The position numbers were made by a program, and so were the translations under genes. A stretch of DNA of 64,000 bases, taken from an uncultured virus (IMG/VR IMGVR_UViG_3300005336_000020). Its lineage: Duplodnaviria; Heunggongvirae; Uroviricota; Caudoviricetes. The stretch lies in IMG/VR virus record IMGVR_UViG_3300005336_000020; one strand, 5' to 3'. The notes beneath the pieces are model-generated. The model was given only the letters and a program-made list of their open reading frames with translations. It was not told the DNA's origin and ran no database searches. Below are positions 1-64,000 of this stretch, in pieces; the first letter of the stretch is position 1, and every line of letters starts with the position of its first letter.

Positions 1-38
1 GAGAATCTGCCGGTCGACGAGGTGAGGGAGGCCCTGTA

Positions 39-446
39 ATGGCGTATATCGGGATCAAGTACAACTACCGGTTCGGCGGTGCCCAGCGGTACTACGGCGG
101 CGGCTCGCCCAATGGCGCCTTCGACATCGGGCTCTCCGCGTTTGTCATCGACCACCTGAACAAGTCGAGGCAGAAGCTCGTCCTGGAGATGTCGAACGCC
201 CGGCGCCGGGGTGAGGGCCTGGTGCGCGCGAAGTCGCGCGTGGACACCGGCCGGATGAAGTCCTCGGTCACCGGTACCGGTGACTTCGGTACGGACATCC
301 TGAAGATCAGCTTCGGATGGGAGCAGAACAACCCGTACTACGCCCCGTTCCAGGAGTTCGGTACCCGCAACGGCATCACGCCGATGATGGCCGTGCTCGA
401 CGCCTTCAACCAGGTGACGGCAGAACTCCAGGCGCGACTCAAGTGA
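39..446 (+). CDS. HK97 gp10-like neck/tail-completion protein
   Basis: Motifs SRVDTGRMKSS and YAPFQEFGTRN typical of the HK97-gp10 family; lies upstream of the tail genes. Confidence 0.75.
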   Translation: MAYIGIKYNYRFGGAQRYYGGGSPNGAFDIGLSAFVIDHLNKSRQKLVLEMSNARRRGEGLVRAKSRVDTGRMKSSVTGTGDFGTDILKISFGWEQNNPYYAPFQEFGTRNGITPMMAVLDAFNQVTAELQARLK

Positions 447-477
447 TCCCGGATCCACGCCCTGAAGGGGGTGAACG

Positions 478-963
478 ATGACCTCTCTGCTGGACTGGCA
501 GCTCGCCATCTACAACCGGCTCGACACCGGACTGCCGAACACGCCCGTTTTCCTGGAAGGCGTTCCTGAGAACACCGACGTCATCAAGGACCCCTCGGGC
601 TTCTACAAGCCGAGCGTCATCCTCTGGTTCGGCCAGGCATTCGACATCTCCGGATTCGGAGGCCGCCTCTCCGTCGCTGACCTCTGCGGAATTTCCGGAG
701 AGGACAAGGGCATCACGAAGAAGGCCGGGTTCATCGTCGAATCCGTTGCGCCATCCGGTCTTTCGCTGCTTCAGCTCGCCCAGGCGTGCCGGGATCTGCT
801 GGTTGGATACACGCCCGCAGACCAGGGCGAGATCGGTGAGGCCGGATCGGGAACGGTGCGCGATCCGTACCCGGTTGGTGTCGGCGACACGCTGCGTTTC
901 TACCTGGCGATCGGGTTCCAGGGTGTCGTGAATGTCAGCCAGCACACCGGAACCGGTTCGTGA
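478..963 (+). CDS. Probable tail terminator/completion protein
   Basis: 161 aa, between the gp10-like gene and the major tail protein; RBS-like GAAGGGG upstream. Confidence 0.55.
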   Translation: MTSLLDWQLAIYNRLDTGLPNTPVFLEGVPENTDVIKDPSGFYKPSVILWFGQAFDISGFGGRLSVADLCGISGEDKGITKKAGFIVESVAPSGLSLLQLAQACRDLLVGYTPADQGEIGEAGSGTVRDPYPVGVGDTLRFYLAIGFQGVVNVSQHTGTGS

Positions 964-1055
964 AGAATTCGCTTCGGGCGCCCAGCGTCCCAGGCAGGGG
1001 CTTTCGCGGTTAGACTCCGGTCAGGCACGATCATGCCTTCCGGCCGGAGGTACGA

Positions 1056-1622
1056 ATGGCAGCAGTGAAGAGCCTCCCCCCGTCGCTCACCATCTGGTGG
1101 GTCGACGAATCGGACCAGACGTCCGAGGGGTACGAGGGCACGTACGGCGAGGGTTTCGCGGACATCGACCACCCGACCGCCGCAGAGATCAACGCGGGTC
1201 TGAACATCTCGTGCGCACTGACCACCGACATCACGCTCGGCTGGACGGACCGCGACACGGACGACACGCGTGGCCTCTGTGACGACTCGAACGTGGCGAC
1301 CCCGACCGCGAAGAACTACGAAGGCCAGCTCAACGTCTTCCTGGACCGCGACCCGAACAAGCTCGACCCGTCGATCTACAACGACGTGATGCGCCTGTTC
1401 AAGAAGCCCCTCCGTTCGGGGTTCCTGGTCCAGCGGATCTCGAAGCACCCCGTTCGTGATCCGAACGCGGTGGACGACGACTGGGTCACGGTCTTCAAGT
1501 TCCTCTCCGGTGACCCCAACGTCATCAACGACGCGACCGCCCCCCTTCAGCTTCAGCCGACCATGTACGCCCAGGGCCAGTCCTCGGACGGCCTTGTGCA
1601 GGTCGGCAGCACCGCGAGCTGA
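1056..1622 (+). CDS. Major tail (tube) protein
   Basis: PTAAEINAGLNISCAL...GLCD motif resembles actinophage tail tube proteins; GGAGG RBS; synteny. Confidence 0.8.
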   Translation: MAAVKSLPPSLTIWWVDESDQTSEGYEGTYGEGFADIDHPTAAEINAGLNISCALTTDITLGWTDRDTDDTRGLCDDSNVATPTAKNYEGQLNVFLDRDPNKLDPSIYNDVMRLFKKPLRSGFLVQRISKHPVRDPNAVDDDWVTVFKFLSGDPNVINDATAPLQLQPTMYAQGQSSDGLVQVGSTAS

Positions 1623-1648
1623 CAACCCGTACGACCGAAGGAACGGAC

Positions 1649-2449
1649 ATGGCGCAGGACATTGCGGAGCCGGGCAACCCGGAGCCCGGCCCCGACAACT
1701 TCAGCTTCGAGGACTACCTGGAGGGGAACTCCACGTTCCCCGTGTTCGAGCACACCGCCTTCCTGGACCAGCGCAGCGGCTCCGAACTCGGTGGCGTGCT
1801 CGAAGAGCTGGAAGGTCTGGTCGAGAGCCTGGAGCGCGTCGAGAAGGACATCCGCAAGCGCACCGAGACCTCCGCGAACTCCTTCGTGGACTCGGTGCTG
1901 GATGCCCTTCAGGAGGAGCGCACCGAGCTGGAGGAGAAGATCGACAAGCTCTCCGAGCGGGTCGAGGAACTGAAGACGAAGATCGTGAAGTCGGGCATCA
2001 CGCTCGTCTTCCAGGTCAAGACACCGGAGGAGCTGGGGACGGTCACCCGTGAGGCGACCCGCCAGTTCCACAAGGAGAACCCGCACTACAAGGACGCGAG
2101 CGAGAACGACCTCGACTACATCACGGCCCGCAGCCGGTACACGCTGACCGCGCAGATCTCGCACTTCTGCACGGAGATCAAGCTGCCCGACGGCCGCGTG
2201 GTGCCGCCGCCGAACCGCAGCGGCGCCGACCTGCTCCTGAAGAAGCTCATCGCCTCCGAGACGATGCGCCTGATGGAGTCCGTGGGCACCGGCCTGTCGG
2301 CCTCGCGCGACTGGGCCGACAAGCTCGATGCCGGGTTTCCTGGCGGAAGCTCTCACCTGGAAGAAGTCGGCATGGGTGCGACCGCTGTTGAAGACGGCGA
2401 GATCGTGGTCCGTGCCCCCGCTGACCATGCTGACGGGACAGCCCTCTGA
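1649..2449 (+). CDS. Tail assembly chaperone (G-like)
   Basis: Acidic coiled-coil protein between the major tail and tape measure genes. Confidence 0.7.
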   Translation: MAQDIAEPGNPEPGPDNFSFEDYLEGNSTFPVFEHTAFLDQRSGSELGGVLEELEGLVESLERVEKDIRKRTETSANSFVDSVLDALQEERTELEEKIDKLSERVEELKTKIVKSGITLVFQVKTPEELGTVTREATRQFHKENPHYKDASENDLDYITARSRYTLTAQISHFCTEIKLPDGRVVPPPNRSGADLLLKKLIASETMRLMESVGTGLSASRDWADKLDAGFPGGSSHLEEVGMGATAVEDGEIVVRAPADHADGTAL

Positions 2450-2762
2450 GTGGTCCGACGAACGCAACCGCAAGCTGGCCATGGCCCTGACGATCCTGGA
2501 GGAGGAGACGTGCAAGTCCTGCGGCACTCCTGCCTGGATCGGCATGTCGACGAACAACGAGATCGTCTTCGACCTGAAGGGCGCCGTCTGCTACGGCTGC
2601 GCGGAGATCGAGAAGGACCGCGAGGACAGCGAGAAGCGGCGCGGGAAGATCCGCCAGAAGGGGGAGACCCGTTACGTCTCTGCACGTAACGTATGGGGCG
2701 CGGATACTCCGCTCCCCTCCCGGGCGCACTCCTACCAGCACGACATGCCGGACGGCGACTGA
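2328..2762 (+). CDS. Tail assembly chaperone extension (T-like), overlapping G in the +1 frame
   Basis: Overlaps the G ORF by about 120 nt, contains CKSCG/CYGC and ends just before the tape measure; candidate slip site GGGTTTC at 2333-2339. Confidence 0.65.
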   Translation: MPGFLAEALTWKKSAWVRPLLKTARSWSVPPLTMLTGQPSEWSDERNRKLAMALTILEEETCKSCGTPAWIGMSTNNEIVFDLKGAVCYGCAEIEKDREDSEKRRGKIRQKGETRYVSARNVWGADTPLPSRAHSYQHDMPDGD

Positions 2763-2775
2763 AGCGGAGGTCTAG

Positions 2776-5700
2776 GTGGCATCGAGCTTCGATGCGACAG
2801 CTCGCATCAACCTGGACATCCGTGCCTTCGCCCAGGGCGCCCAGGCCGTCACGAAGTCCGGCGGCCAGATGGAGAAGGTCTTCTCCAACCTGAACACGGT
2901 TCTGAGCAAGGTCGCTCTCGTGGAGAGCGGCCTTGCCGCCAAGCTCCGCACCTCGCTCAGCGTTTACAACTCGATCACCTCGGCGACGAAGAACTACGCC
3001 TCTGCCGTTCAGGCCCTCCAGAAGAACGAGGCGAACAGCGCCAACGGTGCGAAGCTGATGACGCAGGCGTTCCAGCAGCTCCGTTCGGCACTCGCCTCGG
3101 TTCAGGGCCTGAGCGAAAAGGAGTACGCGCGCCTGTCTCGCACGGTCACCCTGTACGAGAAGCTGGCGAACGTAATCCGCACCCTGGCGTCGGCGCAGAA
3201 GAACATGTCGTCGATCACCCAGAACGCGATCCAGGCGGAGCAGAAGGAAGCCCAGGCCAAGCAGAAGGCGGCCGAGGTCGCCCAGCGGCTCGCACTCGAA
3301 GAGCAGAAGCTGGCTATCCAGCGGGAGAAGCTGGCCCAGTCGGCGCAGCGCATCGCCCTCCAGGAGCAGGCGCTGGCCGCCGCCCGCGCCCGGACCGCCC
3401 AGGCGACCCAGAGCGCCCACCAGTCGACGGTCTCCTACTCGGGCTCCACGTTCGCTCTGCGCAACACCGTGGGCGAGCTGGAGAGTGCCTTCCAGTCGCT
3501 GTTCAACGTCCTGTCGAAGGTGCCCACGGCGCTCGCCGGGGCGGCCATCTCGCAGGAGGCGGCGTTCGCCCAGGTGGCCCGTGTTGTCGGCGAGGCGGAG
3601 GCGGCTTCGGTCGGCCTGCTCGCGAGGTTCCAGGAGATTGCCCAGCAGGCGCCGATCTCCTTCGAGGAAGTCGCCCGCATCGGTCAGCTCGGTGCCGCGA
3701 TCGGCATCTCGGAACAGAACCTCGGTGACTTCACCGACACCATCGTGAAGTTCTCGCTGACCACGGGTGTGGCGGCGGACGAGGCGACGCTGCTCCTCGG
3801 TCGTATCGCACAGATGCAGGACGTTCCGATCTCCGAGATCGACCAGCTCGGCTCCGCGATCCTCGCCCTCGGTACCGCGTCGGCCGCGACCGACCAGGAG
3901 ATCCTGCGCGTCAACGCCTCGATCGCCACCGTGTCGAACCTGTTCGGTCTCACCGCCCAGCAGACGGCCGGTCTCTCCGCCGCCCTGGCCACTCTCCAGG
4001 TCCGGCCCGAGCTGTCGCGTGGCGCTCTGACCCGTGTGTTCAACGAGCTGTCCACTGCCGTCTCCGACGGCGGCACCGAGCTGAGCAAGCTGGCCAAGGT
4101 CATGGGTATGACCGACAGCGAGGTCTCGAAGCTCTACAACAACCCGGCCACCCGGGGCGACTTCCTGCTGGCCTTCATCCAGGGGCTGAGCCGGGCCGCC
4201 GGAGCGGGCGGTGACGTCCAGGGCGTGCTGCGCGAACTCGGCGTCAACGCGGTCCGCGACATCGACGTGTTCTCCCGTCTGGCCAACAACGCCGACATCG
4301 TCAGCGAGTCCTTCGACCGGGCGAACCAGGAGTTCGCCAAGGGCACCGAGCTGAATCGGCAGTCCAAGGGCATCTACTCGACCACAGCGGCCGAACTCCA
4401 GAACCTCTCCGACGCCTTCCAGACGCTGCTCGCCACGCTCGGCGGACCGCTGGCCACGGCCATCGGTTCTGTCGCAGGCAGCCTGGCCAACGTCATCGGC
4501 TTCCTCGCGCACCTCGGCCCGGTCGTGCCGATCGTCGGTACCCTCGGCGCCCTGGCGGTCACGGCCGCAGCCGGGTGGGCTCTCTACCAGGTGGCCCTGT
4601 CCAAGACGATCCAGTCCCTGATCGCGGCCCGCGAGCTTCAGGAGCGCCTGAAGGTCAGCACGCTGAGCGCTCGCGTCGCGCTCGACATCTACCGCAACGG
4701 CTTCCAGGGCACGACGGCCGCGCAGGCGGCGGCGGCCAACTCCCAGCGCCAGCTCACGGTGAGCACGGAGGCCCTGTCGACGGCGCTGGCCGCGTCCTCG
4801 ACGACCATTCGAGGCTACTCGCTGGCGGCGGCGCAGTCGGCGACCGGCCTGAACGCGATGAGCACCGCGAGCCTCAACGCGGTGCGTGGTCAGGACGCCC
4901 TGTTCGCTTCGACGCTGGCCACGCAGACCTCCATGCGCCAGCTCAGCGCTCAGGCCACGGCTTCCGCGCTGGCGATGGCCAACGTCTCGAACGTCAACCG
5001 CAACCTGGCCCTGACACAGGCGCAGATCTCGAACTCCTCGCGCATCTTTGCCGGTCAGACGGCCATCGCCGCGACGGCGGTCGCCGGGCTGAACACGACG
5101 GAGGCCCGCGCCGTCCCGACGACGAACCTGATGTCGGCCTCGATGCGCAACGCGGCGGCGGCCGGTGCGCAGATGGGTGCCGGTATGGGAACGGCGGCTG
5201 CGGCGAGCACCGCTGCGGCAGGCGCCTTCACCCGGGCGACCACCGGCATCACGGCTTCCGGCCTGGCGGCCCGAGCGGCGGCGTTCGCCTTCGGCCCCTG
5301 GGGTATCGCCATCGCCACGGCGGGCATCCTGCTGGGCCCGCTCATCGGCAAGATGTTCGACTTCCGCTCGGAGTCCGAGAAGATCGCCGACGCGGCATTC
5401 GAGGCGAGCGGCGGCACGCAGGCCCTGGCCAACGCGATCAAGGCCGACACCGACGCGGCGGTCCTTGCGGCCGGTGGCGTCAGGCAGTACAACGCGGCCA
5501 TCAAGGACGGCTCGAAGAGCGCCCTGGACGCCATCGGTGTCTACCGCACAGTCACCACCACGAAGGGCGACCTGGCGGATGCCGACGTGCGCTCGGCCGA
5601 GGCGGCGCGTACCGAGGCCAAGGAGCGGCTGCGGGCGATCGAGGCCACCAAGGGATCGAAGGAGGCCCTGGAGGAGCAGGCCAAGGGGCACGGCACCGGA

Positions 5701-7995
5701 GCCCAGGCGGCACAGCGCTACCTTCGCGAGATCGCGAAGGAAGAGGGCGTCATCAACAAGACGACCGAGGCGCTGGGTGAGAACACGGCAGCCATCGGCG
5801 AGAACACCAAGCAGTGGCTGCTCGACACCGCGCAGGCAGCGGTGGAGACCTCGAAGCTGGCCGACGGAAGCGACCTGAGCCGCCGTTCCCTCGAACAGCT
5901 CGGCGAGGCGGGTGTCAACGTCGGCGACCTGCTGGAGACCTCCCTCTCGGATCCCGACAAGGCGCTCAAGCAGCTCGACGCGGCGATCAAGGAAGTCGGC
6001 AAGACGGCCGACAACTACGCGCCGTCGGGATCCGGCAAGCTCGGCGAGCAGATCAACAACGAGGCGGCTGCGGCCATCCGACTGAAGAACTTCCTGGAGG
6101 CCCTGCGTACGACGATCTCCGCCGAGGACAGCGCCTCGACGAAGCTCTCGATCACGAAGGGCCTGCTGGCTGACGCGCTCGACGAGACGGGCACCTCGGC
6201 CAGCTCGGCGAGTGGCAAGATCAAGCTGACAAAGTCGGCTCTGGAAGACCTGGACACCACGGGTGAAGAGGCACAGCAGGCGATCGATCAGCTCGCGACC
6301 TCGTTCGAGAAGTTCGGCACTCCGCTCGATGCCTTCAAGTCGGCGGCCGAGTCGGCGTTCGGCAAGGCCGAGGACGCGATCGACAAGTTCTCGCTGAAGA
6401 CCAAGGGCGGCCTGGACGCGTATATCAAGGAACTGGAGAAGATCGCCAAGGCGCAGCGTGACTGGTCCGCGAACCTGATCAAGATCTCCGCGACCCTCGG
6501 CCCGGAGGTCGCCGAGCAGTTCCGCAAGATGGGACCCGAGGCGGCGCCCGCTGTCGCCGAGCTGGCCAACCTCTCGGCGAAGGAGCTGGAGAAGCTGGGC
6601 CCGCGCCTGGCCGAGATCGGCGGCGACGCCACCAGCAACCTCGCGGCGGCCATCATCCAGAACTCCGGGAAGATCGAGAACGCCACCCTTCAGACCAGGA
6701 CGCTCATCGCCGACGTCTTCGGCAACCTGATCGACAAGGCAAAGACCAGCGAGCAGTTCGCCGATGTCTCGAACCAGTACGCCAAGCTGGTCACCCAGCT
6801 CGGTCAGCTCAAGGGCGTGAAGATCGACATCTCGGCCGACGACGCCAAGGCGTTCAAGTCGCTCAACGACCTGAGCCTGTACATCGATCTCGTCGGCAAG
6901 AAGAAGGTCAAGCCCGAGATCGCTATCGACATCATCAAGGCGCAGGGTGACATCACCAAGCTCCAGGAGCTGCTGAAGAACACGAACCTGAACAAGGAGG
7001 GCAAGGCCACCCTCAACACCCTGATCTTCCAGTCGCAGCTCACCCAGCTCACCACGTTCGTGGACACCCTGGAGGCAGAAGGCAAGCTCGACGCCAAGGG
7101 CAAGGGCAAGCTGAGCGACGAGGAGTACCGGGCGAAGGTGCTCGCGCTGACCGAGTTCCTGGCGTCCTCGGAAGGTCAGGGCCTGCTCAACCCGAAGGGC
7201 AAGGCGCAGCTCGACGACAAGGCGTACCGAGCCCAGATGACGGCTCTCGCCCAGCTCATCCTGGGCAAGGAGGCGGCCGGTGAGTTCGACGTCAACGGCG
7301 ACGGCAAGCTCGACGACGACGAGTTCAAGGCCCTCCTGGAAGCCCTGAAGCGGGCGGTCGCCGACGCGAACAAGGGCAAGCTGAACCCGAAGGGCACCGT
7401 CACGCTGGCCGGTGTCAGCACCTTCAACCGGCAGCTCGGTGGAATCGTCCAGGCCGCATACACGGCCGGTGGTCGCATCACCAACGCCCTGACCAGGTCG
7501 GCCACCGTCTCGGTGGGCTACTACTACTACCAGAAGAACTCCCCGCCGAAGAGCTACGCGGCGGCCAACGGCGGATGGATCAACGGACCCGGCGGCCCGA
7601 AGTCCGACGTGATTCCGGCGATGCTCTCGAACGGAGAGTTCGTCGTGAACGCGGCGTCGGCCAAGCGCTTCGGTGCCCTTCTGGAGATCATCAACCGGTC
7701 GGGCGGTCGGGGCTTCGGCGGTGTCGCCAAGCGTCTGCTGGACTCCGGGGTGACGGGCGGCTCGAAGCAGGTACGGGCCCGGCAGGGCGGCGCCGGGACG
7801 ACGATGCTCGGCGGCAGTAGCGCGGTGCAGCAGGTGCCGCCGGAAAGCGTGTCGGTGTTCACTGCTCGGCTGGCGATGCCGAACACGGGACCGACGAACG
7901 TCTTCAACATCAACAACCAGTACCCGCAGGCGGAGCCCACGTCGACTACGATCAACAGGTCGCTGGCCTACGCAGCGACGATCAGCGGGGTGTGA
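2776..7995 (+). CDS. Tape measure protein (TP901-like core)
   Basis: 1739 aa, Ala-rich and helical; TP901-type core; C-terminal ANGGWINGPGGPKSDVIPAMLSNGEFVVNA motif typical of TMPs. Confidence 0.95.
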   Translation: MASSFDATARINLDIRAFAQGAQAVTKSGGQMEKVFSNLNTVLSKVALVESGLAAKLRTSLSVYNSITSATKNYASAVQALQKNEANSANGAKLMTQAFQQLRSALASVQGLSEKEYARLSRTVTLYEKLANVIRTLASAQKNMSSITQNAIQAEQKEAQAKQKAAEVAQRLALEEQKLAIQREKLAQSAQRIALQEQALAAARARTAQATQSAHQSTVSYSGSTFALRNTVGELESAFQSLFNVLSKVPTALAGAAISQEAAFAQVARVVGEAEAASVGLLARFQEIAQQAPISFEEVARIGQLGAAIGISEQNLGDFTDTIVKFSLTTGVAADEATLLLGRIAQMQDVPISEIDQLGSAILALGTASAATDQEILRVNASIATVSNLFGLTAQQTAGLSAALATLQVRPELSRGALTRVFNELSTAVSDGGTELSKLAKVMGMTDSEVSKLYNNPATRGDFLLAFIQGLSRAAGAGGDVQGVLRELGVNAVRDIDVFSRLANNADIVSESFDRANQEFAKGTELNRQSKGIYSTTAAELQNLSDAFQTLLATLGGPLATAIGSVAGSLANVIGFLAHLGPVVPIVGTLGALAVTAAAGWALYQVALSKTIQSLIAARELQERLKVSTLSARVALDIYRNGFQGTTAAQAAAANSQRQLTVSTEALSTALAASSTTIRGYSLAAAQSATGLNAMSTASLNAVRGQDALFASTLATQTSMRQLSAQATASALAMANVSNVNRNLALTQAQISNSSRIFAGQTAIAATAVAGLNTTEARAVPTTNLMSASMRNAAAAGAQMGAGMGTAAAASTAAAGAFTRATTGITASGLAARAAAFAFGPWGIAIATAGILLGPLIGKMFDFRSESEKIADAAFEASGGTQALANAIKADTDAAVLAAGGVRQYNAAIKDGSKSALDAIGVYRTVTTTKGDLADADVRSAEAARTEAKERLRAIEATKGSKEALEEQAKGHGTGAQAAQRYLREIAKEEGVINKTTEALGENTAAIGENTKQWLLDTAQAAVETSKLADGSDLSRRSLEQLGEAGVNVGDLLETSLSDPDKALKQLDAAIKEVGKTADNYAPSGSGKLGEQINNEAAAAIRLKNFLEALRTTISAEDSASTKLSITKGLLADALDETGTSASSASGKIKLTKSALEDLDTTGEEAQQAIDQLATSFEKFGTPLDAFKSAAESAFGKAEDAIDKFSLKTKGGLDAYIKELEKIAKAQRDWSANLIKISATLGPEVAEQFRKMGPEAAPAVAELANLSAKELEKLGPRLAEIGGDATSNLAAAIIQNSGKIENATLQTRTLIADVFGNLIDKAKTSEQFADVSNQYAKLVTQLGQLKGVKIDISADDAKAFKSLNDLSLYIDLVGKKKVKPEIAIDIIKAQGDITKLQELLKNTNLNKEGKATLNTLIFQSQLTQLTTFVDTLEAEGKLDAKGKGKLSDEEYRAKVLALTEFLASSEGQGLLNPKGKAQLDDKAYRAQMTALAQLILGKEAAGEFDVNGDGKLDDDEFKALLEALKRAVADANKGKLNPKGTVTLAGVSTFNRQLGGIVQAAYTAGGRITNALTRSATVSVGYYYYQKNSPPKSYAAANGGWINGPGGPKSDVIPAMLSNGEFVVNAASAKRFGALLEIINRSGGRGFGGVAKRLLDSGVTGGSKQVRARQGGAGTTMLGGSSAVQQVPPESVSVFTARLAMPNTGPTNVFNINNQYPQAEPTSTTINRSLAYAATISGV

Positions 7996-7998
7996 GCG

Positions 7999-8841
7999 GT
8001 GGCGACGGCATACAAGATCAATGGATACACCATCGGCGGCAAGGCCATCACCTCCGGCATGTACCTCCTGGAGGGCACCGAGTACGCACCCGCCCTGGCG
8101 CCGCGACGTGCCGTCATCGAGGTGCCGAACACGCACTACGCGATTCCCCAGTGGGACGATCCGCTGTCGCAGATCACCGTCTCCCTGAAGATCCGCATAG
8201 TTGACCTCACGCCCGAGGCTCTGGCCTCGCGCTGGAACACCCTGATGGGCCTGCTCGGGATGGGCACGAACCAGCCCATCACCCTCACTCGGGTCCGGGG
8301 GACGATCGAGGAGACGGCCGACGCCCAGCTCGTCTCGATGAATACCCCGGACTTCTCCTGCCCGAGCGACCGGGCCGACGCGACGATCATCTTCAACGTC
8401 CCGGGCGGAGCCTGGCGCGGCGCCGAGACGACGGCCACGTTCTTCAACAGCTCCTCGAACACCCTGGCCAACGCACTCGCCTCGACGGTGCCGATCGCAG
8501 ACGCCCTCCTGCTGCTGAAGGGCCCGGCCACATCTCTCACGGTTACCGACAACACCTCGACCACCACGGTCTTCTGGGGCGACGGCTCCTCGTCGGTCAG
8601 CTCGGCGCAGTGGCTGCTGATCGACCCCCGCTACATGCGGGCCCGCCTTCAGTCCTCGGAAGTCTGGACTTTCACCACAGGGACGAACGTCACGGGCGCT
8701 CTGGAATTCCGTGGAAACGGGCCCCTGACTTTCACGTCGCGCGGCTCCGGTTCTTTCGGGAACAGGACCGGTACATTCACCGTTACAACTGCTGGCGGAA
8801 ACAACGGAGTGCAGGTGCGATCCAGGTACGCGGTGGTGTGA
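7999..8841 (+). CDS. Distal tail / minor tail protein (Dit-like)
   Basis: 280 aa directly after the TMP; beta-rich composition. Confidence 0.65.
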   Translation: MATAYKINGYTIGGKAITSGMYLLEGTEYAPALAPRRAVIEVPNTHYAIPQWDDPLSQITVSLKIRIVDLTPEALASRWNTLMGLLGMGTNQPITLTRVRGTIEETADAQLVSMNTPDFSCPSDRADATIIFNVPGGAWRGAETTATFFNSSSNTLANALASTVPIADALLLLKGPATSLTVTDNTSTTTVFWGDGSSSVSSAQWLLIDPRYMRARLQSSEVWTFTTGTNVTGALEFRGNGPLTFTSRGSGSFGNRTGTFTVTTAGGNNGVQVRSRYAVV

Positions 8842-8844
8842 CAT

Positions 8845-11800
8845 ATGGCGCTGGTGAATACGCTGGTCGTTCGCTTCCGGGCGTACGCCGCAAACGGTGC
8901 GGCGATCGGCATCCTTCCGCATCCGCTTTCCTGGGAAGCGGGCATCCCGCTCAACGACATGCCTTCGTTGACGATGACCTATCCGGACGGCTCGGACGCG
9001 GCGAACCTGCTGAAGTCGCCCTGTGAAGTAGCGCTTGAGCTGCGCGATCCCAGCACCGGAACTTTCACCGAGCACCCGGGGTGCCGGTTCATGAACGTCC
9101 GCCGGTCTTTCGACCTGGCGGCCCGGCCGCGCATCCTCTCCTTCACGATGCCGTCGTACGGATGGCAGCTCAAGAAGGTCCGCTGGATGGACCCGGACAA
9201 CCCGCGCCTGAACAAGGACGGGCAGATCGCCTACAAGACGGCCGTCTCCCCGGCACTTCCCGTCAAGGACATCATCGACTACGCCAGGAACCGTGGAAAC
9301 ATTCCCGGCCTGACGTACGACTTCACGGGAAGCGTCGACTCCGCAGGCACCGCCTGGGGTGTCACGATGAAGGGCAACTTCGACTACGGCCAGGACGCCT
9401 GGTCGATGATCGATGCCCTCTCCCGGCAGGGCTTCTTCGACTGGCGGATGAACAAGCGCGTCCTTCAGATGTACAAGGCCGACACGACGCTGCGCCGCCA
9501 GCTCGACACCGACACGGGCGTGCACGTCCACAGTATGGTCGGTACCACCGAGGAGCCGGTCGAGCGAACCTGGGAAGACCTCGCCGGATTCATCGTGGCC
9601 GTCGGTGACCAGCAGCTCATCTCCGGCATGGTCGAAGCGCCGGACTCCGTCGAGTACCCCTGGGGCAAGTGGGACGAATCGATCTCCGCTTCGGGCGTCA
9701 CCGACGTTCAGACTCTCGCTCAGATCACCGACAACCTGCTGCTCACGAAGTACAAGAGCCGTACTCAGTACACGAAGAAGTTCGTCTGGACCGAGGGCGC
9801 CCCGGTGCCTCTTGTGGACTACCGGCCGGGCGACTTCATCCGGGCCATGAGTGACGCGACCTCTGGCGCACAGAAAGCGTCGATGCGCGTCTATCAGATC
9901 ACCCTCTCCGGGACGGATCCGTACGGCGTCGGCGTGGCGCTCACCCTCAACGACCGGTTCACCGACCGCGCCCTCCAGACGGAGCGCTGGGTATCCCGCG
10001 TATCGGGCGCAGGCGGCCCCACGGGTGGCGGAGGAACGGGCGCTGGCACGAAGCCGCAGAAGCCCGCCCCGATCGACTCCACGCCCCCCAAGGCGCCGAT
10101 TCTGAACTCGGTGACCAACGAGCCGTACTTCTCCTCCCTGGGCGACCCGGTCTCGATGGCCGACGTGGCGTTCCAGGTGGCCACCAAGGACGTCGAGAAC
10201 CGCACGATCGACATCCTGCGGTACAACGTGGCCGCGCGCCGGTCGGACTTCAACTGGCAGCAGGCGTTCACCGTCCAGGTGACGCAGCCCGATTCGCCGT
10301 CCACCGGCCAGGTCATTCACGCCAAGGTGCCCCTGCTGGACTCGGGCTACAGCTACGAGTTCCGGGTGCAGGCGATCCGCGACTCCGGCTACGCCTCGGA
10401 CTGGTCGAACGCCATCACGCAGACGATGGGCTACCCGACCACGGCCCCCGAGATCCCGTCGGCGCCGATCCTGTCGACAAAGCTCAGCACGGTGAAGGCC
10501 GAGTGGGACGGCAAGGACAAGAACGGCGCCGCCTATCCGGCCGAGTTCCGTGAGGTACAGGTCGAAGCCTCGACGAACAACTCGACCTGGTTCCACGTCG
10601 GGGACATCTTCTCCGGCGGCGCCGGACTCATCATGAGCGGCAAGGGCGGCCTGCCGACCTGGAACGTCGGCAACACCGTCTACGTGCGCTTCAAGGCGAT
10701 GAACAGCGCCTCGGTCATCTCGGCAGTCTCCGCCGTCAGCTCGATCGTTGTGCTCGGCGTCAGCGGCCCGGACATCGCGGCGAACACGATCACGGCGAAC
10801 AACATCGCCACCGGCACCCTGACGGCCGAGCAGATCAAGGCACACAGCCTGACCGTCGAGAACCTGGCCGTCGGCAACCCGGCCAACCTGGTCGTCGACC
10901 CGACGTTCTCCTCCGCACCGCTGAACACCGCACGCCTGGCGCAGGCAACGGGGTCTTCCGGCAGCGGTGTCGCCTGGACCATCACGGCGGCCGGTGCCGT
11001 CAGGATCGACAACAACTCGGGCGCGAACAACTTCAACCGGTTCGGCTTCACCAACAACACGCTGGTGAACTACCCGCTCCAGACGTTCCCGGGTCCGAGT
11101 TTGAGCAGCAACGAGCTGGCGATCCCCTTCACGCGGCCCGGCAACACAGACGGCGTTTCGACGGGAAGCATCAAGTGCCGGTTCGTCGTCACCGCGACCG
11201 GCATCCCGGCCAGCCCGGGGGCCGCGACGATCAACGTGGCCATGCTGTCGCGCCAGTTCCAGAGCAGTGGTGCGCCCATCTCCACCTCCGGCACCATCCG
11301 GCCGGACTTCACCATCTCGGCGAACGGTACGTACACCGTCGAGTCGACGACCGGGTGGAACCCGGCGGCCGGGACCGTCAGCTACATCCCTTACCTGTAC
11401 GTGAAGTTTGAGAACACGGTGGATCCGGCCGTGGCGCTGGAGTTCACGCAGATCGAGATCTGGCAGGAGCAGTCGGTCTTCATCGGCAACGGCCTGATCA
11501 AGACTCCCCTGCTCGCGGCCAACGCGGTGACCACCGACGTCCTGAACGCCGACGCCATCACGGCGAAGCACTCGATCAAGTCGGCGTACTACGAGATGAC
11601 CAGTCAGTCCGGTGGTGCCATCATCAAGATCACCGAGAACGCGAACTTCAACGGTCAGTCCGGCATCCGGTGGGACGGCCTGACGAACTACGGACCTCGC
11701 ATCTTCCAGGCCGATGCCTCCGGTACGGGCGGCTGGGACCCGCGAGGCTTCGTTATCACGGGTCCGGAGCAGACGGTGAACTCCTCCGGTCGCGTCGACA

Positions 11801-12165
11801 TGCAGTTCGCGTACGGAGTCGGCAACTCGAAGATCTCTCGTCAGTACGGTTCGGAGACGATCTCCGTCCAGGGCATCTACTGGGATTCCTCGGTTGCCCG
11901 TTTCCGCATCGGCGGCATGTTCAATACCGGCCACTTCCAGAACGATATGTTCCGCATGGACCGCGTGGGCTTCCAGAACGGTACGTACTCGTACGGATCG
12001 GTGACTACCCGCCGGTACTACCCGATCCTCTGCCCCAACGGCGGCTCGACTCCCACAACCAGTTCGATCTACCAGTTCCCCAGCGGAACCGAGGGCGGAT
12101 TCCAGTACGTTTCCAGCTCGGGAGTGAGCGAAGTATTCTTCATCTGCATGTGCGGAACCCCGTGA
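8845..12165 (+). CDS. Tail tip / host-specificity minor tail protein with FN3-like domains
   Basis: 1106 aa; Tal-like N-terminus, FN3-like YSYEFRVQAIRDSGYASDWSN, and IAANTITANNIATGTLTAEQI repeats seen in tail-tip proteins. Confidence 0.8.
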   Translation: MALVNTLVVRFRAYAANGAAIGILPHPLSWEAGIPLNDMPSLTMTYPDGSDAANLLKSPCEVALELRDPSTGTFTEHPGCRFMNVRRSFDLAARPRILSFTMPSYGWQLKKVRWMDPDNPRLNKDGQIAYKTAVSPALPVKDIIDYARNRGNIPGLTYDFTGSVDSAGTAWGVTMKGNFDYGQDAWSMIDALSRQGFFDWRMNKRVLQMYKADTTLRRQLDTDTGVHVHSMVGTTEEPVERTWEDLAGFIVAVGDQQLISGMVEAPDSVEYPWGKWDESISASGVTDVQTLAQITDNLLLTKYKSRTQYTKKFVWTEGAPVPLVDYRPGDFIRAMSDATSGAQKASMRVYQITLSGTDPYGVGVALTLNDRFTDRALQTERWVSRVSGAGGPTGGGGTGAGTKPQKPAPIDSTPPKAPILNSVTNEPYFSSLGDPVSMADVAFQVATKDVENRTIDILRYNVAARRSDFNWQQAFTVQVTQPDSPSTGQVIHAKVPLLDSGYSYEFRVQAIRDSGYASDWSNAITQTMGYPTTAPEIPSAPILSTKLSTVKAEWDGKDKNGAAYPAEFREVQVEASTNNSTWFHVGDIFSGGAGLIMSGKGGLPTWNVGNTVYVRFKAMNSASVISAVSAVSSIVVLGVSGPDIAANTITANNIATGTLTAEQIKAHSLTVENLAVGNPANLVVDPTFSSAPLNTARLAQATGSSGSGVAWTITAAGAVRIDNNSGANNFNRFGFTNNTLVNYPLQTFPGPSLSSNELAIPFTRPGNTDGVSTGSIKCRFVVTATGIPASPGAATINVAMLSRQFQSSGAPISTSGTIRPDFTISANGTYTVESTTGWNPAAGTVSYIPYLYVKFENTVDPAVALEFTQIEIWQEQSVFIGNGLIKTPLLAANAVTTDVLNADAITAKHSIKSAYYEMTSQSGGAIIKITENANFNGQSGIRWDGLTNYGPRIFQADASGTGGWDPRGFVITGPEQTVNSSGRVDMQFAYGVGNSKISRQYGSETISVQGIYWDSSVARFRIGGMFNTGHFQNDMFRMDRVGFQNGTYSYGSVTTRRYYPILCPNGGSTPTTSSIYQFPSGTEGGFQYVSSSGVSEVFFICMCGTP

Positions 12166-12171
12166 GGAACG

Positions 12172-12942
12172 ATGGCTGAAATCGACGTGATCCGGCACGT
12201 AATCCGGCCGCACCAGCCCGCAAAGGGCGAGGAGTACGACCCGACGCAGGACATGCTCATCGTCGTGCACCGCAACCCCAACGACCCGGACGATCCGGTC
12301 GAGTTCGGCCATCACATCCGGATGAGCGTGGTCGCCTACCGCAAGGAGATGTGGGGGCTGGGGGACTACGCCAGCACCATCGACATGGAGCTGAAGGATC
12401 TGGAGCGGTACTACGCCCGGGAGTCCGATGACGAGGACTACGGCGTCCACCCGCTGGCGACCATCACGGAGCACTACTTCGACGTGCCGCCGGTCCGCAT
12501 GAAGTCCTTCGGTCCGGACTACGTCATGGACCGGGTCGAATCGCAGCTCACTGCCCTGCCGGGGACCACGGACGGTGCGGTGAAGATGTGCCTGGACACG
12601 GTGTTGTCAGGGATCGAGGACGTGAAGGGATGCCTGGCGTCGGACCAGCAGCAGACCTTCCCCTGCCGGGGGATGACTGGGCTGTCCACGGATACAGTCG
12701 GCGCCCGGGGCGACACGATGACACGCATGGAGGAGCAGACCCAGCGCCTGACGCTGGTCCCCTCAGCCCCTCTCGATGAGGTGCGCCAGCTTCTGACTGA
12801 CCGAGAGAGTGAGCTGGAGACCGCCCGGAACGGATTCGTGGACCATGCCCTGCTCACCAGCAACGTGCCGGAGATCATGCGCAAGCGGGTGGTGGCCGCC
12901 GCCGTCAGGCGCGGCATTCTGGAGGAGAACACGTGGATGTAG
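12172..12942 (+). CDS. Hypothetical protein (tail module)
   Basis: Co-oriented, GAGG RBS, 256 aa. Confidence 0.6.
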   Translation: MAEIDVIRHVIRPHQPAKGEEYDPTQDMLIVVHRNPNDPDDPVEFGHHIRMSVVAYRKEMWGLGDYASTIDMELKDLERYYARESDDEDYGVHPLATITEHYFDVPPVRMKSFGPDYVMDRVESQLTALPGTTDGAVKMCLDTVLSGIEDVKGCLASDQQQTFPCRGMTGLSTDTVGARGDTMTRMEEQTQRLTLVPSAPLDEVRQLLTDRESELETARNGFVDHALLTSNVPEIMRKRVVAAAVRRGILEENTWM

Positions 12943-13112
12943 GAACGGTGTCCTCGGAGGACGTGCTGAGTTCGTACGAACGTCAGCTCACCGAGGCCCA
13001 CAGGAAGATCGCCATGCTGGAGGCTGCACTGGAGCGTGAGCGCCGGGCTGCCTCGCAGGCCCGTATCGCCAGCCAGCAGACCGACCAGGGTGACCCGCAG
13101 GAGGCGCCGTGA
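12933..13112 (+). CDS. Small coiled-coil protein (59 aa, MDVGTVSSEDVLSSYERQLTEAHRK...)
   Basis: Absent from the ORF track; GTG preceded by GGAGGAG, fills the gap, GTGA overlap with the next gene. Confidence 0.6.
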   Translation: MDVGTVSSEDVLSSYERQLTEAHRKIAMLEAALERERRAASQARIASQQTDQGDPQEAP

Positions 13113-13582
13113 CGGACATCCAGATTCCGCCGGACGGTGTGATCGCGAAGCTCCCCTTCGAGATCCCCCAGCCGGGCGACTTCCCCACCATCGGCGGGGT
13201 GCGCGTCTACTTCACCTTCGGACAGGACAACCCCAGTCCGTTCCAGCCCAGGCTCCTGCTGGACGGCGTGAACTACACGCTCACCGAGAGCGCCACCGGG
13301 CCGATGAGCCGGACTTTCATCGCGCAGCTCCCCGCGCCGATGGATGCCCCGCAGCAGGCCGAGGTCTGGGTGAACGAGGGGATCTCGCTGGAGCCCGGCT
13401 GCACCATCACCGCGTACGCCTGGGGTGCTCAGACCGAGTCCGGTACGGGCGCCCTGAACCCGGACGAAGGTGGGGAGCCCAGCACGATGACCGAGACCAT
13501 CGAACTGGGCACGGTCACGGTGCTTCCGTGGCCCGAGTGGAACCGCCTCACGGGCGCGAACGAGGGGCTGGAGGGCTCGTAG
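13109..13582 (+). CDS. Hypothetical protein
   Basis: GGAGG RBS, coupled start, last gene of the + operon. Confidence 0.6.
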   Translation: MTDIQIPPDGVIAKLPFEIPQPGDFPTIGGVRVYFTFGQDNPSPFQPRLLLDGVNYTLTESATGPMSRTFIAQLPAPMDAPQQAEVWVNEGISLEPGCTITAYAWGAQTESGTGALNPDEGGEPSTMTETIELGTVTVLPWPEWNRLTGANEGLEGS

Positions 13583-14096
13583 CCCGGCCGCCCCTCGGGT
13601 AGGCGACGCGACAGACGGGCAGGTACCTCAGCCGCGTCAGGAGCGACACGGCGTGGCGCAGGGAGTCCCTGACGTGGCGCTGGGCGTGCTCGTGGCCCAT
13701 ATGAAGGCCCAGCGCCTCCAGCACCTCGTCGGGGACCATGTGCTTGGCCTCCACGGGCTCCTGCGCATGCACGGCTTCGAACAGCTTCCGCTCGAAGGCG
13801 AGCTGTTCCACCGATCCGATGACACGCAGGGCCGTGACGTCCTTCTGGGCCGCGTTGTTGCGCAGGTGGAAGTTCTCGTACAGGAGCTGGTGCCTTCCGG
13901 GGAACCGGCTGCTCCACTCGACGAGCTTCATCGACGGCATCGCGGAGTCCTGCTCCAGCCGTGGGTCGTAGGGCACTGTGGCCCAGTCGACCAGCTCGAA
14001 CTCGCGTGGCCGGATGTGCAGCAGGCTCATCCCGGTCTGGCCTCCGGGATCCATGTTGTTGAGAAAGTACCCCTGCGCCGCGATCTTCGGATCCAT
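13548..14096 (-). CDS. RuvC-like Holliday junction resolvase
   Basis: DPGGQTG, LLYENF and HVRDSLRH motifs match actinophage RuvC-like resolvases. Confidence 0.65.
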   Translation of the reverse strand: MDPKIAAQGYFLNNMDPGGQTGMSLLHIRPREFELVDWATVPYDPRLEQDSAMPSMKLVEWSSRFPGRHQLLYENFHLRNNAAQKDVTALRVIGSVEQLAFERKLFEAVHAQEPVEAKHMVPDEVLEALGLHMGHEHAQRHVRDSLRHAVSLLTRLRYLPVCRVAYPRGGRATSPPAPRSRP

Positions 14097-14277
14097 CTGA
14101 ACATCCCTTCTCTTTCCGATAATTGGTGCCTAATGAGCGAAAAGTCCTGGCGATACGTGCACGCATGGCCGGTTCCCCTCACCGACACAGAGGGCAACCG
14201 GCACGAGGTGCAGTACCAGGAGAACGCCGAGACCCGGCAGGTGCGGTATGTGCACCTGCCGAGCTGCTGGTGCCGGG

Positions 14278-16245
14278 CTACGCCGCCTTCTCGTAGCAGC
14301 CGATCCATGCCCGTGACGACGGGCTCGCACCACACGTGATCGGGACGGTCTCGAAGAAGGTCGTCAGCGCCTTCATGGCCTTCGCCGAGATCTCCTCGAC
14401 GCGCTCCTCGGGGACCTCCAGCACGATCTCGTCATGGATCACGAGAACCAGCATTTCCAGCACCTCGCGGTCCATCCGCAGCAGTCCGTCGCAGAGCAGG
14501 TCCCGAGTCGTCGACTGGCCGACCTGGGCGGGCGCCTGCGTGTACTCCTGGCCCGGAATGACTCGCAGCGGGCGCCCCCACTTGCTGGGCACGAGGCCGG
14601 TCTGCTCGGCCTTCCGGCGGATCCGGTCGCGCCAGCGGCACAGTACCGGGAAGGCCCGCTTCATTCCGTCGTCGAACTTCTTGGTGGTCTCCAGTGGCAG
14701 CCCGGTGTGGGCCGAGGCGCCCTTTGGACCCTGGCCGTAGTTCCAGGCATGGGTGATGGCCTTCGCCTTGCCACGCGCTTCATCGTCTCGGCTGCCGAAG
14801 ACCCGGAAGGCGACTTCGCGGTGCATGTCCATGCCGGGCCGGGCGAGCTTCATGTACTCCGGGTCCTGGCACCATCCGGCCACGGCTCGGGCATCGACCT
14901 GGTCGAGGTCGATGGCGATGAAGACGTGCCCCCGCTTCGCCTTGAACATCTTGCGCTGGAGCAGTGCCGCGCCGCGCTTGCCGATGTTCGTCACCGACGG
15001 CTTGATGTGGGCCCAGCGGCCGGACGCCTGGATGTCGCCGATCTGCGGGTGCACGCGGCCGTCGGGGCAGACGTTCTCCAGCACCTCTTCGGCCTTGGCG
15101 CTCGCCGAGCCGACCATGATGGCGGCCTCGCACAGCTCCAGCACCTCGGGATTGTCGGCGTACTTCCGGCTCAGGCCCGGGATGGACTCCTGGCCGCGCA
15201 GCCATGCGTCCTTGCCGAGGGCGTCTTTCGAGAGGGCGAGCTTGCCGCCGTTCAGGGTGTAGGGGACATCCTCGTCGCGGACTCCGGCCCGGCGCAGCGC
15301 CCGCTCGAAGGCGTCGCGCCCCTCGGTCGTGGTGAGCGGCGAGGCGCCGATCGTCTTGCTGCGCCACTTCCACCCCATGCGCAGGTCGGGGCACGGCCGC
15401 AGGAACAGCGACTCGTACAGCGAGCGCACCCGCTTGCCGTGCTTGGTGGTGCGCGGGATCCGCACCTCGACGCGCTCCTGCCAGCGGACCTCGGAGTGCG
15501 GCAGCGGCACTCCGGCCTTCTCGTGCAGCAGCTCGTACGCCTTGCTGCGCTGCTGTTCGGCCAGCTTGATCTGTCGGTGGACCTCGTCCATGTCGACGCC
15601 GAGGCCCTTGAGGTACATGCCGTTCTGGATCGCCGAGATCAGCATCTCGCGCTTGACCACAGGGATCAGGTTCCGGCGGTACGCCCGGCGCCCCATCTCG
15701 CGGTACACGTCACGCCCGGCGATGAGGTCGCCCCGCAGGTAGTCCCAGTACTCGGCCAATTCCAGCGGGATCTTGTCGTAGCCGCCGTACTGCGCGGCCA
15801 TACGTGGCAGGTGGTCGGTCTTCCCCTCGAAGCCGTAGCGCTCGGCCACGTCGTTGAGCCGGTAGCTGATCCGCAGATCGGACGGGGTCAGGCCACGCCG
15901 CGCGAGCGCCTTGAAGTTGAGCTTCACGCCGGGCCGCAGCTTCGGGTACGGCGGGTTGATGGTGCGCTCACCCACGAGGGTGTCGACCGCCTTCTCGGCC
16001 AGCTCGTGGTAGTTCGCGCCGCAGTGCACAGCCAGGGCCACGAGGTCGAACCCGAGGATGTTGTGGCCGTAGATCACGTTCGCGTCGCGTAGAACGTCCA
16101 GCAGATCCTGCGGATCCGTCGAGATTTGCGGCTCTCCGTCGTCGATCACCCAGCCGACGAGCCGGACGAACGGTCCTTCGTAGCCCCCCTTGAAGAGCAG
16201 GTCGGCGCTGGCGGTCTCGATGTCGAAGCCGACTACACCGGCCAT
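14278..16245 (-). CDS. Family A DNA polymerase with 3'-5' exonuclease
   Basis: ExoI FDIET, ExoII GHNILGFD, motif A IDLDQVDAR, motif B KAKAITHAWNYG, motif C IHDEIV. Confidence 0.95.
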   Translation of the reverse strand: MAGVVGFDIETASADLLFKGGYEGPFVRLVGWVIDDGEPQISTDPQDLLDVLRDANVIYGHNILGFDLVALAVHCGANYHELAEKAVDTLVGERTINPPYPKLRPGVKLNFKALARRGLTPSDLRISYRLNDVAERYGFEGKTDHLPRMAAQYGGYDKIPLELAEYWDYLRGDLIAGRDVYREMGRRAYRRNLIPVVKREMLISAIQNGMYLKGLGVDMDEVHRQIKLAEQQRSKAYELLHEKAGVPLPHSEVRWQERVEVRIPRTTKHGKRVRSLYESLFLRPCPDLRMGWKWRSKTIGASPLTTTEGRDAFERALRRAGVRDEDVPYTLNGGKLALSKDALGKDAWLRGQESIPGLSRKYADNPEVLELCEAAIMVGSASAKAEEVLENVCPDGRVHPQIGDIQASGRWAHIKPSVTNIGKRGAALLQRKMFKAKRGHVFIAIDLDQVDARAVAGWCQDPEYMKLARPGMDMHREVAFRVFGSRDDEARGKAKAITHAWNYGQGPKGASAHTGLPLETTKKFDDGMKRAFPVLCRWRDRIRRKAEQTGLVPSKWGRPLRVIPGQEYTQAPAQVGQSTTRDLLCDGLLRMDREVLEMLVLVIHDEIVLEVPEERVEEISAKAMKALTTFFETVPITCGASPSSRAWIGCYEKAA

Positions 16246-16259
16246 CTCTTCCCCCTCCG

Positions 16260-17207
16260 TCAGGCGATTCCCGTGGTCGCGGGGAGGAGGTACTTCTCCT
16301 CCCACGAGTACAGCAGGTCGTAGTACCTGCCGCCGAGGTGCCGGGCGCGATGTGGCCTAGGCAGCTCGGGGATGCACAAATGGTAGCAGTCCTCACCGTT
16401 TCTAGGGACGGGCGTCGCCGTGAAGATGTTCTCTTTCAAGAGCATTTCCGGGAACAGGTCGCGGACCCACTCCTGGCCGTAGACGTACGGCGCCAGCTCC
16501 ACGTCCCGCTGACTCGCCATGCCCTGCCAGAACATCTGGTCCTCGCGCGAGCGCACCGACAGCGTGTCCAGGTCCGGGCCGACCGGCGTGAACTGCACCC
16601 CGCGCGACGGCTCCAGCAGGACCACCTTCGGGACGCCCGTGAGCCGGGACGCCATCGCCTCGGGTACACCCTTGTCGCGGACGATGTCGGCGGCGAACAG
16701 GCGGAAGGCCGTGTCCCCGCGTGTCGCCGCCTCCAGGGCCAGGTGCACCACCCGCATGTCGCAGGATCCGAGCACTCGCGTGGCCTGCATGCCGTCGGGC
16801 CGGACCATCCACTTCTGGCAGGTCGTCGAGGGCAGCTCGGTCATCTCCTCGAAGAAGGAGGAGCTGAAGAGCATCAGCGGGCTGAGCAGGGTCACCGCCG
16901 CCAGCCGACGTCGCCTGCTCCACCTGCGGCGGTTCACGTGGGCCCACCAGGTGAAGGAGAGGATCTGACCCCTCTCCGCCGGGCTGTACACGTGGAGCAG
17001 ATCGACGTCGGCCGGGTTGGTGTTGTACGGGCTGCGGAAGACGGTCCGGTTGGGGGCGTCCATGACGCGCTCCACGGCCCTCACGAGGTGCGGGAAGCGG
17101 TGCAGTGAGGGAACGAGCGTCCTGGCCCGGGAGACGCGCTCCTGGGGCGTTCCGTAGCGGTCCCCGGGCGGCCTCCCCGGCGGGCGCCCGGTCGGCTTTC
17201 GGGCCAC
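16260..17207 (-). CDS. Hypothetical protein with AT-hook-like N-terminus
   Basis: 315 aa between primase and polymerase; N-terminal RKPTGRPPGRP; GGAGG RBS. Confidence 0.55.
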   Translation of the reverse strand: MARKPTGRPPGRPPGDRYGTPQERVSRARTLVPSLHRFPHLVRAVERVMDAPNRTVFRSPYNTNPADVDLLHVYSPAERGQILSFTWWAHVNRRRWSRRRRLAAVTLLSPLMLFSSSFFEEMTELPSTTCQKWMVRPDGMQATRVLGSCDMRVVHLALEAATRGDTAFRLFAADIVRDKGVPEAMASRLTGVPKVVLLEPSRGVQFTPVGPDLDTLSVRSREDQMFWQGMASQRDVELAPYVYGQEWVRDLFPEMLLKENIFTATPVPRNGEDCYHLCIPELPRPHRARHLGGRYYDLLYSWEEKYLLPATTGIA

Positions 17208-17219
17208 GCTTCCTCCGGG

Positions 17220-19505
17220 TCAGCTCCGTGCGATCGGTACGTACCGCACCCTTCCGCGTTCCATCGTCTTGTGAATCAGGCCCGCCTTGGCGAGCACATG
17301 CAGGTCCGATTCGATGTCCCTCTCCTGGATCTTAGAGCGGAACCGTGAATAGATGTCCTGCTCCGTGACGCCCTCCTTCCGCGCCTGGATCGCGGTGAGG
17401 ATTTCGTTCTGCCGGGCCGCCCATTCCGAGTGGAGAATCTTGCCCGCGACGCGCGCCGTCGAGCGGTACCACTCCTCGGTCAGGTGCATGGCCTTGAGCA
17501 GGTGCGGCATCCGTACGATCTTCTCGCGCTCGGACATCGCGATGAGGACGGCCATCTTCATCATCGAGTCGCCCATGCGCGAGGTCGTGGGCAGCAGCAC
17601 TTCGGCCAGTTCGTGCTTGTCGGCCGCCGCGTACAGCTCCCACTTGGCCTTCTGGAGACGCCGCCAGGTCGGGTCGTCGAAGGGGATCATCACCGTGTCG
17701 CCCGGCTTGGTCTCCTCCATCCAGAAGGCCCGCGCGGCGAACATGTCGTTGAGCAACCCCTGGCGCATCACGTCGTCTGCCGGGGTCTGGCCGTCGAACT
17801 GCTCGGTGAACATGCCCTCTTCGGTCATCGGCGGCGGGTCGGCCTCCGCAATGAGGAATCGGGCCAGGTGGCCGGACTGGTAGTCGCCGATCGTCAGGTG
17901 TTCGGTGACCTGCTGGAGCGTGCCGCACAGGAACATCAGGAAGTTCGTGCGGATGACCGACAGGTCGCGGTCTTCGTGCTCCTTCAGGTTGCCCACACGC
18001 AGGGCGATCCGGACGCGGCCGGTGAACAGCTCCGTCATGTGTTCACGCACACCCGCCAGGTACCGCTTTGCGGCCTGCTCGTACAGCAGACCGTGCGCCT
18101 CGTCCCGGTAGAACACCGAGGATCGGCCGTTGCGGTCGGGCAGGATGACGCTCAGGGCTTCCGAGGTCACGTCGGAACCCAGCAGGTACGGGAAGGTGTC
18201 GTTGGACAGCTCGTCCAGGAAGTCGACCCACATCATCATCGCGGTCGTCTTCCGGGCCCGGGTGGTCGGGCCGAGGATGAAGAACCAGAGCGTGAGGTTG
18301 GTGTCGAACTTCGTGGGGCACTTGCCGAACTCGCCCAGCACGGTGGACAGGACCGTTGCGGCGCCAGCCCGGTGGTAGCAGGACGGTGCGTCGGTGCGCG
18401 TCTCGGCCCACTGCTGGTACCGGTCGACGAAGGTGTCCATCGGGACCTTGTCGCGCTCCTCGGGCAGGAGGATCGACACGGCCTCGGCGAAGTCGGCGAG
18501 CTTCTTCTCTGGGTTCTCTTCGCTCTCGTCGGCCTCCTTGCGGAAGCCGATGTCGGAGAAGCTGTTGCGCTTGGGCTGGTTGTCGGGGTGGTCGTACGCC
18601 TTGCAGAGCTGCTGCCACAGCTCACCTTCCGGCCGCCCGTCGATCTTGTACTTGTTGCACTTCGCCGACCACGCGATGTGCATGGCTGTGATGCGGGAGA
18701 CGTTCAGCCGGGACAGCAGGCTGAGCAGCTTCCACAGGGTCTTCGACCGGTCCTGGTCCGGCTTCAGGTCGGCCGCGTACAGGTCGTGAACCTCGGGGCT
18801 GGAGCGGAACACCTCGGCCGACTCGCGGATCGACTGCTGGGAGAAGTACCAGTCGCTCTTCGGCGGCATGTCGCTGGCGACGCTCGGCCGGTCCTGGGTG
18901 CTGTAGGGCGGATAGACGCTGGCCAGCGCCTTCATCGTGTACGTGGCGCCCATCTTCGGCTGGGGTACCTGCCAGCGCGGGCGGCCGTGCCGGGAGTACT
19001 TGTTGTTCGCGGTGCCCGGCACGCGCAGGAGCTGGCCAGCATCCCAGCCGCTGGGGTCGCAGCCGTCGCGGGTGTGCTCGGAGGCGATGGCCCGGGAGAT
19101 GTCGATGAGCTGCTGTGGGTCGTCGGTCTCGGTGACCCAGTACAGGTGATGGCGCCCCTCGGACGTCTCGACCGCCATCGTCGGTTCGACCTTCAGGCGG
19201 TCCAGGGGCAGCGTGTCGGCGTCGGCGTAGGCGGCCCACTGGTGGGCGATGTTGCTGCCCTTGCGGCTGCTCCGGGTGCGGAACAGGGCGGGCACCGTGT
19301 AGACGTCCTTGTCGCTGCTGCCCAGGCAGAAGGCGACGAGGTCATCCCGCTGCGAGGGCCACGCGAAGAAAGTGGTCTGCGTCGGGCCCGTCTTTTCATC
19401 CGGGTCGTACACGCCGCCCGGGAACAGTGAGATCGCGACGAAGCCCAGATCCTTTCCGTCGTCGTTGTTCTTCGGAAAGAGGGTGTCGAAGAAGACGAAG
19501 CTCAC
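17220..19505 (-). CDS. Primase-helicase (RepB-like primase plus DUF3987-like domain)
   Basis: YADAD, ETSEGRHHLYW and LLRVPGTANNK (RepB-like primase); C-terminal GPTTRARKTTAM, TSEAL, RDE and GHLARFL motifs. Confidence 0.8.
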   Translation of the reverse strand: MSFVFFDTLFPKNNDDGKDLGFVAISLFPGGVYDPDEKTGPTQTTFFAWPSQRDDLVAFCLGSSDKDVYTVPALFRTRSSRKGSNIAHQWAAYADADTLPLDRLKVEPTMAVETSEGRHHLYWVTETDDPQQLIDISRAIASEHTRDGCDPSGWDAGQLLRVPGTANNKYSRHGRPRWQVPQPKMGATYTMKALASVYPPYSTQDRPSVASDMPPKSDWYFSQQSIRESAEVFRSSPEVHDLYAADLKPDQDRSKTLWKLLSLLSRLNVSRITAMHIAWSAKCNKYKIDGRPEGELWQQLCKAYDHPDNQPKRNSFSDIGFRKEADESEENPEKKLADFAEAVSILLPEERDKVPMDTFVDRYQQWAETRTDAPSCYHRAGAATVLSTVLGEFGKCPTKFDTNLTLWFFILGPTTRARKTTAMMMWVDFLDELSNDTFPYLLGSDVTSEALSVILPDRNGRSSVFYRDEAHGLLYEQAAKRYLAGVREHMTELFTGRVRIALRVGNLKEHEDRDLSVIRTNFLMFLCGTLQQVTEHLTIGDYQSGHLARFLIAEADPPPMTEEGMFTEQFDGQTPADDVMRQGLLNDMFAARAFWMEETKPGDTVMIPFDDPTWRRLQKAKWELYAAADKHELAEVLLPTTSRMGDSMMKMAVLIAMSEREKIVRMPHLLKAMHLTEEWYRSTARVAGKILHSEWAARQNEILTAIQARKEGVTEQDIYSRFRSKIQERDIESDLHVLAKAGLIHKTMERGRVRYVPIARS

Positions 19506-19626
19506 CCGCGTCCCTCCCTTTCTCGTGCGACTTTCCGGACGCAGAACGGGCGGGACCCCGGAAGGCCCCGCCCGTCATGAACCGGGCGGATAACCGATCG
19601 TATCCGCCCAGCTCATCTTGCTGCGA

Positions 19627-20838
19627 TCAGAGGTTCTTGGCGCCCGCGAACTCGTCGAGGCCGCCGCCCTCGCCGTCCTCGTCCTTGGCCACCTCGGTCC
19701 ACTGCGTGCCCAGCCAGACGGCGGTGACCGTCTTGCCGGTGCGCAGGAGGACGTCCACGAACACGCCCGGCGTCTTGTCCTGCGCGATGGCGCCGACCGT
19801 GCCCCAGGTGATCTCGCCGGAGACCGTCTCGCCGTTGCGCATCTCGACCTCGACCTTGCGCTCCGGCACCGGCAGGAACTTGGTCTTCAGGTAGTCGGTG
19901 GTCTGCGCGTAGTCCTCCATCAGCGGCGCGGAGTTCTCGCCCCGGTCGGCGATGGCGTAGACCCGGTCGTCGACCTTGACCAGCAGCTTCTCGTTGCCCT
20001 CCCAGACCTGGCCGGAGCCGTCGTTGAGGATGTAGCCGCTGCCGTCCTGCGGGGAGAAGACGGTGACCGGGGCGCCGGTCTCGGTGTCGACCAGCACGTT
20101 GATCGGCTGGTTGTTGCCGTCGAGGCGCGGGCGGCTCTTGGTCTTCGTGGACAGCGTGATGCACGCCATCACGACCTTGCCCTCGATCCGCTTGGCGATC
20201 TCCGGCATCGTCTTGAGGCTGACCTTCTCGCCGGGCTGCGTGGCGCTGGCGGCGACGCGCAGGGTGCGGCCGTCCTCGTTCTTGTAGCCCTTGCGGCCGG
20301 AGCGCTGCTCCTTGAAGAAGGCCGTCTTGATCGTGAGCGCGGGGCTCTCGATCTCGTACGGGTACCGGCGCTGGCCGAACTCCGGGGCGACGTGGTTGGC
20401 CTCGCAGATGAAGTACGGCAGCTCCATCTCGGTGACGACCTCGGTGGCGCCGGTCTGAAGGGCGGCCTCGACCTGGTCGAACGGCACGTAGACGCGCTTC
20501 TTGCCGTCCTCGCCGACCTTCACCGCGACGCAGACCTTGGAGGAGAGGCGCGGGGTGTGCTTCTCCTTGAACTCGGCCACCGAGATCCGGATCGGGACCC
20601 ACATCTTGTCCTTGAGGCCCACGTCGAGCGGGTTGACGTAGGTGTTGCCCGCCTCGTAGACGCGCACCTCCTCGTCGGACTCCTCCTCCTCCAGCTCCAT
20701 CTCGGCGCCCGCGAAGAGGTCGTCCAGCTCGGCGTCCAGGTCGACACCCGCGAGGACGTCGCCCTCGGCCGGGGCCGCGTCGTTCACGTCGGCACCCTCG
20801 GGCTGGTTGAACGGGTCGAACTCGGTGTTGTCGCTCAT
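19627..20838 (-). CDS. Acidic replication-region protein (possible ssDNA-binding protein)
   Basis: Strong codon bias, acidic N- and C-termini, downstream of the recombinase; function inferred from position only. Confidence 0.55.
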   Translation of the reverse strand: MSDNTEFDPFNQPEGADVNDAAPAEGDVLAGVDLDAELDDLFAGAEMELEEEESDEEVRVYEAGNTYVNPLDVGLKDKMWVPIRISVAEFKEKHTPRLSSKVCVAVKVGEDGKKRVYVPFDQVEAALQTGATEVVTEMELPYFICEANHVAPEFGQRRYPYEIESPALTIKTAFFKEQRSGRKGYKNEDGRTLRVAASATQPGEKVSLKTMPEIAKRIEGKVVMACITLSTKTKSRPRLDGNNQPINVLVDTETGAPVTVFSPQDGSGYILNDGSGQVWEGNEKLLVKVDDRVYAIADRGENSAPLMEDYAQTTDYLKTKFLPVPERKVEVEMRNGETVSGEITWGTVGAIAQDKTPGVFVDVLLRTGKTVTAVWLGTQWTEVAKDEDGEGGGLDEFAGAKNL

Positions 20839-20869
20839 GGTGTCCTTGTCCTTGTCCTTGTGGTCCGCG

Positions 20870-22027
20870 TCAGGCACGGAGGGAGTTGACGATGGATTCC
20901 AGGTGGAGGCTCAGCGGCGCCGAGGCGTCGCCATGGCTCACCACCTCGTCTCCCTTGCCCGCTTCGCGCGCCGCCTCCTGGACGGCGTAGATGCGGGAGA
21001 TCTTGTCGTCGGTGGACAGGCTGTCATCCCCGACGGTGCGCTCGGCCCAGTCGGCGAGCTGCTGCGGCGAGCCCTTCTCGGCCGCCTTGCGGGCGGCGTC
21101 GAGCATGGCCTTCTGCTTCCGGCTGCCGCCCTTGGTGACGTCGATGACCTCACCGTTGATCGGCACGCCCTCCTCGGTTACCTCGGCCCCCAGCTCTTCG
21201 GGAGTGTAGGCGGCGGAGGCCATGGCCAGGTGGTCGTGGTCGTCCTCGGAGAGGGACAGGCCCATCTCGCCGAGGATGTTCTTGACGCCGAGGATCACGT
21301 CGATCGCACCGTCTCGCACCACACCCGACTTGGCCCGGCTCTTCAGCATCTCGGGGCCGTAGTTCTGCCAGGTGCTCTTCGAGTTGAGGCCGATCTGGTT
21401 GGCTCGCGCCATCGACCACACCGACTCGAACCGGACCAGCTTGGCCAGATCGAAGTTCGTGGTGCCGATGGAGTCGCGCAGCTCGTCGAAGTTGTACTGC
21501 CCGTGCAGTGCGGCGAGCTGCTTACGCAGGGCCGCGATCTCCTCGGGAGACGCCTTCTCATCGAACTCGGCAAGGGCCCGGAGGTCTTCGATCCTCTCCA
21601 GGATCTGGCCGCGCTGCATCTTGTACAGGCGGTCCATGTCCTCCAGCCGGGCCAGCTTCTGGCGCCGCTCCTCCTCGCGCATCTTCTGGAAGCGCTGGAG
21701 GTCTTCGTCGGACGTCTTGCGCACCAGCACGGCGGTCGCCTTCACGGCGTTGCCCTCGATGTGCACGGTGTGCCCGGCGGCGACGGCGAGCGCCTGCATC
21801 AGGTGGGCGCTCATGCCCGCCTTCAGGCGGCCCTTGCCGTCGGGGAAGACGAAGATGTGCTGGAAGGAGGACATCGGGTCGATGCCCAGGGCGGCGCCGA
21901 AGCGCATCATGTACTCGGCGGAGGCCGCATCACCTGCGATGTGCTCCGGCATCAGCTTCGACTTCGACAGCCGCGCTGCTTCGGCGGGATCCACCTCGCC
22001 GGTCGTACGACGGACAAGCTCAGTCAT
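20870..22027 (-). CDS. RecT-like single-strand annealing protein
   Basis: GIDPMSSFQHI...AHLMQAL...WSMARA..IGL...WQNYGPEMLKSRA pattern of actinophage RecT-like proteins; next to the exonuclease. Confidence 0.65.
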   Translation of the reverse strand: MTELVRRTTGEVDPAEAARLSKSKLMPEHIAGDAASAEYMMRFGAALGIDPMSSFQHIFVFPDGKGRLKAGMSAHLMQALAVAAGHTVHIEGNAVKATAVLVRKTSDEDLQRFQKMREEERRQKLARLEDMDRLYKMQRGQILERIEDLRALAEFDEKASPEEIAALRKQLAALHGQYNFDELRDSIGTTNFDLAKLVRFESVWSMARANQIGLNSKSTWQNYGPEMLKSRAKSGVVRDGAIDVILGVKNILGEMGLSLSEDDHDHLAMASAAYTPEELGAEVTEEGVPINGEVIDVTKGGSRKQKAMLDAARKAAEKGSPQQLADWAERTVGDDSLSTDDKISRIYAVQEAAREAGKGDEVVSHGDASAPLSLHLESIVNSLRA

Positions 22028-22110
22028 GCGTGCCTCGTTTTCAGTGCTTGTTCTTGTGTCGTTTTTGGTTCGCGTGGCGTCGTGTTCTTGTGTCTCCACT
22101 CTACCACTAT

Positions 22111-22953
22111 TTAGCCGCGCAGCCTAGGCCGAATCGAGCAGGGGAAGCACTCGGGGTGCGGAGCCAGCTCGTTGATCTTGCCCGTGCGCACGAGAGATGC
22201 CAGGTGAGCAGCCCGGTTGATGACGCCCTGGGCCACGTCGGGCCGGTAGGCGCACGAGGCCACCCAGATGTCACTCACGTTGTTCGAGTCCCGGGGGATG
22301 AACGCGAGGACAGCGTAGTCCGCTTCCCGCCCCATCGCCCGCAGTCCGTACAGGTACAGCATCGTCTGGCCCATGTACTCCGACGGCACGCCGCCCGAGT
22401 GCTCCTCGGACCGGGACATCAGCAGAACCATCCGGCCCAGGTCGGCCTCGGTCAGCAGTCCGGCTCGGTCCATCGCCTTGAGCTTGGTCAGGTCTTCGCG
22501 CTCCGGGGCGGTGAGCCCGTGGACGTAAGCGCCGGGACCGGCCTGCGTCTGGTACTTCTTCAGCTTCTTCAGGTCGGTGGTCTTCCAGTCGACCAGGGTC
22601 TTCTTGCGTGGCAGGAAGACGTCCACGTGGCCCCGCACCAGACCGATGCCCGGGATCTCCGCGACATCGACGGTGATCTCCTGCTCGGCATGGGCGTACA
22701 CGTTGGGCAGGTCGCGCTCCAGCTTCTCGTGCACCGCAGTGCCGAGCCATGCCTTGAGGCTGAACCCCCGCTCGGTATGGGAGCCCATGCCCAGCGAGGC
22801 GGCGATCTTCCGGGCCACGCAGATGTCGCACTTGTCGGCGAGGTCACTGGGCCCGGGGGCCCGTTGCTTGTCGCGCGCCGAGGGCCGGGTGATGGTGGCC
22901 ACCGCGATTCCCTCGACGAAAGTGCGAATATTTTCCTGATCTTCTGCTGTCAT
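22111..22953 (-). CDS. Cas4-like PD-(D/E)XK exonuclease
   Basis: PSDLADKC, GTAVHEKLE, GHVD, VDWKT, QTMLY and C-terminal CFPC. Confidence 0.8.
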   Translation of the reverse strand: MTAEDQENIRTFVEGIAVATITRPSARDKQRAPGPSDLADKCDICVARKIAASLGMGSHTERGFSLKAWLGTAVHEKLERDLPNVYAHAEQEITVDVAEIPGIGLVRGHVDVFLPRKKTLVDWKTTDLKKLKKYQTQAGPGAYVHGLTAPEREDLTKLKAMDRAGLLTEADLGRMVLLMSRSEEHSGGVPSEYMGQTMLYLYGLRAMGREADYAVLAFIPRDSNNVSDIWVASCAYRPDVAQGVINRAAHLASLVRTGKINELAPHPECFPCSIRPRLRG

Positions 22954-22962
22954 GTCGCAACC

Positions 22963-23670
22963 CTACACCGGGGCACTGACACTGGCGGCCAGCTCGCGGC
23001 CAGGGCCCAACAGGTCATCCCACGAGCCGTCCGTTCCGGCCTCCCGGTAGAGCTTCAGCCTGGCCAGCGACTCGGCCGACCCGGCGTACCTCGTGATCCG
23101 AGCGGGCTTCTCGTGCCACAGGTGATACAGAGGTGCCCGTCCTCGCCAGGAAGGTCCGTAGATCCCGTTCAGGGCCACGGCCCACGCCTCGTCCTCCTGG
23201 CCCCAGCCGACGAACCGTGGGTCGAGAGGGCAGTTCAGGTAGACCTCGCGCCGCAGCACCGTGATGCCGCCGCCCTCGAAGCCCTTGTAGGGCCGCTGAT
23301 CGAGCCAGCGGAGCTGCCCGGTGAAGGAGCCGGGGTTCGCCCCTTCGAAGATGTGGTTCGTGGCCACCTGGCTCATCCGGTACACCTTCAGGTGCGGGAC
23401 GGCCCAGGCGGCACCCTGCTGCACGGCACGTACGGCCTGCTTCAGGCCCGGGGTGATGGAGTCCGCGTCAGCGATGACCACGATCGGCTCGGTGCAGGAA
23501 GCCAGCGCGGTGGCTACGGCCTTCGCCTTGCACCACGGCTGTTCGCTGAACCCGACCTGGATCCTGGGACTTTCCAGCTCGCTGGCGTACCAGGACTTCA
23601 CGTGCTCCAGCGCCTGCTTGCGCCATGGCGTTTCGTTCCCGTAAGGGATCAGGACGGCGATGTCGTTCAT
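22963..23670 (-). CDS. Glycosyltransferase (GT2/GT7-like)
   Basis: VLIPY, DAD, GGG, DPRFVGWGQED and LYHLWH motifs. Confidence 0.85.
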   Translation of the reverse strand: MNDIAVLIPYGNETPWRKQALEHVKSWYASELESPRIQVGFSEQPWCKAKAVATALASCTEPIVVIADADSITPGLKQAVRAVQQGAAWAVPHLKVYRMSQVATNHIFEGANPGSFTGQLRWLDQRPYKGFEGGGITVLRREVYLNCPLDPRFVGWGQEDEAWAVALNGIYGPSWRGRAPLYHLWHEKPARITRYAGSAESLARLKLYREAGTDGSWDDLLGPGRELAASVSAPV

Positions 23671-23740
23671 GGCCGTATCCTGGCACGGAAACGGGCCACC
23701 GCTCAGGGGACGGCGGGGCCCGTTTCCTGCATCCGGAGGA

Positions 23741-24448
23741 TCAGCCCTCGAAGCTGAAGTCCTCGTCGTCGTCGCCGGAGGGACGGGAGGCCAGGTACTT
23801 CGCCTTGTCCTCGTCGGTCGCCCGGCGGACGGTCAGCGTCGGCCCGTTGTCCTTGAGGCACGCGTCCAGCTTGTCGGGCTCGTGCTCGAAGAGCTTGCGC
23901 GCCATGGTGGCGTCGGGCTTCGGCAGGAGGATCCGCTTGTAGTCCTCGGCCGAGAGGTTGCGCTTGGCGGTGGGGGCGTCGAACTTCGTGCCCGAGGTGT
24001 AGACCAGGGCCACGCCGTCCTGGATGTCGATGCCCAGGTTGCCGCCCCGGCGGTACTTCGCGACGGCCTTGGCACGCTCGACCAGGTCGGCGGCCTCCTT
24101 CTTGATGCGCTCCTGCTCCAGGATGAACACGGCCAGCGCCGCGTCGTCGAGGTTGTCGATGTCGTCGGGGTTCATGCCGCTCCAGTTGTTCTCCGGCGCC
24201 TTGACGGCGTGGGGGTGGTCCTCCGGGAGGGCCGCCAGCGGCACGTAGCCGTTGTCCTGCGGCTGGCCGTCGGAGGCCAGGTACTCCGAGTGGATGAGCG
24301 AGGCGCGCACGGTGCGGCGGCGACCCAGGCTGCCGTCGTTGACCGTGGCGATGTTCGCCTCGCGGCTGTCCTTGTCGAGCACGGCAACGATCTTCTTCGT
24401 GCGGACGTTGAAGTAGAGCTGCTTGCCGACGATGTTGTCCAGGCTCAC
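23741..24448 (-). CDS. Hypothetical protein
   Basis: Strong codon bias, own promoter-like element upstream. Confidence 0.65.
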   Translation of the reverse strand: MSLDNIVGKQLYFNVRTKKIVAVLDKDSREANIATVNDGSLGRRRTVRASLIHSEYLASDGQPQDNGYVPLAALPEDHPHAVKAPENNWSGMNPDDIDNLDDAALAVFILEQERIKKEAADLVERAKAVAKYRRGGNLGIDIQDGVALVYTSGTKFDAPTAKRNLSAEDYKRILLPKPDATMARKLFEHEPDKLDACLKDNGPTLTVRRATDEDKAKYLASRPSGDDDEDFSFEG

Positions 24449-24493
24449 GTTCTTTCCCCTTCCGAAGCCCCGCTTCCGGGGCTTGTGAGTACT

Positions 24494-24524
24494 ACTCTAC
24501 CAGGGATCTGCGAGATTTTCGCAA
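24494..24524 (-). promoter_or_regulatory. Promoter-like TTGCGA-N19-TAGAGT containing palindrome TGCGA-N5-TCGCA
   Basis: Seen in sequence; similar block at 58637-58666. Confidence 0.5.
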
Positions 24525-24547
24525 GTCTCTGTTTCCAGAATCGAGGA

Positions 24548-25045
24548 TCAGGAGCTTTCCTCGCTTTCGGGCACCTCGATACTGAAGGAAACCCTCCACC
24601 CCAGAATCCGCAGCGCCGCCTGGATCGTCGAGATCGGGTGATCCGCGATGTGTCGGGCGAGGCTGTCGGCCGAGGGGTTGTCGGGCTCCTCCGTGTTCAG
24701 TTCGAACGTACGCCATGCCTCTGACATCGCCCGCTGGGCGCCGTACCGCTCGGACTTCTCCAGGGCGTCGGCGTAGTGCAGGTACGAGGCGTTCAGGGCG
24801 GCCGTCAGGCGCCGCTTGGCCTCGCCTTCGGTCATGTCCCCGGGCAGCCCGGAGAAGGCCGCGTCGTAGGCCGCGTCGAGCGCGCCCGGGACCGCCACGG
24901 CCCGCATGCCGACCGGGACGACTGCGGCCAGCGGACGACCGTCCTCGGTCAGGTAGAAGATCTCGCCGTTCTCGTGTGCCCGCCTGGCCAGCTCCTCGGT
25001 ACGGTCGCAGCATCCGCGCACCGGTACGTCCTGCTCCTGCTTCAT
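24548..25045 (-). CDS. Hypothetical protein with Phd/YefM-like N-terminus
   Basis: ELARRAHENGEIFYLTEDGRPLAAVVP resembles the Phd antitoxin DNA-binding motif. Confidence 0.5.
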   Translation of the reverse strand: MKQEQDVPVRGCCDRTEELARRAHENGEIFYLTEDGRPLAAVVPVGMRAVAVPGALDAAYDAAFSGLPGDMTEGEAKRRLTAALNASYLHYADALEKSERYGAQRAMSEAWRTFELNTEEPDNPSADSLARHIADHPISTIQAALRILGWRVSFSIEVPESEESS

Positions 25046-25059
25046 GGCCTTCCCCTCTC

Positions 25060-25605
25060 CTACAGCCCGGCGGCCCACGCCGCGAGCGTCTTGAAATCCC
25101 CGTCGAGCAGCCCGGTCCTCGGGCTGACGTAGTGCAGCAGGGCGGAGCCCTGGTGGTTGACGGCGACGTGCTCGCGGTCGCCGTCGTGGATCTCGTCGTC
25201 GATCCAGGCGAAGGGCCGCCCATCGGCCCACACGACGATGTGCGGCGTCTTCCAGAAGACGCCGTCGGTGCGGCCGGACTTCTCCGGGTGCGGATCGTTG
25301 GCCCAGAAGTCCACGTACTCCAGCTCGGGGAGCCCGATCAGCGGGCCGATCCACTCGTTGGCCTCGGGGCCCCACATGCTGGCCCACACCAGATCGAAGT
25401 ACTCGGCCAGCTTCAGCAGCTCGACACCGTGCGACTCGTTGAGCCAGACGCGCAGCGGCTTGCCGTAGACGTTCGTCCAGTGCTCGCCGTTCTGGTCGGT
25501 GGGGTTGAGGCGGTGCGTGCTGTACCCCTCGGGGCGGCGGTGCGGCTTCGCGGCGTGCGGGTTCAGCGGCCCGTCCACGTCGATCAGCAACAGCGGCTTG
25601 GTCAT
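25060..25605 (-). CDS. HAD-family phosphatase (HAD_SAK_2 / RNA-repair-like)
   Basis: LLIDVDGPLNP, LVWASMW, WKTP and FAWIDD motifs. Confidence 0.8.
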   Translation of the reverse strand: MTKPLLLIDVDGPLNPHAAKPHRRPEGYSTHRLNPTDQNGEHWTNVYGKPLRVWLNESHGVELLKLAEYFDLVWASMWGPEANEWIGPLIGLPELEYVDFWANDPHPEKSGRTDGVFWKTPHIVVWADGRPFAWIDDEIHDGDREHVAVNHQGSALLHYVSPRTGLLDGDFKTLAAWAAGL

Positions 25606-25691
25606 CTCTTCTCCAGTCCGGGCGGACGGGCCCCGCCTCAGCGGGGCCCGGGAACGCCACCTTCTCGTATGACGCGCCAACGGCGCGGATC

Positions 25692-26036
25692 TCACTGCGG
25701 GGGTCGAATCCCCAGTCGCTCGTAGACCTCTTCCATGGGAGGCGCCAGCTTCAGCTCCGGCCATTCCAGCCGTTCGCCACCCTCGTGCTCGAACGGCGGC
25801 GGGTCACCCAGGTCGATCCTGGTCATGAAGTGCTTGCCCTCCAGGGACATCACGTCCGTGGTACCGGCAGCCTGAAGGAATGGTTCGGCGTGCGTGAGCA
25901 CCGCGCGCCGGAGGGACCATGAGGCAACGACCCAGACCTTGCGGGGGTCGTCGTCTTCGCAGTCCATCCGGTCGTGATCCTCTTCGGCCTTCAGGATGTA
26001 CACAGGGCTCGGCAGGAAGCGGTGCCCCTCGGCCAT
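25692..26036 (-). CDS. Hypothetical protein
   Basis: Starts MAEGHRF, coupled to the upstream stop. Confidence 0.5.
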   Translation of the reverse strand: MAEGHRFLPSPVYILKAEEDHDRMDCEDDDPRKVWVVASWSLRRAVLTHAEPFLQAAGTTDVMSLEGKHFMTRIDLGDPPPFEHEGGERLEWPELKLAPPMEEVYERLGIRPPQ

Positions 26037-26662
26037 CAGTCCTCCAGGCGCTCGACGCCGGAGGCCACCCGTACGGCCCTGGAATGGGTCAGCAGGAAGT
26101 CGTGGACCTCCTTGTCCCAGCGGGCGTCGTAGAGGGCGTGGTGGGCCTTCTCGACGTACTTCTCGGGCAGCCGCAGGCCGTTGGGGAGGTGGTCGTCCTC
26201 GACGCCCGCCAGCATCTCCAGGGAGGCCAGGTCGAGGAACGGGTGCTTCGGCACCGAGGGCGGCATCACGCCGAACCAGTCGTTGCCGAAGAGGTTGTGG
26301 ATCCGCTGCATGTCCTGGGTGCAGTGATCCGCGACGAAGCCGATCCGGTACTTGTACTTCTGCTTGTCGGTGAGGCCGTCGAAGTAGGAGCCGACCGCCG
26401 ACTGGATGGCCGTGTAGGGCACCACGTACGGGCTGCTGCGGTCGAGCGAACCGTCGGCCCGCAACGGCAGCTTGGACCAGATGTGGTCGCGCCGGAACGG
26501 GTCGGAGCAGAAGTCCTCGCGGTCCGCGTCGGCGTTCACCAGGTACAGCCAGTCGTGGTCGGCCTGGAGGGCGGTGGAGACGAGTCCGCCGGGCGTGTGG
26601 TTGTCGGGGGTGAACTCGGAGTCGCCGTAGACGAACTCGAAGCCGGGATAGGTGGCCTTCAT
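26036..26662 (-). CDS. DEDDh 3'-5' exoribonuclease (Rv2179c/RNase AS-like)
   Basis: GDSEF...LVSTAL...YLVNAD...HHALYDARW. Confidence 0.7.
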   Translation of the reverse strand: MKATYPGFEFVYGDSEFTPDNHTPGGLVSTALQADHDWLYLVNADADREDFCSDPFRRDHIWSKLPLRADGSLDRSSPYVVPYTAIQSAVGSYFDGLTDKQKYKYRIGFVADHCTQDMQRIHNLFGNDWFGVMPPSVPKHPFLDLASLEMLAGVEDDHLPNGLRLPEKYVEKAHHALYDARWDKEVHDFLLTHSRAVRVASGVERLED

Positions 26663-26676
26663 CTTTTCGCTTTCCG

Positions 26677-26958
26677 CTATCGGTTGATCTTGCCGCCGCA
26701 GAACATGCAGCTCGGGTCGATGTTGTCGATCGTGATCTCGAAGACGCAGCGCTCGATCGGGGACTCTGGGCAGATGTGATGGGAGTCCAGGAGGGTTGCG
26801 TCGGGGCACCCGAGAAGAGCTGCCAGCTCGTCGAGGAAGTCGCGTTCGATCTGGCCACGCCGCTGGGAGAGGGCGAAGATCTGCTCGTTGATCCGGCCGA
26901 TCTCCGCTCTCTTGCCCAGCAGTGACACCAGGGACTTGCCCTGCCACTCGGATCTCAC
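26677..26958 (-). CDS. Hypothetical Cys-rich protein
   Basis: CPESPIERC...CMFCG. Confidence 0.5.
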   Translation of the reverse strand: MRSEWQGKSLVSLLGKRAEIGRINEQIFALSQRRGQIERDFLDELAALLGCPDATLLDSHHICPESPIERCVFEITIDNIDPSCMFCGGKINR

Positions 26959-27323
26959 GTGACGCTCGGGTCCTGTACGTAGGCACGGGCCGCCGCAAGG
27001 ACGTCCCCGCCGTACCCCAGACCGATCTCCGTGGTGGGGCACCCGTCCGGGTAGTCGCCCCCGTTGTGGTTCTCCAGGTGCGGATTCATGCCGATCATCC
27101 AGGCGCGGGCGATGTCGACCCCTTCCGCCTTGCGCAGGATCTGGAACACCTCATACCCGGTGCGCAGCTTGGCCTCGTCCTCGACGTTCGGGGGCGCAAC
27201 CAGCCAGCGCTTCAGCGGCGCCGCACCCGGCATGCCGCACATCTCACCGAGCAGGGACGGCCCCAGCCAGTCGGTCAGGGACCGGATCACCTGGTGGATC
27301 TCCGGGACATTCTCCTGCGTCAT
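26955..27323 (-). CDS. Xre/MbcA/ParS-like antitoxin-type or DNA-binding protein
   Basis: ARAWMIGMNPHLE...P...AAARAY motif. Confidence 0.55.
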   Translation of the reverse strand: MTQENVPEIHQVIRSLTDWLGPSLLGEMCGMPGAAPLKRWLVAPPNVEDEAKLRTGYEVFQILRKAEGVDIARAWMIGMNPHLENHNGGDYPDGCPTTEIGLGYGGDVLAAARAYVQDPSVT

Positions 27324-27331
27324 CTCTCTCC

Positions 27332-27544
27332 TCATGGAACGACGTCCTGCTGGTTCTCCTCCAGCCAGGCCGCCATGACGGCGGCCCGACGGTGCGCCCG
27401 GCTGGGCTTCGGGCTCACCCAGGGCATCCCCGGCCGGTTGCGCCCGGGACAGTGCACGGTCTGGTCGCCACGCCGGTAGGCGTGGCCGACGTGGTTGAAC
27501 GGCTGCCACAGGTGACAGGCGATGCGAGGTGTCGGCTGGCCCAT
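27332..27544 (-). CDS. Hypothetical protein
   Basis: GGAG RBS, coupled to the upstream gene. Confidence 0.45.
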   Translation of the reverse strand: MGQPTPRIACHLWQPFNHVGHAYRRGDQTVHCPGRNRPGMPWVSPKPSRAHRRAAVMAAWLEENQQDVVP

Positions 27545-27963
27545 CACTCCTCCTCGTCGCGCTCGACGACGATGTGCCGCCGGATGGTGCCGGTGGTGCG
27601 CACCATCGTGTGGTTGTCGCTGACGACCTTCCAGCCGAAGCTCACGCCCTGGCCGTGGCTCTTGCCGAGGCACGAGCAGGTGCACTCCCGGCTCCGGGCG
27701 TTCCGGCACCGGGTGTCGCACCGCTCGGTCTGGCGGAAGTCCATGTAGACGTCGACCTTGCCGTACCGCTGGGCGAGCGCCTGGACGAGCGGACCGAAGT
27801 GATCGCGTGCGATCTCCCATCGCTTCGTCTCGCCGTTCCAGTCAGGCCGGATCCGACTGCCGAGCACGCTCTTGAACCAGGCCCGGTTCGTCTTGGCGAA
27901 GGGCATCTTGATGACCAGACGCCCCTCGACGGGGCGCCACAGGGCCGGGGTTTCGTGCTTCAC
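27544..27963 (-). CDS. Hypothetical protein with Cys cluster
   Basis: CDTRC...CTCSCLGKSHG. Confidence 0.55.
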   Translation of the reverse strand: MKHETPALWRPVEGRLVIKMPFAKTNRAWFKSVLGSRIRPDWNGETKRWEIARDHFGPLVQALAQRYGKVDVYMDFRQTERCDTRCRNARSRECTCSCLGKSHGQGVSFGWKVVSDNHTMVRTTGTIRRHIVVERDEEE

Positions 27964-28502
27964 GAGTTCCACCCTTCGGCCAGCACCACGTAGGCGCCGG
28001 GGATCGGCTCGCCGAGCGTGCCGCGCTTCTTGCTGGAGAGGTGAACGGCCCGTGCGTTCCAGTCGCACCGGTAGGCCCGCTGGAGACCGTCGCTGCCAGC
28101 TTCCTGGGCCACCCGCCGGGCGAACGCCTCGCCCCGCAGGACCGACCGATGCCGCTTCTTGTCGCACGGGCAGTACGTGGGACGGGTGAAGTGGGAACCC
28201 TTGTCCAGCCCCGTCTCACCTTCGGCGAGAAAGCCCAGGAAGGCAGCCTCGTCGCACTCGATCCACTCGGTGATCCCCCGAGGAAGCGCGTACCTCTTCA
28301 GCTCCAGCCGCCCGTCATCCGTAAAACGGGCGGTGACCAGAGACTCGTCCATCCCGAAGGGGTTCCGGTGTCGCCCGTGGGCGAACTCCTGGAAGGTCTT
28401 CTTCAGGTAGCCGGTCTCGACGTTCCAGCCGAACTGGCGGAATCCTTCGAGGGACCCCGCCAGTTCGGCCTTCAGCCAGTCGCGGTCACTTCCCGAGGGC
28501 AT
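27960..28502 (-). CDS. Hypothetical protein
   Basis: Overlap-coupled; RAYRC...HLSS Zn-ribbon-like end. Confidence 0.5.
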   Translation of the reverse strand: MPSGSDRDWLKAELAGSLEGFRQFGWNVETGYLKKTFQEFAHGRHRNPFGMDESLVTARFTDDGRLELKRYALPRGITEWIECDEAAFLGFLAEGETGLDKGSHFTRPTYCPCDKKRHRSVLRGEAFARRVAQEAGSDGLQRAYRCDWNARAVHLSSKKRGTLGEPIPGAYVVLAEGWNS

Positions 28503-30000
28503 GGCCGCCGACCGGCGCCGGGTAGTTGTCGATCCACTTCAGGCCGCCACGGTCCAGGTGCTCCTGGGCCCGGGTGACCGCCACGTAGTGGATCATGGCC
28601 TCGTGCCGGTCGATGACCCCCGGCTCCATCTCCTGCGTGAGCGGGTTCTCGAACGGCTCCGGCTCGAAGAAGTCGTCGCCGATCTGGACCCTCTTCCACT
28701 CCAGACCCTTGATCGAGTGGCACGTGGTGACCGCGACGTCGTGCGGCTCGTTGTACCGGGCCATGCGGTTGCACGCGGCGATCAGGTCGCTGATTCCGTA
28801 CACGTTGATCAGCTTCACGATCGCCTTCAGGTGGCCGCCGCCGGGCTCCTTGGTGTACTCGACCAGCTCGGCCCAGTTGTCGAAGGCGCTCAGCTCCAGG
28901 CTCCGCGCCTTCTTGCCCGCCATCAGGTCGCGAGCCGCGTAGGCGATGTCCAGGATCTGCTTGGTGCCCTTGACCATGGCGACCCGCTTGCCCGCCTTCA
29001 GGTAGCTGATCGCGTAGGTCATGGCGCCCGCGTTGGTCCGGGTGAGGACGACGTTCGGGTCCTCCATGTCGTCCTCGGTCACCAGGTCGGAGATCGAGGA
29101 AAGGCCCTTGATCGTGACACCGGTCTCGGTGTGGGGCAGGTGCTTCATCGCCTCCTCGGCGACGCCGTCACCGAAGCGGAAGGACTGCGTGAGGTACAGG
29201 CGCGGGGCGTCGTACTTCATGATCTGGTCGGAGGCGCCACGCCAGGCGTACAGGGACTGCGCCGGGTCGCCGATGAGGATGCCCTGGGCGTGCTTCTGGT
29301 TCGCCAGGAACTTCATCGTGGCGTCGTTGCTGTCCTGCGCCTCGTCGATGAGGACGATGCCGTAGCCGTAGTCCTTGCCGCTCTCGGCGACCAGCTTGAA
29401 GGCGTGGTTCATCGTGAAGCGGAGCTGCGAGTTCGGCATGATCGACTGCTTCCACAGGGCCCATGCGAGCCTTGCGATGAAGGAGCGGGCCGCCGCCATG
29501 GCCGCCTCGCCGGGACCGGCGATCGGAATGTACACGTCCTTCTCGGTGATCTGGACGTGGTCCGAGTTGCAGAACCGCTCGATCGTGTCGGAGGCGAGCC
29601 GGGCCTGGGTGAACCCGTCGAGGACCAGCTTGTCGCCGAAGTCCTTCGGGGTCAGGTCCAGCTTCTTGGCGACCTCCTTGGCGGGAACCGCCGGGGCGTC
29701 GATCGCCATGCGGTCCTTGTGCGTGTTGGCGTACGCGCGCCAGGCGAGCTGGCTGGTGGTCCGGACGTCGAACCAGGTGACGCCCGCCCGCTTGAACTTC
29801 GCCTCCGCTTCCTTCCGCGCCTGCGTGTTGTAGACCAAGTAGAGGCCCTTGAGGCCCTGGTTGACCAGCGTGGACCGCATCGCCACCGCGATGCCGAGCG
29901 CCGTGGCGCTCTTGCCCGAACCGGCCGGGGCCACGAGGGAGAAGTTCTCGCCCTTCAGGGCGAGGTCGATCGCGGCCTGCTGTTCGTCCGTGAACTTCAC
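28486..30000 (-). CDS. UvrD/SF1-like helicase
   Basis: APAGSGKS, LIDEAQD, GDPAQSLYAWRGA, LTQSFRFG, HSIKGLEW and YVAVTRA. Confidence 0.92.
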   Translation of the reverse strand: MKFTDEQQAAIDLALKGENFSLVAPAGSGKSATALGIAVAMRSTLVNQGLKGLYLVYNTQARKEAEAKFKRAGVTWFDVRTTSQLAWRAYANTHKDRMAIDAPAVPAKEVAKKLDLTPKDFGDKLVLDGFTQARLASDTIERFCNSDHVQITEKDVYIPIAGPGEAAMAAARSFIARLAWALWKQSIMPNSQLRFTMNHAFKLVAESGKDYGYGIVLIDEAQDSNDATMKFLANQKHAQGILIGDPAQSLYAWRGASDQIMKYDAPRLYLTQSFRFGDGVAEEAMKHLPHTETGVTIKGLSSISDLVTEDDMEDPNVVLTRTNAGAMTYAISYLKAGKRVAMVKGTKQILDIAYAARDLMAGKKARSLELSAFDNWAELVEYTKEPGGGHLKAIVKLINVYGISDLIAACNRMARYNEPHDVAVTTCHSIKGLEWKRVQIGDDFFEPEPFENPLTQEMEPGVIDRHEAMIHYVAVTRAQEHLDRGGLKWIDNYPAPVGGHALGK

Positions 30001-30287
30001 GCCTTCTCCGTTTCCGTTTCTGCATCTCCTGGGCCCGGAACGAAATCGCCGGGCCACATCTCGAAGAACTCGGCGAGTTGATCGAGTTCCTTCGCATCCC
30101 ACGTACCCGCCTGGATCTTCCTCGGCAGGTACGCTTCAGAGACTCCGAGGTGCGTTGCCAGCGCCTTCAGTTTCTCCGAGTACACCCTGCGGACCGTGCT
30201 GCCAGCCAGTCGATCTCGGTCCTCGCTGACCATGATGGCCAGCAGATTCTCGACGGTCCGGCTGATGGTCGCGCCTGTGCTGAGCAT
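29997..30287 (-). CDS. XRE-like HTH DNA-binding protein
   Basis: KALATHLGVSEAYLPRKI...W...ELDQLAEFF. Confidence 0.6.
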   Translation of the reverse strand: MLSTGATISRTVENLLAIMVSEDRDRLAGSTVRRVYSEKLKALATHLGVSEAYLPRKIQAGTWDAKELDQLAEFFEMWPGDFVPGPGDAETETEKA

Positions 30288-30364
30288 TCGGTACCTCCTC
30301 GTGAACTGGTCACTCAAAGATACCGGCGTTTTCCCTACTTCTGCGATTCTATCACCAGAAGGGG

Positions 30365-30901
30365 TCAACTTCCAAGCAGGGAACCGAGATACGATCCCAG
30401 GGTCATCGCCGAACCGTTGATCACCACGGGGTAGTTCGAGAGACCGGCGTCCTCGGCGTCGTTCAGGAGCCGTTCCTTGTGCGCCTTGACCTTGGCGACG
30501 GACGCCTCGGCCACGATCGCGTCGACCCGGTCCTTCTTCTTGCGCTCGATGAGCTGCCGGGCTTCCTGCTGCTTCGGCGAGACGGGACGGCCGACCATCT
30601 GAAGGACACGGCCCTCCGGCTCCGGCTCGGCGACCGGTTCCTCCGGGGGCGGCGCGTCCTGCACCGGCCGGATGCCCTCGACGACGACTTGCCGGACCGG
30701 CTCGGGCTCGGGCTCGGGCATGGGGGGCGGTGCGTCTTCGGCGACGGGCACCGTGAGGGCGAAGGCCGCCTCCTTGCCATCGCGGATGAACGCCTCGACG
30801 ACCTCGGCCACGGCGACGTAGTCGGCCGGGCTCGGCTGCATCGGAGCCATGAGCGTGGCCGCAGCCTGAGCAGCGGCAGCACGGATTTCCTGGTCGTTCA
30901 C
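30365..30901 (-). CDS. Hypothetical Pro/Glu-rich protein
   Basis: GGAG RBS, GTG start. Confidence 0.55.
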   Translation of the reverse strand: MNDQEIRAAAAQAAATLMAPMQPSPADYVAVAEVVEAFIRDGKEAAFALTVPVAEDAPPPMPEPEPEPVRQVVVEGIRPVQDAPPPEEPVAEPEPEGRVLQMVGRPVSPKQQEARQLIERKKKDRVDAIVAEASVAKVKAHKERLLNDAEDAGLSNYPVVINGSAMTLGSYLGSLLGS

Positions 30902-30923
30902 TTCTTCTCCCTTCCAGGCCCCG

Positions 30924-31049
30924 CTACTTCCAGCGGGGCCACTCCTGGTAGATCGCGAGATGGCCCAGGATGAACAGGACCGAGAAGATGGCTGCCGCCA
31001 CAACGGCGAACGTCAGCTCCTTCGCGGCCTGCCTGAGAAATGCCTTCAC
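30924..31049 (-). CDS. Small membrane peptide (41 aa)
   Basis: VKAFLRQAAKELTFAVVAAAIFSVLFILG; overlaps the upstream stop. Confidence 0.4.
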   Translation of the reverse strand: MKAFLRQAAKELTFAVVAAAIFSVLFILGHLAIYQEWPRWK

Positions 31050-31240
31050 TGCTGGTACATCCGCTTCACATCGCGGATGTCATCCAACCGGTAGCGGATT
31101 CCCTGGGCGGTCCGGACCGGCTGAATCAGGTTCTGGGCCAGGATCCGCCGGGCTCGGCGCTCCTTCACGCCCATGCGCGCGGCGGCCTCGGTGATGTCGA
31201 CCAGGGGATCCGAGGAGATGCTGTTCGTCATGGCGATCAC
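31046..31240 (-). CDS. Excisionase/MerR-like HTH protein
   Basis: VDITEAAARMGVKERRARRI...IRYRLDDI. Confidence 0.6.
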   Translation of the reverse strand: MIAMTNSISSDPLVDITEAAARMGVKERRARRILAQNLIQPVRTAQGIRYRLDDIRDVKRMYQQ

Positions 31241-31440
31241 TCTGCCACGTTTTCCGGCTCCGCGCCCAGGAGAGAATCGAGTCCCTTCAGGGTCAGAATC
31301 CTCACCACATCGACGTCATACGGAACGCCCATGGTCTGCTTGGCCTTGGCGAGTCGCTTCTTCTCGCTCTCCGTCCACCGTACGACGGTGCGCTGTTCGC
31401 GCTTTTCCGGCCCCTGCTCGGACTTCTTCCGCCCGGCCAT
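31237..31440 (-). CDS. Small ribbon-helix-helix-like DNA-binding protein
   Basis: RTVVRWTESEKKRL...DVVRIL. Confidence 0.45.
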   Translation of the reverse strand: MAGRKKSEQGPEKREQRTVVRWTESEKKRLAKAKQTMGVPYDVDVVRILTLKGLDSLLGAEPENVAE

Positions 31441-31676
31441 CAGGTGTAGTCGATTCCGGAGACGGCCCGGCTGCCGGGACCGGAGGCCGTGGCGTCACCG
31501 GTGTTCTTCACGGTGATCTTCTGGCCACGGCGCGGCGGCGGCCCGGAGTATCCGGTGACCGCCGTGCCGCCGTCGGCCTCGGTGGCGTTGCCGGTGTTCT
31601 CGACCGTCAGGGCCCCTCGATCGCCGAAGCGCCCGACGTGTCGCATGACGCTCCAGAGTCCGTCTATGGCTCCCAT
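31440..31676 (-). CDS. Small Gly/Thr-rich repeat protein
   Basis: Two copies of TV(E/K)NTG(N/D)AT...G..AV(T/S)G. Confidence 0.5.
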   Translation of the reverse strand: MGAIDGLWSVMRHVGRFGDRGALTVENTGNATEADGGTAVTGYSGPPPRRGQKITVKNTGDATASGPGSRAVSGIDYT

Positions 31677-31729
31677 GAACTTCCCTTCCGTTCGGGTAAG
31701 TTCAGTCTATGGCAGCCATGCCAGGTGCG

Positions 31730-32155
31730 TCAATCCGCGTCGCGGTACTGCTGGCCGGGAGAGGACATGAGGGCGAAGACGACGGCCACCCCGGCTATCG
31801 CCAGATGCACCAGGTCGAACGTCAGGAAGGCGGTGACAGCGCTCAGCCCCGCCACGATCCACATGCCGATGTACAGGCGGTAGTCGTGGATCTTGTGCTC
31901 GACCACCTCCTGCGCCACGTACGGCGACTCCTGCTGGATGCGGGTCGTCAGCTCGTAGTCCATCTCCCGGGCGCGGACGATCGCCTCCGGGCCGTACGGA
32001 GCGGTCTCCTCGGGCGGCATCGGCGCCATGCGCTCCTGCTGGCCGGGCACCACGCGGGGCCGGAAGTCCGCCGTGGGCAGCTCATCCTGGGCGCGCGTGT
32101 ACGCCAGAGTCCGGCGCGTCGTCGTGCCGTAGACCTCGTCCTTCTCGTACGTCAC
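31730..32155 (-). CDS. Membrane protein (2 C-terminal TM)
   Basis: Hydrophobic C-terminus; start uncertain. Confidence 0.5.
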   Translation of the reverse strand: MTYEKDEVYGTTTRRTLAYTRAQDELPTADFRPRVVPGQQERMAPMPPEETAPYGPEAIVRAREMDYELTTRIQQESPYVAQEVVEHKIHDYRLYIGMWIVAGLSAVTAFLTFDLVHLAIAGVAVVFALMSSPGQQYRDAD

Positions 32156-32254
32156 CGGAATCGCATCACCTTTCCCTCCACTTCCGCTTTCATTGTGCGC
32201 CAGATACAGGCCATTCGCCAAGAGCGGAAAAGCCCGGCCAGAGGCCGGGCTTCC

Positions 32255-32968
32255 CTACATGCTGAGCAGGACCAGGAGTGCGTTCGAGGCCATCGCCACC
32301 CCGATCGCAGGGCCCTTCTCTGCGGCCGACCCGGAGGAGACGGTGCCCCCCAGGAGTCGGATGTTCCACCAGCGCTTGCCCTGGATGGTCAGCGGCCAGA
32401 AGGCCGGGACTCCGGCCGTCGTGCATCCGTCAGCCACCACGTGACTCGCGTATCCGCCGGTCACGGCCAGGGCCATCAGCCAGGGATCCAGGTAGATCAC
32501 CGATCCGACGGCCGCGATGGCGGCGGCCAGGACGACCAGGCCGATCGTCTTCCGGTACAGCGGCCAGAGCATGAACACCCCGAGCGCCGCCACGGCCCCG
32601 CAGGCGATGGGCGAGATCATCGTCAGGATGTAGGCCAGGGCTCCCACGGCCACCGAGACGAGCAGAGTGTGCGTCAGGGTCCGGTGGTAGGGGTCCTGGC
32701 CGCGAGCCTTCCGGAAGGTCAAGTAGCTCCTGTCGCGGCCGAGCGCCGTGCTCTTCACGACCGTTTTGCACAGGCTGTGGACAGCCTTGTGGACAGGCTT
32801 GCCGAGGGCCTTCGTGGCGCAGGCGTTGGGGTGGTCGAGGTCCGGCATCAGGGCGAAGCCAGCCGAGACCGCCGCCATGACCGCGCCCTGAAGGATGCTG
32901 ACGTGCTGGGTGATCACGAGACCTGCCGGTGCCGAGGCTCCGATCGCCGCGTGCACCGACCCCTTCAC
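32255..32968 (-). CDS. YdjM-like membrane metal-dependent hydrolase
   Basis: H..G, PDLDHP, HRTLTH and SHVVADGCTTAGVP motifs. Confidence 0.85.
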   Translation of the reverse strand: MKGSVHAAIGASAPAGLVITQHVSILQGAVMAAVSAGFALMPDLDHPNACATKALGKPVHKAVHSLCKTVVKSTALGRDRSYLTFRKARGQDPYHRTLTHTLLVSVAVGALAYILTMISPIACGAVAALGVFMLWPLYRKTIGLVVLAAAIAAVGSVIYLDPWLMALAVTGGYASHVVADGCTTAGVPAFWPLTIQGKRWWNIRLLGGTVSSGSAAEKGPAIGVAMASNALLVLLSM

Positions 32969-33294
32969 TGGATCGCCTTGATGTTCAGCACTCGGCGGTC
33001 GTGCCGGGCGTTGGCGGTGAAGGTCTCGATGCTCACCCACTCGCCGCTGTCGTAGGTGCCCTGCCAGGTGAAGTCCTGGAGGGAGTTCGGCGCGTCGAGG
33101 ATCGTGTCGTCGTCGGCGGGGCCCCGCGTCAGGTTGATCTCCATGCGGTCGATCTGGAGCTTGTCGGTCGACAGCGGGAGATCCAGCATGTCGTCCCAGG
33201 CCAGTTCGATCGCCACCTTCTTGGCGTGGCTGAGCGGCTTCAGCAGCTCCACCTCGATCGTGAGGACGCCCGCACGCTTGCTCTTCTTGGTCAT
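32965..33294 (-). CDS. Hypothetical protein
   Basis: Coupled ORF with RBS. Confidence 0.55.
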   Translation of the reverse strand: MTKKSKRAGVLTIEVELLKPLSHAKKVAIELAWDDMLDLPLSTDKLQIDRMEINLTRGPADDDTILDAPNSLQDFTWQGTYDSGEWVSIETFTANARHDRRVLNIKAIQ

Positions 33295-33366
33295 GCCCTT
33301 CTTCCTTTCCGGGATGCGTTGGCGGGCGGCCGGTTCGCACCAGCCGCCCGCCGGGGTTCTTCCGCG

Positions 33367-33858
33367 TCAGCTCATCTGCCGGGCGATGAGCAGGTAGTTG
33401 TCGATGTCGGACCGGGAGTCGTCGAAGACGAAGGCCGCCTCGGTGACCTCCTCGATCGACTTGCCCTGCTTGGCGAGCTTCACCAGCTCGACCCGCTCCT
33501 GCGCCATCTCCATGATCACGGCCTCGGTGACCGACATCTTGGTGGCCGGGTCCTGGCCGCGCTCCAGCGCGTCGTCGTACAGCTTCTCCCAGGCCGGGAG
33601 CTTCTTGCGGTAGTACGCCTGCATCAGGCTGACGAACCAGGGGGACCGGTTGCGGCTCTCCGCGAGCAGCAGCTCGGCCAGCTTGCGGTCGACCTTCTGC
33701 TCGGTGATCGCGCCCTCGATCCGAAGCGTCGCCTCGAAGCCCTTCACGGCCAGGGCGATGGCCGTTTCCCGGTCGATGCCGAACGCTTCCATCGACTCGC
33801 GGAGCAGGCTGTCGGGGGTCGGGAACTCCTGTGCCACGTTCTTCTCCGTTTCCGTCAC
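33367..33858 (-). CDS. Hypothetical protein
   Basis: Good codon bias, coupled. Confidence 0.55.
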   Translation of the reverse strand: MTETEKNVAQEFPTPDSLLRESMEAFGIDRETAIALAVKGFEATLRIEGAITEQKVDRKLAELLLAESRNRSPWFVSLMQAYYRKKLPAWEKLYDDALERGQDPATKMSVTEAVIMEMAQERVELVKLAKQGKSIEEVTEAAFVFDDSRSDIDNYLLIARQMS

Positions 33859-34151
33859 TTCTCGCTGTCGCCGGACTCGGTCACCCGGCGCTCTTCGTCT
33901 TCCCTGAAGGCCAGCTCGCAGAGGGTGTAGTCACCGATTCCGAGGTGACCTCCTCCGGGCCGCTCGATCTGGGCGTACACCCGCAGCCGGTTGCCGCCCT
34001 CCTTGTACTCGGCGTCGATCACCTGCTCCAGAGCCGACTTCAGGCTCGGCGCCTCCAGGGTGATCTCGTCGTGCTCCAGGCCGATGACCCTGGTCGGGTC
34101 ACCCACGAGGGGCCTCGTTCTGCGCCAGACGCGCACGGTGTGTTCCGCCAT
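33855..34151 (-). CDS. Hypothetical protein
   Basis: Coupled to the NlpC/P60 stop. Confidence 0.5.
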   Translation of the reverse strand: MAEHTVRVWRRTRPLVGDPTRVIGLEHDEITLEAPSLKSALEQVIDAEYKEGGNRLRVYAQIERPGGGHLGIGDYTLCELAFREDEERRVTESGDSEK

Positions 34152-34750
34152 CAGGCCACCCTCGTTGCTCCGAAGTAGTCGCTCATGTAGTGCACGTCGT
34201 TCACGCGGATCAGCGTTCCCGTGCGGGGTGCGTGCAGCATCTTCCCGCCGCCGATGTAGATGCCGACGTGATGGATCGAGCGCGAGTTCCCTTTCTGGCC
34301 GAAGAAGACCAGGTCACCCGGCTTCAGCTCGTTCCAGGAAGGGTGCACGTCAGTCGTGTTGTACTGGTCGTTCGCGACCCGGGGGATCGAGATCCCCGCC
34401 TTCGCGTACGCCGCCTGCGTGAGACCCGAGCAGTCGAACCGGCCGCCCTGCGCGGCCGTACCGGTGCCGCCCCAGAGGTAGGGGACTCCGATCTTCGTAC
34501 GGGCGTACTCGATGGCCGTGGCCGCCGCGTTCCCGGACCTGGAGCTGGACACCTTCGAGTCCTGCTCCTGCCGCTTCGCCTCCTTGGCCCGCTGCTCCGG
34601 CGAATACCAGTTGATCTTCTCGATCTCGGGGTTGTGGTTCGCCGTGGCGTTCGAGATCGGGGCCGCGTTCAAGGCGGCACAGGACGACGTGACGGGCACG
34701 AGCAGCGCCACGGAGGCGACTGCCAAGGCCGCTCGCTGGGTCCGGTTCAC
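34151..34750 (-). CDS. Secreted NlpC/P60 (C40) peptidoglycan peptidase
   Basis: GVPYLWGG...FDCSGL...PGDLVFF...HVGIYIGGGKMLHAP; signal-like N-terminus. Confidence 0.92.
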   Translation of the reverse strand: MNRTQRAALAVASVALLVPVTSSCAALNAAPISNATANHNPEIEKINWYSPEQRAKEAKRQEQDSKVSSSRSGNAAATAIEYARTKIGVPYLWGGTGTAAQGGRFDCSGLTQAAYAKAGISIPRVANDQYNTTDVHPSWNELKPGDLVFFGQKGNSRSIHHVGIYIGGGKMLHAPRTGTLIRVNDVHYMSDYFGATRVA

Positions 34751-35382
34751 TGCTCGTACTTCCTCGTCTTCTGCTCGATCATCTTCACGTAGGTGTAGGT
34801 CTCGCACTTGGCGAAGGAACACGGCGGGACGCCGTTGTACTGCTTCACCCGAAAGCCGCCCGCGTTGTATCCGGCGAGCATGTTCTTCCAGGTGGGGCCA
34901 GGTATGCCCTTCAGTCCCTTCGCCAGCTTGCAGTCCAGGGACGCGGCGGACGGAATGGCGTCATCGGGGTCGTACTTGTTCCGCTTGCCGTCACCGTCCG
35001 CATCGATCCCCTCCGTGGCCCAGGTGCCGTCGATGAACTGGGCCATCCCCTTGGCGGATGCCGGGGAGTCCAGTCGGCCGTCGATGACCTCGGGCTTGAA
35101 CCCCATGCTCTCCTGGTCGAGTTGGGCCGCCAGAAGGGCCGGGGTGAGCGTCGGGCAGAGGTTGCCCCACTTGTTGATCAGGTCTTCCCAGCGCTTCTTC
35201 GGCACCGATCCGGGCTTGATCGGGGCAGAGGTGCCCGTGAACTTGTAGTCCGCGTCGGCCTTCTGCTTCGGGGGTGCCACGACGGACGCGGCAGACGGGA
35301 CAGCCGGAATGAAACCGGTGACGGCCTGAACCGCACCCACCGCGAAAAAGATGCCGACGAATGCTCCGCCTGCTCTGCGCAT
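34747..35382 (-). CDS. Lytic transglycosylase (SLT domain)
   Basis: AQLDQES, SPASAKGMAQF, AGYNAG and ETYTYV motifs; N-terminal TM. Confidence 0.88.
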   Translation of the reverse strand: MRRAGGAFVGIFFAVGAVQAVTGFIPAVPSAASVVAPPKQKADADYKFTGTSAPIKPGSVPKKRWEDLINKWGNLCPTLTPALLAAQLDQESMGFKPEVIDGRLDSPASAKGMAQFIDGTWATEGIDADGDGKRNKYDPDDAIPSAASLDCKLAKGLKGIPGPTWKNMLAGYNAGGFRVKQYNGVPPCSFAKCETYTYVKMIEQKTRKYEQ

Positions 35383-35407
35383 CACGTTCCTCCCTTCTCC
35401 GGGCTCC

Positions 35408-35437
35408 ACTCTAACATTGACCTAGGCCAGTCAACAA
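35408..35437 (-). promoter_or_regulatory. Promoter (-10 TAGAGT) with GGCCTAGGTC palindrome in the spacer
   Basis: Minus strand reads TTGTTGACTGGCCTAGGTCAATGTTAGAGT. Confidence 0.55.
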
Positions 35438-35467
35438 GCCAAACCTGTACTGGAGTTGAAACGCAGA

Positions 35468-35496
35468 ACGGCCGGACCCCGAGGAGTCCGGCCGTT
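35468..35496. terminator. Intrinsic terminator hairpin
   Basis: AACGGCCGGAC...GTCCGGCCGTT stem downstream of 35510-36088. Confidence 0.55.
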
Positions 35497-35509
35497 CGAA
35501 CCGCCCACC

Positions 35510-36088
35510 TCAGTGGAACGGGCTCTGCATGAGCTGCGGGATCCAGTTGCCGATCTGGAGCGTGATCTCGGCCCAGGTGCCGCCGCCGAGCGGGAAGAAG
35601 AACCCGCAGATGGCGCCGTACATCAGGTCCTGCTTGTCGTCATCCTTGTTCCGCATCGCGAGGAACCCGAGGAAGAGGCAGATGCCACCGGCTCCGATGT
35701 CGGACAGGATCGGCCAGTCGGCCAGCGCCATGACGAGCCCCTGGAACCACCCGACCATGTCGACGACGAATCCACCGGTCGAGCTGACGATCGACGTCAT
35801 GGCCCACATTCCCACGAGGAATGTCATTGCGGACCGCCAGTCGAACCCTTCGCTCGGACCTCCGTGGACCTTCGTCATCATGCGGCTGGTCGGCTGCTCC
35901 ACAGCCTTCGTCATCAGAGCCTTGGTCAGACCTCCCCAGAGGAACATCTGCTGGCCCTTCTTGTTCCCCTTGATGCAGAGGAACGAGAGCACCAGCAGGA
36001 TGATTCCGAAGCCCGCCATCGTGGTGTGACCGATCCACGAGTTCTCCGGAACGTCGATCTGCTGCTGCTGCGTGATCGCCAGAATCAC
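35510..36088 (-). CDS. Multi-pass membrane protein
   Basis: 4-5 hydrophobic segments. Confidence 0.65.
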   Translation of the reverse strand: MILAITQQQQIDVPENSWIGHTTMAGFGIILLVLSFLCIKGNKKGQQMFLWGGLTKALMTKAVEQPTSRMMTKVHGGPSEGFDWRSAMTFLVGMWAMTSIVSSTGGFVVDMVGWFQGLVMALADWPILSDIGAGGICLFLGFLAMRNKDDDKQDLMYGAICGFFFPLGGGTWAEITLQIGNWIPQLMQSPFH

Positions 36089-36322
36089 TTTTCCCTCACC
36101 TTCCCTGTGGGGCCGCCCTCCAGCGACCCCACAGATTCACCGGCCGGGACCGGCGGGCTTCAGTACCGGCAGCCCGTCGAGGTCGTCGTCCTTCTGGAAC
36201 ACGACTCGTCCCCTTTCCAAGCGGCTCGTTCGTCCGCTTCGTACCTTCGGCCGGATGCGAACCGACTTCCGGCCGGGATGAACCCGGCCGGGCTGCCACA
36301 CGGCAGCGAAGGCCCTCGTGCA

Positions 36323-37285
36323 TCACCAGGCGGCGCCCGGTGCGTAGAGCAGGATCCCCGTGACGATCGACGCCAGCGGGATCATGAGCACGGCGTGGAA
36401 GATGCCCGGCCCCATGCTCTGGGACTTCTCGCGCTCCTCCTCCGACATGGCCGACCGCTCGCGGTTGAGCCGTTCGATCCGGTCGAAGACCCACATGGTC
36501 GCGTAGAACGCCATGCAGAACAGACCGGCGACCCAGAACTGCCACATCTGGAAGGTCCACGGCGAGCCGAAGATCGCCGTCACCTCGTCGGGGTACGAGA
36601 CCCCCACGAAGAACAGGACCGGAACCAGCCAGGCCGAACGCGTCAGCCACTTGATGCTGAAGGCGACCATCCGCCCCCGGTACGTGCTCTGGGCCAGGTA
36701 TCCGGCGACCTGGTTCCGGGTGAACATCAGGATCATGGGGGTGAGCCCCATGATCGCCGCCCAGATCAGGCTGCCGAGCCGGTCCGACTCGTACGCCATG
36801 CCGATCGTGTCCCTGAACCACCTGCCAGGGCCGTTCAGGATTCCCCATCCGGTGGTCGAGGTGCCGAAGCGGATTCGCTCGTACAGAGCGGTCAGAATCT
36901 GCGGTCCGACAGCCCACGACATCACCGAGGAGATCATGAACGAAGTGACGTACGGCCGGGTCTTTCCATTGGCCGGGTCCAGTCCGTTCTTGATGGCGGC
37001 GGCTGCCGCCTGAACGGGCTTCATCACTTCGGCCGCGAGCTTCTTCTCCTCTGCGGCCTTTTCCTTGACAGGGGCCAGGATCTTCTCAGCCTCCTGGCGT
37101 ACCTTTTCCTTCTTCTCTTCCGCCTTGCCCTGACTCTCGGTCCACCGGGTGGTGGCCGAACCGAGCTTCCCCTTCAGTGCCTTGAGGTCGCCCTTCAGGG
37201 TCCGTGGCGGCTTCCGCTTCTGACCCTTGAGGTGCACAGTAGGGGCCTTAGTCGGCTTCGGCGGAATGGCTGCCTTCGTCGCCAC
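36323..37285 (-). CDS. Multi-pass membrane protein with basic N-terminus (Spd-like?)
   Basis: Lys-rich N-terminus followed by about 5 TM segments; divergent from the GntR gene. Confidence 0.65.
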   Translation of the reverse strand: MATKAAIPPKPTKAPTVHLKGQKRKPPRTLKGDLKALKGKLGSATTRWTESQGKAEEKKEKVRQEAEKILAPVKEKAAEEKKLAAEVMKPVQAAAAAIKNGLDPANGKTRPYVTSFMISSVMSWAVGPQILTALYERIRFGTSTTGWGILNGPGRWFRDTIGMAYESDRLGSLIWAAIMGLTPMILMFTRNQVAGYLAQSTYRGRMVAFSIKWLTRSAWLVPVLFFVGVSYPDEVTAIFGSPWTFQMWQFWVAGLFCMAFYATMWVFDRIERLNRERSAMSEEEREKSQSMGPGIFHAVLMIPLASIVTGILLYAPGAAW

Positions 37286-37300
37286 GTCTCTCCTTCCGTG

Positions 37301-37465
37301 TTACGGCTTTCCATCGGAAGCGAGTCCGATGTTGGCCTCTACGGTTGCCTCCAATCGAGCGATATCCTGGTTGGCAGCGAAGTCAGAAAGCTGCCCGAGA
37401 GAAGCCTCCGGCACGTGCTGATCCTGCGGCACAACCGGCTCCTGAACCTCCCTGTTACCTTCCAT
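37301..37465 (-). CDS. Small hypothetical protein
   Basis: MEGNREVQ..., GAGG RBS. Confidence 0.4.
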   Translation of the reverse strand: MEGNREVQEPVVPQDQHVPEASLGQLSDFAANQDIARLEATVEANIGLASDGKP

Positions 37466-37552
37466 GTCGCCCTCTCTTCGGTCCCTGCTGGCGTTGTGGA
37501 GTCCAGCATGACACAATACGGCCTAGGCCACAAGCGTAAGCGAGGAGAGAAA

Positions 37553-38287
37553 GTGAGCGAGCAGATTCCCAAGTACCGTGCCATTGCGGCACATTACCGA
37601 TCCAGGGTCACCTCCGAAGAGCTGGAGCCCGGAACGCCGCTGGAGTCCCGACGGAAGCTGGCGAAGCTCCACAAGACGTCGCGCGTCACCATCGACAAGG
37701 TGGTGGAACTCCTGACGGCCGAAGGGATCCTGGAGCCGTCGGACGGGAACCGGCCGCCGATCGTGGCGGACATCTCGGGGCGCACCGCGACCGTCCAGGA
37801 CCGCGTCGGCAACTACGCGACCAGCGGACGGGCTCTCGGAGCGCGGGAGACGTCGGAGATCCTGAAGGTCGGGATGGTTCCGTGCCCGGTCGACATCGCA
37901 CCGCTGCTCGGAGTCAAGCCCGGTGACGGGGTGCTCTACCGAGAGCGGCTGAACAAGATCGATGACAAACCCGTCGCGACGGGTCACTCCTACTACCCGC
38001 CGGAGGTGGCCGAGGTGACCCCGGAGCTGGCCGTGGCGGACGCGACGCCTCGTGGGTCGCGCGAGCTGGCATCCGAACGAATGGGCTCCCCGCAGAAGGA
38101 TCTCATTCCCGTGATCACCTCGCGGCTGGCCACCGACCGCGAGCGTGAGCTGCTGGGACTGAAGGGCGCGTACGCCATCGTGACGCAGACGAACCGGCGC
38201 GTCCTCCTGGCCAACGGCAAGACGGTCGAGGTCGCGGTGAAGATCTGCGAGGGCAACCGTCCGGTCTCGTTCCACGTTCCCCTCTGA
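37553..38287 (+). CDS. GntR/HutC-family regulator with UTRA domain (KorSA/TraR-like)
   Basis: PKYRAIAAHYRSRV..EELEPGTPLESRRKLAKLHKTSRVTIDKVVELLTAEG wHTH plus UTRA-like C-terminus. Confidence 0.88.
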   Translation: MSEQIPKYRAIAAHYRSRVTSEELEPGTPLESRRKLAKLHKTSRVTIDKVVELLTAEGILEPSDGNRPPIVADISGRTATVQDRVGNYATSGRALGARETSEILKVGMVPCPVDIAPLLGVKPGDGVLYRERLNKIDDKPVATGHSYYPPEVAEVTPELAVADATPRGSRELASERMGSPQKDLIPVITSRLATDRERELLGLKGAYAIVTQTNRRVLLANGKTVEVAVKICEGNRPVSFHVPL

Positions 38288-38307
38288 GGGACCGTGCGGA
38301 CGCCGAG

Positions 38308-38346
38308 AGCCCCCGTCGCAACGAGGCGACGGGGGCTTCCGCGTTT
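38308..38346. terminator. Bidirectional terminator between convergent genes
   Basis: AGCCCCCGTCGC/GCGACGGGGGCT stem. Confidence 0.65.
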
Positions 38347-39072
38347 TCAGGGCTCGATCAGTTTGAAGGCGTCTTCGCCCCGGGCCAGCTCTTCCTTCAT
38401 GGACTCGTAGTCCTCGTGGCGGCGCTGCGGATACAGCCAGATCAGGTGCGCCCGCAGGTCGTCGTTCCAGCCCCGCTCGGTCTCGTCGTCGACCTTCACG
38501 CATTCGGCCGGGTTCACCCCGTACAGCCAGGTGAGCGCACCGAAGCCGATCCAGTGCCGCTGGCCATCGTTGACGGACGTGATCCAGCCCGGGACGACGG
38601 CGTACTTCTTGCCCGCCAGCCCGCGCGGGAAGAGCGGATAGTCGCTTGGCTCGGGCTCGGGCTGACGGGTTTCCCGTGCCAGCCGGTGAGCCAGGGACCC
38701 CTTTACTCCGGCCGGTTTGAACGGAGTGCGCCGCTTCGCCTTCAGGCGTTGGTCGTCCGGGGTCCAATCTTCGGGAACCGGCTTCCAGTCCTTGTCGGCT
38801 TTCCTCTTCTCGGGGTCCCACAGCGATGCCCCTCCAGCCTTCACCCAGCTCCGCACGTCGGCAAGATAGGTGGCGGAGAAAATCAGCCCGCGCCTGTACT
38901 TGTCCATGGCGGAGAATCGGGTGTCGAGAACCATCCAGGACCCGAACTCCGGCTTCCCTTCATCGGCGTCGGAGTAGTACGCCTCGACGACGATGTGGTC
39001 ATGGCCGTGCACCCGGTACTTCTTGTCGTACCGGCCGTTCGATGGGAGTCGGTGCAGCAGGGGTTCAGCCAC
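38347..39072 (-). CDS. Hypothetical protein
   Basis: 241 aa, overlap-coupled. Confidence 0.55.
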   Translation of the reverse strand: MAEPLLHRLPSNGRYDKKYRVHGHDHIVVEAYYSDADEGKPEFGSWMVLDTRFSAMDKYRRGLIFSATYLADVRSWVKAGGASLWDPEKRKADKDWKPVPEDWTPDDQRLKAKRRTPFKPAGVKGSLAHRLARETRQPEPEPSDYPLFPRGLAGKKYAVVPGWITSVNDGQRHWIGFGALTWLYGVNPAECVKVDDETERGWNDDLRAHLIWLYPQRRHEDYESMKEELARGEDAFKLIEP

Positions 39073-39724
39073 TGGCCGCCACCACGTTCCCGCTGAGGTC
39101 CACGAGAGCCACCTGGCCAGGGGCCTTCTTCACCGCGAACTCCACGGTTCCGGTTGCCGTCTCGCCAGGCTCGATCCTGCGGGACCCCGGGGCCAGCGTT
39201 CCCTCCCCGATCACGGCCGGGCGCCCGTCGCCCTTCACCATCGACGACATGACGACCACGGCCTCGTCGGTGTTGTTCACGACCGTCACCTTCACGACCG
39301 CTCCGACGTCGCCCGAGCCGTTGGGCACCGCAGTGAGAACCACCGTCTTCGGCGCTTCGGGGGTGGGTGCGCTGGAAGCCTCGGCACGGTCCTGGGCGCC
39401 CTCGGAGGGGCCACCCCCGGCCGCAGGGAGGAAGCCTTCCTGGGATGCCGAGGAGGAGCCTGTGGGGCTGCCTGCCGGGCTGTTGCCGCCGTGGGGCATG
39501 ACGGTGAAAACCAGGATCCCCACGGCGGCAGCTCCAGCGGCCCCGAGAAGCAGGCTCCTGCGCCGGTCCGGCTTCTGCGGCTGCGGCTCTTCCTCCTGAG
39601 TCGGGGGAGCGGGCGGCGGCGGAGGCGCGACGGGCTCGGGTTCCGGGTCCCAGCCGATCGCGGGTTCGACCCGGCTCGGCTCGCCCTCCTGTCGCGGTGC
39701 TGACGTGTTCCACCAGTCAGTCAT
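39065..39724 (-). CDS. Membrane-anchored protein with Ig-like (DUF4352-like) domain
   Basis: Pro-rich N-terminus, TM, then VKVTVVNN...IEPGETATGTVEF. Confidence 0.55.
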   Translation of the reverse strand: MTDWWNTSAPRQEGEPSRVEPAIGWDPEPEPVAPPPPPAPPTQEEEPQPQKPDRRRSLLLGAAGAAAVGILVFTVMPHGGNSPAGSPTGSSSASQEGFLPAAGGGPSEGAQDRAEASSAPTPEAPKTVVLTAVPNGSGDVGAVVKVTVVNNTDEAVVVMSSMVKGDGRPAVIGEGTLAPGSRRIEPGETATGTVEFAVKKAPGQVALVDLSGNVVAASG

Positions 39725-39930
39725 TCCCCGCCTCCCTTCCTCATCTTCCGGGCCACGTTCAGCCCCACGCCCGTCGCCGCCCCTGCGATCACGGCCCCGG
39801 TTGCGGGAACTCCGATCGCCGAGAACGTGGCGGTGTCCAGTGCGGCGCCCAGCAGGGCGGCCGTGGTCACGCTGTCGTCGACATCCTCGACCGCCTTGGC
39901 GATGGCCCAGGTGACGACCTTCTCCATCAT
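39721..39930 (-). CDS. Small hydrophobic peptide
   Basis: 69 aa, Ala/Gly-rich, coupled on both sides. Confidence 0.45.
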   Translation of the reverse strand: MMEKVVTWAIAKAVEDVDDSVTTAALLGAALDTATFSAIGVPATGAVIAGAATGVGLNVARKMRKGGGE

Positions 39931-40241
39931 GAGACGGGCCGAAGCGGCAGGGTCGCGCTGTAGGCGACCAGGTATTCGTAGCGCCACATGGAGTGCTCGC
40001 CGTCGTCGGTTCCCGTCTCGACGATGGTGGCCTCCTGGATGCGGTACGCCATTCCGAGCCGATCCCGGTACAGGGCTCCCGGCGGAAGCATCGGAATCGT
40101 CGGGTGCTCGCGCCCGCCCTTCGGCGAGATGGTGATGAGCGCGTGCCGGATTTCGCTCTCCGGGTCGTCGTCCATCATCGGCTGGATCACAACGTAATTG
40201 GCGGACCCGGTTCCTCCGGATGCCTCGATTCGCCACGCCAT
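39927..40241 (-). CDS. Hypothetical protein
   Basis: GGAG RBS upstream. Confidence 0.5.
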   Translation of the reverse strand: MAWRIEASGGTGSANYVVIQPMMDDDPESEIRHALITISPKGGREHPTIPMLPPGALYRDRLGMAYRIQEATIVETGTDDGEHSMWRYEYLVAYSATLPLRPVS

Positions 40242-40298
40242 GTCATTCTCCTCTCCTACTTCAACACAACCAGAATACAGGCAAGTTGGGGAAAACAG

Positions 40299-40324
40299 GA
40301 AGCCCCCGCCCGAAGGCGGGGGCC
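40299..40324 (-). terminator. Terminator hairpin
   Basis: GCCCCCGCC-CGAA-GGCGGGGGC (UUCG loop on the minus strand). Confidence 0.6.
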
Positions 40325-40341
40325 ACTGCGGTGCGGGCGTG

Positions 40342-41511
40342 TCAACCCTGGTTCATCCAGCTCGCGAGACCGTTCTCGACGAACCACTCCAGCGGGAAGG
40401 CGGTGGTCGCCTCGGTCACCCGGGGGGCGCCCGTCTGGTTGGCCTTCGCGAAGGCGGCCTTGGTGATGCCGCCCTCGGCCGCGTCGGCGGCGTAGTAGCG
40501 CGCCGCCAGGTTCACCTTCCGGCGCTCGGCGTCGGTCAGGTTCAGGCCCTCCAGGCTGATGCCCTCCGCATCGTCCTCCTCCTCGAAGGAGACGCCGCCC
40601 TTGGCGAGCTGCGGCCGGGGGCTGGAGACGACCTGGCCCTGCACCAGGTTGAAGCCGAGGGGCGACCGCAGGCGGATGTCCTGCTCGGCGTCCATACGCT
40701 CCATGGTGATCTCGGTCTGGGTGCGCATCGTCTCGATCTGGAGCTGGGCGTTCAGCCGCTGGCGCATCGCCTTGAGCTGGTTGGCGCCCTCCAGCTCGGC
40801 CTTCTCCGCCTCGAACTTCGCGTCGCGCTCCAGCTTCTCGCGCTCGATCTGGGCCTGGACCCTCTCGCGCTCGATCGCCGCCCTGCGACGCTCCTCGGCC
40901 AGGGCCGCCTCGTGCTCGCGGTTCTTCAGGATCATGTCGGCCTCGTGCTGCTCGGCGGTCGCCTCGGCGTCGGCCCGCGTGAGGCGGGACTTCCGCTTCT
41001 TCGCCGCCATCTGGGCCTTCTCCTCGTCGGTCAGGTCCGTGGGGTCCTTCAGGCCGTTCAGCGCCATCGTCCAGGTGAGCTTCGTGAAGACCGGGAGCAC
41101 CGCCGCGAAGGCCGCCGCACCGCCGCCGATCGTCGTTCCGTGGTAGCCGAGCAGGGCCGCGACGAACAGGGCCTCGATCCACCCGATGACCGGGAGGAAG
41201 TCGACGTCCTTCTGCTTCTTGCGGAAGGGCACCTTGCCCATCAGCTTCTGACCCTGGTACTGGGCCACCATCGTCGCGCTCCAGACGACGTCCATCGTCG
41301 CGGCGGCCGAGAGGGAGATCAGGCTGAGCCCGCCCAGCTTGTCGATGGTGAGCGCGTCGACCTTGTACAGGTCGATGAAGGACCAGGTGCTCCAGGCGAG
41401 GGAGCCGATCGAGAGGATGCTCGCCATCAGAACCAGAACGGAGAAACGCTTCGGTCCGTCCTCGTCGGTGTCGACCTTCGCGACCTTCTCGGTGTTTTCC
41501 GTCGTGTCCAT
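40342..41511 (-). CDS. SpdB-like membrane/coiled-coil protein
   Basis: N-terminal 4 TM (SLAWSTWS...D..W) followed by a long coiled coil, the architecture of Streptomyces plasmid spread proteins. Confidence 0.55.
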   Translation of the reverse strand: MDTTENTEKVAKVDTDEDGPKRFSVLVLMASILSIGSLAWSTWSFIDLYKVDALTIDKLGGLSLISLSAAATMDVVWSATMVAQYQGQKLMGKVPFRKKQKDVDFLPVIGWIEALFVAALLGYHGTTIGGGAAAFAAVLPVFTKLTWTMALNGLKDPTDLTDEEKAQMAAKKRKSRLTRADAEATAEQHEADMILKNREHEAALAEERRRAAIERERVQAQIEREKLERDAKFEAEKAELEGANQLKAMRQRLNAQLQIETMRTQTEITMERMDAEQDIRLRSPLGFNLVQGQVVSSPRPQLAKGGVSFEEEDDAEGISLEGLNLTDAERRKVNLAARYYAADAAEGGITKAAFAKANQTGAPRVTEATTAFPLEWFVENGLASWMNQG

Positions 41512-41576
41512 GTCTGGGTTTCTCCCTTTCCGAAAACCCCCGGTTTCTGAAACCTCGCTTGGGGGCGTTACGCATG

Positions 41577-41606
41577 ACTGTGCCAGTGTGGCCTAGGCCG
41601 TGTCAA
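41577..41606 (-). promoter_or_regulatory. Promoter TTGACA-N18-CACAGT with GGCCTAGGCC in the spacer
   Basis: Direct reading of the minus strand. Confidence 0.6.
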
Positions 41607-41774
41607 GCGAACCAGGGCCAGATCCCGGAAGTAGTCCGTTCTGTCCGAATTCACTGGGATTCGAGAACTATGTCATGAACCGCCGCCCCGCCGTGTCCCC
41701 ATTCGTCCGATTCGAGTGGAGAAGGACCACCTTTCATTCGGCTTCTTCCGGCAGGACGGCAGCCCTTCCGCGCT

Positions 41775-42206
41775 TCAGGAAGAGCGGGATCCACGGAAGA
41801 GGCCGCGAAGGAAGCCCTTCCGCTCACTGCGATGCCGCCCGGAAGGGGCGGGAACCTCGCCAGAAACCTGGTGACCAGCACCATCGGGATCGTCTGCCTC
41901 GATTCGTCCGGTTTCGTCTTTCAGAACCTGCTCGGAAGGCGGTTCGATCGCGGTCATGTTCAGCACGTAGACGTTCGCCCCGCGAAGCCCGGTGGAAGAG
42001 AAGCCCGACTCCGTGCGCAGCAGCCCGTTCCGGGTGAGTTCGGCCCTGGCCCGCACCAGGGCGCCCTGGGTCAGTCCGCTGTCCTTGAGGAGGGCGGATG
42101 TCGCCACCTGGGCTCGCCCGATTTCGTTCACGTGCTTCAGCAGGGCGTCCAGCAGCTTTCCTGCCTCGTGGCCCAGCGCGCTTCGGTCGTAGGCGTTCTC
42201 GCTCAT
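41775..42206 (-). CDS. Winged-helix (MarR-like) DNA-binding protein
   Basis: LLKDSGLTQGALVRARAELTRNGLL...GANVYVL. Confidence 0.55.
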   Translation of the reverse strand: MSENAYDRSALGHEAGKLLDALLKHVNEIGRAQVATSALLKDSGLTQGALVRARAELTRNGLLRTESGFSSTGLRGANVYVLNMTAIEPPSEQVLKDETGRIEADDPDGAGHQVSGEVPAPSGRHRSERKGFLRGLFRGSRSS

Positions 42207-42309
42207 GCCGTCACCTTTCCAGTGGTCCGTGTCGGGCATCAGCGTACGGCGAAGGGCCGCCAGAACATCGTCTGGCGGCCCTTCGGGTAGGCCATCTCTG
42301 GTGGCCTGG

Positions 42310-43758
42310 TCACCCAGCCCAGGGGTCGTCGTTCAGGTCGCTCAGCCAGCGGCCGACCGTGGAGGCGTCCACGCCGAGGACACGGGCGCCTTCGGCGCGG
42401 CTCAGGTGCCCCTGCTGAATCTCTCCGTGCAGCCACGCGATGACGGCCGAGCGGGCTTCCTCCTTCTCCTCGGGCGTGAAGCCGGACTTCGGCGCCTGGG
42501 AGGCGTGGTACGTGAGCACGACCATCGGGTGACGGCCGACCGGAACCTGGGACGTCTCGCGCCCTTCTTCTGCGGCTTCCTGGAGAGCGGGAACCGGCTC
42601 GGGTGCCGCCTCTTCCTGGACGGTCTCCACGGCCGCCTCCGCGACCTCCGCTGCGGGCTCGATGTCGGGCGCCACCACCCACCAGTCCTCGTGCTCCGGG
42701 TCGCTGCTGGCCGGGTAGGGCCCGGCCTGGGCGAACTGGACCTGCAACTCCCCCTGCAAGGGTTGCTGCACGGCCTCCTTCTCCAGGCTGACCTGCACGG
42801 ATTCCATTGCGACGGGGGCCTCGCGCAAGGCCGTCTGCATGGGGGACCGCAAGGGGGTGGTGGGAGCATCCGGGATCAGTCCGTGATCACTCTCGGTGAC
42901 ACCCGAAACGTCCACCTTCGTCCACCCAGAAGTGGCCTGCTGCATGGGTTCCTGCACGTCGGGCACAGGCTCCTTGACCAGGGAGTATGCCGGTTCCTTG
43001 GTGGCCTGCTGCGAGGTCTCGGTCCGGAAGTCGTCGGCGACCGAGGCGATGGCCTCGAATGACTGGCCCGACTTGTCCTGGTCTGCGACCTCCGAAGTGG
43101 CCTGCTGCATGACCTGCGGCAACACCGTTGTGGGTGCCTCCGGGGCAGTCACGACACGGGTTTCCGCCTCGGACGAGATGGCCTGCTGCACCGGCTCCTG
43201 CAAATCCGACTGTTCGAATCGAGCGGTTTCGACCGAATCTTCCGAATCGTCCCCACCGCCTTCGGCTTCTTCGCCGGAATCCGAGTCTTCGACCTGCGGG
43301 TTTTCGAGGATCTGAGTGGGGCTCTCCGGCGAGGGGTCGACGAGCGTCTTCTTCTCGCCATCACCACTTTCCGTGTTCTCTTCCGTCTCGCCGTTCTCGG
43401 TGGCCCACGGCTCCTCGCGGCCCAGCTTCCGCTCACGCGCGGAGAACACGGCCAGCCCGATCACGGTGAGGAGGATGGCCGCTCCCAGCGCCTGCGGAAC
43501 GCTCGTCGAGTGGCCGCCCCTCTCCGGGCCCCCGGTCGCCGCGCTCAGGACCACCCACACCGGGATGAGCACGATGAACGCCCGGCCGCCCTTGGCCCAC
43601 ACCGAGCGGTGCTCGCCGTTCTCGTCCAGCTCCAGGACCCAGTTCTTGCTTCCGTGCAGCCCCCTGCGGAACATCCTGCCCAGCCCCTTGGAGCCGTTCT
43701 GGACCTCCATCGACTGTCTGATTCCCGCCGCCTGCGGGACCTTCACGCGGATCGCCAT
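42310..43758 (-). CDS. Membrane protein with acidic repeat linker and C-terminal HTH
   Basis: 2 TM, (V/M)QQATS-like repeats, SRAEGARVLGVDASTVGRWL HTH. Confidence 0.6.
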   Translation of the reverse strand: MAIRVKVPQAAGIRQSMEVQNGSKGLGRMFRRGLHGSKNWVLELDENGEHRSVWAKGGRAFIVLIPVWVVLSAATGGPERGGHSTSVPQALGAAILLTVIGLAVFSARERKLGREEPWATENGETEENTESGDGEKKTLVDPSPESPTQILENPQVEDSDSGEEAEGGGDDSEDSVETARFEQSDLQEPVQQAISSEAETRVVTAPEAPTTVLPQVMQQATSEVADQDKSGQSFEAIASVADDFRTETSQQATKEPAYSLVKEPVPDVQEPMQQATSGWTKVDVSGVTESDHGLIPDAPTTPLRSPMQTALREAPVAMESVQVSLEKEAVQQPLQGELQVQFAQAGPYPASSDPEHEDWWVVAPDIEPAAEVAEAAVETVQEEAAPEPVPALQEAAEEGRETSQVPVGRHPMVVLTYHASQAPKSGFTPEEKEEARSAVIAWLHGEIQQGHLSRAEGARVLGVDASTVGRWLSDLNDDPWAG

Positions 43759-43837
43759 GACCTCCTCATCTCCTCTCCGAGTGGCCCGCCGGAGCCGTTC
43801 CGGCGGGCCGTTTCCACTGCTTCTTGCAGGCCACTTT

Positions 43838-44083
43838 TCAGCGGTCCTGGACCCACTTCTTGGGGTCGTTGTGCTCCTCCCAGGAGGGGACCACGATGCG
43901 GTCCCCGTACCTGGTGTACCCGATGTGCGTACCCGGCGGGATGAGCCGGTTGCCCGCCGACGGGCCGCCGCAGGAGAGGCAGGGATCACCTTCCAGGCGG
44001 CCGTGTTCGCAGCGGTGCAGGTCCAGCAGGAGCTTGGCCAGACGGCTCGTCTCGACCTCCTGCGAGGTCGGCCGGTCAGCCAT
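43838..44083 (-). CDS. Small Cys/His-rich hypothetical protein
   Basis: RCEHGR..GDPCLSCGG. Confidence 0.5.
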   Translation of the reverse strand: MADRPTSQEVETSRLAKLLLDLHRCEHGRLEGDPCLSCGGPSAGNRLIPPGTHIGYTRYGDRIVVPSWEEHNDPKKWVQDR

Positions 44084-44285
44084 GAACGGCTTCCACGGCC
44101 TGCTTCGAAACGGGCGAATCGGTGCGAACTCCCTTGAATCCCGTGCAGGCGCAGGTCCCTCGCCCCTGGGCCAGCTTGTGACGGCACGCCGTCTTGGTGC
44201 CCCGGACGTGCGTACCGGTGTGCTCGTGCCGGGGGTGGCCGCAGCCGCTGGGTCCCGTGCACAGCTCCTTGTCGTAGAGGCTCAT
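44076..44285 (-). CDS. Small Cys/His-rich hypothetical protein
   Basis: CGHPRHEH...CACTGF; GGAGGAG RBS. Confidence 0.5.
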   Translation of the reverse strand: MSLYDKELCTGPSGCGHPRHEHTGTHVRGTKTACRHKLAQGRGTCACTGFKGVRTDSPVSKQAVEAVHG

Positions 44286-44307
44286 CGCTCCTCCTCGTTC
44301 CTGCCGG

Positions 44308-44577
44308 TCAGCGCTTCTGCGCCAGCTCGTTCAGCTTCTGTGCCAGCTTCGCACTCAGGTCCATCGCCTGCTCGTACGTCAGCTCGGCGAAGATGCCGGG
44401 GTCCTCGTCGAGCTGACCGTCGCTCAGCGGCACCGTCAGACGGTCGCCGAAGCCCGTCTTCACCGGACCGAAGCCGCCGATGACGATGTGGCACCCCGGG
44501 GTCATGCTCTCCTCCACGGCGAGCCGGGCGCCCTTGTCGACGTCTCCCAGGCTGTTCAGTGCGCGGATCTCGCTCAC
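44308..44577 (-). CDS. Hypothetical protein
   Basis: GAGGAGG RBS, coupled. Confidence 0.5.
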   Translation of the reverse strand: MSEIRALNSLGDVDKGARLAVEESMTPGCHIVIGGFGPVKTGFGDRLTVPLSDGQLDEDPGIFAELTYEQAMDLSAKLAQKLNELAQKR

Positions 44578-44915
44578 GCTTCCTCCTCGTCCGACCAGGT
44601 GTTTCCCTGGTAGTCCTTGTGCTTCGTTGCCGGGTGGTGCCCCTTGGGCTCCTCGCACTGCCACGGGTTCACGGGGTGCTCACCGTCGCACTTCTCGACG
44701 TTGCCGTGCTCGGCCATGGCCTCACGGATGATCGAGTCCTCGTCGAGGCCGCCGACCCCGTAGTCCTCGGGGTCCCAGCTCTCGGCCTTGAGCGCCTTGA
44801 TGAGGGTGGAGACCAGCTCGGTGCCGGAGATCTCACCTTCCTCGCGCTGCTCGATGGCCTCGGACACCGTTTCGAAGATCCGAGTTCCGCCGGTCCAGCT
44901 CACGCTTTTCTCCAT
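44574..44915 (-). CDS. Hypothetical protein
   Basis: Acidic 113 aa ORF. Confidence 0.5.
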   Translation of the reverse strand: MEKSVSWTGGTRIFETVSEAIEQREEGEISGTELVSTLIKALKAESWDPEDYGVGGLDEDSIIREAMAEHGNVEKCDGEHPVNPWQCEEPKGHHPATKHKDYQGNTWSDEEEA

Positions 44916-44967
44916 TCCGAAGGTTCTTACGAGGGTTCGCCCTGGAATCCAAGGCGAACCCTCATCG

Positions 44968-45186
44968 TCATACCGTCTCTACGCGGGTGACGTGGGTGTA
45001 AACGGCCTGGTAGATCTCACGGACGCCCTCGGCGTCCACGTCGTCGAGTTCCACCAGGACGGTGTGGTGCTCGCCCGTCACGTCGGTGCACGGCAGGCCG
45101 TTCACCGGGCACGGACCGGTCTTCTTGTCGCGCGGGTTGTGCTCCGGGTTCTTCGGGAGCTTGACCGTGACCAGGTACTTCGCCAT
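44968..45186 (-). CDS. Hypothetical protein
   Basis: Coupled to the NlpC/P60 stop. Confidence 0.5.
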   Translation of the reverse strand: MAKYLVTVKLPKNPEHNPRDKKTGPCPVNGLPCTDVTGEHHTVLVELDDVDAEGVREIYQAVYTHVTRVETV

Positions 45187-45653
45187 CAGCCGTTGATCCT
45201 TCCGAGGTAGACCTTCCGGCCGCCGTACTTGTACTCGGAGACGGGGGCGACGACGACCTTGTACCCCCGGTAGGAGCCGGAGTTGGCGTTCAGGATCTTG
45301 TCACCGCCGACGTAGATGCCCACGTGCTTGATGTTCGAGGACGAGGTGCCGAAGAACACCAGGTCACCCTTCGCGCGCTTGCTCCAGGAGAGCTTCGAGG
45401 ACTTGTTGTACTGGCCCTGGGCGGTGCGCGGGAGCGTCTTGCCGTTCTTCTTGTACGAGTAGTACGTGAGGCCCGAGCAGTCGAAGGCGTTCGGACCGGC
45501 GGCGCCGCCCTTGTAGGGGTCCCCCTTCTGGGCGGTGGCCGTACTCAGGGCCTTCGTGCGTATCGGGGTAGCCGCACTGGAGCTGGTGGCCACGGTCAGC
45601 ACCATCCCTCCCGCGAGCGCGGTGGACAGGGCGGCGGTCGTGAGCTTCTGCAT
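45186..45653 (-). CDS. Second secreted NlpC/P60 (C40) peptidase
   Basis: Signal peptide, GDPYKGGAAGPNAFDCSGL, GDLVFF, HVGIY. Confidence 0.9.
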   Translation of the reverse strand: MQKLTTAALSTALAGGMVLTVATSSSAATPIRTKALSTATAQKGDPYKGGAAGPNAFDCSGLTYYSYKKNGKTLPRTAQGQYNKSSKLSWSKRAKGDLVFFGTSSSNIKHVGIYVGGDKILNANSGSYRGYKVVVAPVSEYKYGGRKVYLGRING

Positions 45654-45713
45654 GGTGCGATCTCCTTGGATTCCGAGGTTCTTCCGGATGTTCGGGCTGG
45701 AATTCGAGCCGAA

Positions 45714-46178
45714 CTACCAGCTCATTCCTTCGGGGCTGAAGTAGACGGGGATGCCTGCCGCTCGCGCCTTGTCCACGCAGTCGGCGGTGCCGTGCGTGGG
45801 ATGCTCGCCGGGCGGGCACCAGGGGGCGTTCTTGCGACAGGGAAGAGCCCAGGCCATCAGGGCGTCCATACCGGCGTCGACCATCTCCTGGTTGCGCAGG
45901 AAGCCAGCCTGGTTGCCGTGGCGGCCCCAGTCGGCCGGGTGCGGGTCCTCAAGGACCAGGTGGTCCGGAAGCCGGGCCGCCCAGTCGCTGACGTGCCGGT
46001 CGACTCCCCGCTTGGCCTTGCCGTTTCTCACGAGCAGCCGCTTGCGGTGCCGCAGCATCTGCGTGAGCGGGATCCATACGGACGACCGGGTGGCCCAGTC
46101 CCTGGACCCGGTCACCCCCAGAACGAATCGGGGGTTGGCGCTCAACCATGCTGCCAGTTCGGCATCTTGGGCGTTCAC
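45714..46178 (-). CDS. SLOG-family (YspA/DUF2493-like) protein
   Basis: VTGSRDW...GVD...HPADW..HG..AGFLRNQEMVD...GTADCV. Confidence 0.8.
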   Translation of the reverse strand: MNAQDAELAAWLSANPRFVLGVTGSRDWATRSSVWIPLTQMLRHRKRLLVRNGKAKRGVDRHVSDWAARLPDHLVLEDPHPADWGRHGNQAGFLRNQEMVDAGMDALMAWALPCRKNAPWCPPGEHPTHGTADCVDKARAAGIPVYFSPEGMSW

Positions 46179-46412
46179 GTGCCTCCTCTCGAACGGCCTA
46201 GGCCGATCCTACCCGATGGCCTACTTCTCGGGTAGGCCACTTCATGAGGAGGCTTGTCCAGATTCGTGGCGATTCTTGCTCCGTGCGAATCACTGTGAAC
46301 TCCTGCGAATCGGGCATACCGGACCACTTTTTATGGATCTCCGACACGCTACAGCAGGACAGAACTGGTCAATCTGGACAGTCCGAATCACCCTATTCGC
46401 CTGATTCGTCGA

Positions 46413-46524
46413 CTACCGTTCGGTAACTTTTCTTCCGAGATTCGGGCGCCTTCCGGGCCCGTTCTTGTTACTTCTCGGTAGCTTCTCTTCGGGTTCGGGC
46501 CGAAGGAAAGTTACCGAACGGTAG
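46413..46524. repeat. 23-bp inverted repeat (1 mismatch) in a non-coding region
   Basis: CTACCGTTCGGTAACTTTTCTTC (46413-46435) vs GAAGGAAAGTTACCGAACGGTAG (46502-46524). Confidence 0.85.
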
Positions 46525-46569
46525 GCAGATGGCACACGAAAGGCCCGCCGGTCTCCCGACGGGCCTCGT

Positions 46570-46854
46570 TCAGCCGTACGCGATCCAGTCGGGGATCACC
46601 GTCGGCTGGATGACGGACTCCTCCACCATGAACCCGAAGTCGTCACGCCGGATTCTGCCGTCCTCGGTACGCATGAACCGGTCGATGTGGACGCCTTCCT
46701 CGTCACGCCAGATCTCTGGCCACAGCGGCACGTCCGTCGGGTCCACTCCGCACGAGGTGAGCATGGCGAGTACGTCAGCCCTCCGCTTCTCCAGGAGGGC
46801 GCGAGCCGCATCGGAGATCCAGGCCCGGTACCGCGTTCTCAGGTCGTTCCTCAT
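46570..46854 (-). CDS. Hypothetical protein
   Basis: GGGAG RBS; followed by a hairpin at 46540-46566. Confidence 0.5.
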   Translation of the reverse strand: MRNDLRTRYRAWISDAARALLEKRRADVLAMLTSCGVDPTDVPLWPEIWRDEEGVHIDRFMRTEDGRIRRDDFGFMVEESVIQPTVIPDWIAYG

Positions 46855-46912
46855 CCGCTCCCTTTCACGCCGAAGAGGGGCACGGCATCGAGCCGTGCCC
46901 CTCCAGGGTTTC

Positions 46913-47326
46913 TCAGTTGAACTGCACTTCGGTTCCGTCGGGCCACATGAAGCGGGCCTTCTCCTTGCGCACGCCGTCCTTGTCGGCGACGACGCGCCAG
47001 ATGTCACCGGCCCACTCGCCGTCGACCACCATCACTCCCTGGACCGTTCGACCGATCTCGGCCATCTCGGCGACCAGCTTCTTCACGTCCTTCTCCAGGT
47101 CGCGGCAGTCGAAGGACTCGCGCCACGGGATGGCCGCGTTCGACGTGAAGATGGTGGAGATGCCGGTGTCGGTCTCCTCCTCGGAGCGTTCCACGCTCAG
47201 GACCACGCTCGGGTCGTCGCGGGAATCCGGCTTGTTGTCCAGGTAGAACCGACTGTCCTTGATCTCCGACCACGGAAGTGGCGGATCGATCGTGAACACC
47301 CCGCTCACCGATCCGGTGTAGCTCAA
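46913..47326 (-). CDS. Hypothetical protein
   Basis: TTG start after GAGGGGAAGG; acidic. Confidence 0.55.
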   Translation of the reverse strand: MSYTGSVSGVFTIDPPLPWSEIKDSRFYLDNKPDSRDDPSVVLSVERSEEETDTGISTIFTSNAAIPWRESFDCRDLEKDVKKLVAEMAEIGRTVQGVMVVDGEWAGDIWRVVADKDGVRKEKARFMWPDGTEVQFN

Positions 47327-47414
47327 CGCCTTCCCCTCTCCCTCAGAAACAGGAACACGCGAGCGGCCACCCCGGAACCAGCCAGGGTGGCCACCCACTC
47401 GATCGCGTACGACA

Positions 47415-48086
47415 TCAGCCCTTGGTGCACAGCGGGAAGAGCTTGCTCTTCTTCCCGGCCGGGATCTTGGCCTTCAGGCAGTTGTCGTAGTCGACCTTCC
47501 GCACGTCCTGCTCGTACAGGTTGCCGTCGTTGGCCAGGACGAAGATCTCGTACTCCGTCTCGCAGCCCCTCGGTTTGAACTTGTACTTCAGCTTGGGGAG
47601 CTTCTTGCTCTTCAGCTTCTCCGGCTTCTCCGGCTTCTTCTTCAGCTTGACGCCCTTGTTCTTGACCGACGGCGTGGGCGACGGGCTGGAGCTGCGCGAG
47701 TTCGTTCCGGAACCGGTCGACGGCGCCTTGGAGGCGGGGGTCGAAGCGGCACCCGACGGCGCCTTGGACGTGGTGGTGCCGGAGGCCCGGTTCTGCTGCT
47801 GCCGGTTGTTCGTGGTGGTGTTGTTGCTGGAGCTGCTGCTGTCCGAATCGCTGGAGTCCGAGCTGGACGAGCTGCCGGAGTTCTTGCTGCTGCTCTTGTT
47901 GCCGCCGCCCTTGCCGGTCACGAACGCGACGGCGTCCATGGACAGCTCGTTGGGGCAGTCGTAGTCGACCTGCTGCCCCTGCACGAGGCCGGAAACCTCG
48001 TAGTCGTAGGTCTCCGTACCACACGCGGAGACGGCCAGGATGATGCCAGCAGCCCCAGATGCGATCTTCACGGTCTTCTTGTTCAC
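47415..48086 (-). CDS. Lipoprotein with Ser-rich linker
   Basis: Lipobox LAVSAC; low-complexity Ser/Thr then Lys-rich segment. Confidence 0.7.
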   Translation of the reverse strand: MNKKTVKIASGAAGIILAVSACGTETYDYEVSGLVQGQQVDYDCPNELSMDAVAFVTGKGGGNKSSSKNSGSSSSSDSSDSDSSSSSNNTTTNNRQQQNRASGTTTSKAPSGAASTPASKAPSTGSGTNSRSSSPSPTPSVKNKGVKLKKKPEKPEKLKSKKLPKLKYKFKPRGCETEYEIFVLANDGNLYEQDVRKVDYDNCLKAKIPAGKKSKLFPLCTKG

Positions 48087-48194
48087 GGTCAATCCCCTTT
48101 CCTAGAAACAGTATTGCAGGAAAGTGGGAAGTTGTCGAGTCGCTTCTTCGTAGATTCGTGCGAAGCTATGACCATCACACGGAGGGAGGAACCC

Positions 48195-49295
48195 GTGTCT
48201 ACACCGATGAGCGCAGCCAGATTTCTGGCCGCTCTGAAGGCAGAGGGTGTCGAGGTCGTCGAAGTCGGCGACTGGGAGCACCACAACCGGAACAGCAAGG
48301 GACCCTGGGGACCGGTACACGGCGTGATGATCCATCACACCGTCACCTCGGGTACCCAGAACACCGTCAAGATCGTGCGCGACGGCTACGCAGGACTGCC
48401 GGGACCGCTGTGTCACGGCATGATCGCCAAGAGCGGCAAGGTCTACCTGGTTGGCTACGGCCGTGCCAACCATGCGGGCCTCGGTGACCCGGACGTACTC
48501 CGGGCGGTCATCGACGAGCGCTCTGCACCAGCCGACAACGAGGCCACCGTGGACGGCAATCGCGCCTTCTACGGCTTCGAGTGCGAGAACCTGGGCAACG
48601 GCAAGGACCCGTGGCCCGCAGCCCAGCTCGAAGCCATCGAGCGCGTCTCTGCGGCCATCTGCCGGTACCACGACTGGGGCTCGCTGTCGGTCATCGGCCA
48701 CAAGGAGTGGCAGCCGGGCAAGGTGGACCCGCTGGGCTTCACCATGGACTCCATGCGTGCGCGCGTGACCTCGCGCCTGAAGGCCGGGCCCGACAAGCCG
48801 ACCCCGCCGCCGTCCACCGGTACCACGTACACCGTGAAGCCGGGCGACACGCTGAGCGGAATCGCGAAGGCCCTGGGCGTGACGGTCGACGCCCTCTACG
48901 CGGCCAACAAGGACAAGATCAAGAACAAGAACGAGATCTTCCCCGGGCAGGAACTGACGATCCCCAAGGGGTCCGGCCTGCCCAAGCCGCAGAAGCCGAA
49001 GGTGGACCTGTCGCAGCTCGTCGCGGCGGCCAAGTCCGACCCGAAGGCGTCTGGCCAGCCGGTGACGTACGCCGGAACGAAGACGGTCGAGGCCGCCCTG
49101 GTGGACGAAGGGCTCCTGGCGAAGACCTACCTCGATGGGCACTTCGGCTCGTCGACCGTCGAGGCGTACCGGAAGTGGCAGCTCAAGCTCTACCCGGGCG
49201 CGAGCACGGCACCGGGCGGTGCAGCAGACGGCATACCCGGGAAGGACAGTCTCACTAGGCTCGGCGAGAAGCACGGTTTCACCGTCGTCGCGTGA
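48195..49295 (+). CDS. Endolysin: amidase-2, LysM and PG-binding domains
   Basis: MIHHT, ANHAG, GFECEN, IGHKEW..GKVDP; YTVKPGDTLSGIA LysM; DGHFGSSTVEAYRKWQ. Confidence 0.93.
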   Translation: MSTPMSAARFLAALKAEGVEVVEVGDWEHHNRNSKGPWGPVHGVMIHHTVTSGTQNTVKIVRDGYAGLPGPLCHGMIAKSGKVYLVGYGRANHAGLGDPDVLRAVIDERSAPADNEATVDGNRAFYGFECENLGNGKDPWPAAQLEAIERVSAAICRYHDWGSLSVIGHKEWQPGKVDPLGFTMDSMRARVTSRLKAGPDKPTPPPSTGTTYTVKPGDTLSGIAKALGVTVDALYAANKDKIKNKNEIFPGQELTIPKGSGLPKPQKPKVDLSQLVAAAKSDPKASGQPVTYAGTKTVEAALVDEGLLAKTYLDGHFGSSTVEAYRKWQLKLYPGASTAPGGAADGIPGKDSLTRLGEKHGFTVVA

Positions 49296-49312
49296 CCACG
49301 AAAGGTGGCCCA

Positions 49313-49690
49313 ATGAAGATCTTCGGCAGAGAGCCGGTGTACATCCTGGCCTTCGTCGCCGTCGCGCTGAAGCTGGCGTCGGCGTACGGCCTGGACGTCT
49401 CCGACGAGATGCAGGGTGCCATCATGGCGTTCCTCAGCCTGGTGGTCGCCCTCGTCGAGGCAGTCGTCCTGAAGACGGGCGCCGTCGGTGCGGCCGTGAT
49501 CAACCTCGCACAGGGCGCCCTGGCGCTCTTCCTCGCCTTCGGCCTGGAGATGAGCGCAGAGCAGCAGGCCCTGTGGATGCTGATCGTCGAGAGCGCGGTC
49601 GCGCTGTGGCTGCGTGAAAAGGTCACGGCGCCGGTCGTTTCCGTACCGATCGAGCAGAAGGCGCCCGCCGCCTTCAGCCGGGCGGCCTGA
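49313..49690 (+). CDS. Holin
   Basis: MKIFGREP N-terminus typical of Streptomyces phage holins; 4 TM; follows the lysin. Confidence 0.8.
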   Translation: MKIFGREPVYILAFVAVALKLASAYGLDVSDEMQGAIMAFLSLVVALVEAVVLKTGAVGAAVINLAQGALALFLAFGLEMSAEQQALWMLIVESAVALWLREKVTAPVVSVPIEQKAPAAFSRAA

Positions 49691-50124
49691 TGGCCACGGC
49701 GATCCGGCGGCTGTACAAGAGGCTGGGTCGCCGTGGTACCGCACTCGTACTCCTGGGTCTGGGCAAGATCTGTTTCGGCCTGGGGTACGCACTCGATCCG
49801 GGCCCGAGCCCGGTGGGTCTGGGACTCCTCAACAGGCATGGCGGCGTTCAGTGCTGGTCGTCGGTCTGGATCATCTGCGGCGCCATCACCTTCGGGTGCG
49901 CCTGGCTCCGCATCGGGAGGGATTGGCTCGGGTTCTTCACCGCGCTGATCCCTCCCCTGGTGTGGGGTTCCACGTTCCTCTGGAGTGCGGTCTCCGGCGA
50001 CTATCCCAGGGGGTTCGCCCTCGCCGCGTGGTACGCGATAAGCCACATCGGCATCATCCTGTGGGCCGCGTCAGTACCCGAGTACTCCGTGCCCCGCCAG
50101 ACCCTCCAGAAGGAGCGAAGATGA
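49690..50124 (+). CDS. Lysis-cassette membrane protein
   Basis: 4 TM, coupled to the holin. Confidence 0.65.
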   Translation: MATAIRRLYKRLGRRGTALVLLGLGKICFGLGYALDPGPSPVGLGLLNRHGGVQCWSSVWIICGAITFGCAWLRIGRDWLGFFTALIPPLVWGSTFLWSAVSGDYPRGFALAAWYAISHIGIILWAASVPEYSVPRQTLQKERR

Positions 50125-50495
50125 GCGAAGACTGGGGGGCTGTCCTGCCCGTCGTCGGGGCCGTTCTGGGGGCACTTGCGCTCCTCGGTTCGGGCCTTTT
50201 TGCCGCCCGCGCAACCAAGGCGGCAGCCAAGATGACCGCCGAGGCCCAGCGGGCGACTGCCGTGGCGAACGCGGAACCGGCCCAGCGGCAGCAGGATCTG
50301 GCGACGTTCCGGGAGATCCGGGACGGCCTCGAACGGAAGCTGGACCGACATGAGGGGCGCATCGACAGCCTCACGTCGCTGGTCCGGGCGTTCTCCTGGT
50401 ACGTCTCGGAGCTGACCGGGCAGATGCGCTCGCACGGCATCGAGCCCCCGGCTCCACCGGAGAGGATCGTCGAGTACAACCGCAACGGAACCTGA
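50121..50495 (+). CDS. Lysis-cassette membrane protein (TM plus coiled coil)
   Basis: N-terminal TM, coiled coil, GIEPPAPP end. Confidence 0.65.
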   Translation: MSEDWGAVLPVVGAVLGALALLGSGLFAARATKAAAKMTAEAQRATAVANAEPAQRQQDLATFREIRDGLERKLDRHEGRIDSLTSLVRAFSWYVSELTGQMRSHGIEPPAPPERIVEYNRNGT

Positions 50496-50496
50496 C

Positions 50497-50528
50497 GAAG
50501 GGCCCGGCCGGGGGAGGTCGGGCCCTTC
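50497..50528. terminator. Bidirectional terminator
   Basis: GAAGGGCCCG/CGGGCCCTTC stem between convergent genes. Confidence 0.6.
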
Positions 50529-50533
50529 TGAGT

Positions 50534-50830
50534 TCAGCGCCTGCGCAGGGCGCCGCCGTTCACGATGGAGCCACGGGGGAGACTCGACTCGCCCGGCTTG
50601 CCGTCGTTCATGCGGAGGTATCCCTTCACGCCGGAACCGCCCGACGCGGTACTCCCCGGGACGGTCCGCCGATCGCCCCAGGGCAGGTCGGGGAACTCGG
50701 TCCGGGCCTTGGCTAGACGCCCGCTGACCGTCTGCGGAGAGCAGTCGAACGCGATGGAGAGATCGAGCTGAGATTCCCCGGCCAGCCATCGCTCCGCGAG
50801 CACGCGGTTGTCGATGTCCGGCCTCTTCAC
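50534..50830 (-). CDS. HTH DNA-binding protein
   Basis: WLAGESQLDLSIAFDCSPQTVSGRL. Confidence 0.55.
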   Translation of the reverse strand: MKRPDIDNRVLAERWLAGESQLDLSIAFDCSPQTVSGRLAKARTEFPDLPWGDRRTVPGSTASGGSGVKGYLRMNDGKPGESSLPRGSIVNGGALRRR

Positions 50831-51369
50831 TCGTCCGTCCACTGCACCCCCTTGGCCCACCCCGCCTTGTGCTCCCTGAGTTCGGGGGTCAGGGACGGGT
50901 TCACGATTCTCAGGATCTCGTAGATGTCCGATGCGTGCAGGTGCGGCCACATCATCTGCCGGGCTTCGCGGTACTTGCCCTCAAGGCGTTCCCTGGTGGC
51001 GCCGTCGAGGTGCTTGAGGCGGTCGGGCAGGGAGTTGTGGGCATTGTCGCTGGTCTTCACCAGCATGGCCGCGTAGCCGCCCGCGATGACCCGCTCGATC
51101 TGCTCGCGCTTCGTCGAGCCCGGCACCTTCGTGACCGCGTCGATGATCTCCAGGGAGATCTCGGTGACGCCTGCCGCTCGCAGTGATTCCAGGGTCTCGC
51201 TGGTGTCCTCGACGACGTCGTGCAGCAGTCCGGCAACCCGGACGGGCTCGGAGAACGGCGCGAGACCGGCAGAGACAGCCCGCGCATGCTCGATGTACGG
51301 AACTCCGTTCTTGTCGAACTGATCCTTGTGCGCCTTGGCCGCGATGACGTCGGCCTCCCAGGTACGCAT
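50827..51369 (-). CDS. HD-domain hydrolase (RelA/SpoT small alarmone hydrolase-like)
   Basis: AHKDQFDKNGVPYIEH, LLHDVVEDT and VKTSDNAHN. Confidence 0.8.
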   Translation of the reverse strand: MRTWEADVIAAKAHKDQFDKNGVPYIEHARAVSAGLAPFSEPVRVAGLLHDVVEDTSETLESLRAAGVTEISLEIIDAVTKVPGSTKREQIERVIAGGYAAMLVKTSDNAHNSLPDRLKHLDGATRERLEGKYREARQMMWPHLHASDIYEILRIVNPSLTPELREHKAGWAKGVQWTDE

Positions 51370-53015
51370 TACGCATTCTCCTTTTCCGAGTCGTCCCGGT
51401 AGATCGATTTCATCCGGGCTCGCTTTTCCAGGTTGTTCACGTAGACCTCGTCGTCGATCGTTCCGACGGACGTGAACCGCCAGCGCTGTACCGGCGACGT
51501 CTGGCCGGGCCGGTGCAGGCGCCCCTCCGCCTGCTCGTTCATCACGTTGTCCTCGGTGTACGAGACGATCGCCTCGCACCGGCAGACGTCCTTCAGCCAG
51601 TCGACACCCTCCGACAGGGACTGAAGCTGGGCGATCAGCACCCGCCACTGCGTGCCGAAGCCGGACTCGATCTGCTTCCGCTTGGCCGCCGTGGTCTTCA
51701 TCGTCCAGGCCACGGACTGCACCCCGAGCGCTTTCTCAGCCATCCGGGCCCAGCGCGCCGAGTGCGTCCACACCAGCAGGGGCTCCTCCGGTGGCAGGTC
51801 GGCGAGGAGGTCGATCAGAGCAGTCAGCTTCGGCTGCGGGGCGTCCTCCTCGTAGGAGACCTCCAGCTTGTCGACCGCATAGGACACGTGGATCTTGAGT
51901 TGGCCCGTCTCCTCGTCGGTCTTCTCCTCCAGCACCTTGAGGTCGTACACCTTGGCGTCCATGCGCAGCTCGAAGTGCTTCTGCGGGGTCACCCAGCTCT
52001 TCTTCCGGGTGGTCACCTCATCGGCCCGGAGGGTCCCGAGTGCCGCCTGTCGCAGGCGAGTGCGCTGCTCGACGGGGAGTGGAGCCGCGACGGGCTGCTC
52101 GGCCAGCCATGCCAGCGACTGGCTTTCGAAGTCGCGGTACTGTTCAAGCTGCTCCGCGCCGAGCTGGACAAGGATCTCCCGATCGATCACCGGAGGAAGC
52201 TGGTCGACAACCTCCTCCGTGCGATACCGGACCACGGCCGGGATGTCGCGCCAGACGCCGCCGGGGACAAGCTCGTCCCCGATGGTCTCCACCTCGACCT
52301 TCTTGCCCGCCTTGTAGTAGCTCTTGTCGTCCATGTGGAAGTGCCTGCGGGCCCAGTCGTGGAACGCCGGGTACCTCTCGGGCCAGACGAGATTGAGCGG
52401 TGTCCACAGGCCCTCCGGCTTGTTGCCGCCCGGGGTGGCCGACAGGAGCAGCCAGCGGTCCGCCTTGATGCACTTCAGGACGTGACGGGGAACGCCGTGC
52501 CGGTTCACCATCCGGTGCGACTCGTCGAGGATGACGAGATCCCAGGTGCCGGTCCTCGTCCACGGCGGGACGGTGCCCTCCTTCATCGCCTTCAGGGCCG
52601 CAGCCTTGGTGGCCTTCGGCTCCTTGGCCAGGGCGTTGCGGCCGTTGGACGCCCGACGCCGGATGTCCTCCGGGATGCCGCCGTGCATGGCGTTCCAGCC
52701 GATGATGAAGACGCCGGGCGGCTTGGTGCGGGAGGTCAGTGCCGACCAGTTCTCGGTGTCCTTGCGATGCGTGCCGAGCAGCCGGGTGAGGCCCTTCTCG
52801 GCGAGCGACGGGAACTGCTCCTCGAAGGTGCGCTGCCACTGACCGAGGGTGTTGATCGGGGCGACGACGAGAACGCGGGGCATGCGGCCGAGCTTGAGCA
52901 GGCGTACCGCCTCGACGCTGGTGACGGTCTTACCGGCACCGAGGCCGGAGGCGTTGATGCCACCTCCGGCCAGGATGCGCCGCGTCTCCTCCTGATAGGA
53001 ACGCAGGGTCTTCAC
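51369..53015 (-). CDS. SNF2-family helicase
   Basis: LRSYQ, GLGAGKT, ILDESH, LSATP, SEGVD and QAEGRLHRPGQ. Confidence 0.92.
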   Translation of the reverse strand: MKTLRSYQEETRRILAGGGINASGLGAGKTVTSVEAVRLLKLGRMPRVLVVAPINTLGQWQRTFEEQFPSLAEKGLTRLLGTHRKDTENWSALTSRTKPPGVFIIGWNAMHGGIPEDIRRRASNGRNALAKEPKATKAAALKAMKEGTVPPWTRTGTWDLVILDESHRMVNRHGVPRHVLKCIKADRWLLLSATPGGNKPEGLWTPLNLVWPERYPAFHDWARRHFHMDDKSYYKAGKKVEVETIGDELVPGGVWRDIPAVVRYRTEEVVDQLPPVIDREILVQLGAEQLEQYRDFESQSLAWLAEQPVAAPLPVEQRTRLRQAALGTLRADEVTTRKKSWVTPQKHFELRMDAKVYDLKVLEEKTDEETGQLKIHVSYAVDKLEVSYEEDAPQPKLTALIDLLADLPPEEPLLVWTHSARWARMAEKALGVQSVAWTMKTTAAKRKQIESGFGTQWRVLIAQLQSLSEGVDWLKDVCRCEAIVSYTEDNVMNEQAEGRLHRPGQTSPVQRWRFTSVGTIDDEVYVNNLEKRARMKSIYRDDSEKENA

Positions 53016-53296
53016 GCGCGCTTCTCCAGTTCGTTGACCGGGGCCTGGCCCTTTTGCCGCAGGTGTGCCTTCATGACGGTCGCCGCCTGGTTCTCGGTCC
53101 TGTAGGTGTCGTTCGGCACGTCGCCGCCCAGGTCCACCCACGAGTAGCCGTCGTGGCTGTACTCGGTCTCGGGGTCGCGGGGGACGTGGAAGGTCCAGCC
53201 GATGACACGCTTGGCCAGCAGAATGCCCGCCATGACGGGGCGGAAGTCGCTCGCCTTGGGGTGGACCTTGGTCGCGTCCTCTTCGTGCTTCAGCAC
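53012..53296 (-). CDS. Hypothetical protein
   Basis: Coupled ORF. Confidence 0.5.
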   Translation of the reverse strand: MLKHEEDATKVHPKASDFRPVMAGILLAKRVIGWTFHVPRDPETEYSHDGYSWVDLGGDVPNDTYRTENQAATVMKAHLRQKGQAPVNELEKRA

Positions 53297-53616
53297 GGTT
53301 TCTCCTCCTGGTCTGCCGCCCGGCGGCGGGCGACTTCCTTGTAGGCGGCGCGCACCACTGCGTCGCCCCAGTCTTCCTTGATCGTTCGGATCGCCTGGTT
53401 CAGACGGTCGCGCAGCTCGATGACCGCTTCCAGGTTCAGGTGCGGGTCGGGGCTGCCGTGCTCACCCTTCTCGAAGTAGAGCCGCAGGTGCGGATTCTCG
53501 GCGGCCGAAGAGTCCTGAACGGTGAGCTTGCCGCCGTCACGCATGACGACCTCGCTGCCGCCGTACATCCGCAAACCCCGGCCTCCGCCCATGTCGGAGG
53601 GTTCTTTCAGAGACAT
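53290..53616 (-). CDS. Hypothetical protein
   Basis: Coupled ORF. Confidence 0.5.
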   Translation of the reverse strand: MSLKEPSDMGGGRGLRMYGGSEVVMRDGGKLTVQDSSAAENPHLRLYFEKGEHGSPDPHLNLEAVIELRDRLNQAIRTIKEDWGDAVVRAAYKEVARRRAADQEEKPC

Positions 53617-53852
53617 GCGAACACCGCCGCAGACTCGGCGTCACCCGCGAGGCCGAGGTCGCCCGCCATGTCGGCGAGGTCGTACGGCCACATCTTGTTG
53701 GTGTACGTGATGACGACCGTGTCCCCGTCACGCTGGACGGAGTTCTTTCCGCGTCGTTCGGCGGGAACCTCCTCGGCCCTCCTCACGACCTCCTTGGCCG
53801 ATTCCTCGTCCAGGCATACCAGCCGGACTTCCGGCAGCTTCTCACCCTCCAT
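53607..53852 (-). CDS. Hypothetical protein
   Basis: Coupled ORF. Confidence 0.45.
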   Translation of the reverse strand: MEGEKLPEVRLVCLDEESAKEVVRRAEEVPAERRGKNSVQRDGDTVVITYTNKMWPYDLADMAGDLGLAGDAESAAVFACL

Positions 53853-54015
53853 GGGCCTGCATCCTTTCCGCGTCGCGCAGCTTCCAGCTCAGGAACGCCA
53901 CGGCCCCCTGCCGGGCGACCGCGTCCTCCATCGTGTGCGAGCTTTCACCCTCGGCTTCAGCCAGGAGTTCTCGTATGACCCTGATGCGTTCCGGGTCGCT
54001 TTCCGTTTCGGCCAT
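53842..54015 (-). CDS. Small hypothetical protein (57 aa)
   Basis: AAAGGA RBS; fills the gap; absent from the ORF track. Confidence 0.45.
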   Translation of the reverse strand: MAETESDPERIRVIRELLAEAEGESSHTMEDAVARQGAVAFLSWKLRDAERMQAHGG

Positions 54016-54049
54016 GGCGTTCCTTTCTCGCTGAGCGCCCAGCCTATTT

Positions 54050-54259
54050 CTAGCCGATCTGACTCAGCATCCCTACGGTGCCCTTGACTGCGTCAAGGGC
54101 TACCTGACCGGTGTTCGTTCCTGCGATGAGGAGCCCGAAAACCAGCACCAGAACTGCCGTGACTTGCACACTGCCCGAGCTGCGCGGCTCCTTCGAAGGA
54201 CGGAGCCGGAAGAACAGGACGATCGCGAGAAGTACCGCCAGGTCGATGTGGATGTTCAT
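54050..54259 (-). CDS. Small membrane protein (2 TM)
   Basis: Hydrophobic; GAGGAGG RBS. Confidence 0.55.
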   Translation of the reverse strand: MNIHIDLAVLLAIVLFFRLRPSKEPRSSGSVQVTAVLVLVFGLLIAGTNTGQVALDAVKGTVGMLSQIG

Positions 54260-54274
54260 GGCCCCTCCTCGGGG

Positions 54275-54502
54275 CTACCGGCTCAGGACCGCCCTCACCC
54301 AGGAGGGCGAGAAGCAGTGGGACGGATGGTTGAATCCGATGCCGCAGCAGGTACACAGCCGCAGCCCGATGAACCAGTGCGGCACCTGCGGGGGCCGGGT
54401 GTCGGCCGACTCGCTGTGCTCCGCTTCGGTCTGACCGCAGTTCGGGAAGAGGCAGTGGACTTCACCACGGAAGACGTGGTCCACGATCAGCGTCAGTGCC
54501 AT
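54275..54502 (-). CDS. Small Cys/His-rich protein
   Basis: C..CG....H repeated. Confidence 0.45.
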   Translation of the reverse strand: MALTLIVDHVFRGEVHCLFPNCGQTEAEHSESADTRPPQVPHWFIGLRLCTCCGIGFNHPSHCFSPSWVRAVLSR

Positions 54503-54990
54503 CTGCGACGGACCTCCTCGATCAGCGGGAACGTCTCGGGCGAGGACATCATCTGATGGGCGTGCGCGACGCAGCGCTCCAGGCTCTCGATTTTGTTGCC
54601 CTTGGTCACGGCCAGGACGAACGGGGCCGCGAGTCCGCACGGTCCGAGCACCGTGTCGCTGAAGGCTTCGGTGAGTGCCGCCTTGCAGGTGCCGCCACGA
54701 TTGGACGTGGTGGCCACCCACTCGGTGGCGAACTTCGGCACGGGCCGCACCTCGACCGCCGGGATCTCCAGGTGGTCGCCCCACGTGTCGACGTGAACCT
54801 CGGAGGTGTTCGGCTCCAGGTAGGACGCCTTCCAGTAGCGGCCCTCGTCCTGGAAGACGACGGACCACAGGGAGCCGTACTCCTGGTGCTCGACGAACTC
54901 GCGGTGCACGACGAGCTTGCTCATCCCCTCGACGGCGATGTGGTGACGTTCCAGCCACTCGACCGGGAAGGTGCGGACGTTCGGCTTCAT
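54493..54990 (-). CDS. Hypothetical protein
   Basis: Coupled ORF. Confidence 0.5.
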   Translation of the reverse strand: MKPNVRTFPVEWLERHHIAVEGMSKLVVHREFVEHQEYGSLWSVVFQDEGRYWKASYLEPNTSEVHVDTWGDHLEIPAVEVRPVPKFATEWVATTSNRGGTCKAALTEAFSDTVLGPCGLAAPFVLAVTKGNKIESLERCVAHAHQMMSSPETFPLIEEVRRRWH

Positions 54991-55226
54991 CCCTTTCGCT
55001 CCGGCATCGCGTTCGACACGGCGATGGCGGCGCGGTTCACGGTGCGCCGGACCGGGCCAACCTTCATGCCACCGATGCCCATCGTGGCGATGACACCGGC
55101 CGCAGCGACGCCAGCCTCGGGGGAACCCGTGACTGCCACCGCTGCGGCGCCGAGCACTCCGGCAACCGTGACGGAGGCGACGTCGTGAACCACCAGGTGG
55201 TCGTCCACATCCTCGATCGGCTTCAC
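54987..55226 (-). CDS. Small membrane protein
   Basis: Hydrophobic, coupled. Confidence 0.45.
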   Translation of the reverse strand: MKPIEDVDDHLVVHDVASVTVAGVLGAAAVAVTGSPEAGVAAAGVIATMGIGGMKVGPVRRTVNRAAIAVSNAMPERKG

Positions 55227-55429
55227 TTCTCCTGCTCCCTTCCGTTGGCGATTCTCTCGATCGCCTGATTCAGCCAGTCGGTGTTCACGTACACCACGTA
55301 GAACGCGGCCAGGTAGGCGGTGAAGATCCATGGCCCGACCGGTTCCCCGAGCGGGATGGCGACACCGAATGCGACGCCGACCGACAGGATCATCGCCACC
55401 GCGATGTAGCGCAGCTCGTGGGCCTTCAT
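55223..55429 (-). CDS. Small membrane protein
   Basis: 2 TM, coupled. Confidence 0.45.
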   Translation of the reverse strand: MKAHELRYIAVAMILSVGVAFGVAIPLGEPVGPWIFTAYLAAFYVVYVNTDWLNQAIERIANGREQEK

Positions 55430-55572
55430 CGCCGCACCCACGCCCTCTGCGAGGCGCTGAGCAGCACCATCCAGCAGGCGAAGACCCACACCAGCGCCAT
55501 GAAGAATCCCGTCTCCTCGTTGATCCAGAGAGCGGGACCCATCACGGCGGTCATCTTGAGCAGGTACGCCAT
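55426..55572 (-). CDS. Small membrane peptide
   Basis: MAYLLK..., coupled. Confidence 0.4.
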   Translation of the reverse strand: MAYLLKMTAVMGPALWINEETGFFMALVWVFACWMVLLSASQRAWVRR

Positions 55573-55880
55573 CACGTTCCTTCGGAGTCGAAGAGGGCGC
55601 CCTGGTCCTGGTGACCGCCGGGCGGCTGCCCTCCGTTGTCGATGAGGGCCCAGTGCGCCGCAGGGTCGCTCAGTCCGAGCCGGTGCGCCAGCCACTCACG
55701 CAGCAGCGGGAGCTGATCGCCGGTCCAGGCCGAGTTCTCCTGGCGGGGCCGGTCGCCGTAGCGCACGGAGGCTGCGGGCATGGGGAAGGCCGCCGTCGGC
55801 CGGTCGACCCAGTTGGTGACGGTCGACTTGCTGACGCCGAGGTGCTTCCCCACGTAGGTGGTGTCGTAGAAGGTCTGCAC
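55572..55880 (-). CDS. AlpA/HTH DNA-binding protein
   Basis: YVGKHLGVSKSTVTNW...FPMP. Confidence 0.65.
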   Translation of the reverse strand: MQTFYDTTYVGKHLGVSKSTVTNWVDRPTAAFPMPAASVRYGDRPRQENSAWTGDQLPLLREWLAHRLGLSDPAAHWALIDNGGQPPGGHQDQGALFDSEGT

Positions 55881-55933
55881 GTGCTTCCCCTTTCGGCCTA
55901 GGCCAGCTTAGCACAGGCGTGGGCCGCTTGACC

Positions 55934-56332
55934 TCAACCTCGTTGGGATTCCTCGGTGTTGAGCAGGCTGCGATCGAGCAGTTCGGCCACCTGGCGCAGC
56001 GTTTCGGTGGAGTACCGGTCCAGGCCGTCCTTCCCGTGGCCGACGATCCGGGCTTCGATCCCCAGATCGCGCAGGCGGGACTTCACGCTCGCCCGGATCT
56101 GCTCGTTGGCCACCTCGGTCAGCGTCTTGAAGTACTGGTGGTAGGCGCCTTGCTGGGCAGACCGGTCCTCCTTGCTGAAGGGGACCGGCTTGAAACCGTA
56201 AGCCGACTCGATGAAGATCCGCTTCGTGCCGATGCTCGTGATGGCCAGCTCGCGCTGACTGTTGCCGTCGAACACGACAACCTTGCTTCCGACCGTCAGA
56301 ACCTCTCCGCCGGTCTCGAACGAATTCGCCAT
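55934..56332 (-). CDS. Hypothetical protein
   Basis: AGGAG RBS, promoter-like region upstream. Confidence 0.55.
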   Translation of the reverse strand: MANSFETGGEVLTVGSKVVVFDGNSQRELAITSIGTKRIFIESAYGFKPVPFSKEDRSAQQGAYHQYFKTLTEVANEQIRASVKSRLRDLGIEARIVGHGKDGLDRYSTETLRQVAELLDRSLLNTEESQRG

Positions 56333-56395
56333 TCGTCTCTCCTGCCTTTCCTCAACTTATCCAATCTTAGCGGAAGTTGAGGGGCATGGAAACAC

Positions 56396-56425
56396 GAAGG
56401 CCCCCTCCGGCCGGGAGGGGGCCTT
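56396..56425 (-). terminator. Terminator after the TROVE gene
   Basis: AAGGCCCCCTCC/GGAGGGGGCCTT stem. Confidence 0.65.
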
Positions 56426-56435
56426 GTGCCCTACG

Positions 56436-58127
56436 TCACTGCATCCACGGCCACGGCGCGTTCTTGCCCTGCTCCAGGAGCTGGATCAGACCGAAGCTCG
56501 CATCCGACAGACCGCCGAAGCAGTGCCGGTTCGTGCCGCCGGTCTCCAGGATGGAACCGGCGTAGCCCGCCATGTTCCACAGGTAGACCGGGACGCTCTT
56601 CGGGATCAGGTCGTCGATCCGCGTCTCCGGCATGCCGTACGTGCGCCCGCCCATGTTCGACGGGAGCCAGCCCGGCCGCGACTGCTCGTCCGTGACGATC
56701 ACGACGCGGTTGAACTCGCTCGTGAAGTTGTCCTTCACGGCACGCGGGATGTCGGTCCCGTTGATCGACGGGCCGAAGCTCTCGACGATCTTCAGGACGC
56801 TCGCCCCGCGCGGCACGTCGACCGGGCGCGAACCGGCGCCGCCACCCCGGCTGTTGTAACCGCTGTACGCCTGGTCGCCGCCGAACTCGACGAGCTTGGC
56901 GTCCTGCGCCTTCACGGCCAGCGCCGCACCGAAGAGCGCCGCCTGGTCGGCCAGCGTGATGTCGCTCTTGTTCGGCGTCGAACCCCACATGCCCGGGAAC
57001 ATCGACGGGCTGCGGTCCACGAGGATCAGGGTCTTCCCCCGCAGGGTCGGAACCAGCTCCAGGGAGCCCGCCAGGCCCCGCTCCAGGGCGTTGCCCCAGC
57101 GCAGCGACGACAGGGCGCGGTAGGCCGACAGGAAGCGGTACGGGAAGAGCCGGGCCTTCCGCACCCGCTCGCCGTCCGAGAGCACCTTGGCCACGATGTC
57201 GGCCGAGGCGTCGGAGATACCCTCCTCGTCGAAGTTGCGCAGGTTCTTGATCAGCGCACCCGGCGCCATGGTCGGGATCATCGCCTCCCACAGCAGCTTC
57301 TTCTCGACCTTGCCACCCAGCTCGGACAGGACGTCCTCCCAGGTGAGACCGGCATCCTTGAGCACCTGCGGCGCGATGAGACCCGAGCCGTAGATGTACT
57401 CCGCCGACGCCTTCTTCGGGACGCTGGCCGCCGCCTGCCGCCACTCGCGCTGGTTGCGCGTCATCGACAGGCTCGGCGTGATCGCGCCGCCGTGGCCGTG
57501 GCGCCGGTCGAGGATCAGCCGGAACAGGTCCGACTGCCACTGGGCGCTCGGCACCGGGTGGACGATGTCGATCACGTCGGCGAAGCGGTACGCCCGGCGG
57601 GCCGAGTCGTACTTGGCGTACGAGTACTCCGTGTACAGACGCGTCACCGCGCGCTTCAGGCCGCGCTTGACCGCCTGGTAGCGCTTCGGCCACGCCTTGC
57701 CCGCGATCGAGAACCAGTACGCGATGAACTCGCCCGGCTCGTCGGCCCGCTGGAGCACGCCGTCGACCATGTCCTCGACACCGTCGTAGCGGTGCTGGTC
57801 GCAGAGCGTCTTCGCCGCCTCGGCCGCCGCGAGCAGCGACGTGGTGCGCATGTAGCCGTCGGTGCGCAGCCACGGAAGCATGTGCGTGACGTGCCACTGC
57901 TCCAGCAGGGCGGTGGCGTGCAGGAGGTCGACGTAGCGCTCGTTGCGGTCGTGAGCGCGCTCGTAGAACGTGTCCTTGGTGACGAGGTTGGACACCGAGA
58001 CCAGGTAGAGGTCCGACAGCGGGCTGCGGGTGAAGCCGCTTGCGCCCTCGAACGTCTTGGTCGTGCCCTCTGTCGTCACCTTCGAGGTGACGCGCGGCTT
58101 CGTCGTCGGCTTGTTGAACGTTGCCAT
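56436..58127 (-). CDS. rsr: Ro60/Rsr-type TROVE-domain RNA-binding protein with C-terminal vWA
   Basis: LYLVSVSNLV..DTFYE, WLR...MRT, LQRADEPGE, KYD, WEAMIPTM...ALIKNLRN, RLFPYRFLSAY (TROVE); LVDRSPSM MIDAS, VTDEQ, WNMAGY (vWA). Confidence 0.93.
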   Translation of the reverse strand: MATFNKPTTKPRVTSKVTTEGTTKTFEGASGFTRSPLSDLYLVSVSNLVTKDTFYERAHDRNERYVDLLHATALLEQWHVTHMLPWLRTDGYMRTTSLLAAAEAAKTLCDQHRYDGVEDMVDGVLQRADEPGEFIAYWFSIAGKAWPKRYQAVKRGLKRAVTRLYTEYSYAKYDSARRAYRFADVIDIVHPVPSAQWQSDLFRLILDRRHGHGGAITPSLSMTRNQREWRQAAASVPKKASAEYIYGSGLIAPQVLKDAGLTWEDVLSELGGKVEKKLLWEAMIPTMAPGALIKNLRNFDEEGISDASADIVAKVLSDGERVRKARLFPYRFLSAYRALSSLRWGNALERGLAGSLELVPTLRGKTLILVDRSPSMFPGMWGSTPNKSDITLADQAALFGAALAVKAQDAKLVEFGGDQAYSGYNSRGGGAGSRPVDVPRGASVLKIVESFGPSINGTDIPRAVKDNFTSEFNRVVIVTDEQSRPGWLPSNMGGRTYGMPETRIDDLIPKSVPVYLWNMAGYAGSILETGGTNRHCFGGLSDASFGLIQLLEQGKNAPWPWMQ

Positions 58128-58156
58128 GACCCTTCTTCCCTTTCCCTGAAAATGCG

Positions 58157-58187
58157 AAAACCCCCTGTCCCGGGTGGGAGCAGGGGG
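58157..58187 (-). terminator. Intrinsic terminator between the Y-RNA array and rsr
   Basis: Minus strand CCCCCTG...CAGGGGG followed by TTTT. Confidence 0.65.
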
Positions 58188-58201
58188 CGCATCTCGATGT
58201 A

Positions 58202-58379
58202 TGTGTGGGGTGCCCGGCCAACAGATAGGCCCCGGTGGTTCTTTCGAACCTTCCTCGACCAACGCTCTGCCAATTGAGCTATCCACGAGCACGCTCGCAG
58301 ATCAGGACTCGAACCTGAAACATTTGGTTCCACTGTGAAGTAACCGTTGCCAAGACGCTCCGGGCACCTCACCCACACA
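58202..58379 (-). ncRNA. YrlA-like Y RNA with a complete circularly permuted tRNA domain
   Basis: Closing stem; T arm UCAGG-UUCGAGU-CCUGA, then looped acceptor stem UCUGCGAG/CUCGUGGA, then D arm UAGCUCAAUUGGCAGAGC; ACCAA/UUGGU stem; adjacent to rsr. Confidence 0.85.
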
Positions 58380-58384
58380 CCGAG

Positions 58385-58550
58385 TAACAGAAGATCCAGA
58401 GGAGTCACCGGCCAACAATGCGAGCCCCGGTGTCTGCCAGTTATGCCATGCGTCGGCAGCGACGGGATTCGAACCCGCCCTCAGTTTCTTTTTCCAGAAG
58501 AAGTAACCGTTGCTCAAAACGCTCCGGTAACCCTTCTGGATCTTCCGTTA
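58385..58550 (-). ncRNA. Second Y-RNA-like unit with a degenerate tRNA domain
   Basis: Same scaffold motifs; T arm GCGGG-UUCGAAU-CCCGU and D-loop remnant UGGCAUAACUGGCAGAC; long closing stem AAGAUCCAGA/UCUGGAUCUU. Confidence 0.75.
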
Positions 58551-58630
58551 TGCGCCCCGGCCAACAAGATGGCGCCCGGTGTGTTCTCCGCATGATGAAG
58601 TAACCGTTCGCACTAACGCTCCGGGGTGCA
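58551..58630 (-). ncRNA. Third, minimal (80 nt) Y-RNA-like unit lacking a tRNA domain
   Basis: UGCACCCCGG/CCGGGGCGCA stem with the shared CCGGAGCG, AACGGUUACUUC, CACCGGG and UGUUGGCCGG motifs. Confidence 0.7.
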
Positions 58631-58636
58631 GATAAA

Positions 58637-58666
58637 ACATTACGGGATCCTGCGAGGGGATCGCAA
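58637..58666 (-). promoter_or_regulatory. Promoter TTGCGA-N18-TAATGT for the Y-RNA array
   Basis: The -10 element ends about 6 nt before unit 3; contains the TGCGA-N5-TCGCA palindrome. Confidence 0.6.
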
Positions 58667-58671
58667 GTCTT

Positions 58672-59163
58672 TTAGTACTCCTGCGGGGCGAGGATCCACG
58701 AGGCCCGCTCCTGCGTGGGCTCCATCCACAGGGCCCGCAGCGCATGGTGCAGGTAGCCGTCGTCCGGGAAGTCCACCCCGGGGATGTGGAGGTTGGGGTT
58801 CCACTCGAAGTTCGGCGTGATGCAGACCGGGGACCAGTCGTCGGCCCGGTACACCGAGCCCGTCAGCGCGAGGCCGTAGAACTGCGTGTTGGAGTGGCCG
58901 AACGTGATGATCTCCATCGAGCACCGCTCCTTCATCAGGGCCTCGGCGTTCTCGCGGGTGATCTCCTCCTCGGGCACCTCGTCGGCCAGCAGGACAGCTC
59001 GGCGCATGTGGTACTCGTACCCCTCGCCATCCTCGTCGGCCTCCATGTCGGCCTCGGCTTCCGTGAGCCAGTCCGGCTCGAACTCGTCGGCGTTCTTGAT
59101 GGCCCAGTCGCCGTCGCTCGGCACTCCCAGGCTGTACCCGTAGAACAGAACCGCCATCGACAT
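58672..59163 (-). CDS. Hypothetical acidic protein
   Basis: AGGAG RBS; 163 aa. Confidence 0.6.
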   Translation of the reverse strand: MSMAVLFYGYSLGVPSDGDWAIKNADEFEPDWLTEAEADMEADEDGEGYEYHMRRAVLLADEVPEEEITRENAEALMKERCSMEIITFGHSNTQFYGLALTGSVYRADDWSPVCITPNFEWNPNLHIPGVDFPDDGYLHHALRALWMEPTQERASWILAPQEY

Positions 59164-59223
59164 GTCGACTTATCTCCTGTACGACAGAGGGGGCCCGGCT
59201 GGGCCCCCTCGGGAACGTGCTGG

Positions 59224-59412
59224 TCAGGCGCTGATGTCCTCGCCGTTCTGCGACTTCTGCTCGGCCTGGCGCGACTGCACGGCCATCTCGCTCACCGTGC
59301 CCCCGTACTGGCCGGAGATCGTGCGGTACGCCTCGGCGGTGTGCCGCACATCGTCGGTGTCCAGGCTGGGGTGTGCCGCCTGGACGATCCTCTCGCTGGG
59401 TCGCTGTGCCAC
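59224..59412 (-). CDS. Small hypothetical protein
   Basis: GGGAG RBS, GTG start. Confidence 0.45.
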   Translation of the reverse strand: MAQRPSERIVQAAHPSLDTDDVRHTAEAYRTISGQYGGTVSEMAVQSRQAEQKSQNGEDISA

Positions 59413-59426
59413 TTCGCGTTCTCCCT

Positions 59427-60173
59427 TCAGACGCGGACGATGCCCTGCTGGCGGGCCTGCGCCAGCCAGGTGGGGAACTCGGTCATGAGCCGGTTGTACA
59501 GGGTGCTGTCGGTCATCGTGGTGGGATCGGTGCCCACCGCGAAGAAGTCCGAGTTGTCGATCGGCCGGTACTGCGGGACCGGGATGTCGTCGAGGCGCTG
59601 GAGGAAGCCCAGGCCGTCCTCGTCGTCGTAGTCGTACGGGCGGTCCTCGCCGAAGCCCACGAACTGCCAGAAGATCGGCAGCGTGGCGTACTGGCAGATC
59701 CGCTGGGCGGCGGCCTTCTTGTCCCACGGCGATCCGTCGGTCTGGAAGATGACGTAGGCGGGGACGCTCTTGCCGCTGGACTGGTAGTGCCGCACCACGG
59801 CGTCCATGGCGACGGTGTAGTCCGTGCCGCCCATCTGACCGAGCTTGGCGTGCGCCTTGGCGATCTTGCCCTGGTGCTGCCCGAGCACCAGCTCGTCCAT
59901 GCCCTTCAGGGTGTGGTCGAAGAACACGACCGGCACACGGCCGTCGTCCTCGAAGTGGGCCGCCATGCCCAGAATCCGCTCGGCGAAGTACTGGACGTGG
60001 CCGTGGCGGTAGTGACCGCGATGCGGGAAGTCCATCGAACCGGAACGGTCGAGCACCAGGTAGACGGCCGCCCGCTCGCCCTCCAGCCCGTGCTTGTTCG
60101 CCGCGAACCCGGCCTTCTGGTACGGCCTCTCCAGGTCGGGAGCGATGTCCCGGATTTTCTCTACGGTGATCAT
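59427..60173 (-). CDS. vWA-domain protein (TerF-like vWA)
   Basis: VYLVLDRSGSM MIDAS, GGTDY, IFQTDG, LPIFWQFVGFG, DNSDFF. Confidence 0.85.
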   Translation of the reverse strand: MITVEKIRDIAPDLERPYQKAGFAANKHGLEGERAAVYLVLDRSGSMDFPHRGHYRHGHVQYFAERILGMAAHFEDDGRVPVVFFDHTLKGMDELVLGQHQGKIAKAHAKLGQMGGTDYTVAMDAVVRHYQSSGKSVPAYVIFQTDGSPWDKKAAAQRICQYATLPIFWQFVGFGEDRPYDYDDEDGLGFLQRLDDIPVPQYRPIDNSDFFAVGTDPTTMTDSTLYNRLMTEFPTWLAQARQQGIVRV

Positions 60174-60199
60174 TCTGTCTCTTCAGACCTTTCCGAGGG

Positions 60200-60388
60200 T
60201 CAGCGCTTCTTGACGGGTCGGGCCCACTGCTCCGGCGGAACGCCGCTCATCCTGGCCTGCGGGCGCTCGGGAACCTCCGTGCGCGCGAGCTGACTGGAGC
60301 CGTAGCTGCCGATGGAGTGGGCCTGCGTTGCACTGGGGCCCGAGTCCACCTGCTCCGATGCGGCATCCAGGGCGTCGGCGTCAGACAT
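60200..60388 (-). CDS. Small hypothetical protein
   Basis: GAAGG RBS; 62 aa. Confidence 0.4.
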   Translation of the reverse strand: MSDADALDAASEQVDSGPSATQAHSIGSYGSSQLARTEVPERPQARMSGVPPEQWARPVKKR

Positions 60389-60519
60389 ATGCACCTTCCT
60401 GCCAGGCGAGCAGAACCTGCTGCTCGCGGTACTCGTCCAGTTCCTCTCGCGAGAGGAATGTGATTCCGTCCTCGCGGATGACGACCGGCGCCTCCGCCTT
60501 CTTCTCCTCACCGTTCACG

Positions 60520-60638
60520 TGTGCACGACGGGATTCGAACCCGTGGGCTATCCAGAGATTCCCAGCTCCAGCCAGCCGCCTGCCTCCACCCCTGGGAGGG
60601 ATTCAGCAAGCCCCTTTAGGCCGCTCAGGCACATGCAC
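60520..60638 (-). ncRNA. Class II (Ser-like) tRNA-shaped RNA with expanded anticodon loop
   Basis: Acceptor GUGCAUG/CGUGCAC, D arm CCU-GAGCGGCCUAA-AGG, T arm ACGGG-UUCGAAU-CCCGU; anticodon stem GCUUG/CAGGC enclosing 24 nt; long variable arm. Confidence 0.7.
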
Positions 60639-60722
60639 CGCCGGACCCGTTAGTCCGGCCCAGGTTCCGCTTTCAGGAGTTCTACGCGGAACCGTCCGAT
60701 TCATCTTCCACTCCAACCGGAG

Positions 60723-60807
60723 AGCCCATGACGGGATTTGAACCCGCGTCTCCATCCGCTGGCATGATCCAGTAGGACGATGTGCTTGGCCGCTACACCA
60801 CATGGGC
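60723..60807 (-). ncRNA. Class I (Glu/Gly-like) tRNA-shaped RNA with expanded anticodon loop
   Basis: Acceptor GCCCAUG/CAUGGGC, D arm GUGU-AGCGGCCAA-GCAC, T arm GCGGG-UUCAAAU-CCCGU; anticodon stem UCGUC/GAUGG enclosing 19 nt with hairpin CUGG-AUCAUG-CCAG. Confidence 0.75.
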
Positions 60808-60961
60808 GCTCGGTGTCCTGCCGATCACCGAGCGGGCGGATTCCGTGGCGCCGGGTGCCACCCGGCGGTGCCTCCTCCACGAAACCCTCTTTGGCGTGCA
60901 CCCCGCCGCCGACTTTCTCAGCCGAAAGCGGGGGTAAAGCGGACCTGTAATTCAGGTCCAG

Positions 60962-61035
60962 TTGGCAGGGAGAGATTTGAACTCTCGACCTCGGGATTAT
61001 CAGTCCCGTGCTCTAACCATCTGAGCTACCTGCCA
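60962..61035 (-). tRNA. tRNA-Ile(GAU), CCA not encoded
   Basis: Canonical cloverleaf: UGGCAGG/CCUGCCA, D GCUC/GAGC, anticodon CGGGA-CUGAUAA-UCCCG, T GAGAG-UUCAAAU-CUCUC. Confidence 0.92.
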
Positions 61036-61146
61036 GTGATCCATCCGGAAGCGTGTCGGACCGCCTCCGGTGGATCGGTGCGCCGAGCCGGGCCGTAACC
61101 GGCTCGGAGCGTTTCGCCCGGGTGTCGGATTCCCGAACTAAGTGAA

Positions 61147-61176
61147 ACTCTACCGGGTGTTGCTGGCCTAGGTCAA
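61147..61176 (-). promoter_or_regulatory. Promoter TTGACC-N18-TAGAGT overlapping the GGCCTAGGTC palindrome, driving the tRNA cluster
   Basis: Close to the Streptomyces HrdB-type consensus. Confidence 0.7.
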
Positions 61177-61186
61177 CCGATCCGGG

Positions 61187-62488
61187 TCAGACCGCGAGCC
61201 GGAAGTTCTCCCCGTCCGCAACGATCAGGCCCTCGCGGGTGAACGACCGCAGGAAACGACTGGCCTGCGTCGCCCCGCAGCCCGTGTGGGTCGCCAGGAG
61301 AGCCGGGGTCCAGACGGCCTGCGGCTGGCTCCGCAGCACCCGCAGCGCGACATCCCGGGGGTACTTGCCACGGCCGTGGTCCGGGTGCGCCAGAAGGGCC
61401 ACCATCTCGTCCGTGACGGTCCAGGTGCGCACGAGGTTGGGGCCGTGCACGTTGAGGTAGCCGTGCCCACGGAAGCGGGGGCCGCGCGGAAGGAAGTGCG
61501 GTTCCACTCCGGCGCCCGGACCGAGCACGGTGTCGGTGTTCTGCGGGGTGTTGACGCGAAGGCAGAACGAGAAGTCGAAGTTCGTGCGGATGCCCGAGGT
61601 GATGCCCCGGTCGTCGCCCGAGCGGAGCGGGTTCTGGGTCATCCACATGATGATGATCTCGCGCGAGCGGCCCTGGCTGGACAGCTCGGTGAGCTTCTGC
61701 ATCACGGACTTGTCGGGGCCTTCGAGGAAGGCGTACTCCTCGTCGCCCTTCGGCGCCTTGCCGCGCCGCTTGTCCTCGTCGATCACGGCCTGAAGGACGG
61801 AGTAGCCCTCGTCGATCGGAATGAGCCTGCGCGGGCCGAGCTTCAGATCCCACTTGGAGATCCCGAGCTTGGCCATCTGGGCGGCCCGGTCCTCCATTCG
61901 GGCGTGCTCGCGCTCGATCATCTCGATGATCTCTTCATGGGTCACGGCGCAGGTGCAGATGCCGCGCCAGACCGTGGCCTCCTCACCCTTGCCGTCGATG
62001 AAGCCGCCCAGTTCCTCGTCGGGGTGGACGACCGCGCGGGCCATGAGGGCGCGCGTGGACCAGCTCTTCCCGGAGCCGGAGGCGCCGCCGACCAGCAGGC
62101 GTTCGTTGCGCGGGACGTCGACCTCTTCACCCGTGACCGTGTCGAGTCCGAGCGTGGTGATGTCGGGGTGCCAGAACATGTCCAGCTCGTCGGTGATGTA
62201 CCGGGTACGAACCGCGAACAGCACGCGGGAGGACCGGCCGCCGGGGGACAGGTCGCTCAGGTGCTCGTCGAGCACGTCGAGCATGGCGCGTATGGCCTGG
62301 TGCTTGACACGCAGCTCCTTGAGCATGTCGCGCCCGTCGAGCTTGAGCACGGCGACAACGCCGGACTCGGTCAGCTTCGCGGAGTCCAGGTTCACGCCGC
62401 GCAGGCCGCGCGCCTTCGCCTGCGGGTTCCAGTACTCAGGCGTGAGCAGGTCCAGCAGGCGCAGTTCCTCTTCAGTCGCTACCAGCAC
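61187..62488 (-). CDS. FtsK/SpoIIIE-family ATPase (TraB-like) with C-terminal wHTH
   Basis: LLVGGASGSGKS, IDGKG, IPIDEG, GRSREI...TQNP, IRTNF and GHGY motifs. Confidence 0.85.
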   Translation of the reverse strand: MLVATEEELRLLDLLTPEYWNPQAKARGLRGVNLDSAKLTESGVVAVLKLDGRDMLKELRVKHQAIRAMLDVLDEHLSDLSPGGRSSRVLFAVRTRYITDELDMFWHPDITTLGLDTVTGEEVDVPRNERLLVGGASGSGKSWSTRALMARAVVHPDEELGGFIDGKGEEATVWRGICTCAVTHEEIIEMIEREHARMEDRAAQMAKLGISKWDLKLGPRRLIPIDEGYSVLQAVIDEDKRRGKAPKGDEEYAFLEGPDKSVMQKLTELSSQGRSREIIIMWMTQNPLRSGDDRGITSGIRTNFDFSFCLRVNTPQNTDTVLGPGAGVEPHFLPRGPRFRGHGYLNVHGPNLVRTWTVTDEMVALLAHPDHGRGKYPRDVALRVLRSQPQAVWTPALLATHTGCGATQASRFLRSFTREGLIVADGENFRLAV

Positions 62489-62789
62489 CGGGCACCTCCA
62501 TGACCGCGTCGAGCGCCGGGTCCAGGCCGAGGGGGAAGATCACGCCTTCCGCCTGGTCGACGACGATGAAGATGCGCAGCGGCGCCATGAGCGAGCACAC
62601 CTGACCGGCCTCCTCCAGGGAGACCTTCCGGGTGAGCGGCCAGACGGCGATCATCGTGCCCGCCTTGGGCATGCCGAGCTGGATCACCGCGTCCATGGGC
62701 GTGAGGGCCAGGGCGCAGTGACCGTCGAACGGGTTGTACGTCAGCGTCCTGACCTCGCGCCGCACGGGAACGGCGTAGTAGAGACCCAT
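62472..62789 (-). CDS. Hypothetical protein
   Basis: AAGGA RBS; overlaps the FtsK start. Confidence 0.5.
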   Translation of the reverse strand: MGLYYAVPVRREVRTLTYNPFDGHCALALTPMDAVIQLGMPKAGTMIAVWPLTRKVSLEEAGQVCSLMAPLRIFIVVDQAEGVIFPLGLDPALDAVMEVPGAGSD

Positions 62790-62872
62790 CGTTTCCTTCT
62801 TCCTCTCCTTCAACGACGAAGGCCGGACCTGGTTGATCGCCAGGTCCGGCCTTCTCGGGATGTGCCGCTCGG

Positions 62873-63367
62873 TCAGGCCGAGGCGACGGGGCTGCCGTAG
62901 CCGTAGCTGACGGAGGTGGTGGAGTCGGCGCCGTCCGCGTCGGCCGAGGCGTCGTCGCCCTCGTCCTCGTCGGTGTCGACGGCGGAGTCCGCGTCGGTGT
63001 CGCTGGAGCGGTTCTCCAGGGCGGCGACGTACTCGCGGGCCTGCTCCTCGGTGACGTCGGCCTGGAGCACGAGGGCCGGGACGGGGTCCACGCCCTTCTC
63101 GGTGGCCTTGTCGACGATCGGCTTGATGACGTTGACCAGGACGGAGTCGCGCAGGTTCACGGCCCACGCCTCGTCGCGCTCGGCGGCCTCGGCCAGCTCC
63201 GCGTCGGCGGCGGCGACGGCCTGCTCGTCCTTGTAGGTGCTCTTCAGGTTGGTCGCGGCGGCCTCGAAGACGAGCTTCGCGTAGACGGCGATGTCGGCTT
63301 CGGCGGCGCCCGGGAACTTCTTGGCTGCGGTCCGGAAGACGGAGCGCACTGCGGTGGTCAGGGACAC
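62873..63367 (-). CDS. Hypothetical acidic protein
   Basis: Strong codon bias, GAGG RBS. Confidence 0.6.
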   Translation of the reverse strand: MSLTTAVRSVFRTAAKKFPGAAEADIAVYAKLVFEAAATNLKSTYKDEQAVAAADAELAEAAERDEAWAVNLRDSVLVNVIKPIVDKATEKGVDPVPALVLQADVTEEQAREYVAALENRSSDTDADSAVDTDEDEGDDASADADGADSTTSVSYGYGSPVASA

Positions 63368-63464
63368 GTTCTGATCCTCTCCGATGTCCTGCTTCGTTCT
63401 GCGAACTTTACTGTGCGTGCTCGCTGTTCGTCGGTAACAGCGTATCACGATTTGGCCTGAGCCA

Positions 63465-63824
63465 CTACTTCTGGGACGGCCCCTTCGCCTGCTTGCGGAT
63501 CGTCGTGTCCTCCGGACGCGCCGAGTTGGCGAAGTCGTTCCAGCGGGGCGAGATGCTGACCTTCACGGCCTTGCGGGCGGCGACGCGCACGCGCTCCCCG
63601 TTGTGCGGGTTCCGGGCCATCCGCTCCTTCTTCTCCACCAGCGCGAAGCTGCCGAAGTTCGTGATGGAAACGGTGTAGCCCTGGGCCACGGTACGGGCGC
63701 AGATGTCGAAGACGTTTTCGACGGCCTCCTGGGCGACGGATCGAGCCAGGCCCATCCGGTCGGCCAGCGCCTCTGCGAGGAGCATCTTGTTCAGGTTGCC
63801 GGGCTTCTGCTCGACGTTTGCCAC
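63465..63824 (-). CDS. hup: HU-family histone-like DNA-binding protein
   Basis: LNKMLLAEALA...VSITNFGSF...RMARNPHNGERVRVAARKAVK. Confidence 0.9.
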   Translation of the reverse strand: MANVEQKPGNLNKMLLAEALADRMGLARSVAQEAVENVFDICARTVAQGYTVSITNFGSFALVEKKERMARNPHNGERVRVAARKAVKVSISPRWNDFANSARPEDTTIRKQAKGPSQK

Positions 63825-64000
63825 GTTGGGCTCCTTTCCTCAACTGTACCTATCGTAGCACCCTTTGAGATTCAAGTTGGCTAAAAGGGTGTAGTTGGCC
63901 AGAGAGTGTCCGTTGCTGGGGAGAACAAGGGTACGACGGAGAGCCGTTCATGTTTCTACCAACGAGGGAAACAATCCGGCCACGACGAAGGGGACCCGGT

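Follow-up and report, generated by a model that had tools for sequence, protein, structure and literature searches.

A tRNA-shaped RNA with a rebuilt anticodon arm in an RNA island of Streptomyces phages

What can a tRNA-shaped RNA be doing in a phage when the place of its anticodon loop is occupied by another structure? This question is raised by a stretch of 119 nucleotides, hereafter the 119-nt RNA, in an uncultured virus of the class Caudoviricetes (IMG/VR record IMGVR_UViG_3300005336_000020). The window, i.e., the whole stretch of DNA that was analyzed, is 64,000 nucleotides long and is a part of the genome of Streptomyces phage Frankenweenie (OQ921725; 100% identity). An earlier, sequence-only reading had described at this place a tRNA shape with intact acceptor, D and T arms and the anticodon stem GCUUG/CAGGC; its coordinates and letters agree exactly with the minus-strand sequence (Table 1). 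Phage annotation misreads the element: it is omitted in Frankenweenie, where the GenBank record has no annotation for it, it appears as a 72-nt tRNA-Ser in JustBecause, and it lies under a CDS in Kela. ARAGORN called nothing at the 119-nt RNA and no tmRNA anywhere in the window, and in Rfam 15 the RNA was uncalled, with the T arm alone scoring 14.2 bits against the gathering cut-off of 29 for tRNA (RF00005).

Table 1. Positions of the 119-nt RNA, its parts and its neighbors in the window.
Feature	Position	Strand	Basis and remarks
Promoter-like TTGACC-18-TAGAGT	61147..61176	-	just past the FtsK-like gene
tRNA-Ile(GAU), canonical, first RNA of the island	60961..61035	-	ARAGORN; Rfam 75.3 bits
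tRNA-like RNA 1	60723..60807	-	Rfam tRNA 44.6 bits with a 17-nt insert; ARAGORN "tRNA-???"
Structured spacer RNA, 84 nt, predicted three hairpins and conserved CUGGG linker	60639..60722	-	RNAalifold
tRNA-like RNA 2 (the 119-nt RNA, main finding)	60520..60638	-	sequence; model R1, 127.3 bits; covariation
Acceptor stem, 5' strand (GUGCAUG)	60632..60638	-	pairs with 60521-60527 (CGUGCAC); discriminator A at 60520
D arm, 3-bp stem, GG in loop	60613..60629	-	helix 2, 100% paired
Insert in the place of the anticodon loop, 24 nt	60583..60606	-	CUGAAUCCCUCCCAGGGGUGGAGG within stem GCUUG/CAGGC
Variable arm, 12-bp helix, 7-8-nt loop (60558-60565) beginning CUGG	60546..60577	-	helix 6, covariation
T arm ACGGG-UUCGAAU-CCCGU, 5-bp stem	60528..60544	-	helix 7, 100% paired
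gp153, 45 aa, first gene of the small-protein operon	60381..60518	-	ORF list; annotated CDS
Three tandem Y-RNA-like units	58212..58640	-	upstream of the Ro gene; two repeat families, three copies each; folds
Ro60-like gp147	56436..58127	-	Pfam TROVE, E 1e-13; annotated "Ro-like RNA binding protein"

Among 50,697 phage records, seven retain the stretch, with 78.6-82.1% identity to the window: Frankenweenie, Kradal, Satis, Quantum, EhyElimayoE, JustBecause, and Kela. Satis and JustBecause are given as the founders of cluster BM, with a mutual ANI of only 74.4% (PMC6687918). Further members were sought via the neighboring FtsK-like protein and DNA patterns, which added five IMG/VR contigs and six metagenome contigs; three of the nine metagenome pattern hits were chance matches. 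In total, 10 distinct variants of the 119-nt RNA were collected from cluster BM phages and soil contigs. Model R1 scored 116-139 bits at 13 places other than 60520-60638, and a covariance model built from seven variants recovered the left-out eighth variant, L009, with 126.5 bits (E ~2e-24). Model R1 found no member in the phages Atuin, GiJojo or VanLee, and no match at E 1e-6 in any of 121 Streptomyces genomes (strict filters, 30 candidates scored per genome); two sequence patterns likewise gave no match in the bacterial genome collection (genome_contigs). Within what was searched, the family is confined to cluster BM-like Streptomyces phages.

The 119-nt RNA has the elements by which a tRNA cloverleaf is recognized, namely the 7-bp acceptor stem, the D arm, the T arm, and the elbow letters. 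The acceptor stem (helix 1) is 100% paired, with double-sided changes, i.e., changes of both partners of a pair, at three of its seven pairs, and the discriminator is A in all 10 variants. The T-arm stem has such changes at three of five pairs, and the D-stem pair 12-24 is C-G in five variants and U-A in the other five. The core letters U8, A14, G15, the GG of the D loop, the C at 48, and the T-loop motif UUCRAAU do not vary, whether in the alignment of eight rows or among the 10 distinct ones, the fourth letter of the T loop (G or A) being the sole change among those columns. The CCA end is not encoded in the genome; CGU comes directly after the discriminator A.

It should be noted that the departure from a tRNA lies in the remaining two arms. 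The earlier description of a 24-nt anticodon loop is accurate in length, since 24 nt separate the two strands of the anticodon stem in 10/10 variants, and none of them has the 7-nt loop, the U33, and the anticodon of a decoding tRNA; however, the insert is not open and folds as a covarying mini-hairpin. Its layout comprises a C-G and a U-G pair, a 3x3 purine loop (GAA opposite GRG), a 4-bp mini-stem, and a hexaloop UYCCAG (60592-60597), which reads UACCAG in variant L175. All four pairs of the mini-stem (helix 4) change on both sides, and 13 of the 24 columns of the insert are invariant (CUGAA, U42, CCAG, and G53/G55/G56 are fixed). The extension of the anticodon stem by the C-G and U-G pairs is unproven because both of them never vary. 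The extended variable arm that had been read from the sequence is borne out as well: it amounts to 32 nt in all, its helix 6 carries double-sided changes at 7 of 12 pairs, with one position mismatched nearly always, and the letters CUGG of its loop are invariant.

An insert in the place of an anticodon loop could be a short intron, the removal of which would leave a working tRNA. If columns 38-54 are cut out, a loop CUGAAGG with the anticodon GAA is indeed left in all 10 variants; however, the alternative cut points yield anticodons that differ between close relatives. By inspection, the facing strands of 3 nt lack the stagger across a 4-bp helix, hence there is no bulge-helix-bulge; a group I intron would be far longer than 17-24 nt, and an E-value of 10 was not reached by any intron family. 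Moreover, a normal tRNA-Phe(GAA) is already encoded by the phage, an RNA ligase is missing from most carriers, and we know of no class II tRNA-Phe. No excision yields a plausible working tRNA from the 119-nt RNA, and we consider an intron scarcely credible.

A comparison of the 10 variants allows for the evaluation of the whole structure. We found that 95.6% of the paired cells of the alignment are occupied by pairs, compared to 35.5-45.6% when the partners are slid by one to three columns, and that double-sided changes occur at 19 of the 43 pairs; none of 500 shuffles attained the observed values. The alignment of 10 variants was fitted to the model, and plain MAFFT alignments (seven and eight sequences) reproduced its columns and came to similar numbers. 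Taken alone, the 119-nt sequence has an ordinary folding energy (z -1.03; 28 of 200 shuffles fold equally well); therefore, the case for this RNA is comparative rather than thermodynamic. The sequence-only reading had proposed selection for an anticodon-less tRNA shape, a proposal that would have to be given up if the arms were not conserved among related phages. The arms are conserved across the 10 variants, and both the covariation in every arm and the invariant loop letters argue for selection. Judged from this substitution pattern, the 119-nt RNA is a real, selected tRNA-shaped element.

Several other assignments of the stretch were tried and rejected. (i) A protein-coding stretch is suggested by CDS 140 of Kela, which covers the 119-nt RNA; the substitutions track the base pairs, a TGA at 60603-60605 closes the gp153 frame in Frankenweenie, and some variants have 1-nt indels in the D loop and the variable loop. 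(ii) The 72-nt "tRNA-Ser(gga)" that ARAGORN calls in JustBecause, Kela, and L005 takes the loop of the variable arm for an anticodon loop; the supposed anticodon triplet is GGA, GGG or GGU among close relatives, the stem is 12 bp long, and only a single nucleotide lies between this stem and the T arm. (iii) A decayed pseudogene is rejected on the covariation and the invariant loops. (iv) An attachment-site copy of a host tRNA is rejected as well: no host tRNA exceeds 45 bits, and no integrase is annotated nearby.

Which tRNA does the element resemble? It had been called class II and Ser-like. The class II body, with its long variable arm, is upheld, whereas the resemblance to tRNA-Ser is no better than that to tRNA-Tyr: in the genome of Streptomyces rimosus, model R1 ranks tRNA-Tyr(GUA) first (45.0 bits) and tRNA-Ser(UGA) second (42.0 bits). 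The D arm is nearly letter-for-letter that of these two tRNAs; its motif was found among 110 ARAGORN calls in 79 tRNAs for Ser, 11 for Tyr, 7 each for Leu and Cys, and 6 for Thr. The T loop UUCGAAU and the discriminator A are shared with Streptomyces tRNA-Tyr, which also has a long variable arm. The discriminator had rightly been singled out as A and not the usual G, since the acceptor stems of all four tRNA-Ser genes of S. rimosus are followed by G, whereas its tRNA-Tyr has A. In contrast to the class II tRNAs of S. rimosus, the 119-nt RNA has a much longer variable arm, lacks a 7-nt anticodon loop, and falls below the Rfam tRNA cut-off; its acceptor-stem letters are unlike those of any S. 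rimosus tRNA for Ser, Leu or Tyr.

Recognition of a tRNA by SerRS or LeuRS is independent of the anticodon. Accordingly, the RNA might be a chargeable tRNA-like molecule that is aminoacylated by one of these enzymes and hands on its amino acid outside normal decoding, or works on the ribosome much as tmRNA does. The class II body, the intact acceptor stem and elbow, and the invariant discriminator would suit such a role. The same discriminator, set against the G of the S. rimosus tRNA-Ser genes, argues against it, as do the foreign acceptor letters and a variable arm far longer than those of the S. rimosus tRNAs; no synthetase, transferase or SmpB-like gene was found nearby, and no tmRNA was called by ARAGORN. 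We regard charging as very doubtful.

The insert and the variable arm may be connected. The CCAG of the hexaloop is complementary to the CUGG of the variable-arm loop, and kissing loops of side-by-side hairpins have a precedent in the Alu domain of SRP. The flanking pair 43-78 is C-G in four variants, U-A in one (Kradal), A-U in one (L175), and unpaired in four, whereas the other four candidate kissing pairs never vary and are uninformative either way. The CUGGG of the spacer does not follow the changes at this flanking pair. It should be noted that neither CUGG nor CCAG is rare here, as each of them occurs in the genome roughly once every 119 nt. Thus, the data are suggestive of a loop-loop helix, and no more than suggestive.

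The 119-nt RNA is a part of an RNA island that lies entirely on the minus strand, from 61176 down to the Ro gene. The order is a promoter-like site, tRNA-Ile, tRNA-like RNA 1, the spacer, the 119-nt RNA, the genes gp153 to gp149, the Y-RNA-like units, and Ro60; gp151 is vWA-TerF-like, and the other genes from gp153 to gp149 have no family match. The promoter-like site is the sole match in the 3.4 kb of 58000-61400 (shuffle mean 0.5), and its hexamers are identical in Kradal, JustBecause, and the outgroup L010. The spacer has no Rfam match; RNAalifold on six sequences predicts 21 pairs, of which 10 are maintained via double-sided changes. The upstream neighbor, tRNA-like RNA 1, lies 84 nt away, consistent with the earlier remark that the same alteration recurs in an unrelated scaffold at about 85 nt. 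Its 17-nt anticodon "loop" folds as CUGG-N6-CCAG; among relatives, the arm carries this hairpin, a GUG triloop (Kradal) or an 8-nt loop (L009), and in the outgroup the slot is occupied by a 72-nt RNA that ARAGORN calls tRNA-Arg.

These neighbors bear on one functional reading, namely that the 119-nt RNA is a degenerate tRNA that serves as a mere handle for RNase P and 3' processing and thereby gives defined ends to the spacer and to the gp153 mRNA. Under this reading, it is expected that tRNA-like RNA 1 accepts anticodon loops of 3, 8 or 17 nt; the presence of tRNA shapes on both sides of a structured spacer, the replacement of tRNA-like RNA 1 by a putative tRNA-Arg in the outgroup, and the start codon abutting the 119-nt RNA in 9/10 variants fit equally well. 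However, a handle needs the acceptor/T-arm half only, and yet more than half of the insert columns (13/24) are invariant, its pairs covary, and the 12-bp variable arm has been held through seven double-sided changes with its CUGG loop intact. Pure punctuation is therefore unlikely in our view.

The abutting start codon is that of gp153. This gene has no Pfam or PHROG match, but a homologue with the core (E/I)DG-x-TFLS...YREQK is present in 10/10 variants and in the outgroup, and its conservation indicates that gp153 is a real gene. As read earlier from the sequence and the ORF list, the GUG begins 2 nt after the discriminator without a ribosome-binding site. The same holds for 9/10 variants, in which the letters A-C-GUG-AAC-G are fixed and no Shine-Dalgarno (SD) motif was found in the 20 nt before the GUG, i.e., in the T arm and the acceptor strand. 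In the exception, L009, the GUG is missing, and an ATG located 23 nt downstream and preceded by GGGAG is the start of the gene; in the outgroup (G002/L010), which is without the 119-nt RNA, the GUG of the gp153 homologue has GGGAG upstream. Thus, the genes with an SD motif are precisely those whose start is not adjoined by the tRNA shape, which fits a near-leaderless mRNA made via 3' processing. The comparison lends support to the leaderless mRNA that the sequence-only reading had envisaged, and we infer that a 3' cut would yield a gp153 mRNA with a single C before the GUG. Abutment is not essential to the 119-nt RNA, since L009 separates the RNA from the start.

The tRNA shape could also remain uncut and act in cis, as a 5' leader that is bound by a tRNA-binding protein and controls the translation of gp153. 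The thrS operator is a model for control by a tRNA-like cis leader. The distance of 2 nt between the acceptor end and the start codon in 9/10 variants is compatible with this idea, and weak support comes from a 185-nt contig of RNA library X15 (60569-60753), which runs uncut from tRNA-like RNA 1 via the spacer into the 119-nt RNA and thus spans the unprocessed upstream junctions. This contig is the only RNA-library signal (libraries X15, X16, and X20, of which the uncovered parts are uninformative) and may be DNA carry-over; library contigs cannot reveal RNA ends, and the X15 contig, if RNA, is the unprocessed form. On the other side, L009 interposes a leader with its own SD and yet keeps the RNA at 126.5 bits, and an intact tRNA top half would be expected to be cut rather than left in place. 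We consider cis control highly improbable.

The Ro60-like gene at the end of the island raises another possibility, that of a decoy or cofactor in a conflict involving Ro60/Y RNAs and tRNA damage; the 119-nt RNA would bind a host tRNA-binding factor (for example, a tRNA-cutting defense nuclease) or the Ro60 particle of the phage. The RNA is encoded 2.4 kb upstream of the gp147 gene, with both on one strand, and the island that they share contains three Y-RNA-like units. In other actinophages, Ro genes are found within tRNA clusters, and an RNA ligase lies beside Ro in JustBecause and Kela. For one phage Ro60, binding of phage Y-like RNAs and of host PNPase has been described (PMC12135203). However, the 119-nt RNA has neither a Ro-binding motif nor the YrlA architecture, and the type of Ro has been swapped while the RNA was unchanged: the Ro proteins of Kradal and JustBecause are 36.8% and 73.4% identical to that of Frankenweenie, and the RNA is 70-83% identical throughout; set against the 36.8% of the Kradal-type Ro protein, the identity of the RNA is about 74-79%. 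This difference of Ro type between sub-groups argues against a tight pairing of the RNA with one Ro protein. The ligase is present in only two of the seven phage records with the 119-nt RNA; among Streptomyces phages, only JustBecause and Kela have it, and a role as obligate partner is rejected. The link of the 119-nt RNA to Ro is weak, and the decoy role as a whole is decidedly unlikely.

On balance, we lean toward the view that the 119-nt RNA is an excised, non-decoding tRNA mimic that punctuates a transcript and, in addition, has a role in trans via its remodeled arms. In the proposed course of events, a long transcript would start at the conserved promoter-like site and run through tRNA-Ile, the two mimics, the spacer, the small-protein operon, and the Y-RNA-like units, before Ro60. 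Excision of the 119-nt RNA would fall to RNase P of the host and to the 3' tRNA-processing pathway; we infer the involvement of these enzymes because the 7-bp acceptor stem, the T arm, and the D/T elbow letters are all kept. The 5' cut would release the spacer RNA, and the 3' cut would give the gp153 mRNA a 5' end just 1 nt ahead of its GUG. Once freed, the RNA (about 119 nt, or longer by CCA should this be added) may be a stable tRNA mimic. For comparison, YrlA of M. smegmatis, another tRNA mimic, is described as cut by RNase P, with CCA added in vivo (PMC4201824). The CCAG and CUGG loops probably pair and could thereby form a sequence-specific platform for a partner. A role in trans is argued by the conservation of parts that are dispensable for processing, that is, the invariant insert columns, the CUGG loop, and the covarying stems; in contrast, the anticodon arm of tRNA-like RNA 1 drifts freely.

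A more elaborate version can be offered tentatively, as something possible though not expected. The anticodon arm and the giant variable arm, joined by the loop-loop helix, would form a ring-like platform. Working in trans, this platform would be a decoy or an adaptor, with either a host tRNA-binding factor or the Ro60/Y-RNA particle as its counterpart, while the cut that frees it would launch the leaderless mRNA. If true, tRNA punctuation and a functional tRNA mimic would be united here in a phage, and the RNA would represent a new class of phage RNA.

Among known systems, the closest comparison is with YrlA. tRNA mimics beside Ro60 genes have been on record since 2014, and the kind to which the 119-nt RNA belongs, a phage mimic that lacks an anticodon and lies within an RNA island, is a known one, with YrlA as an example. 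As YrlA (RF02553) is described (Chen et al. 2014, PMC4201824), both RNAs carry non-decoding copies of the D arm, the T arm, and the acceptor stem of a tRNA; a YrlA gene lies less than 4 kb from Ro60 on the same strand, and the 119-nt RNA, at 2.4 kb, is within that distance. According to the same source, YrlA is circularly permuted, has its ends at the anticodon place and an acceptor closed by a loop, and carries a Ro motif of the CGAA type. The 119-nt RNA, by contrast, keeps the order of parts of an ordinary tRNA; its acceptor end is open, its anticodon arm is closed and rebuilt, and it has the 12-bp variable arm. It has no Rfam YrlA score, and the only CGAA within it is that of the T loop. 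The motif GNCGAAN0-1G is absent from the minus strand of 58100-61200; this test is a weak one, as the local Y-like units are without the strict motif too, having GC(G)AACGG. True YrlA-like units are present in the same window, 2 kb downstream of the 119-nt RNA: the last of the three units is of the YrlA type, with a T arm, a closed acceptor hairpin, and a D arm, and Rfam scores YrlA at 58256-58326 with 30.8 bits, under the cut-off of 69 bits. What is new is the design: the unpermuted order, the closed, irregular anticodon arm, the 12-bp variable arm, and the possible loop-loop helix. We found no description of the 119-nt RNA in the literature searched. The RNA thus represents a second, unpermuted design of tRNA mimic, and it is found in phages that grow on laboratory strains of Streptomyces, so that experiments are feasible; Streptomyces lividans JI 1326 can serve as the host of JustBecause, Satis or Kradal.

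The other comparison concerns punctuation. In mitochondria, and likewise in the case of MALAT1/mascRNA, tRNA shapes guide the cutting of long transcripts by RNase P and RNase Z. The 119-nt RNA would share with these systems the tRNA shape as a cut signal and a downstream mRNA whose 5' end coincides with its start codon or lies beside it. They differ in that these precedents are organellar or eukaryotic, whereas the 119-nt RNA belongs to a phage and has distal arms conserved beyond the needs of processing. It offers a comparative case for tRNA-shaped punctuation in phages, through which a leaderless mRNA may be made.

The anticodon arm of the tRNA look-alike upstream of the anticodon-less tRNA-shaped RNA (tRNA-like 1) is freely variable across relatives, and occurs in three forms: Kradal has a GUG triloop, the variant locus L009 has an 8-nt loop, and the third form is a 17-nt CUGG-N6-CCAG hairpin. 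The ARAGORN label varies by phage ('???', Pyl or His), and the Kradal copy is annotated as tRNA-His. The anticodon-less RNA is itself annotated differently from phage to phage: in Kela, CDS 140 is stretched across it (L004 2974-3219), whereas in JustBecause a 72-nt tRNA-Ser is annotated within it (L003 4017-4088). Besides three hairpins, the conserved spacer RNA has the loop motif GUAGA and a linker that reads CUGGG; double-sided changes have left 10 of its 21 pairs intact, and JustBecause and L009 carry a longer form. An Rfam search with the spacer RNA returned no match.

Coordinates of the RNA and protein features (window positions, unless a locus is named)
Feature	Position	Strand	Description
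tRNA-like 1	60723-60807	-	acceptor, D arm and T arm score as tRNA
Spacer RNA	60639-60722	-	conserved, folded; between the two tRNA look-alikes
gp151	59427-60173	-	annotated hypothetical; vWA-TerF-like (Pfam E 3e-54)
Y-RNA-like units	58212-58640	-	three in tandem, upstream of the Ro gene
Ro60 gene	56436-58127	-	also in L002 and L003
tRNA-Sec(tca)	36241-36313	-	annotated; ARAGORN call
Aberrant tRNA-shaped RNA	L138:1501-1618		118 nt, 48-nt insert
Aberrant tRNA-shaped RNA	L139:1501-1627		127 nt, 59-nt insert

It should be mentioned that the tRNA cluster of a 260-kb relative (G002) contains two other aberrant tRNA-shaped RNAs, with inserts placed around the anticodon/variable region; ARAGORN gave no call for either.

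Two further tRNA annotations in the window, both of them ARAGORN calls, were compared with Rfam. The annotated tRNA-Sec(tca) is likely to be a false call in GC-rich DNA, because the Rfam tRNA family does not match it, even with the threshold set at E 10. Each of the Y-RNA-like units starts with CCGGAGCGU...GC(G)AACGGUUACUUC and ends with UUGUUGGCCGG, and the last one is overlapped by the GenBank tRNA-Pro(tgg) (58293-58383). Since this unit matches Rfam YrlA (30.8 bits) and has no Rfam tRNA match, the tRNA-Pro label is probably wrong.

The operon versions of Kradal and JustBecause are without gp151, and the Streptomyces chromosomal relatives of this protein are 47-51% identical to it. The Ro60 gene has been swapped within the phage cluster: identity to the Frankenweenie Ro protein is only 36.8% for the Kradal-type protein and 73.4% for that of JustBecause. 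An RNA ligase (PF09414) adjoins the Ro60 gene in JustBecause and Kela only, and its nearest phage relatives are found in Nodularia phages.

Follow-up and report, generated by a model that had tools for sequence, protein, structure and literature searches.

The window analysed here, by which we mean the whole 64,000-nt stretch of DNA, matches Streptomyces phage Frankenweenie (OQ921725.1, 200 kb) with 100% identity. In the part of its text available to us, the announcement of this genome describes a lytic cluster-BM phage without an integrase and, with regard to tRNAs, just gives their number, 15 (PMC10652959). Within the window lies a cluster of genes that are all encoded on the minus strand, in the order FtsK-like gene, promoter, tRNA-Ile, a tRNA-like gene that we name tRL1, spacer, a second tRNA-like gene (tRL2), small ORFs, a vWA-TerF-like gene, Y RNA, terminator-like hairpin and Ro60. 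The features of this cluster are as follows:

61187-62488, minus strand: FtsK-like gene.
61147..61176, minus strand: sigma-70-like promoter (TTGACC-18-TAGAGT) upstream of tRNA-Ile.
60961..61035, minus strand: ordinary tRNA-Ile(GAU) gene, the first RNA gene of the cluster (ARAGORN; Rfam, 75.3 bits).
60808..60833, minus strand: hairpin abutting the 5' end of tRL1, recognized by eye only.
60723..60807, minus strand: tRL1, an 85-nt class-I tRNA-like RNA gene (ARAGORN, the Rfam tRNA model, annotation and covariation in 17 orthologues).
60757..60775, minus strand: 19-nt element that replaces the anticodon loop of tRL1 (sequence and RNAfold).
60639..60722, minus strand: conserved, structured 84-nt spacer between tRL1 and tRL2, with an 8-bp stem (GGUUCCGC/GCGGAACC) and a terminal hairpin.
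60520..60638, minus strand: tRL2, a 119-nt class-II tRNA-like RNA gene (118-120 nt in relatives).
58194..58384, minus strand: YrlA-like Y RNA, with a long basal stem and a permuted tRNA-like domain.
58149..58193, minus strand: G+C-rich hairpin with a U tract, terminator-like, 3' of the Y RNA (from its fold only).
56436..58127, minus strand: gene 147, encoding a Ro60-like (TROVE) RNA-binding protein of what is called type A below.

Gene 147 was identified as Ro60-like from a Pfam TROVE match (1.2e-13), from PHROG 850 ("RNA-binding protein") and from its annotation; it lies on the same strand as tRL1 and 2.6 kb downstream of it, with the Y RNA 2.3 kb beyond tRL1. The Rfam YrlA model matches 58256-58326 at 30.8 bits, which is below its gathering score of 69, and the fold of this RNA has a z of -2.97; the homologous matches in relatives score 32-42 bits. 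Note that GenBank gene 148, "tRNA-Pro(tgg)" (58293-58383), is part of this YrlA-like Y RNA, and that the ordinary tRNA array of Frankenweenie is found elsewhere, at ~133-136 kb of the record. The promoter was the only site returned by a scan of 57900-61400, for which shuffled sequences average 0.5 sites, and promoter motifs of the TTGACC/TAGAGT type are also found upstream in relatives. A simple terminator scan detected no minus-strand terminator in 57900-61400 and did not flag the hairpin at 58149..58193. ARAGORN found no tmRNA in the window, and the Rfam scans gave no tmRNA match there. The order FtsK-like gene, promoter, tRNA-Ile, tRL1, (tRL2), Y RNA and Ro60 recurs in the isolates, and contigs show the same gene order as far as each locus extends; at L048 and L067, tRNA-Met replaces tRNA-Ile upstream of tRL1.

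The Frankenweenie record lists tRL1 as gene 154, "tRNA-OTHER" or "tRNA-Undet(ac)", and ARAGORN reports "tRNA-???" at 60722-60807(-), with an impossible two-base anticodon (ac). With the Rfam tRNA model RF00005, 60723-60807(-) scores 44.6 bits (the gathering score being 29, and E = 3e-6 for the window), in an alignment that places 17 nt at the anticodon loop where the model has 5. Read 5' to 3', the RNA is GCCCAUG-UG-GUGU-AGCGGCCAA-GCAC-A-UCGUC-[CUACUGGAUCAUGCCAGCG]-GAUGG-AGAC-GCGGG-UUCAAAU-CCCGU-CAUGGGC-U. The acceptor stem has 7 bp (GCCCAUG/CAUGGGC) and is followed by the discriminator U, the D stem (GUGU/GCAC) closes the loop AGCGGCCAA, the variable loop has 4 nt (AGAC) and the T arm is GCGGG-UUCAAAU-CCCGU. 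Thus tRL1 qualifies as a cloverleaf, in that all four stems pair and the score is above the threshold of the family. Its 5-bp anticodon stem, UCGUC/GAUGG, closes exactly 19 nt, CUACUGGAUCAUGCCAGCG, and these run C-U-A, CUGG (60769-60772), an apical loop AUCAUG (60763-60768), CCAG (60759-60762) and C-G. The original prediction had described a 7-bp acceptor, D and T arms and a short variable loop, with 19 nt inside the anticodon stem that contain a CUGG/CCAG hairpin but form no clear bulge-helix-bulge. Each of these arms is present when the minus strand is read, the sequence and the RNAfold structure, in which the inner CUGG/CCAG hairpin is drawn, confirm the content of the 19 nt, and inspection of tRL1 likewise reveals no bulge-helix-bulge. 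(Points absent from that prediction are the minus strand, the phage and Ro60/Y-RNA context and the second mimic, of like design, 85 nt downstream of tRL1.)

As a single sequence, tRL1 is of modest stability (z = -1.87; 10 of 200 shuffles fold equally well), so that the case for its fold rests on its relatives. We assembled 17 distinct sequences of tRL1 from related phages and metagenome contigs, all of them syntenic; the sources were the isolates JustBecause, Kela, Kradal and Satis, IMG/VR contigs reached through the hairpin pattern, IMG/VR contigs reached through the FtsK-like protein, and metagenome contigs. (The tRL1 survey did not include the fragments L065, L068 and L070-L072, from loci with an FtsK relative.) Extraction demanded 7 of 7 acceptor and 5 of 5 T-stem pairs and chose the best-pairing register for the D and anticodon stems; all 17 loci passed, and in the resulting set only 4 of 357 cells are non-standard, compared with 41.9 on average, and never fewer than 33, in 500 shuffles. 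All four of these cells are in the anticodon stem (L054, L060, L066 and L061). Moreover, 12 of the 21 cloverleaf pairs have changed on both sides, U8:A14 is invariant, and the Levitt pair 15:48 covaries, being G-C in 13 sequences and A-U in 4, with no mismatches. When the 12 sequences of the hairpin type were aligned with MAFFT, 98.7% of cells were paired, as against 40-52% with the partners slid by 1-3 columns, and 7 pairs had changed on both sides. Judging from these alignments, the body of tRL1 is under purifying selection.

The earlier view that tRL1 is not a product of random decay is therefore borne out by the pairs that its body keeps and by the compensatory changes that they have undergone. 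A decaying tRNA pseudogene, or an artefact of assembly or annotation, might have been suspected from the fact that tRNA finders assign no identity to tRL1 and from a single-sequence fold that is just modestly above shuffles. However, tRL1 is carried by 7 isolate genomes and, independently, by viral and metagenome contigs, with intact arms and compensatory changes, and this retention of pairing, together with the compensation, excludes decay and artefact to the extent that we give them next to no chance. Note that tRL1 is absent from L057 according to ARAGORN and Rfam, with Y-RNA-like modules located directly after tRNA-Ile at that locus, and that ARAGORN finds no tRNA at all in two further loci with an FtsK relative, L058 and L069.

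The anticodon end differs in size among the orthologues. Inside the anticodon stem there are 19 nt in 11 sequences, 18 in L046 and 16 in L067, and fewer in the others: 8 in L047, 7 in L048 (A33 and C37), 6 in L053 and 3 in Kradal and Satis, which have a GUG triloop and an annotation as tRNA-His(gtg). Relatives with a normal 7-nt loop, which the original prediction named as grounds for giving it up, were not encountered among these loops of 3, 6, 7 (A33/C37), 8, 16, 18 and 19 nt; a canonical anticodon loop of 7 nt with U33 and a purine at 37 is found in 0 of 17 orthologues. No two loop forms of tRL1 imply the same anticodon, and across the relatives the finders label the gene "???", His(gtg), Val(cac), Arg(tcg), Pyl(cta), (gagg) and (actg). 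Like ordinary phage tRNAs (RF00005), tRL1 has a cloverleaf, U8:A14, G18G19, the T loop UUCRAAU and a score above gathering, and it is clustered with tRNA-Ile; unlike them, it lacks a 7-nt loop, the frame of U33 and purine 37, a common anticodon and an assignable isotype. Because it passes as a tRNA by score but fails in the features of the anticodon loop, tRL1 is not a decoding tRNA. These findings support the suggestion, put forward in the original prediction, of a non-decoding tRNA mimic: the purifying selection, the compensatory changes and the lack of canonical loops in all 17 orthologues make it very probable, from comparative sequence evidence, that tRL1 is a selected non-decoding tRNA mimic.

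Introns are known in tRNAs, both as archaeal bulge-helix-bulge introns and as bacterial group I introns in anticodon loops, and tRL1 resembles such tRNAs in having extra nucleotides in the anticodon loop. We therefore considered the idea, also raised in the original prediction, of a pre-tRNA with a small intron-like insert, in this case a working tRNA from which splicing would remove a mini-intron of ~12 nt and restore a 7-nt loop. The insert is at the usual site of tRNA introns, the inner helix of tRL1 has 4 bp, as does the central helix of a bulge-helix-bulge, and an RNA ligase gene lies beside Ro60 in JustBecause and Kela. However, the proximal unpaired nucleotides number 3 on the 5' side (CUA) and 2 on the 3' side (CG), around a 4-bp helix and a 6-nt loop, which is not a bulge-helix-bulge; the insert is too short for a group I intron, and Rfam intron families give no match at tRL1. 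After canonical excision at 37/38, a class-I body would carry the anticodon ACU, and C33 would be present in L045 and L046; no excision of 12 nt yields a sensible anticodon common to the orthologues, and orthologues free of the insert are abnormal as well (loops of 3, 6 or 8 nt, or A33/C37) and have no common anticodon. Moreover, the JustBecause-type ligase is found in 1 of 3 records, there being no match in those of Frankenweenie and Kradal. A spliced tRNA is thus unsupported, and we regard it as highly improbable.

The sequences of the hairpin type share the consensus C-Y-A-CUGG...CCAG-C-G, in which the C33-G51 pair, A35, CUGG, CCAG and C50 are unchanged in 12 of 12. Around these positions, both partners have changed in 3 of the 5 pairs of the outer anticodon stem, and the apical loop takes the forms AUCAUG, UUAAUU, UAAUU, GUAAGG, GUAAAG, GUCAAG and GUCGAG. 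Note that because the inner CUGG/CCAG stem never varies, covariation can neither test nor support it. The combination of an invariant stem with a variable apical loop argues, at the level of the alignment, against the recent spread of a young segment, and the invariance of the stem and its flanks argues for sequence-specific recognition, although whole lineages, such as that of Kradal and Satis with its GUG triloop, do without the hairpin. A search for sites fully complementary to the locus's own apical loop in 9 type-A loci gave scattered matches with no common position.

Downstream of tRL1, tRL2 provides a second example of a tRNA body in which a closed rod takes the place of the anticodon loop. 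In tRL2 the replacement consists of an internal loop (GAA/GGR), a 5-bp covarying stem and a CCCA loop, and the variable arm is oversized. RNAalifold on 9 sequences gives 37 pairs, 20 of them with compensatory changes, and the inner stem covaries while its loops are invariant. The Rfam tRNA model scores tRL2 at 34.5 bits in Kradal and 36.3 bits in L045; in the window, tRL2 was called by neither ARAGORN nor the Rfam scan, and it is absent from L048. The two RNAs are members of the same cluster and CUGG and CCAG motifs recur in both, but tRL2 differs from tRL1 in being class II, in its giant variable arm and in its covarying inner stem. Between the two, the spacer at 60639..60722 gives 20 pairs with RNAalifold on 8 sequences, 10 of them with compensatory changes. 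(By eye only, the spacer also contains a candidate pseudoknot, GGAGU/ACUCC.)

This arrangement raises the possibility that the bodies of tRL1 and tRL2 are no more than processing handles, that is, punctuation for host RNase P and RNase Z that would free the spacers and the downstream mRNA, with the anticodon disabled so as to avoid translation. Several features fit such a role. The two mimics are interspersed with spacers that are themselves structured and conserved, gene 153 is annotated as starting 1 nt after tRL2, and in all relatives tRL1 is directly preceded by a hairpin (by eye) that could protect the upstream fragment after cleavage by RNase P. The parts read by these enzymes, namely the acceptor, the T arm and the elbow, are also those that are conserved, while the anticodon end varies in length. 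However, a loop that was merely disabled should drift, yet all 12 hairpin-type sequences agree at 13 positions of the hairpin element, next to a stem and an apical loop that do change, and in tRL2 the inner stem covaries and its loops are invariant. Nor would a handle account for the match with the Ro type described below, and we consider it unlikely that processing is the only role of tRL1. (The stem sequence of the hairpin at 60808..60833 varies among relatives, and its loop often contains GGCAGG, by eye.)

Phage tRNAs are known to counter defences that cleave tRNAs, and there is a literature on phages, tRNAs and anticodon nucleases. In keeping with this, and with the nuclease decoy suggested in the original prediction, tRL1 could be a decoy or inhibitor that acts independently of Ro60, its body binding a host factor directed at tRNAs (an anticodon nuclease, a modification enzyme or a tRNA-binding toxin) and its altered anticodon end being uncleavable or more tightly bound. 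An intact body with an abnormal anticodon end that differs between lineages is what an arms race predicts. Against this, no target can be identified and no isotype assigned, and a hairpin stem that stays invariant among divergent phages points to a partner that is conserved rather than fast-evolving. When the body of tRL1 was compared with 82 distinct tRNAs of phage arrays (first 31), the best matches had ~75% identity and were spread over Asp, Thr, Gln and Glu; since they scatter over isotypes, tRL1 mimics no particular tRNA. A decoy of this kind strikes us as quite unlikely. (A likeness of tRL1 to the "augmented D helix" of tRNA-Glu was considered and dropped, as the scatter of these matches does not support it.)

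The interpretation of tRL1 as a selected, non-decoding mimic leaves its partner to be considered, and the form of the anticodon end is associated with the type of Ro60 encoded nearby. Two types of Ro60 are found in these phages, with ~35-38% identity to one another: type A in Frankenweenie and JustBecause, and type B in Kradal. Among the distinct sequences of known Ro, hairpin-type tRL1 occurs with type A in 10 of 10 cases (and with type B in 0 of 4), and short-loop tRL1 occurs with type B in 4 of 4; these counts leave out L061 and L066 (hairpin) and L067 (the 16-nt form). In one instance, L053, type B was predicted from the short loop before the Ro of that locus was fetched. tRL2, by comparison, occurs with both Ro types, whereas the tRL1 hairpin is found with type A only. 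Furthermore, the DNA that surrounds tRL1 in Frankenweenie resembles that of Kradal (81% identity between FtsK and 60325, with a further Kradal-like stretch at 59403-58594), but its Y RNA and Ro block is JustBecause-like, and its tRL1 hairpin is likewise that of JustBecause. Thus, the hairpin tracks the Ro block and not its own flanks. We regard this association as a suggestive lead, given that the sequences are related and that the independent events may be as few as one or two; the link with Ro type may reflect shared descent rather than independent contrasts.

YrlA-type Y RNAs are described, in the available text of the relevant reports, as tRNA mimics that are encoded next to Ro60 in bacteria and phages (PMC4201824; PMC7824862). 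As far as that text goes, YrlA (RF02553; Chen et al. 2014, PMC4201824) resembles tRL1 in having a tRNA-like D arm, T arm and acceptor-type stem, in being located near a same-strand Ro60, in being non-decoding and in occurring in phages; it differs in being circularly permuted (T arm, closed acceptor hairpin, D arm), with ends that form a long Ro-binding stem (PMC4201824). tRL1, on the other hand, has the normal order of a tRNA, free acceptor ends and a closed, extended anticodon arm. Of the hallmarks of YrlA, tRL1 shows the neighbouring Ro60/TROVE gene, with synteny kept in relatives, and neither the permuted domain nor the long basal stem; because the permuted order and the basal Ro-binding stem are missing, tRL1 is not a YrlA. 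Consistent with this, the Rfam YrlA model has no match at tRL1 (E <= 1); this result, and the lack in the 19 nt of any recognisable Y-RNA motif for Ro binding, count against the tie to Ro60 that is proposed below. Other contexts in which a tRNA body serves as a stable, processable carrier are engineered "tRNA scaffolds", which have a foreign hairpin in the anticodon arm, mascRNA and the tRNA-miRNA units of gammaherpesviruses; these are eukaryotic, viral or artificial, and their likeness to tRL1 is one of design, with neither kinship nor a shared mechanism claimed.

Taken with the synteny, the match in type raises the possibility that the role of tRL1 is tied to the Ro60/Y-RNA module, and we put this forward tentatively, as a serious candidate that falls somewhat short of being probable. 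The full explanation that we favour, which in our judgement is evenly poised between being right and being wrong, is that tRL1 is a non-decoding tRNA-shaped RNA, processed like a tRNA, the anticodon end of which provides docking for a particle of type A Ro60 and Y RNA. According to this scheme, tRL1 would be co-transcribed with tRNA-Ile(GAU), the spacer and tRL2 from the sole promoter-like site. Given that the acceptor, D and T arms and 15:48 have been kept by selection, we infer that the RNA would fold into the L-shape of a tRNA and be excised in the fashion of a tRNA by RNase P and RNase Z, with CCA then added. The bulged 4-bp hairpin would act as a sequence-specific docking element whose partner would likeliest be found within the Ro60 type A/Y-RNA particle, and the tRNA body would lend stability and processing. 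Among contigs from public runs that were aligned to the locus, which came from X15 (an RNA library), X16, X18 and X4, those of X15 derive from a close relative and extend over 60569-60753 and 60830-61071, leaving the core of tRL1 uncovered; this library may contain DNA, and the contigs show neither ends nor strand.

A bolder version of the favoured explanation, which is speculative and which we think unlikely to hold in full, is that Ro60 has in tRL1 a partner of a new kind: a "Y-like" RNA, un-permuted and processed as a tRNA, with a rebuilt anticodon arm that docks to one type of Ro60. Phage Ro particles would then be built from tRNA-shaped adaptors (tRL1, tRL2 and the YrlA-like RNA), maybe linked through complementary CUGG and CCAG, and these adaptors would steer the particle to host machinery that handles tRNAs.

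The tRL1 family seems to be confined to soil phages of the cluster-BM kind, and the cluster-BM Streptomyces phages that bear it are jumbo phages. When 50,697 phage records were searched with tRL1 by blastn, Frankenweenie, JustBecause and Kela were the only ones to match over the full length. Among viral contigs, the exact hairpin pattern occurs in 8 stretches: 2 represent tRL1 in close relatives, and the other 6 are unrelated to it. A pattern of the hairpin plus T stem occurs in 63 stretches of 185,579 species genomes; a T arm does not follow in any of the 63, so that these matches look like chance. Other phage contigs that bear Ro60 contain YrlA-like RNAs or ordinary tRNA arrays, and no tRL1. 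No publication that describes the tRL1 element was found in the available text of the literature, supplements aside (including PMC4201824, PMC7824862, PMC10690425, PMC11662646 and PMC10652959).

If tRL1 is made and is stable, it would be a natural tRNA body with another RNA element in the place of the anticodon, encoded beside a second such RNA and a Y RNA. If the proposed connection with Ro60 is true, the range of Ro60-associated tRNA mimics would widen from the permuted YrlA to RNAs that have the normal order and are processed as tRNAs. The natural hairpin and triloop forms, which track the two types of Ro60, offer a genetic handle that could help to show what Ro60 particles of bacteria and phages act on. 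Finally, several of the "tRNA" annotations in cluster-BM phages, namely tRNA-OTHER, tRNA-His(gtg), tRNA-Ser and tRNA-Pro(tgg), probably do not correspond to decoding tRNAs, and to that extent the tRNA counts of these phages, and inferences about their codon usage, are inflated.

Downstream of tRL1, the non-decoding tRNA-like RNA that carries a CUGG/CCAG hairpin in place of its anticodon loop, lies a second tRNA mimic, referred to here as tRL2. The two RNAs are separated by a structured spacer, and further elements of interest lie on either side of them.

Features of the locus, in minus-strand order
61036-61146, minus strand: leader running from the promoter to tRNA-Ile (hairpins found by eye)
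60639-60722, minus strand: conserved structured RNA, the spacer between tRL1 and tRL2
60520-60638, minus strand: tRL2, second tRNA mimic, 119 nt, class-II-like
60516-60518, minus strand: annotated GTG start of gene 153, a small conserved gene
56436-58127, minus strand: Ro60 gene

In tRL2 the anticodon loop is replaced by GAA/GGR together with a covarying 5-bp stem and a CCCA loop, and the variable arm is about 31 nt in length. tRL2 was missed in the window by both ARAGORN and the Rfam gathering scan; the "tRNA-Ser" annotated in JustBecause, a related phage isolate, is part of tRL2. Note that the UCCCAG of the anticodon-extension loop is complementary to the CUGGGA of the variable-arm loop (columns 43-47 and 74-78 of A3, the alignment covering tRL2). 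The CCAG and CUGG at the core of this complementarity are unchanged in all nine sequences of A3; at a flanking position of the pairing, both sides have changed in the isolate Kradal (C-G to U-A), and there is a mismatch in JustBecause and in the related locus L047. CCAG and CUGG also make up the inner stem of tRL1, and immediately upstream of tRL2 there is a CUGGG that is likewise conserved. The CCAG/CUGG complementarity could reflect a kissing contact or alternative pairings.

The spacer between tRL1 and tRL2 contains 20 pairs, 10 of which show compensatory changes among eight sequences. It likely also forms a pseudoknot in which GGAGU pairs with ACUCC, the candidate partners in L047 and a second related locus, L053, being GGGGU and ACCCC. 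An additional hairpin is present within the spacer of JustBecause-like relatives.

On the other side of tRL2, the annotated GTG of gene 153 lies one base past the tRL2 discriminator. Because gene 153 starts later, and with a purine-rich ribosome-binding site, in three related loci (L047, L048 and L053), the start annotated in Frankenweenie may be wrong, or else the mRNA may be leaderless following tRNA-type processing. At the opposite end of the array, the leader contains two hairpins with a conserved UCCGAC in their loops in Frankenweenie, JustBecause, Kradal and L047, and the loop of a third carries GGUUAC; these hairpins may be protein-binding or antitermination-type elements.

The phage Ro60 proteins are of two types: members of the same type share at least 62% identity, and members of different types about 35-38% (window, L002, L003, L047, L048, L053 and L057). 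The distribution of these types is mosaic relative to the neighbouring FtsK-like gene. In particular, Frankenweenie FtsK is 87% identical to that of Kradal and 47% identical to that of JustBecause, whereas Frankenweenie Ro60 is 37% identical to that of Kradal and 73% identical to that of JustBecause. In the contig of a close relative, from an RNA-library run, position 59423 is joined to 60188, skipping a vWA-TerF-like gene (window 59424-60187). This gene is missing from Kradal and JustBecause as well, and the junction is therefore an insertion/deletion polymorphism of the locus.

L057 is more distantly related: its FtsK is 43% identical and its Ro60 belongs to type B. In its 4840-5240 interval (plus strand) tRL1 and tRL2 are absent, and tRNA-Ile is followed directly by three modules with a GGUUACUUC motif, two of which contain permuted tRNA-like domains. 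In the middle module, the D arm is similar to that of tRL1 in L053 and L047.

Two tRNA annotations in the window are doubtful.

tRNA annotations in GenBank that ARAGORN also calls
36241-36313, minus strand: gene 106, "tRNA-Sec(tca)", 73 nt
58293-58383, minus strand: gene 148, "tRNA-Pro(tgg)", 91 nt

Gene 106 is probably a false call, since it matched neither the Rfam tRNA nor the tRNA-Sec model even at E <= 10. Gene 148 overlaps the YrlA-like Y RNA immediately upstream of Ro60; it more likely belongs to this Y RNA than encodes a tRNA. Upstream of gene 148, at about 58385-58395, a second GUUACU motif may mark another Y-like module.
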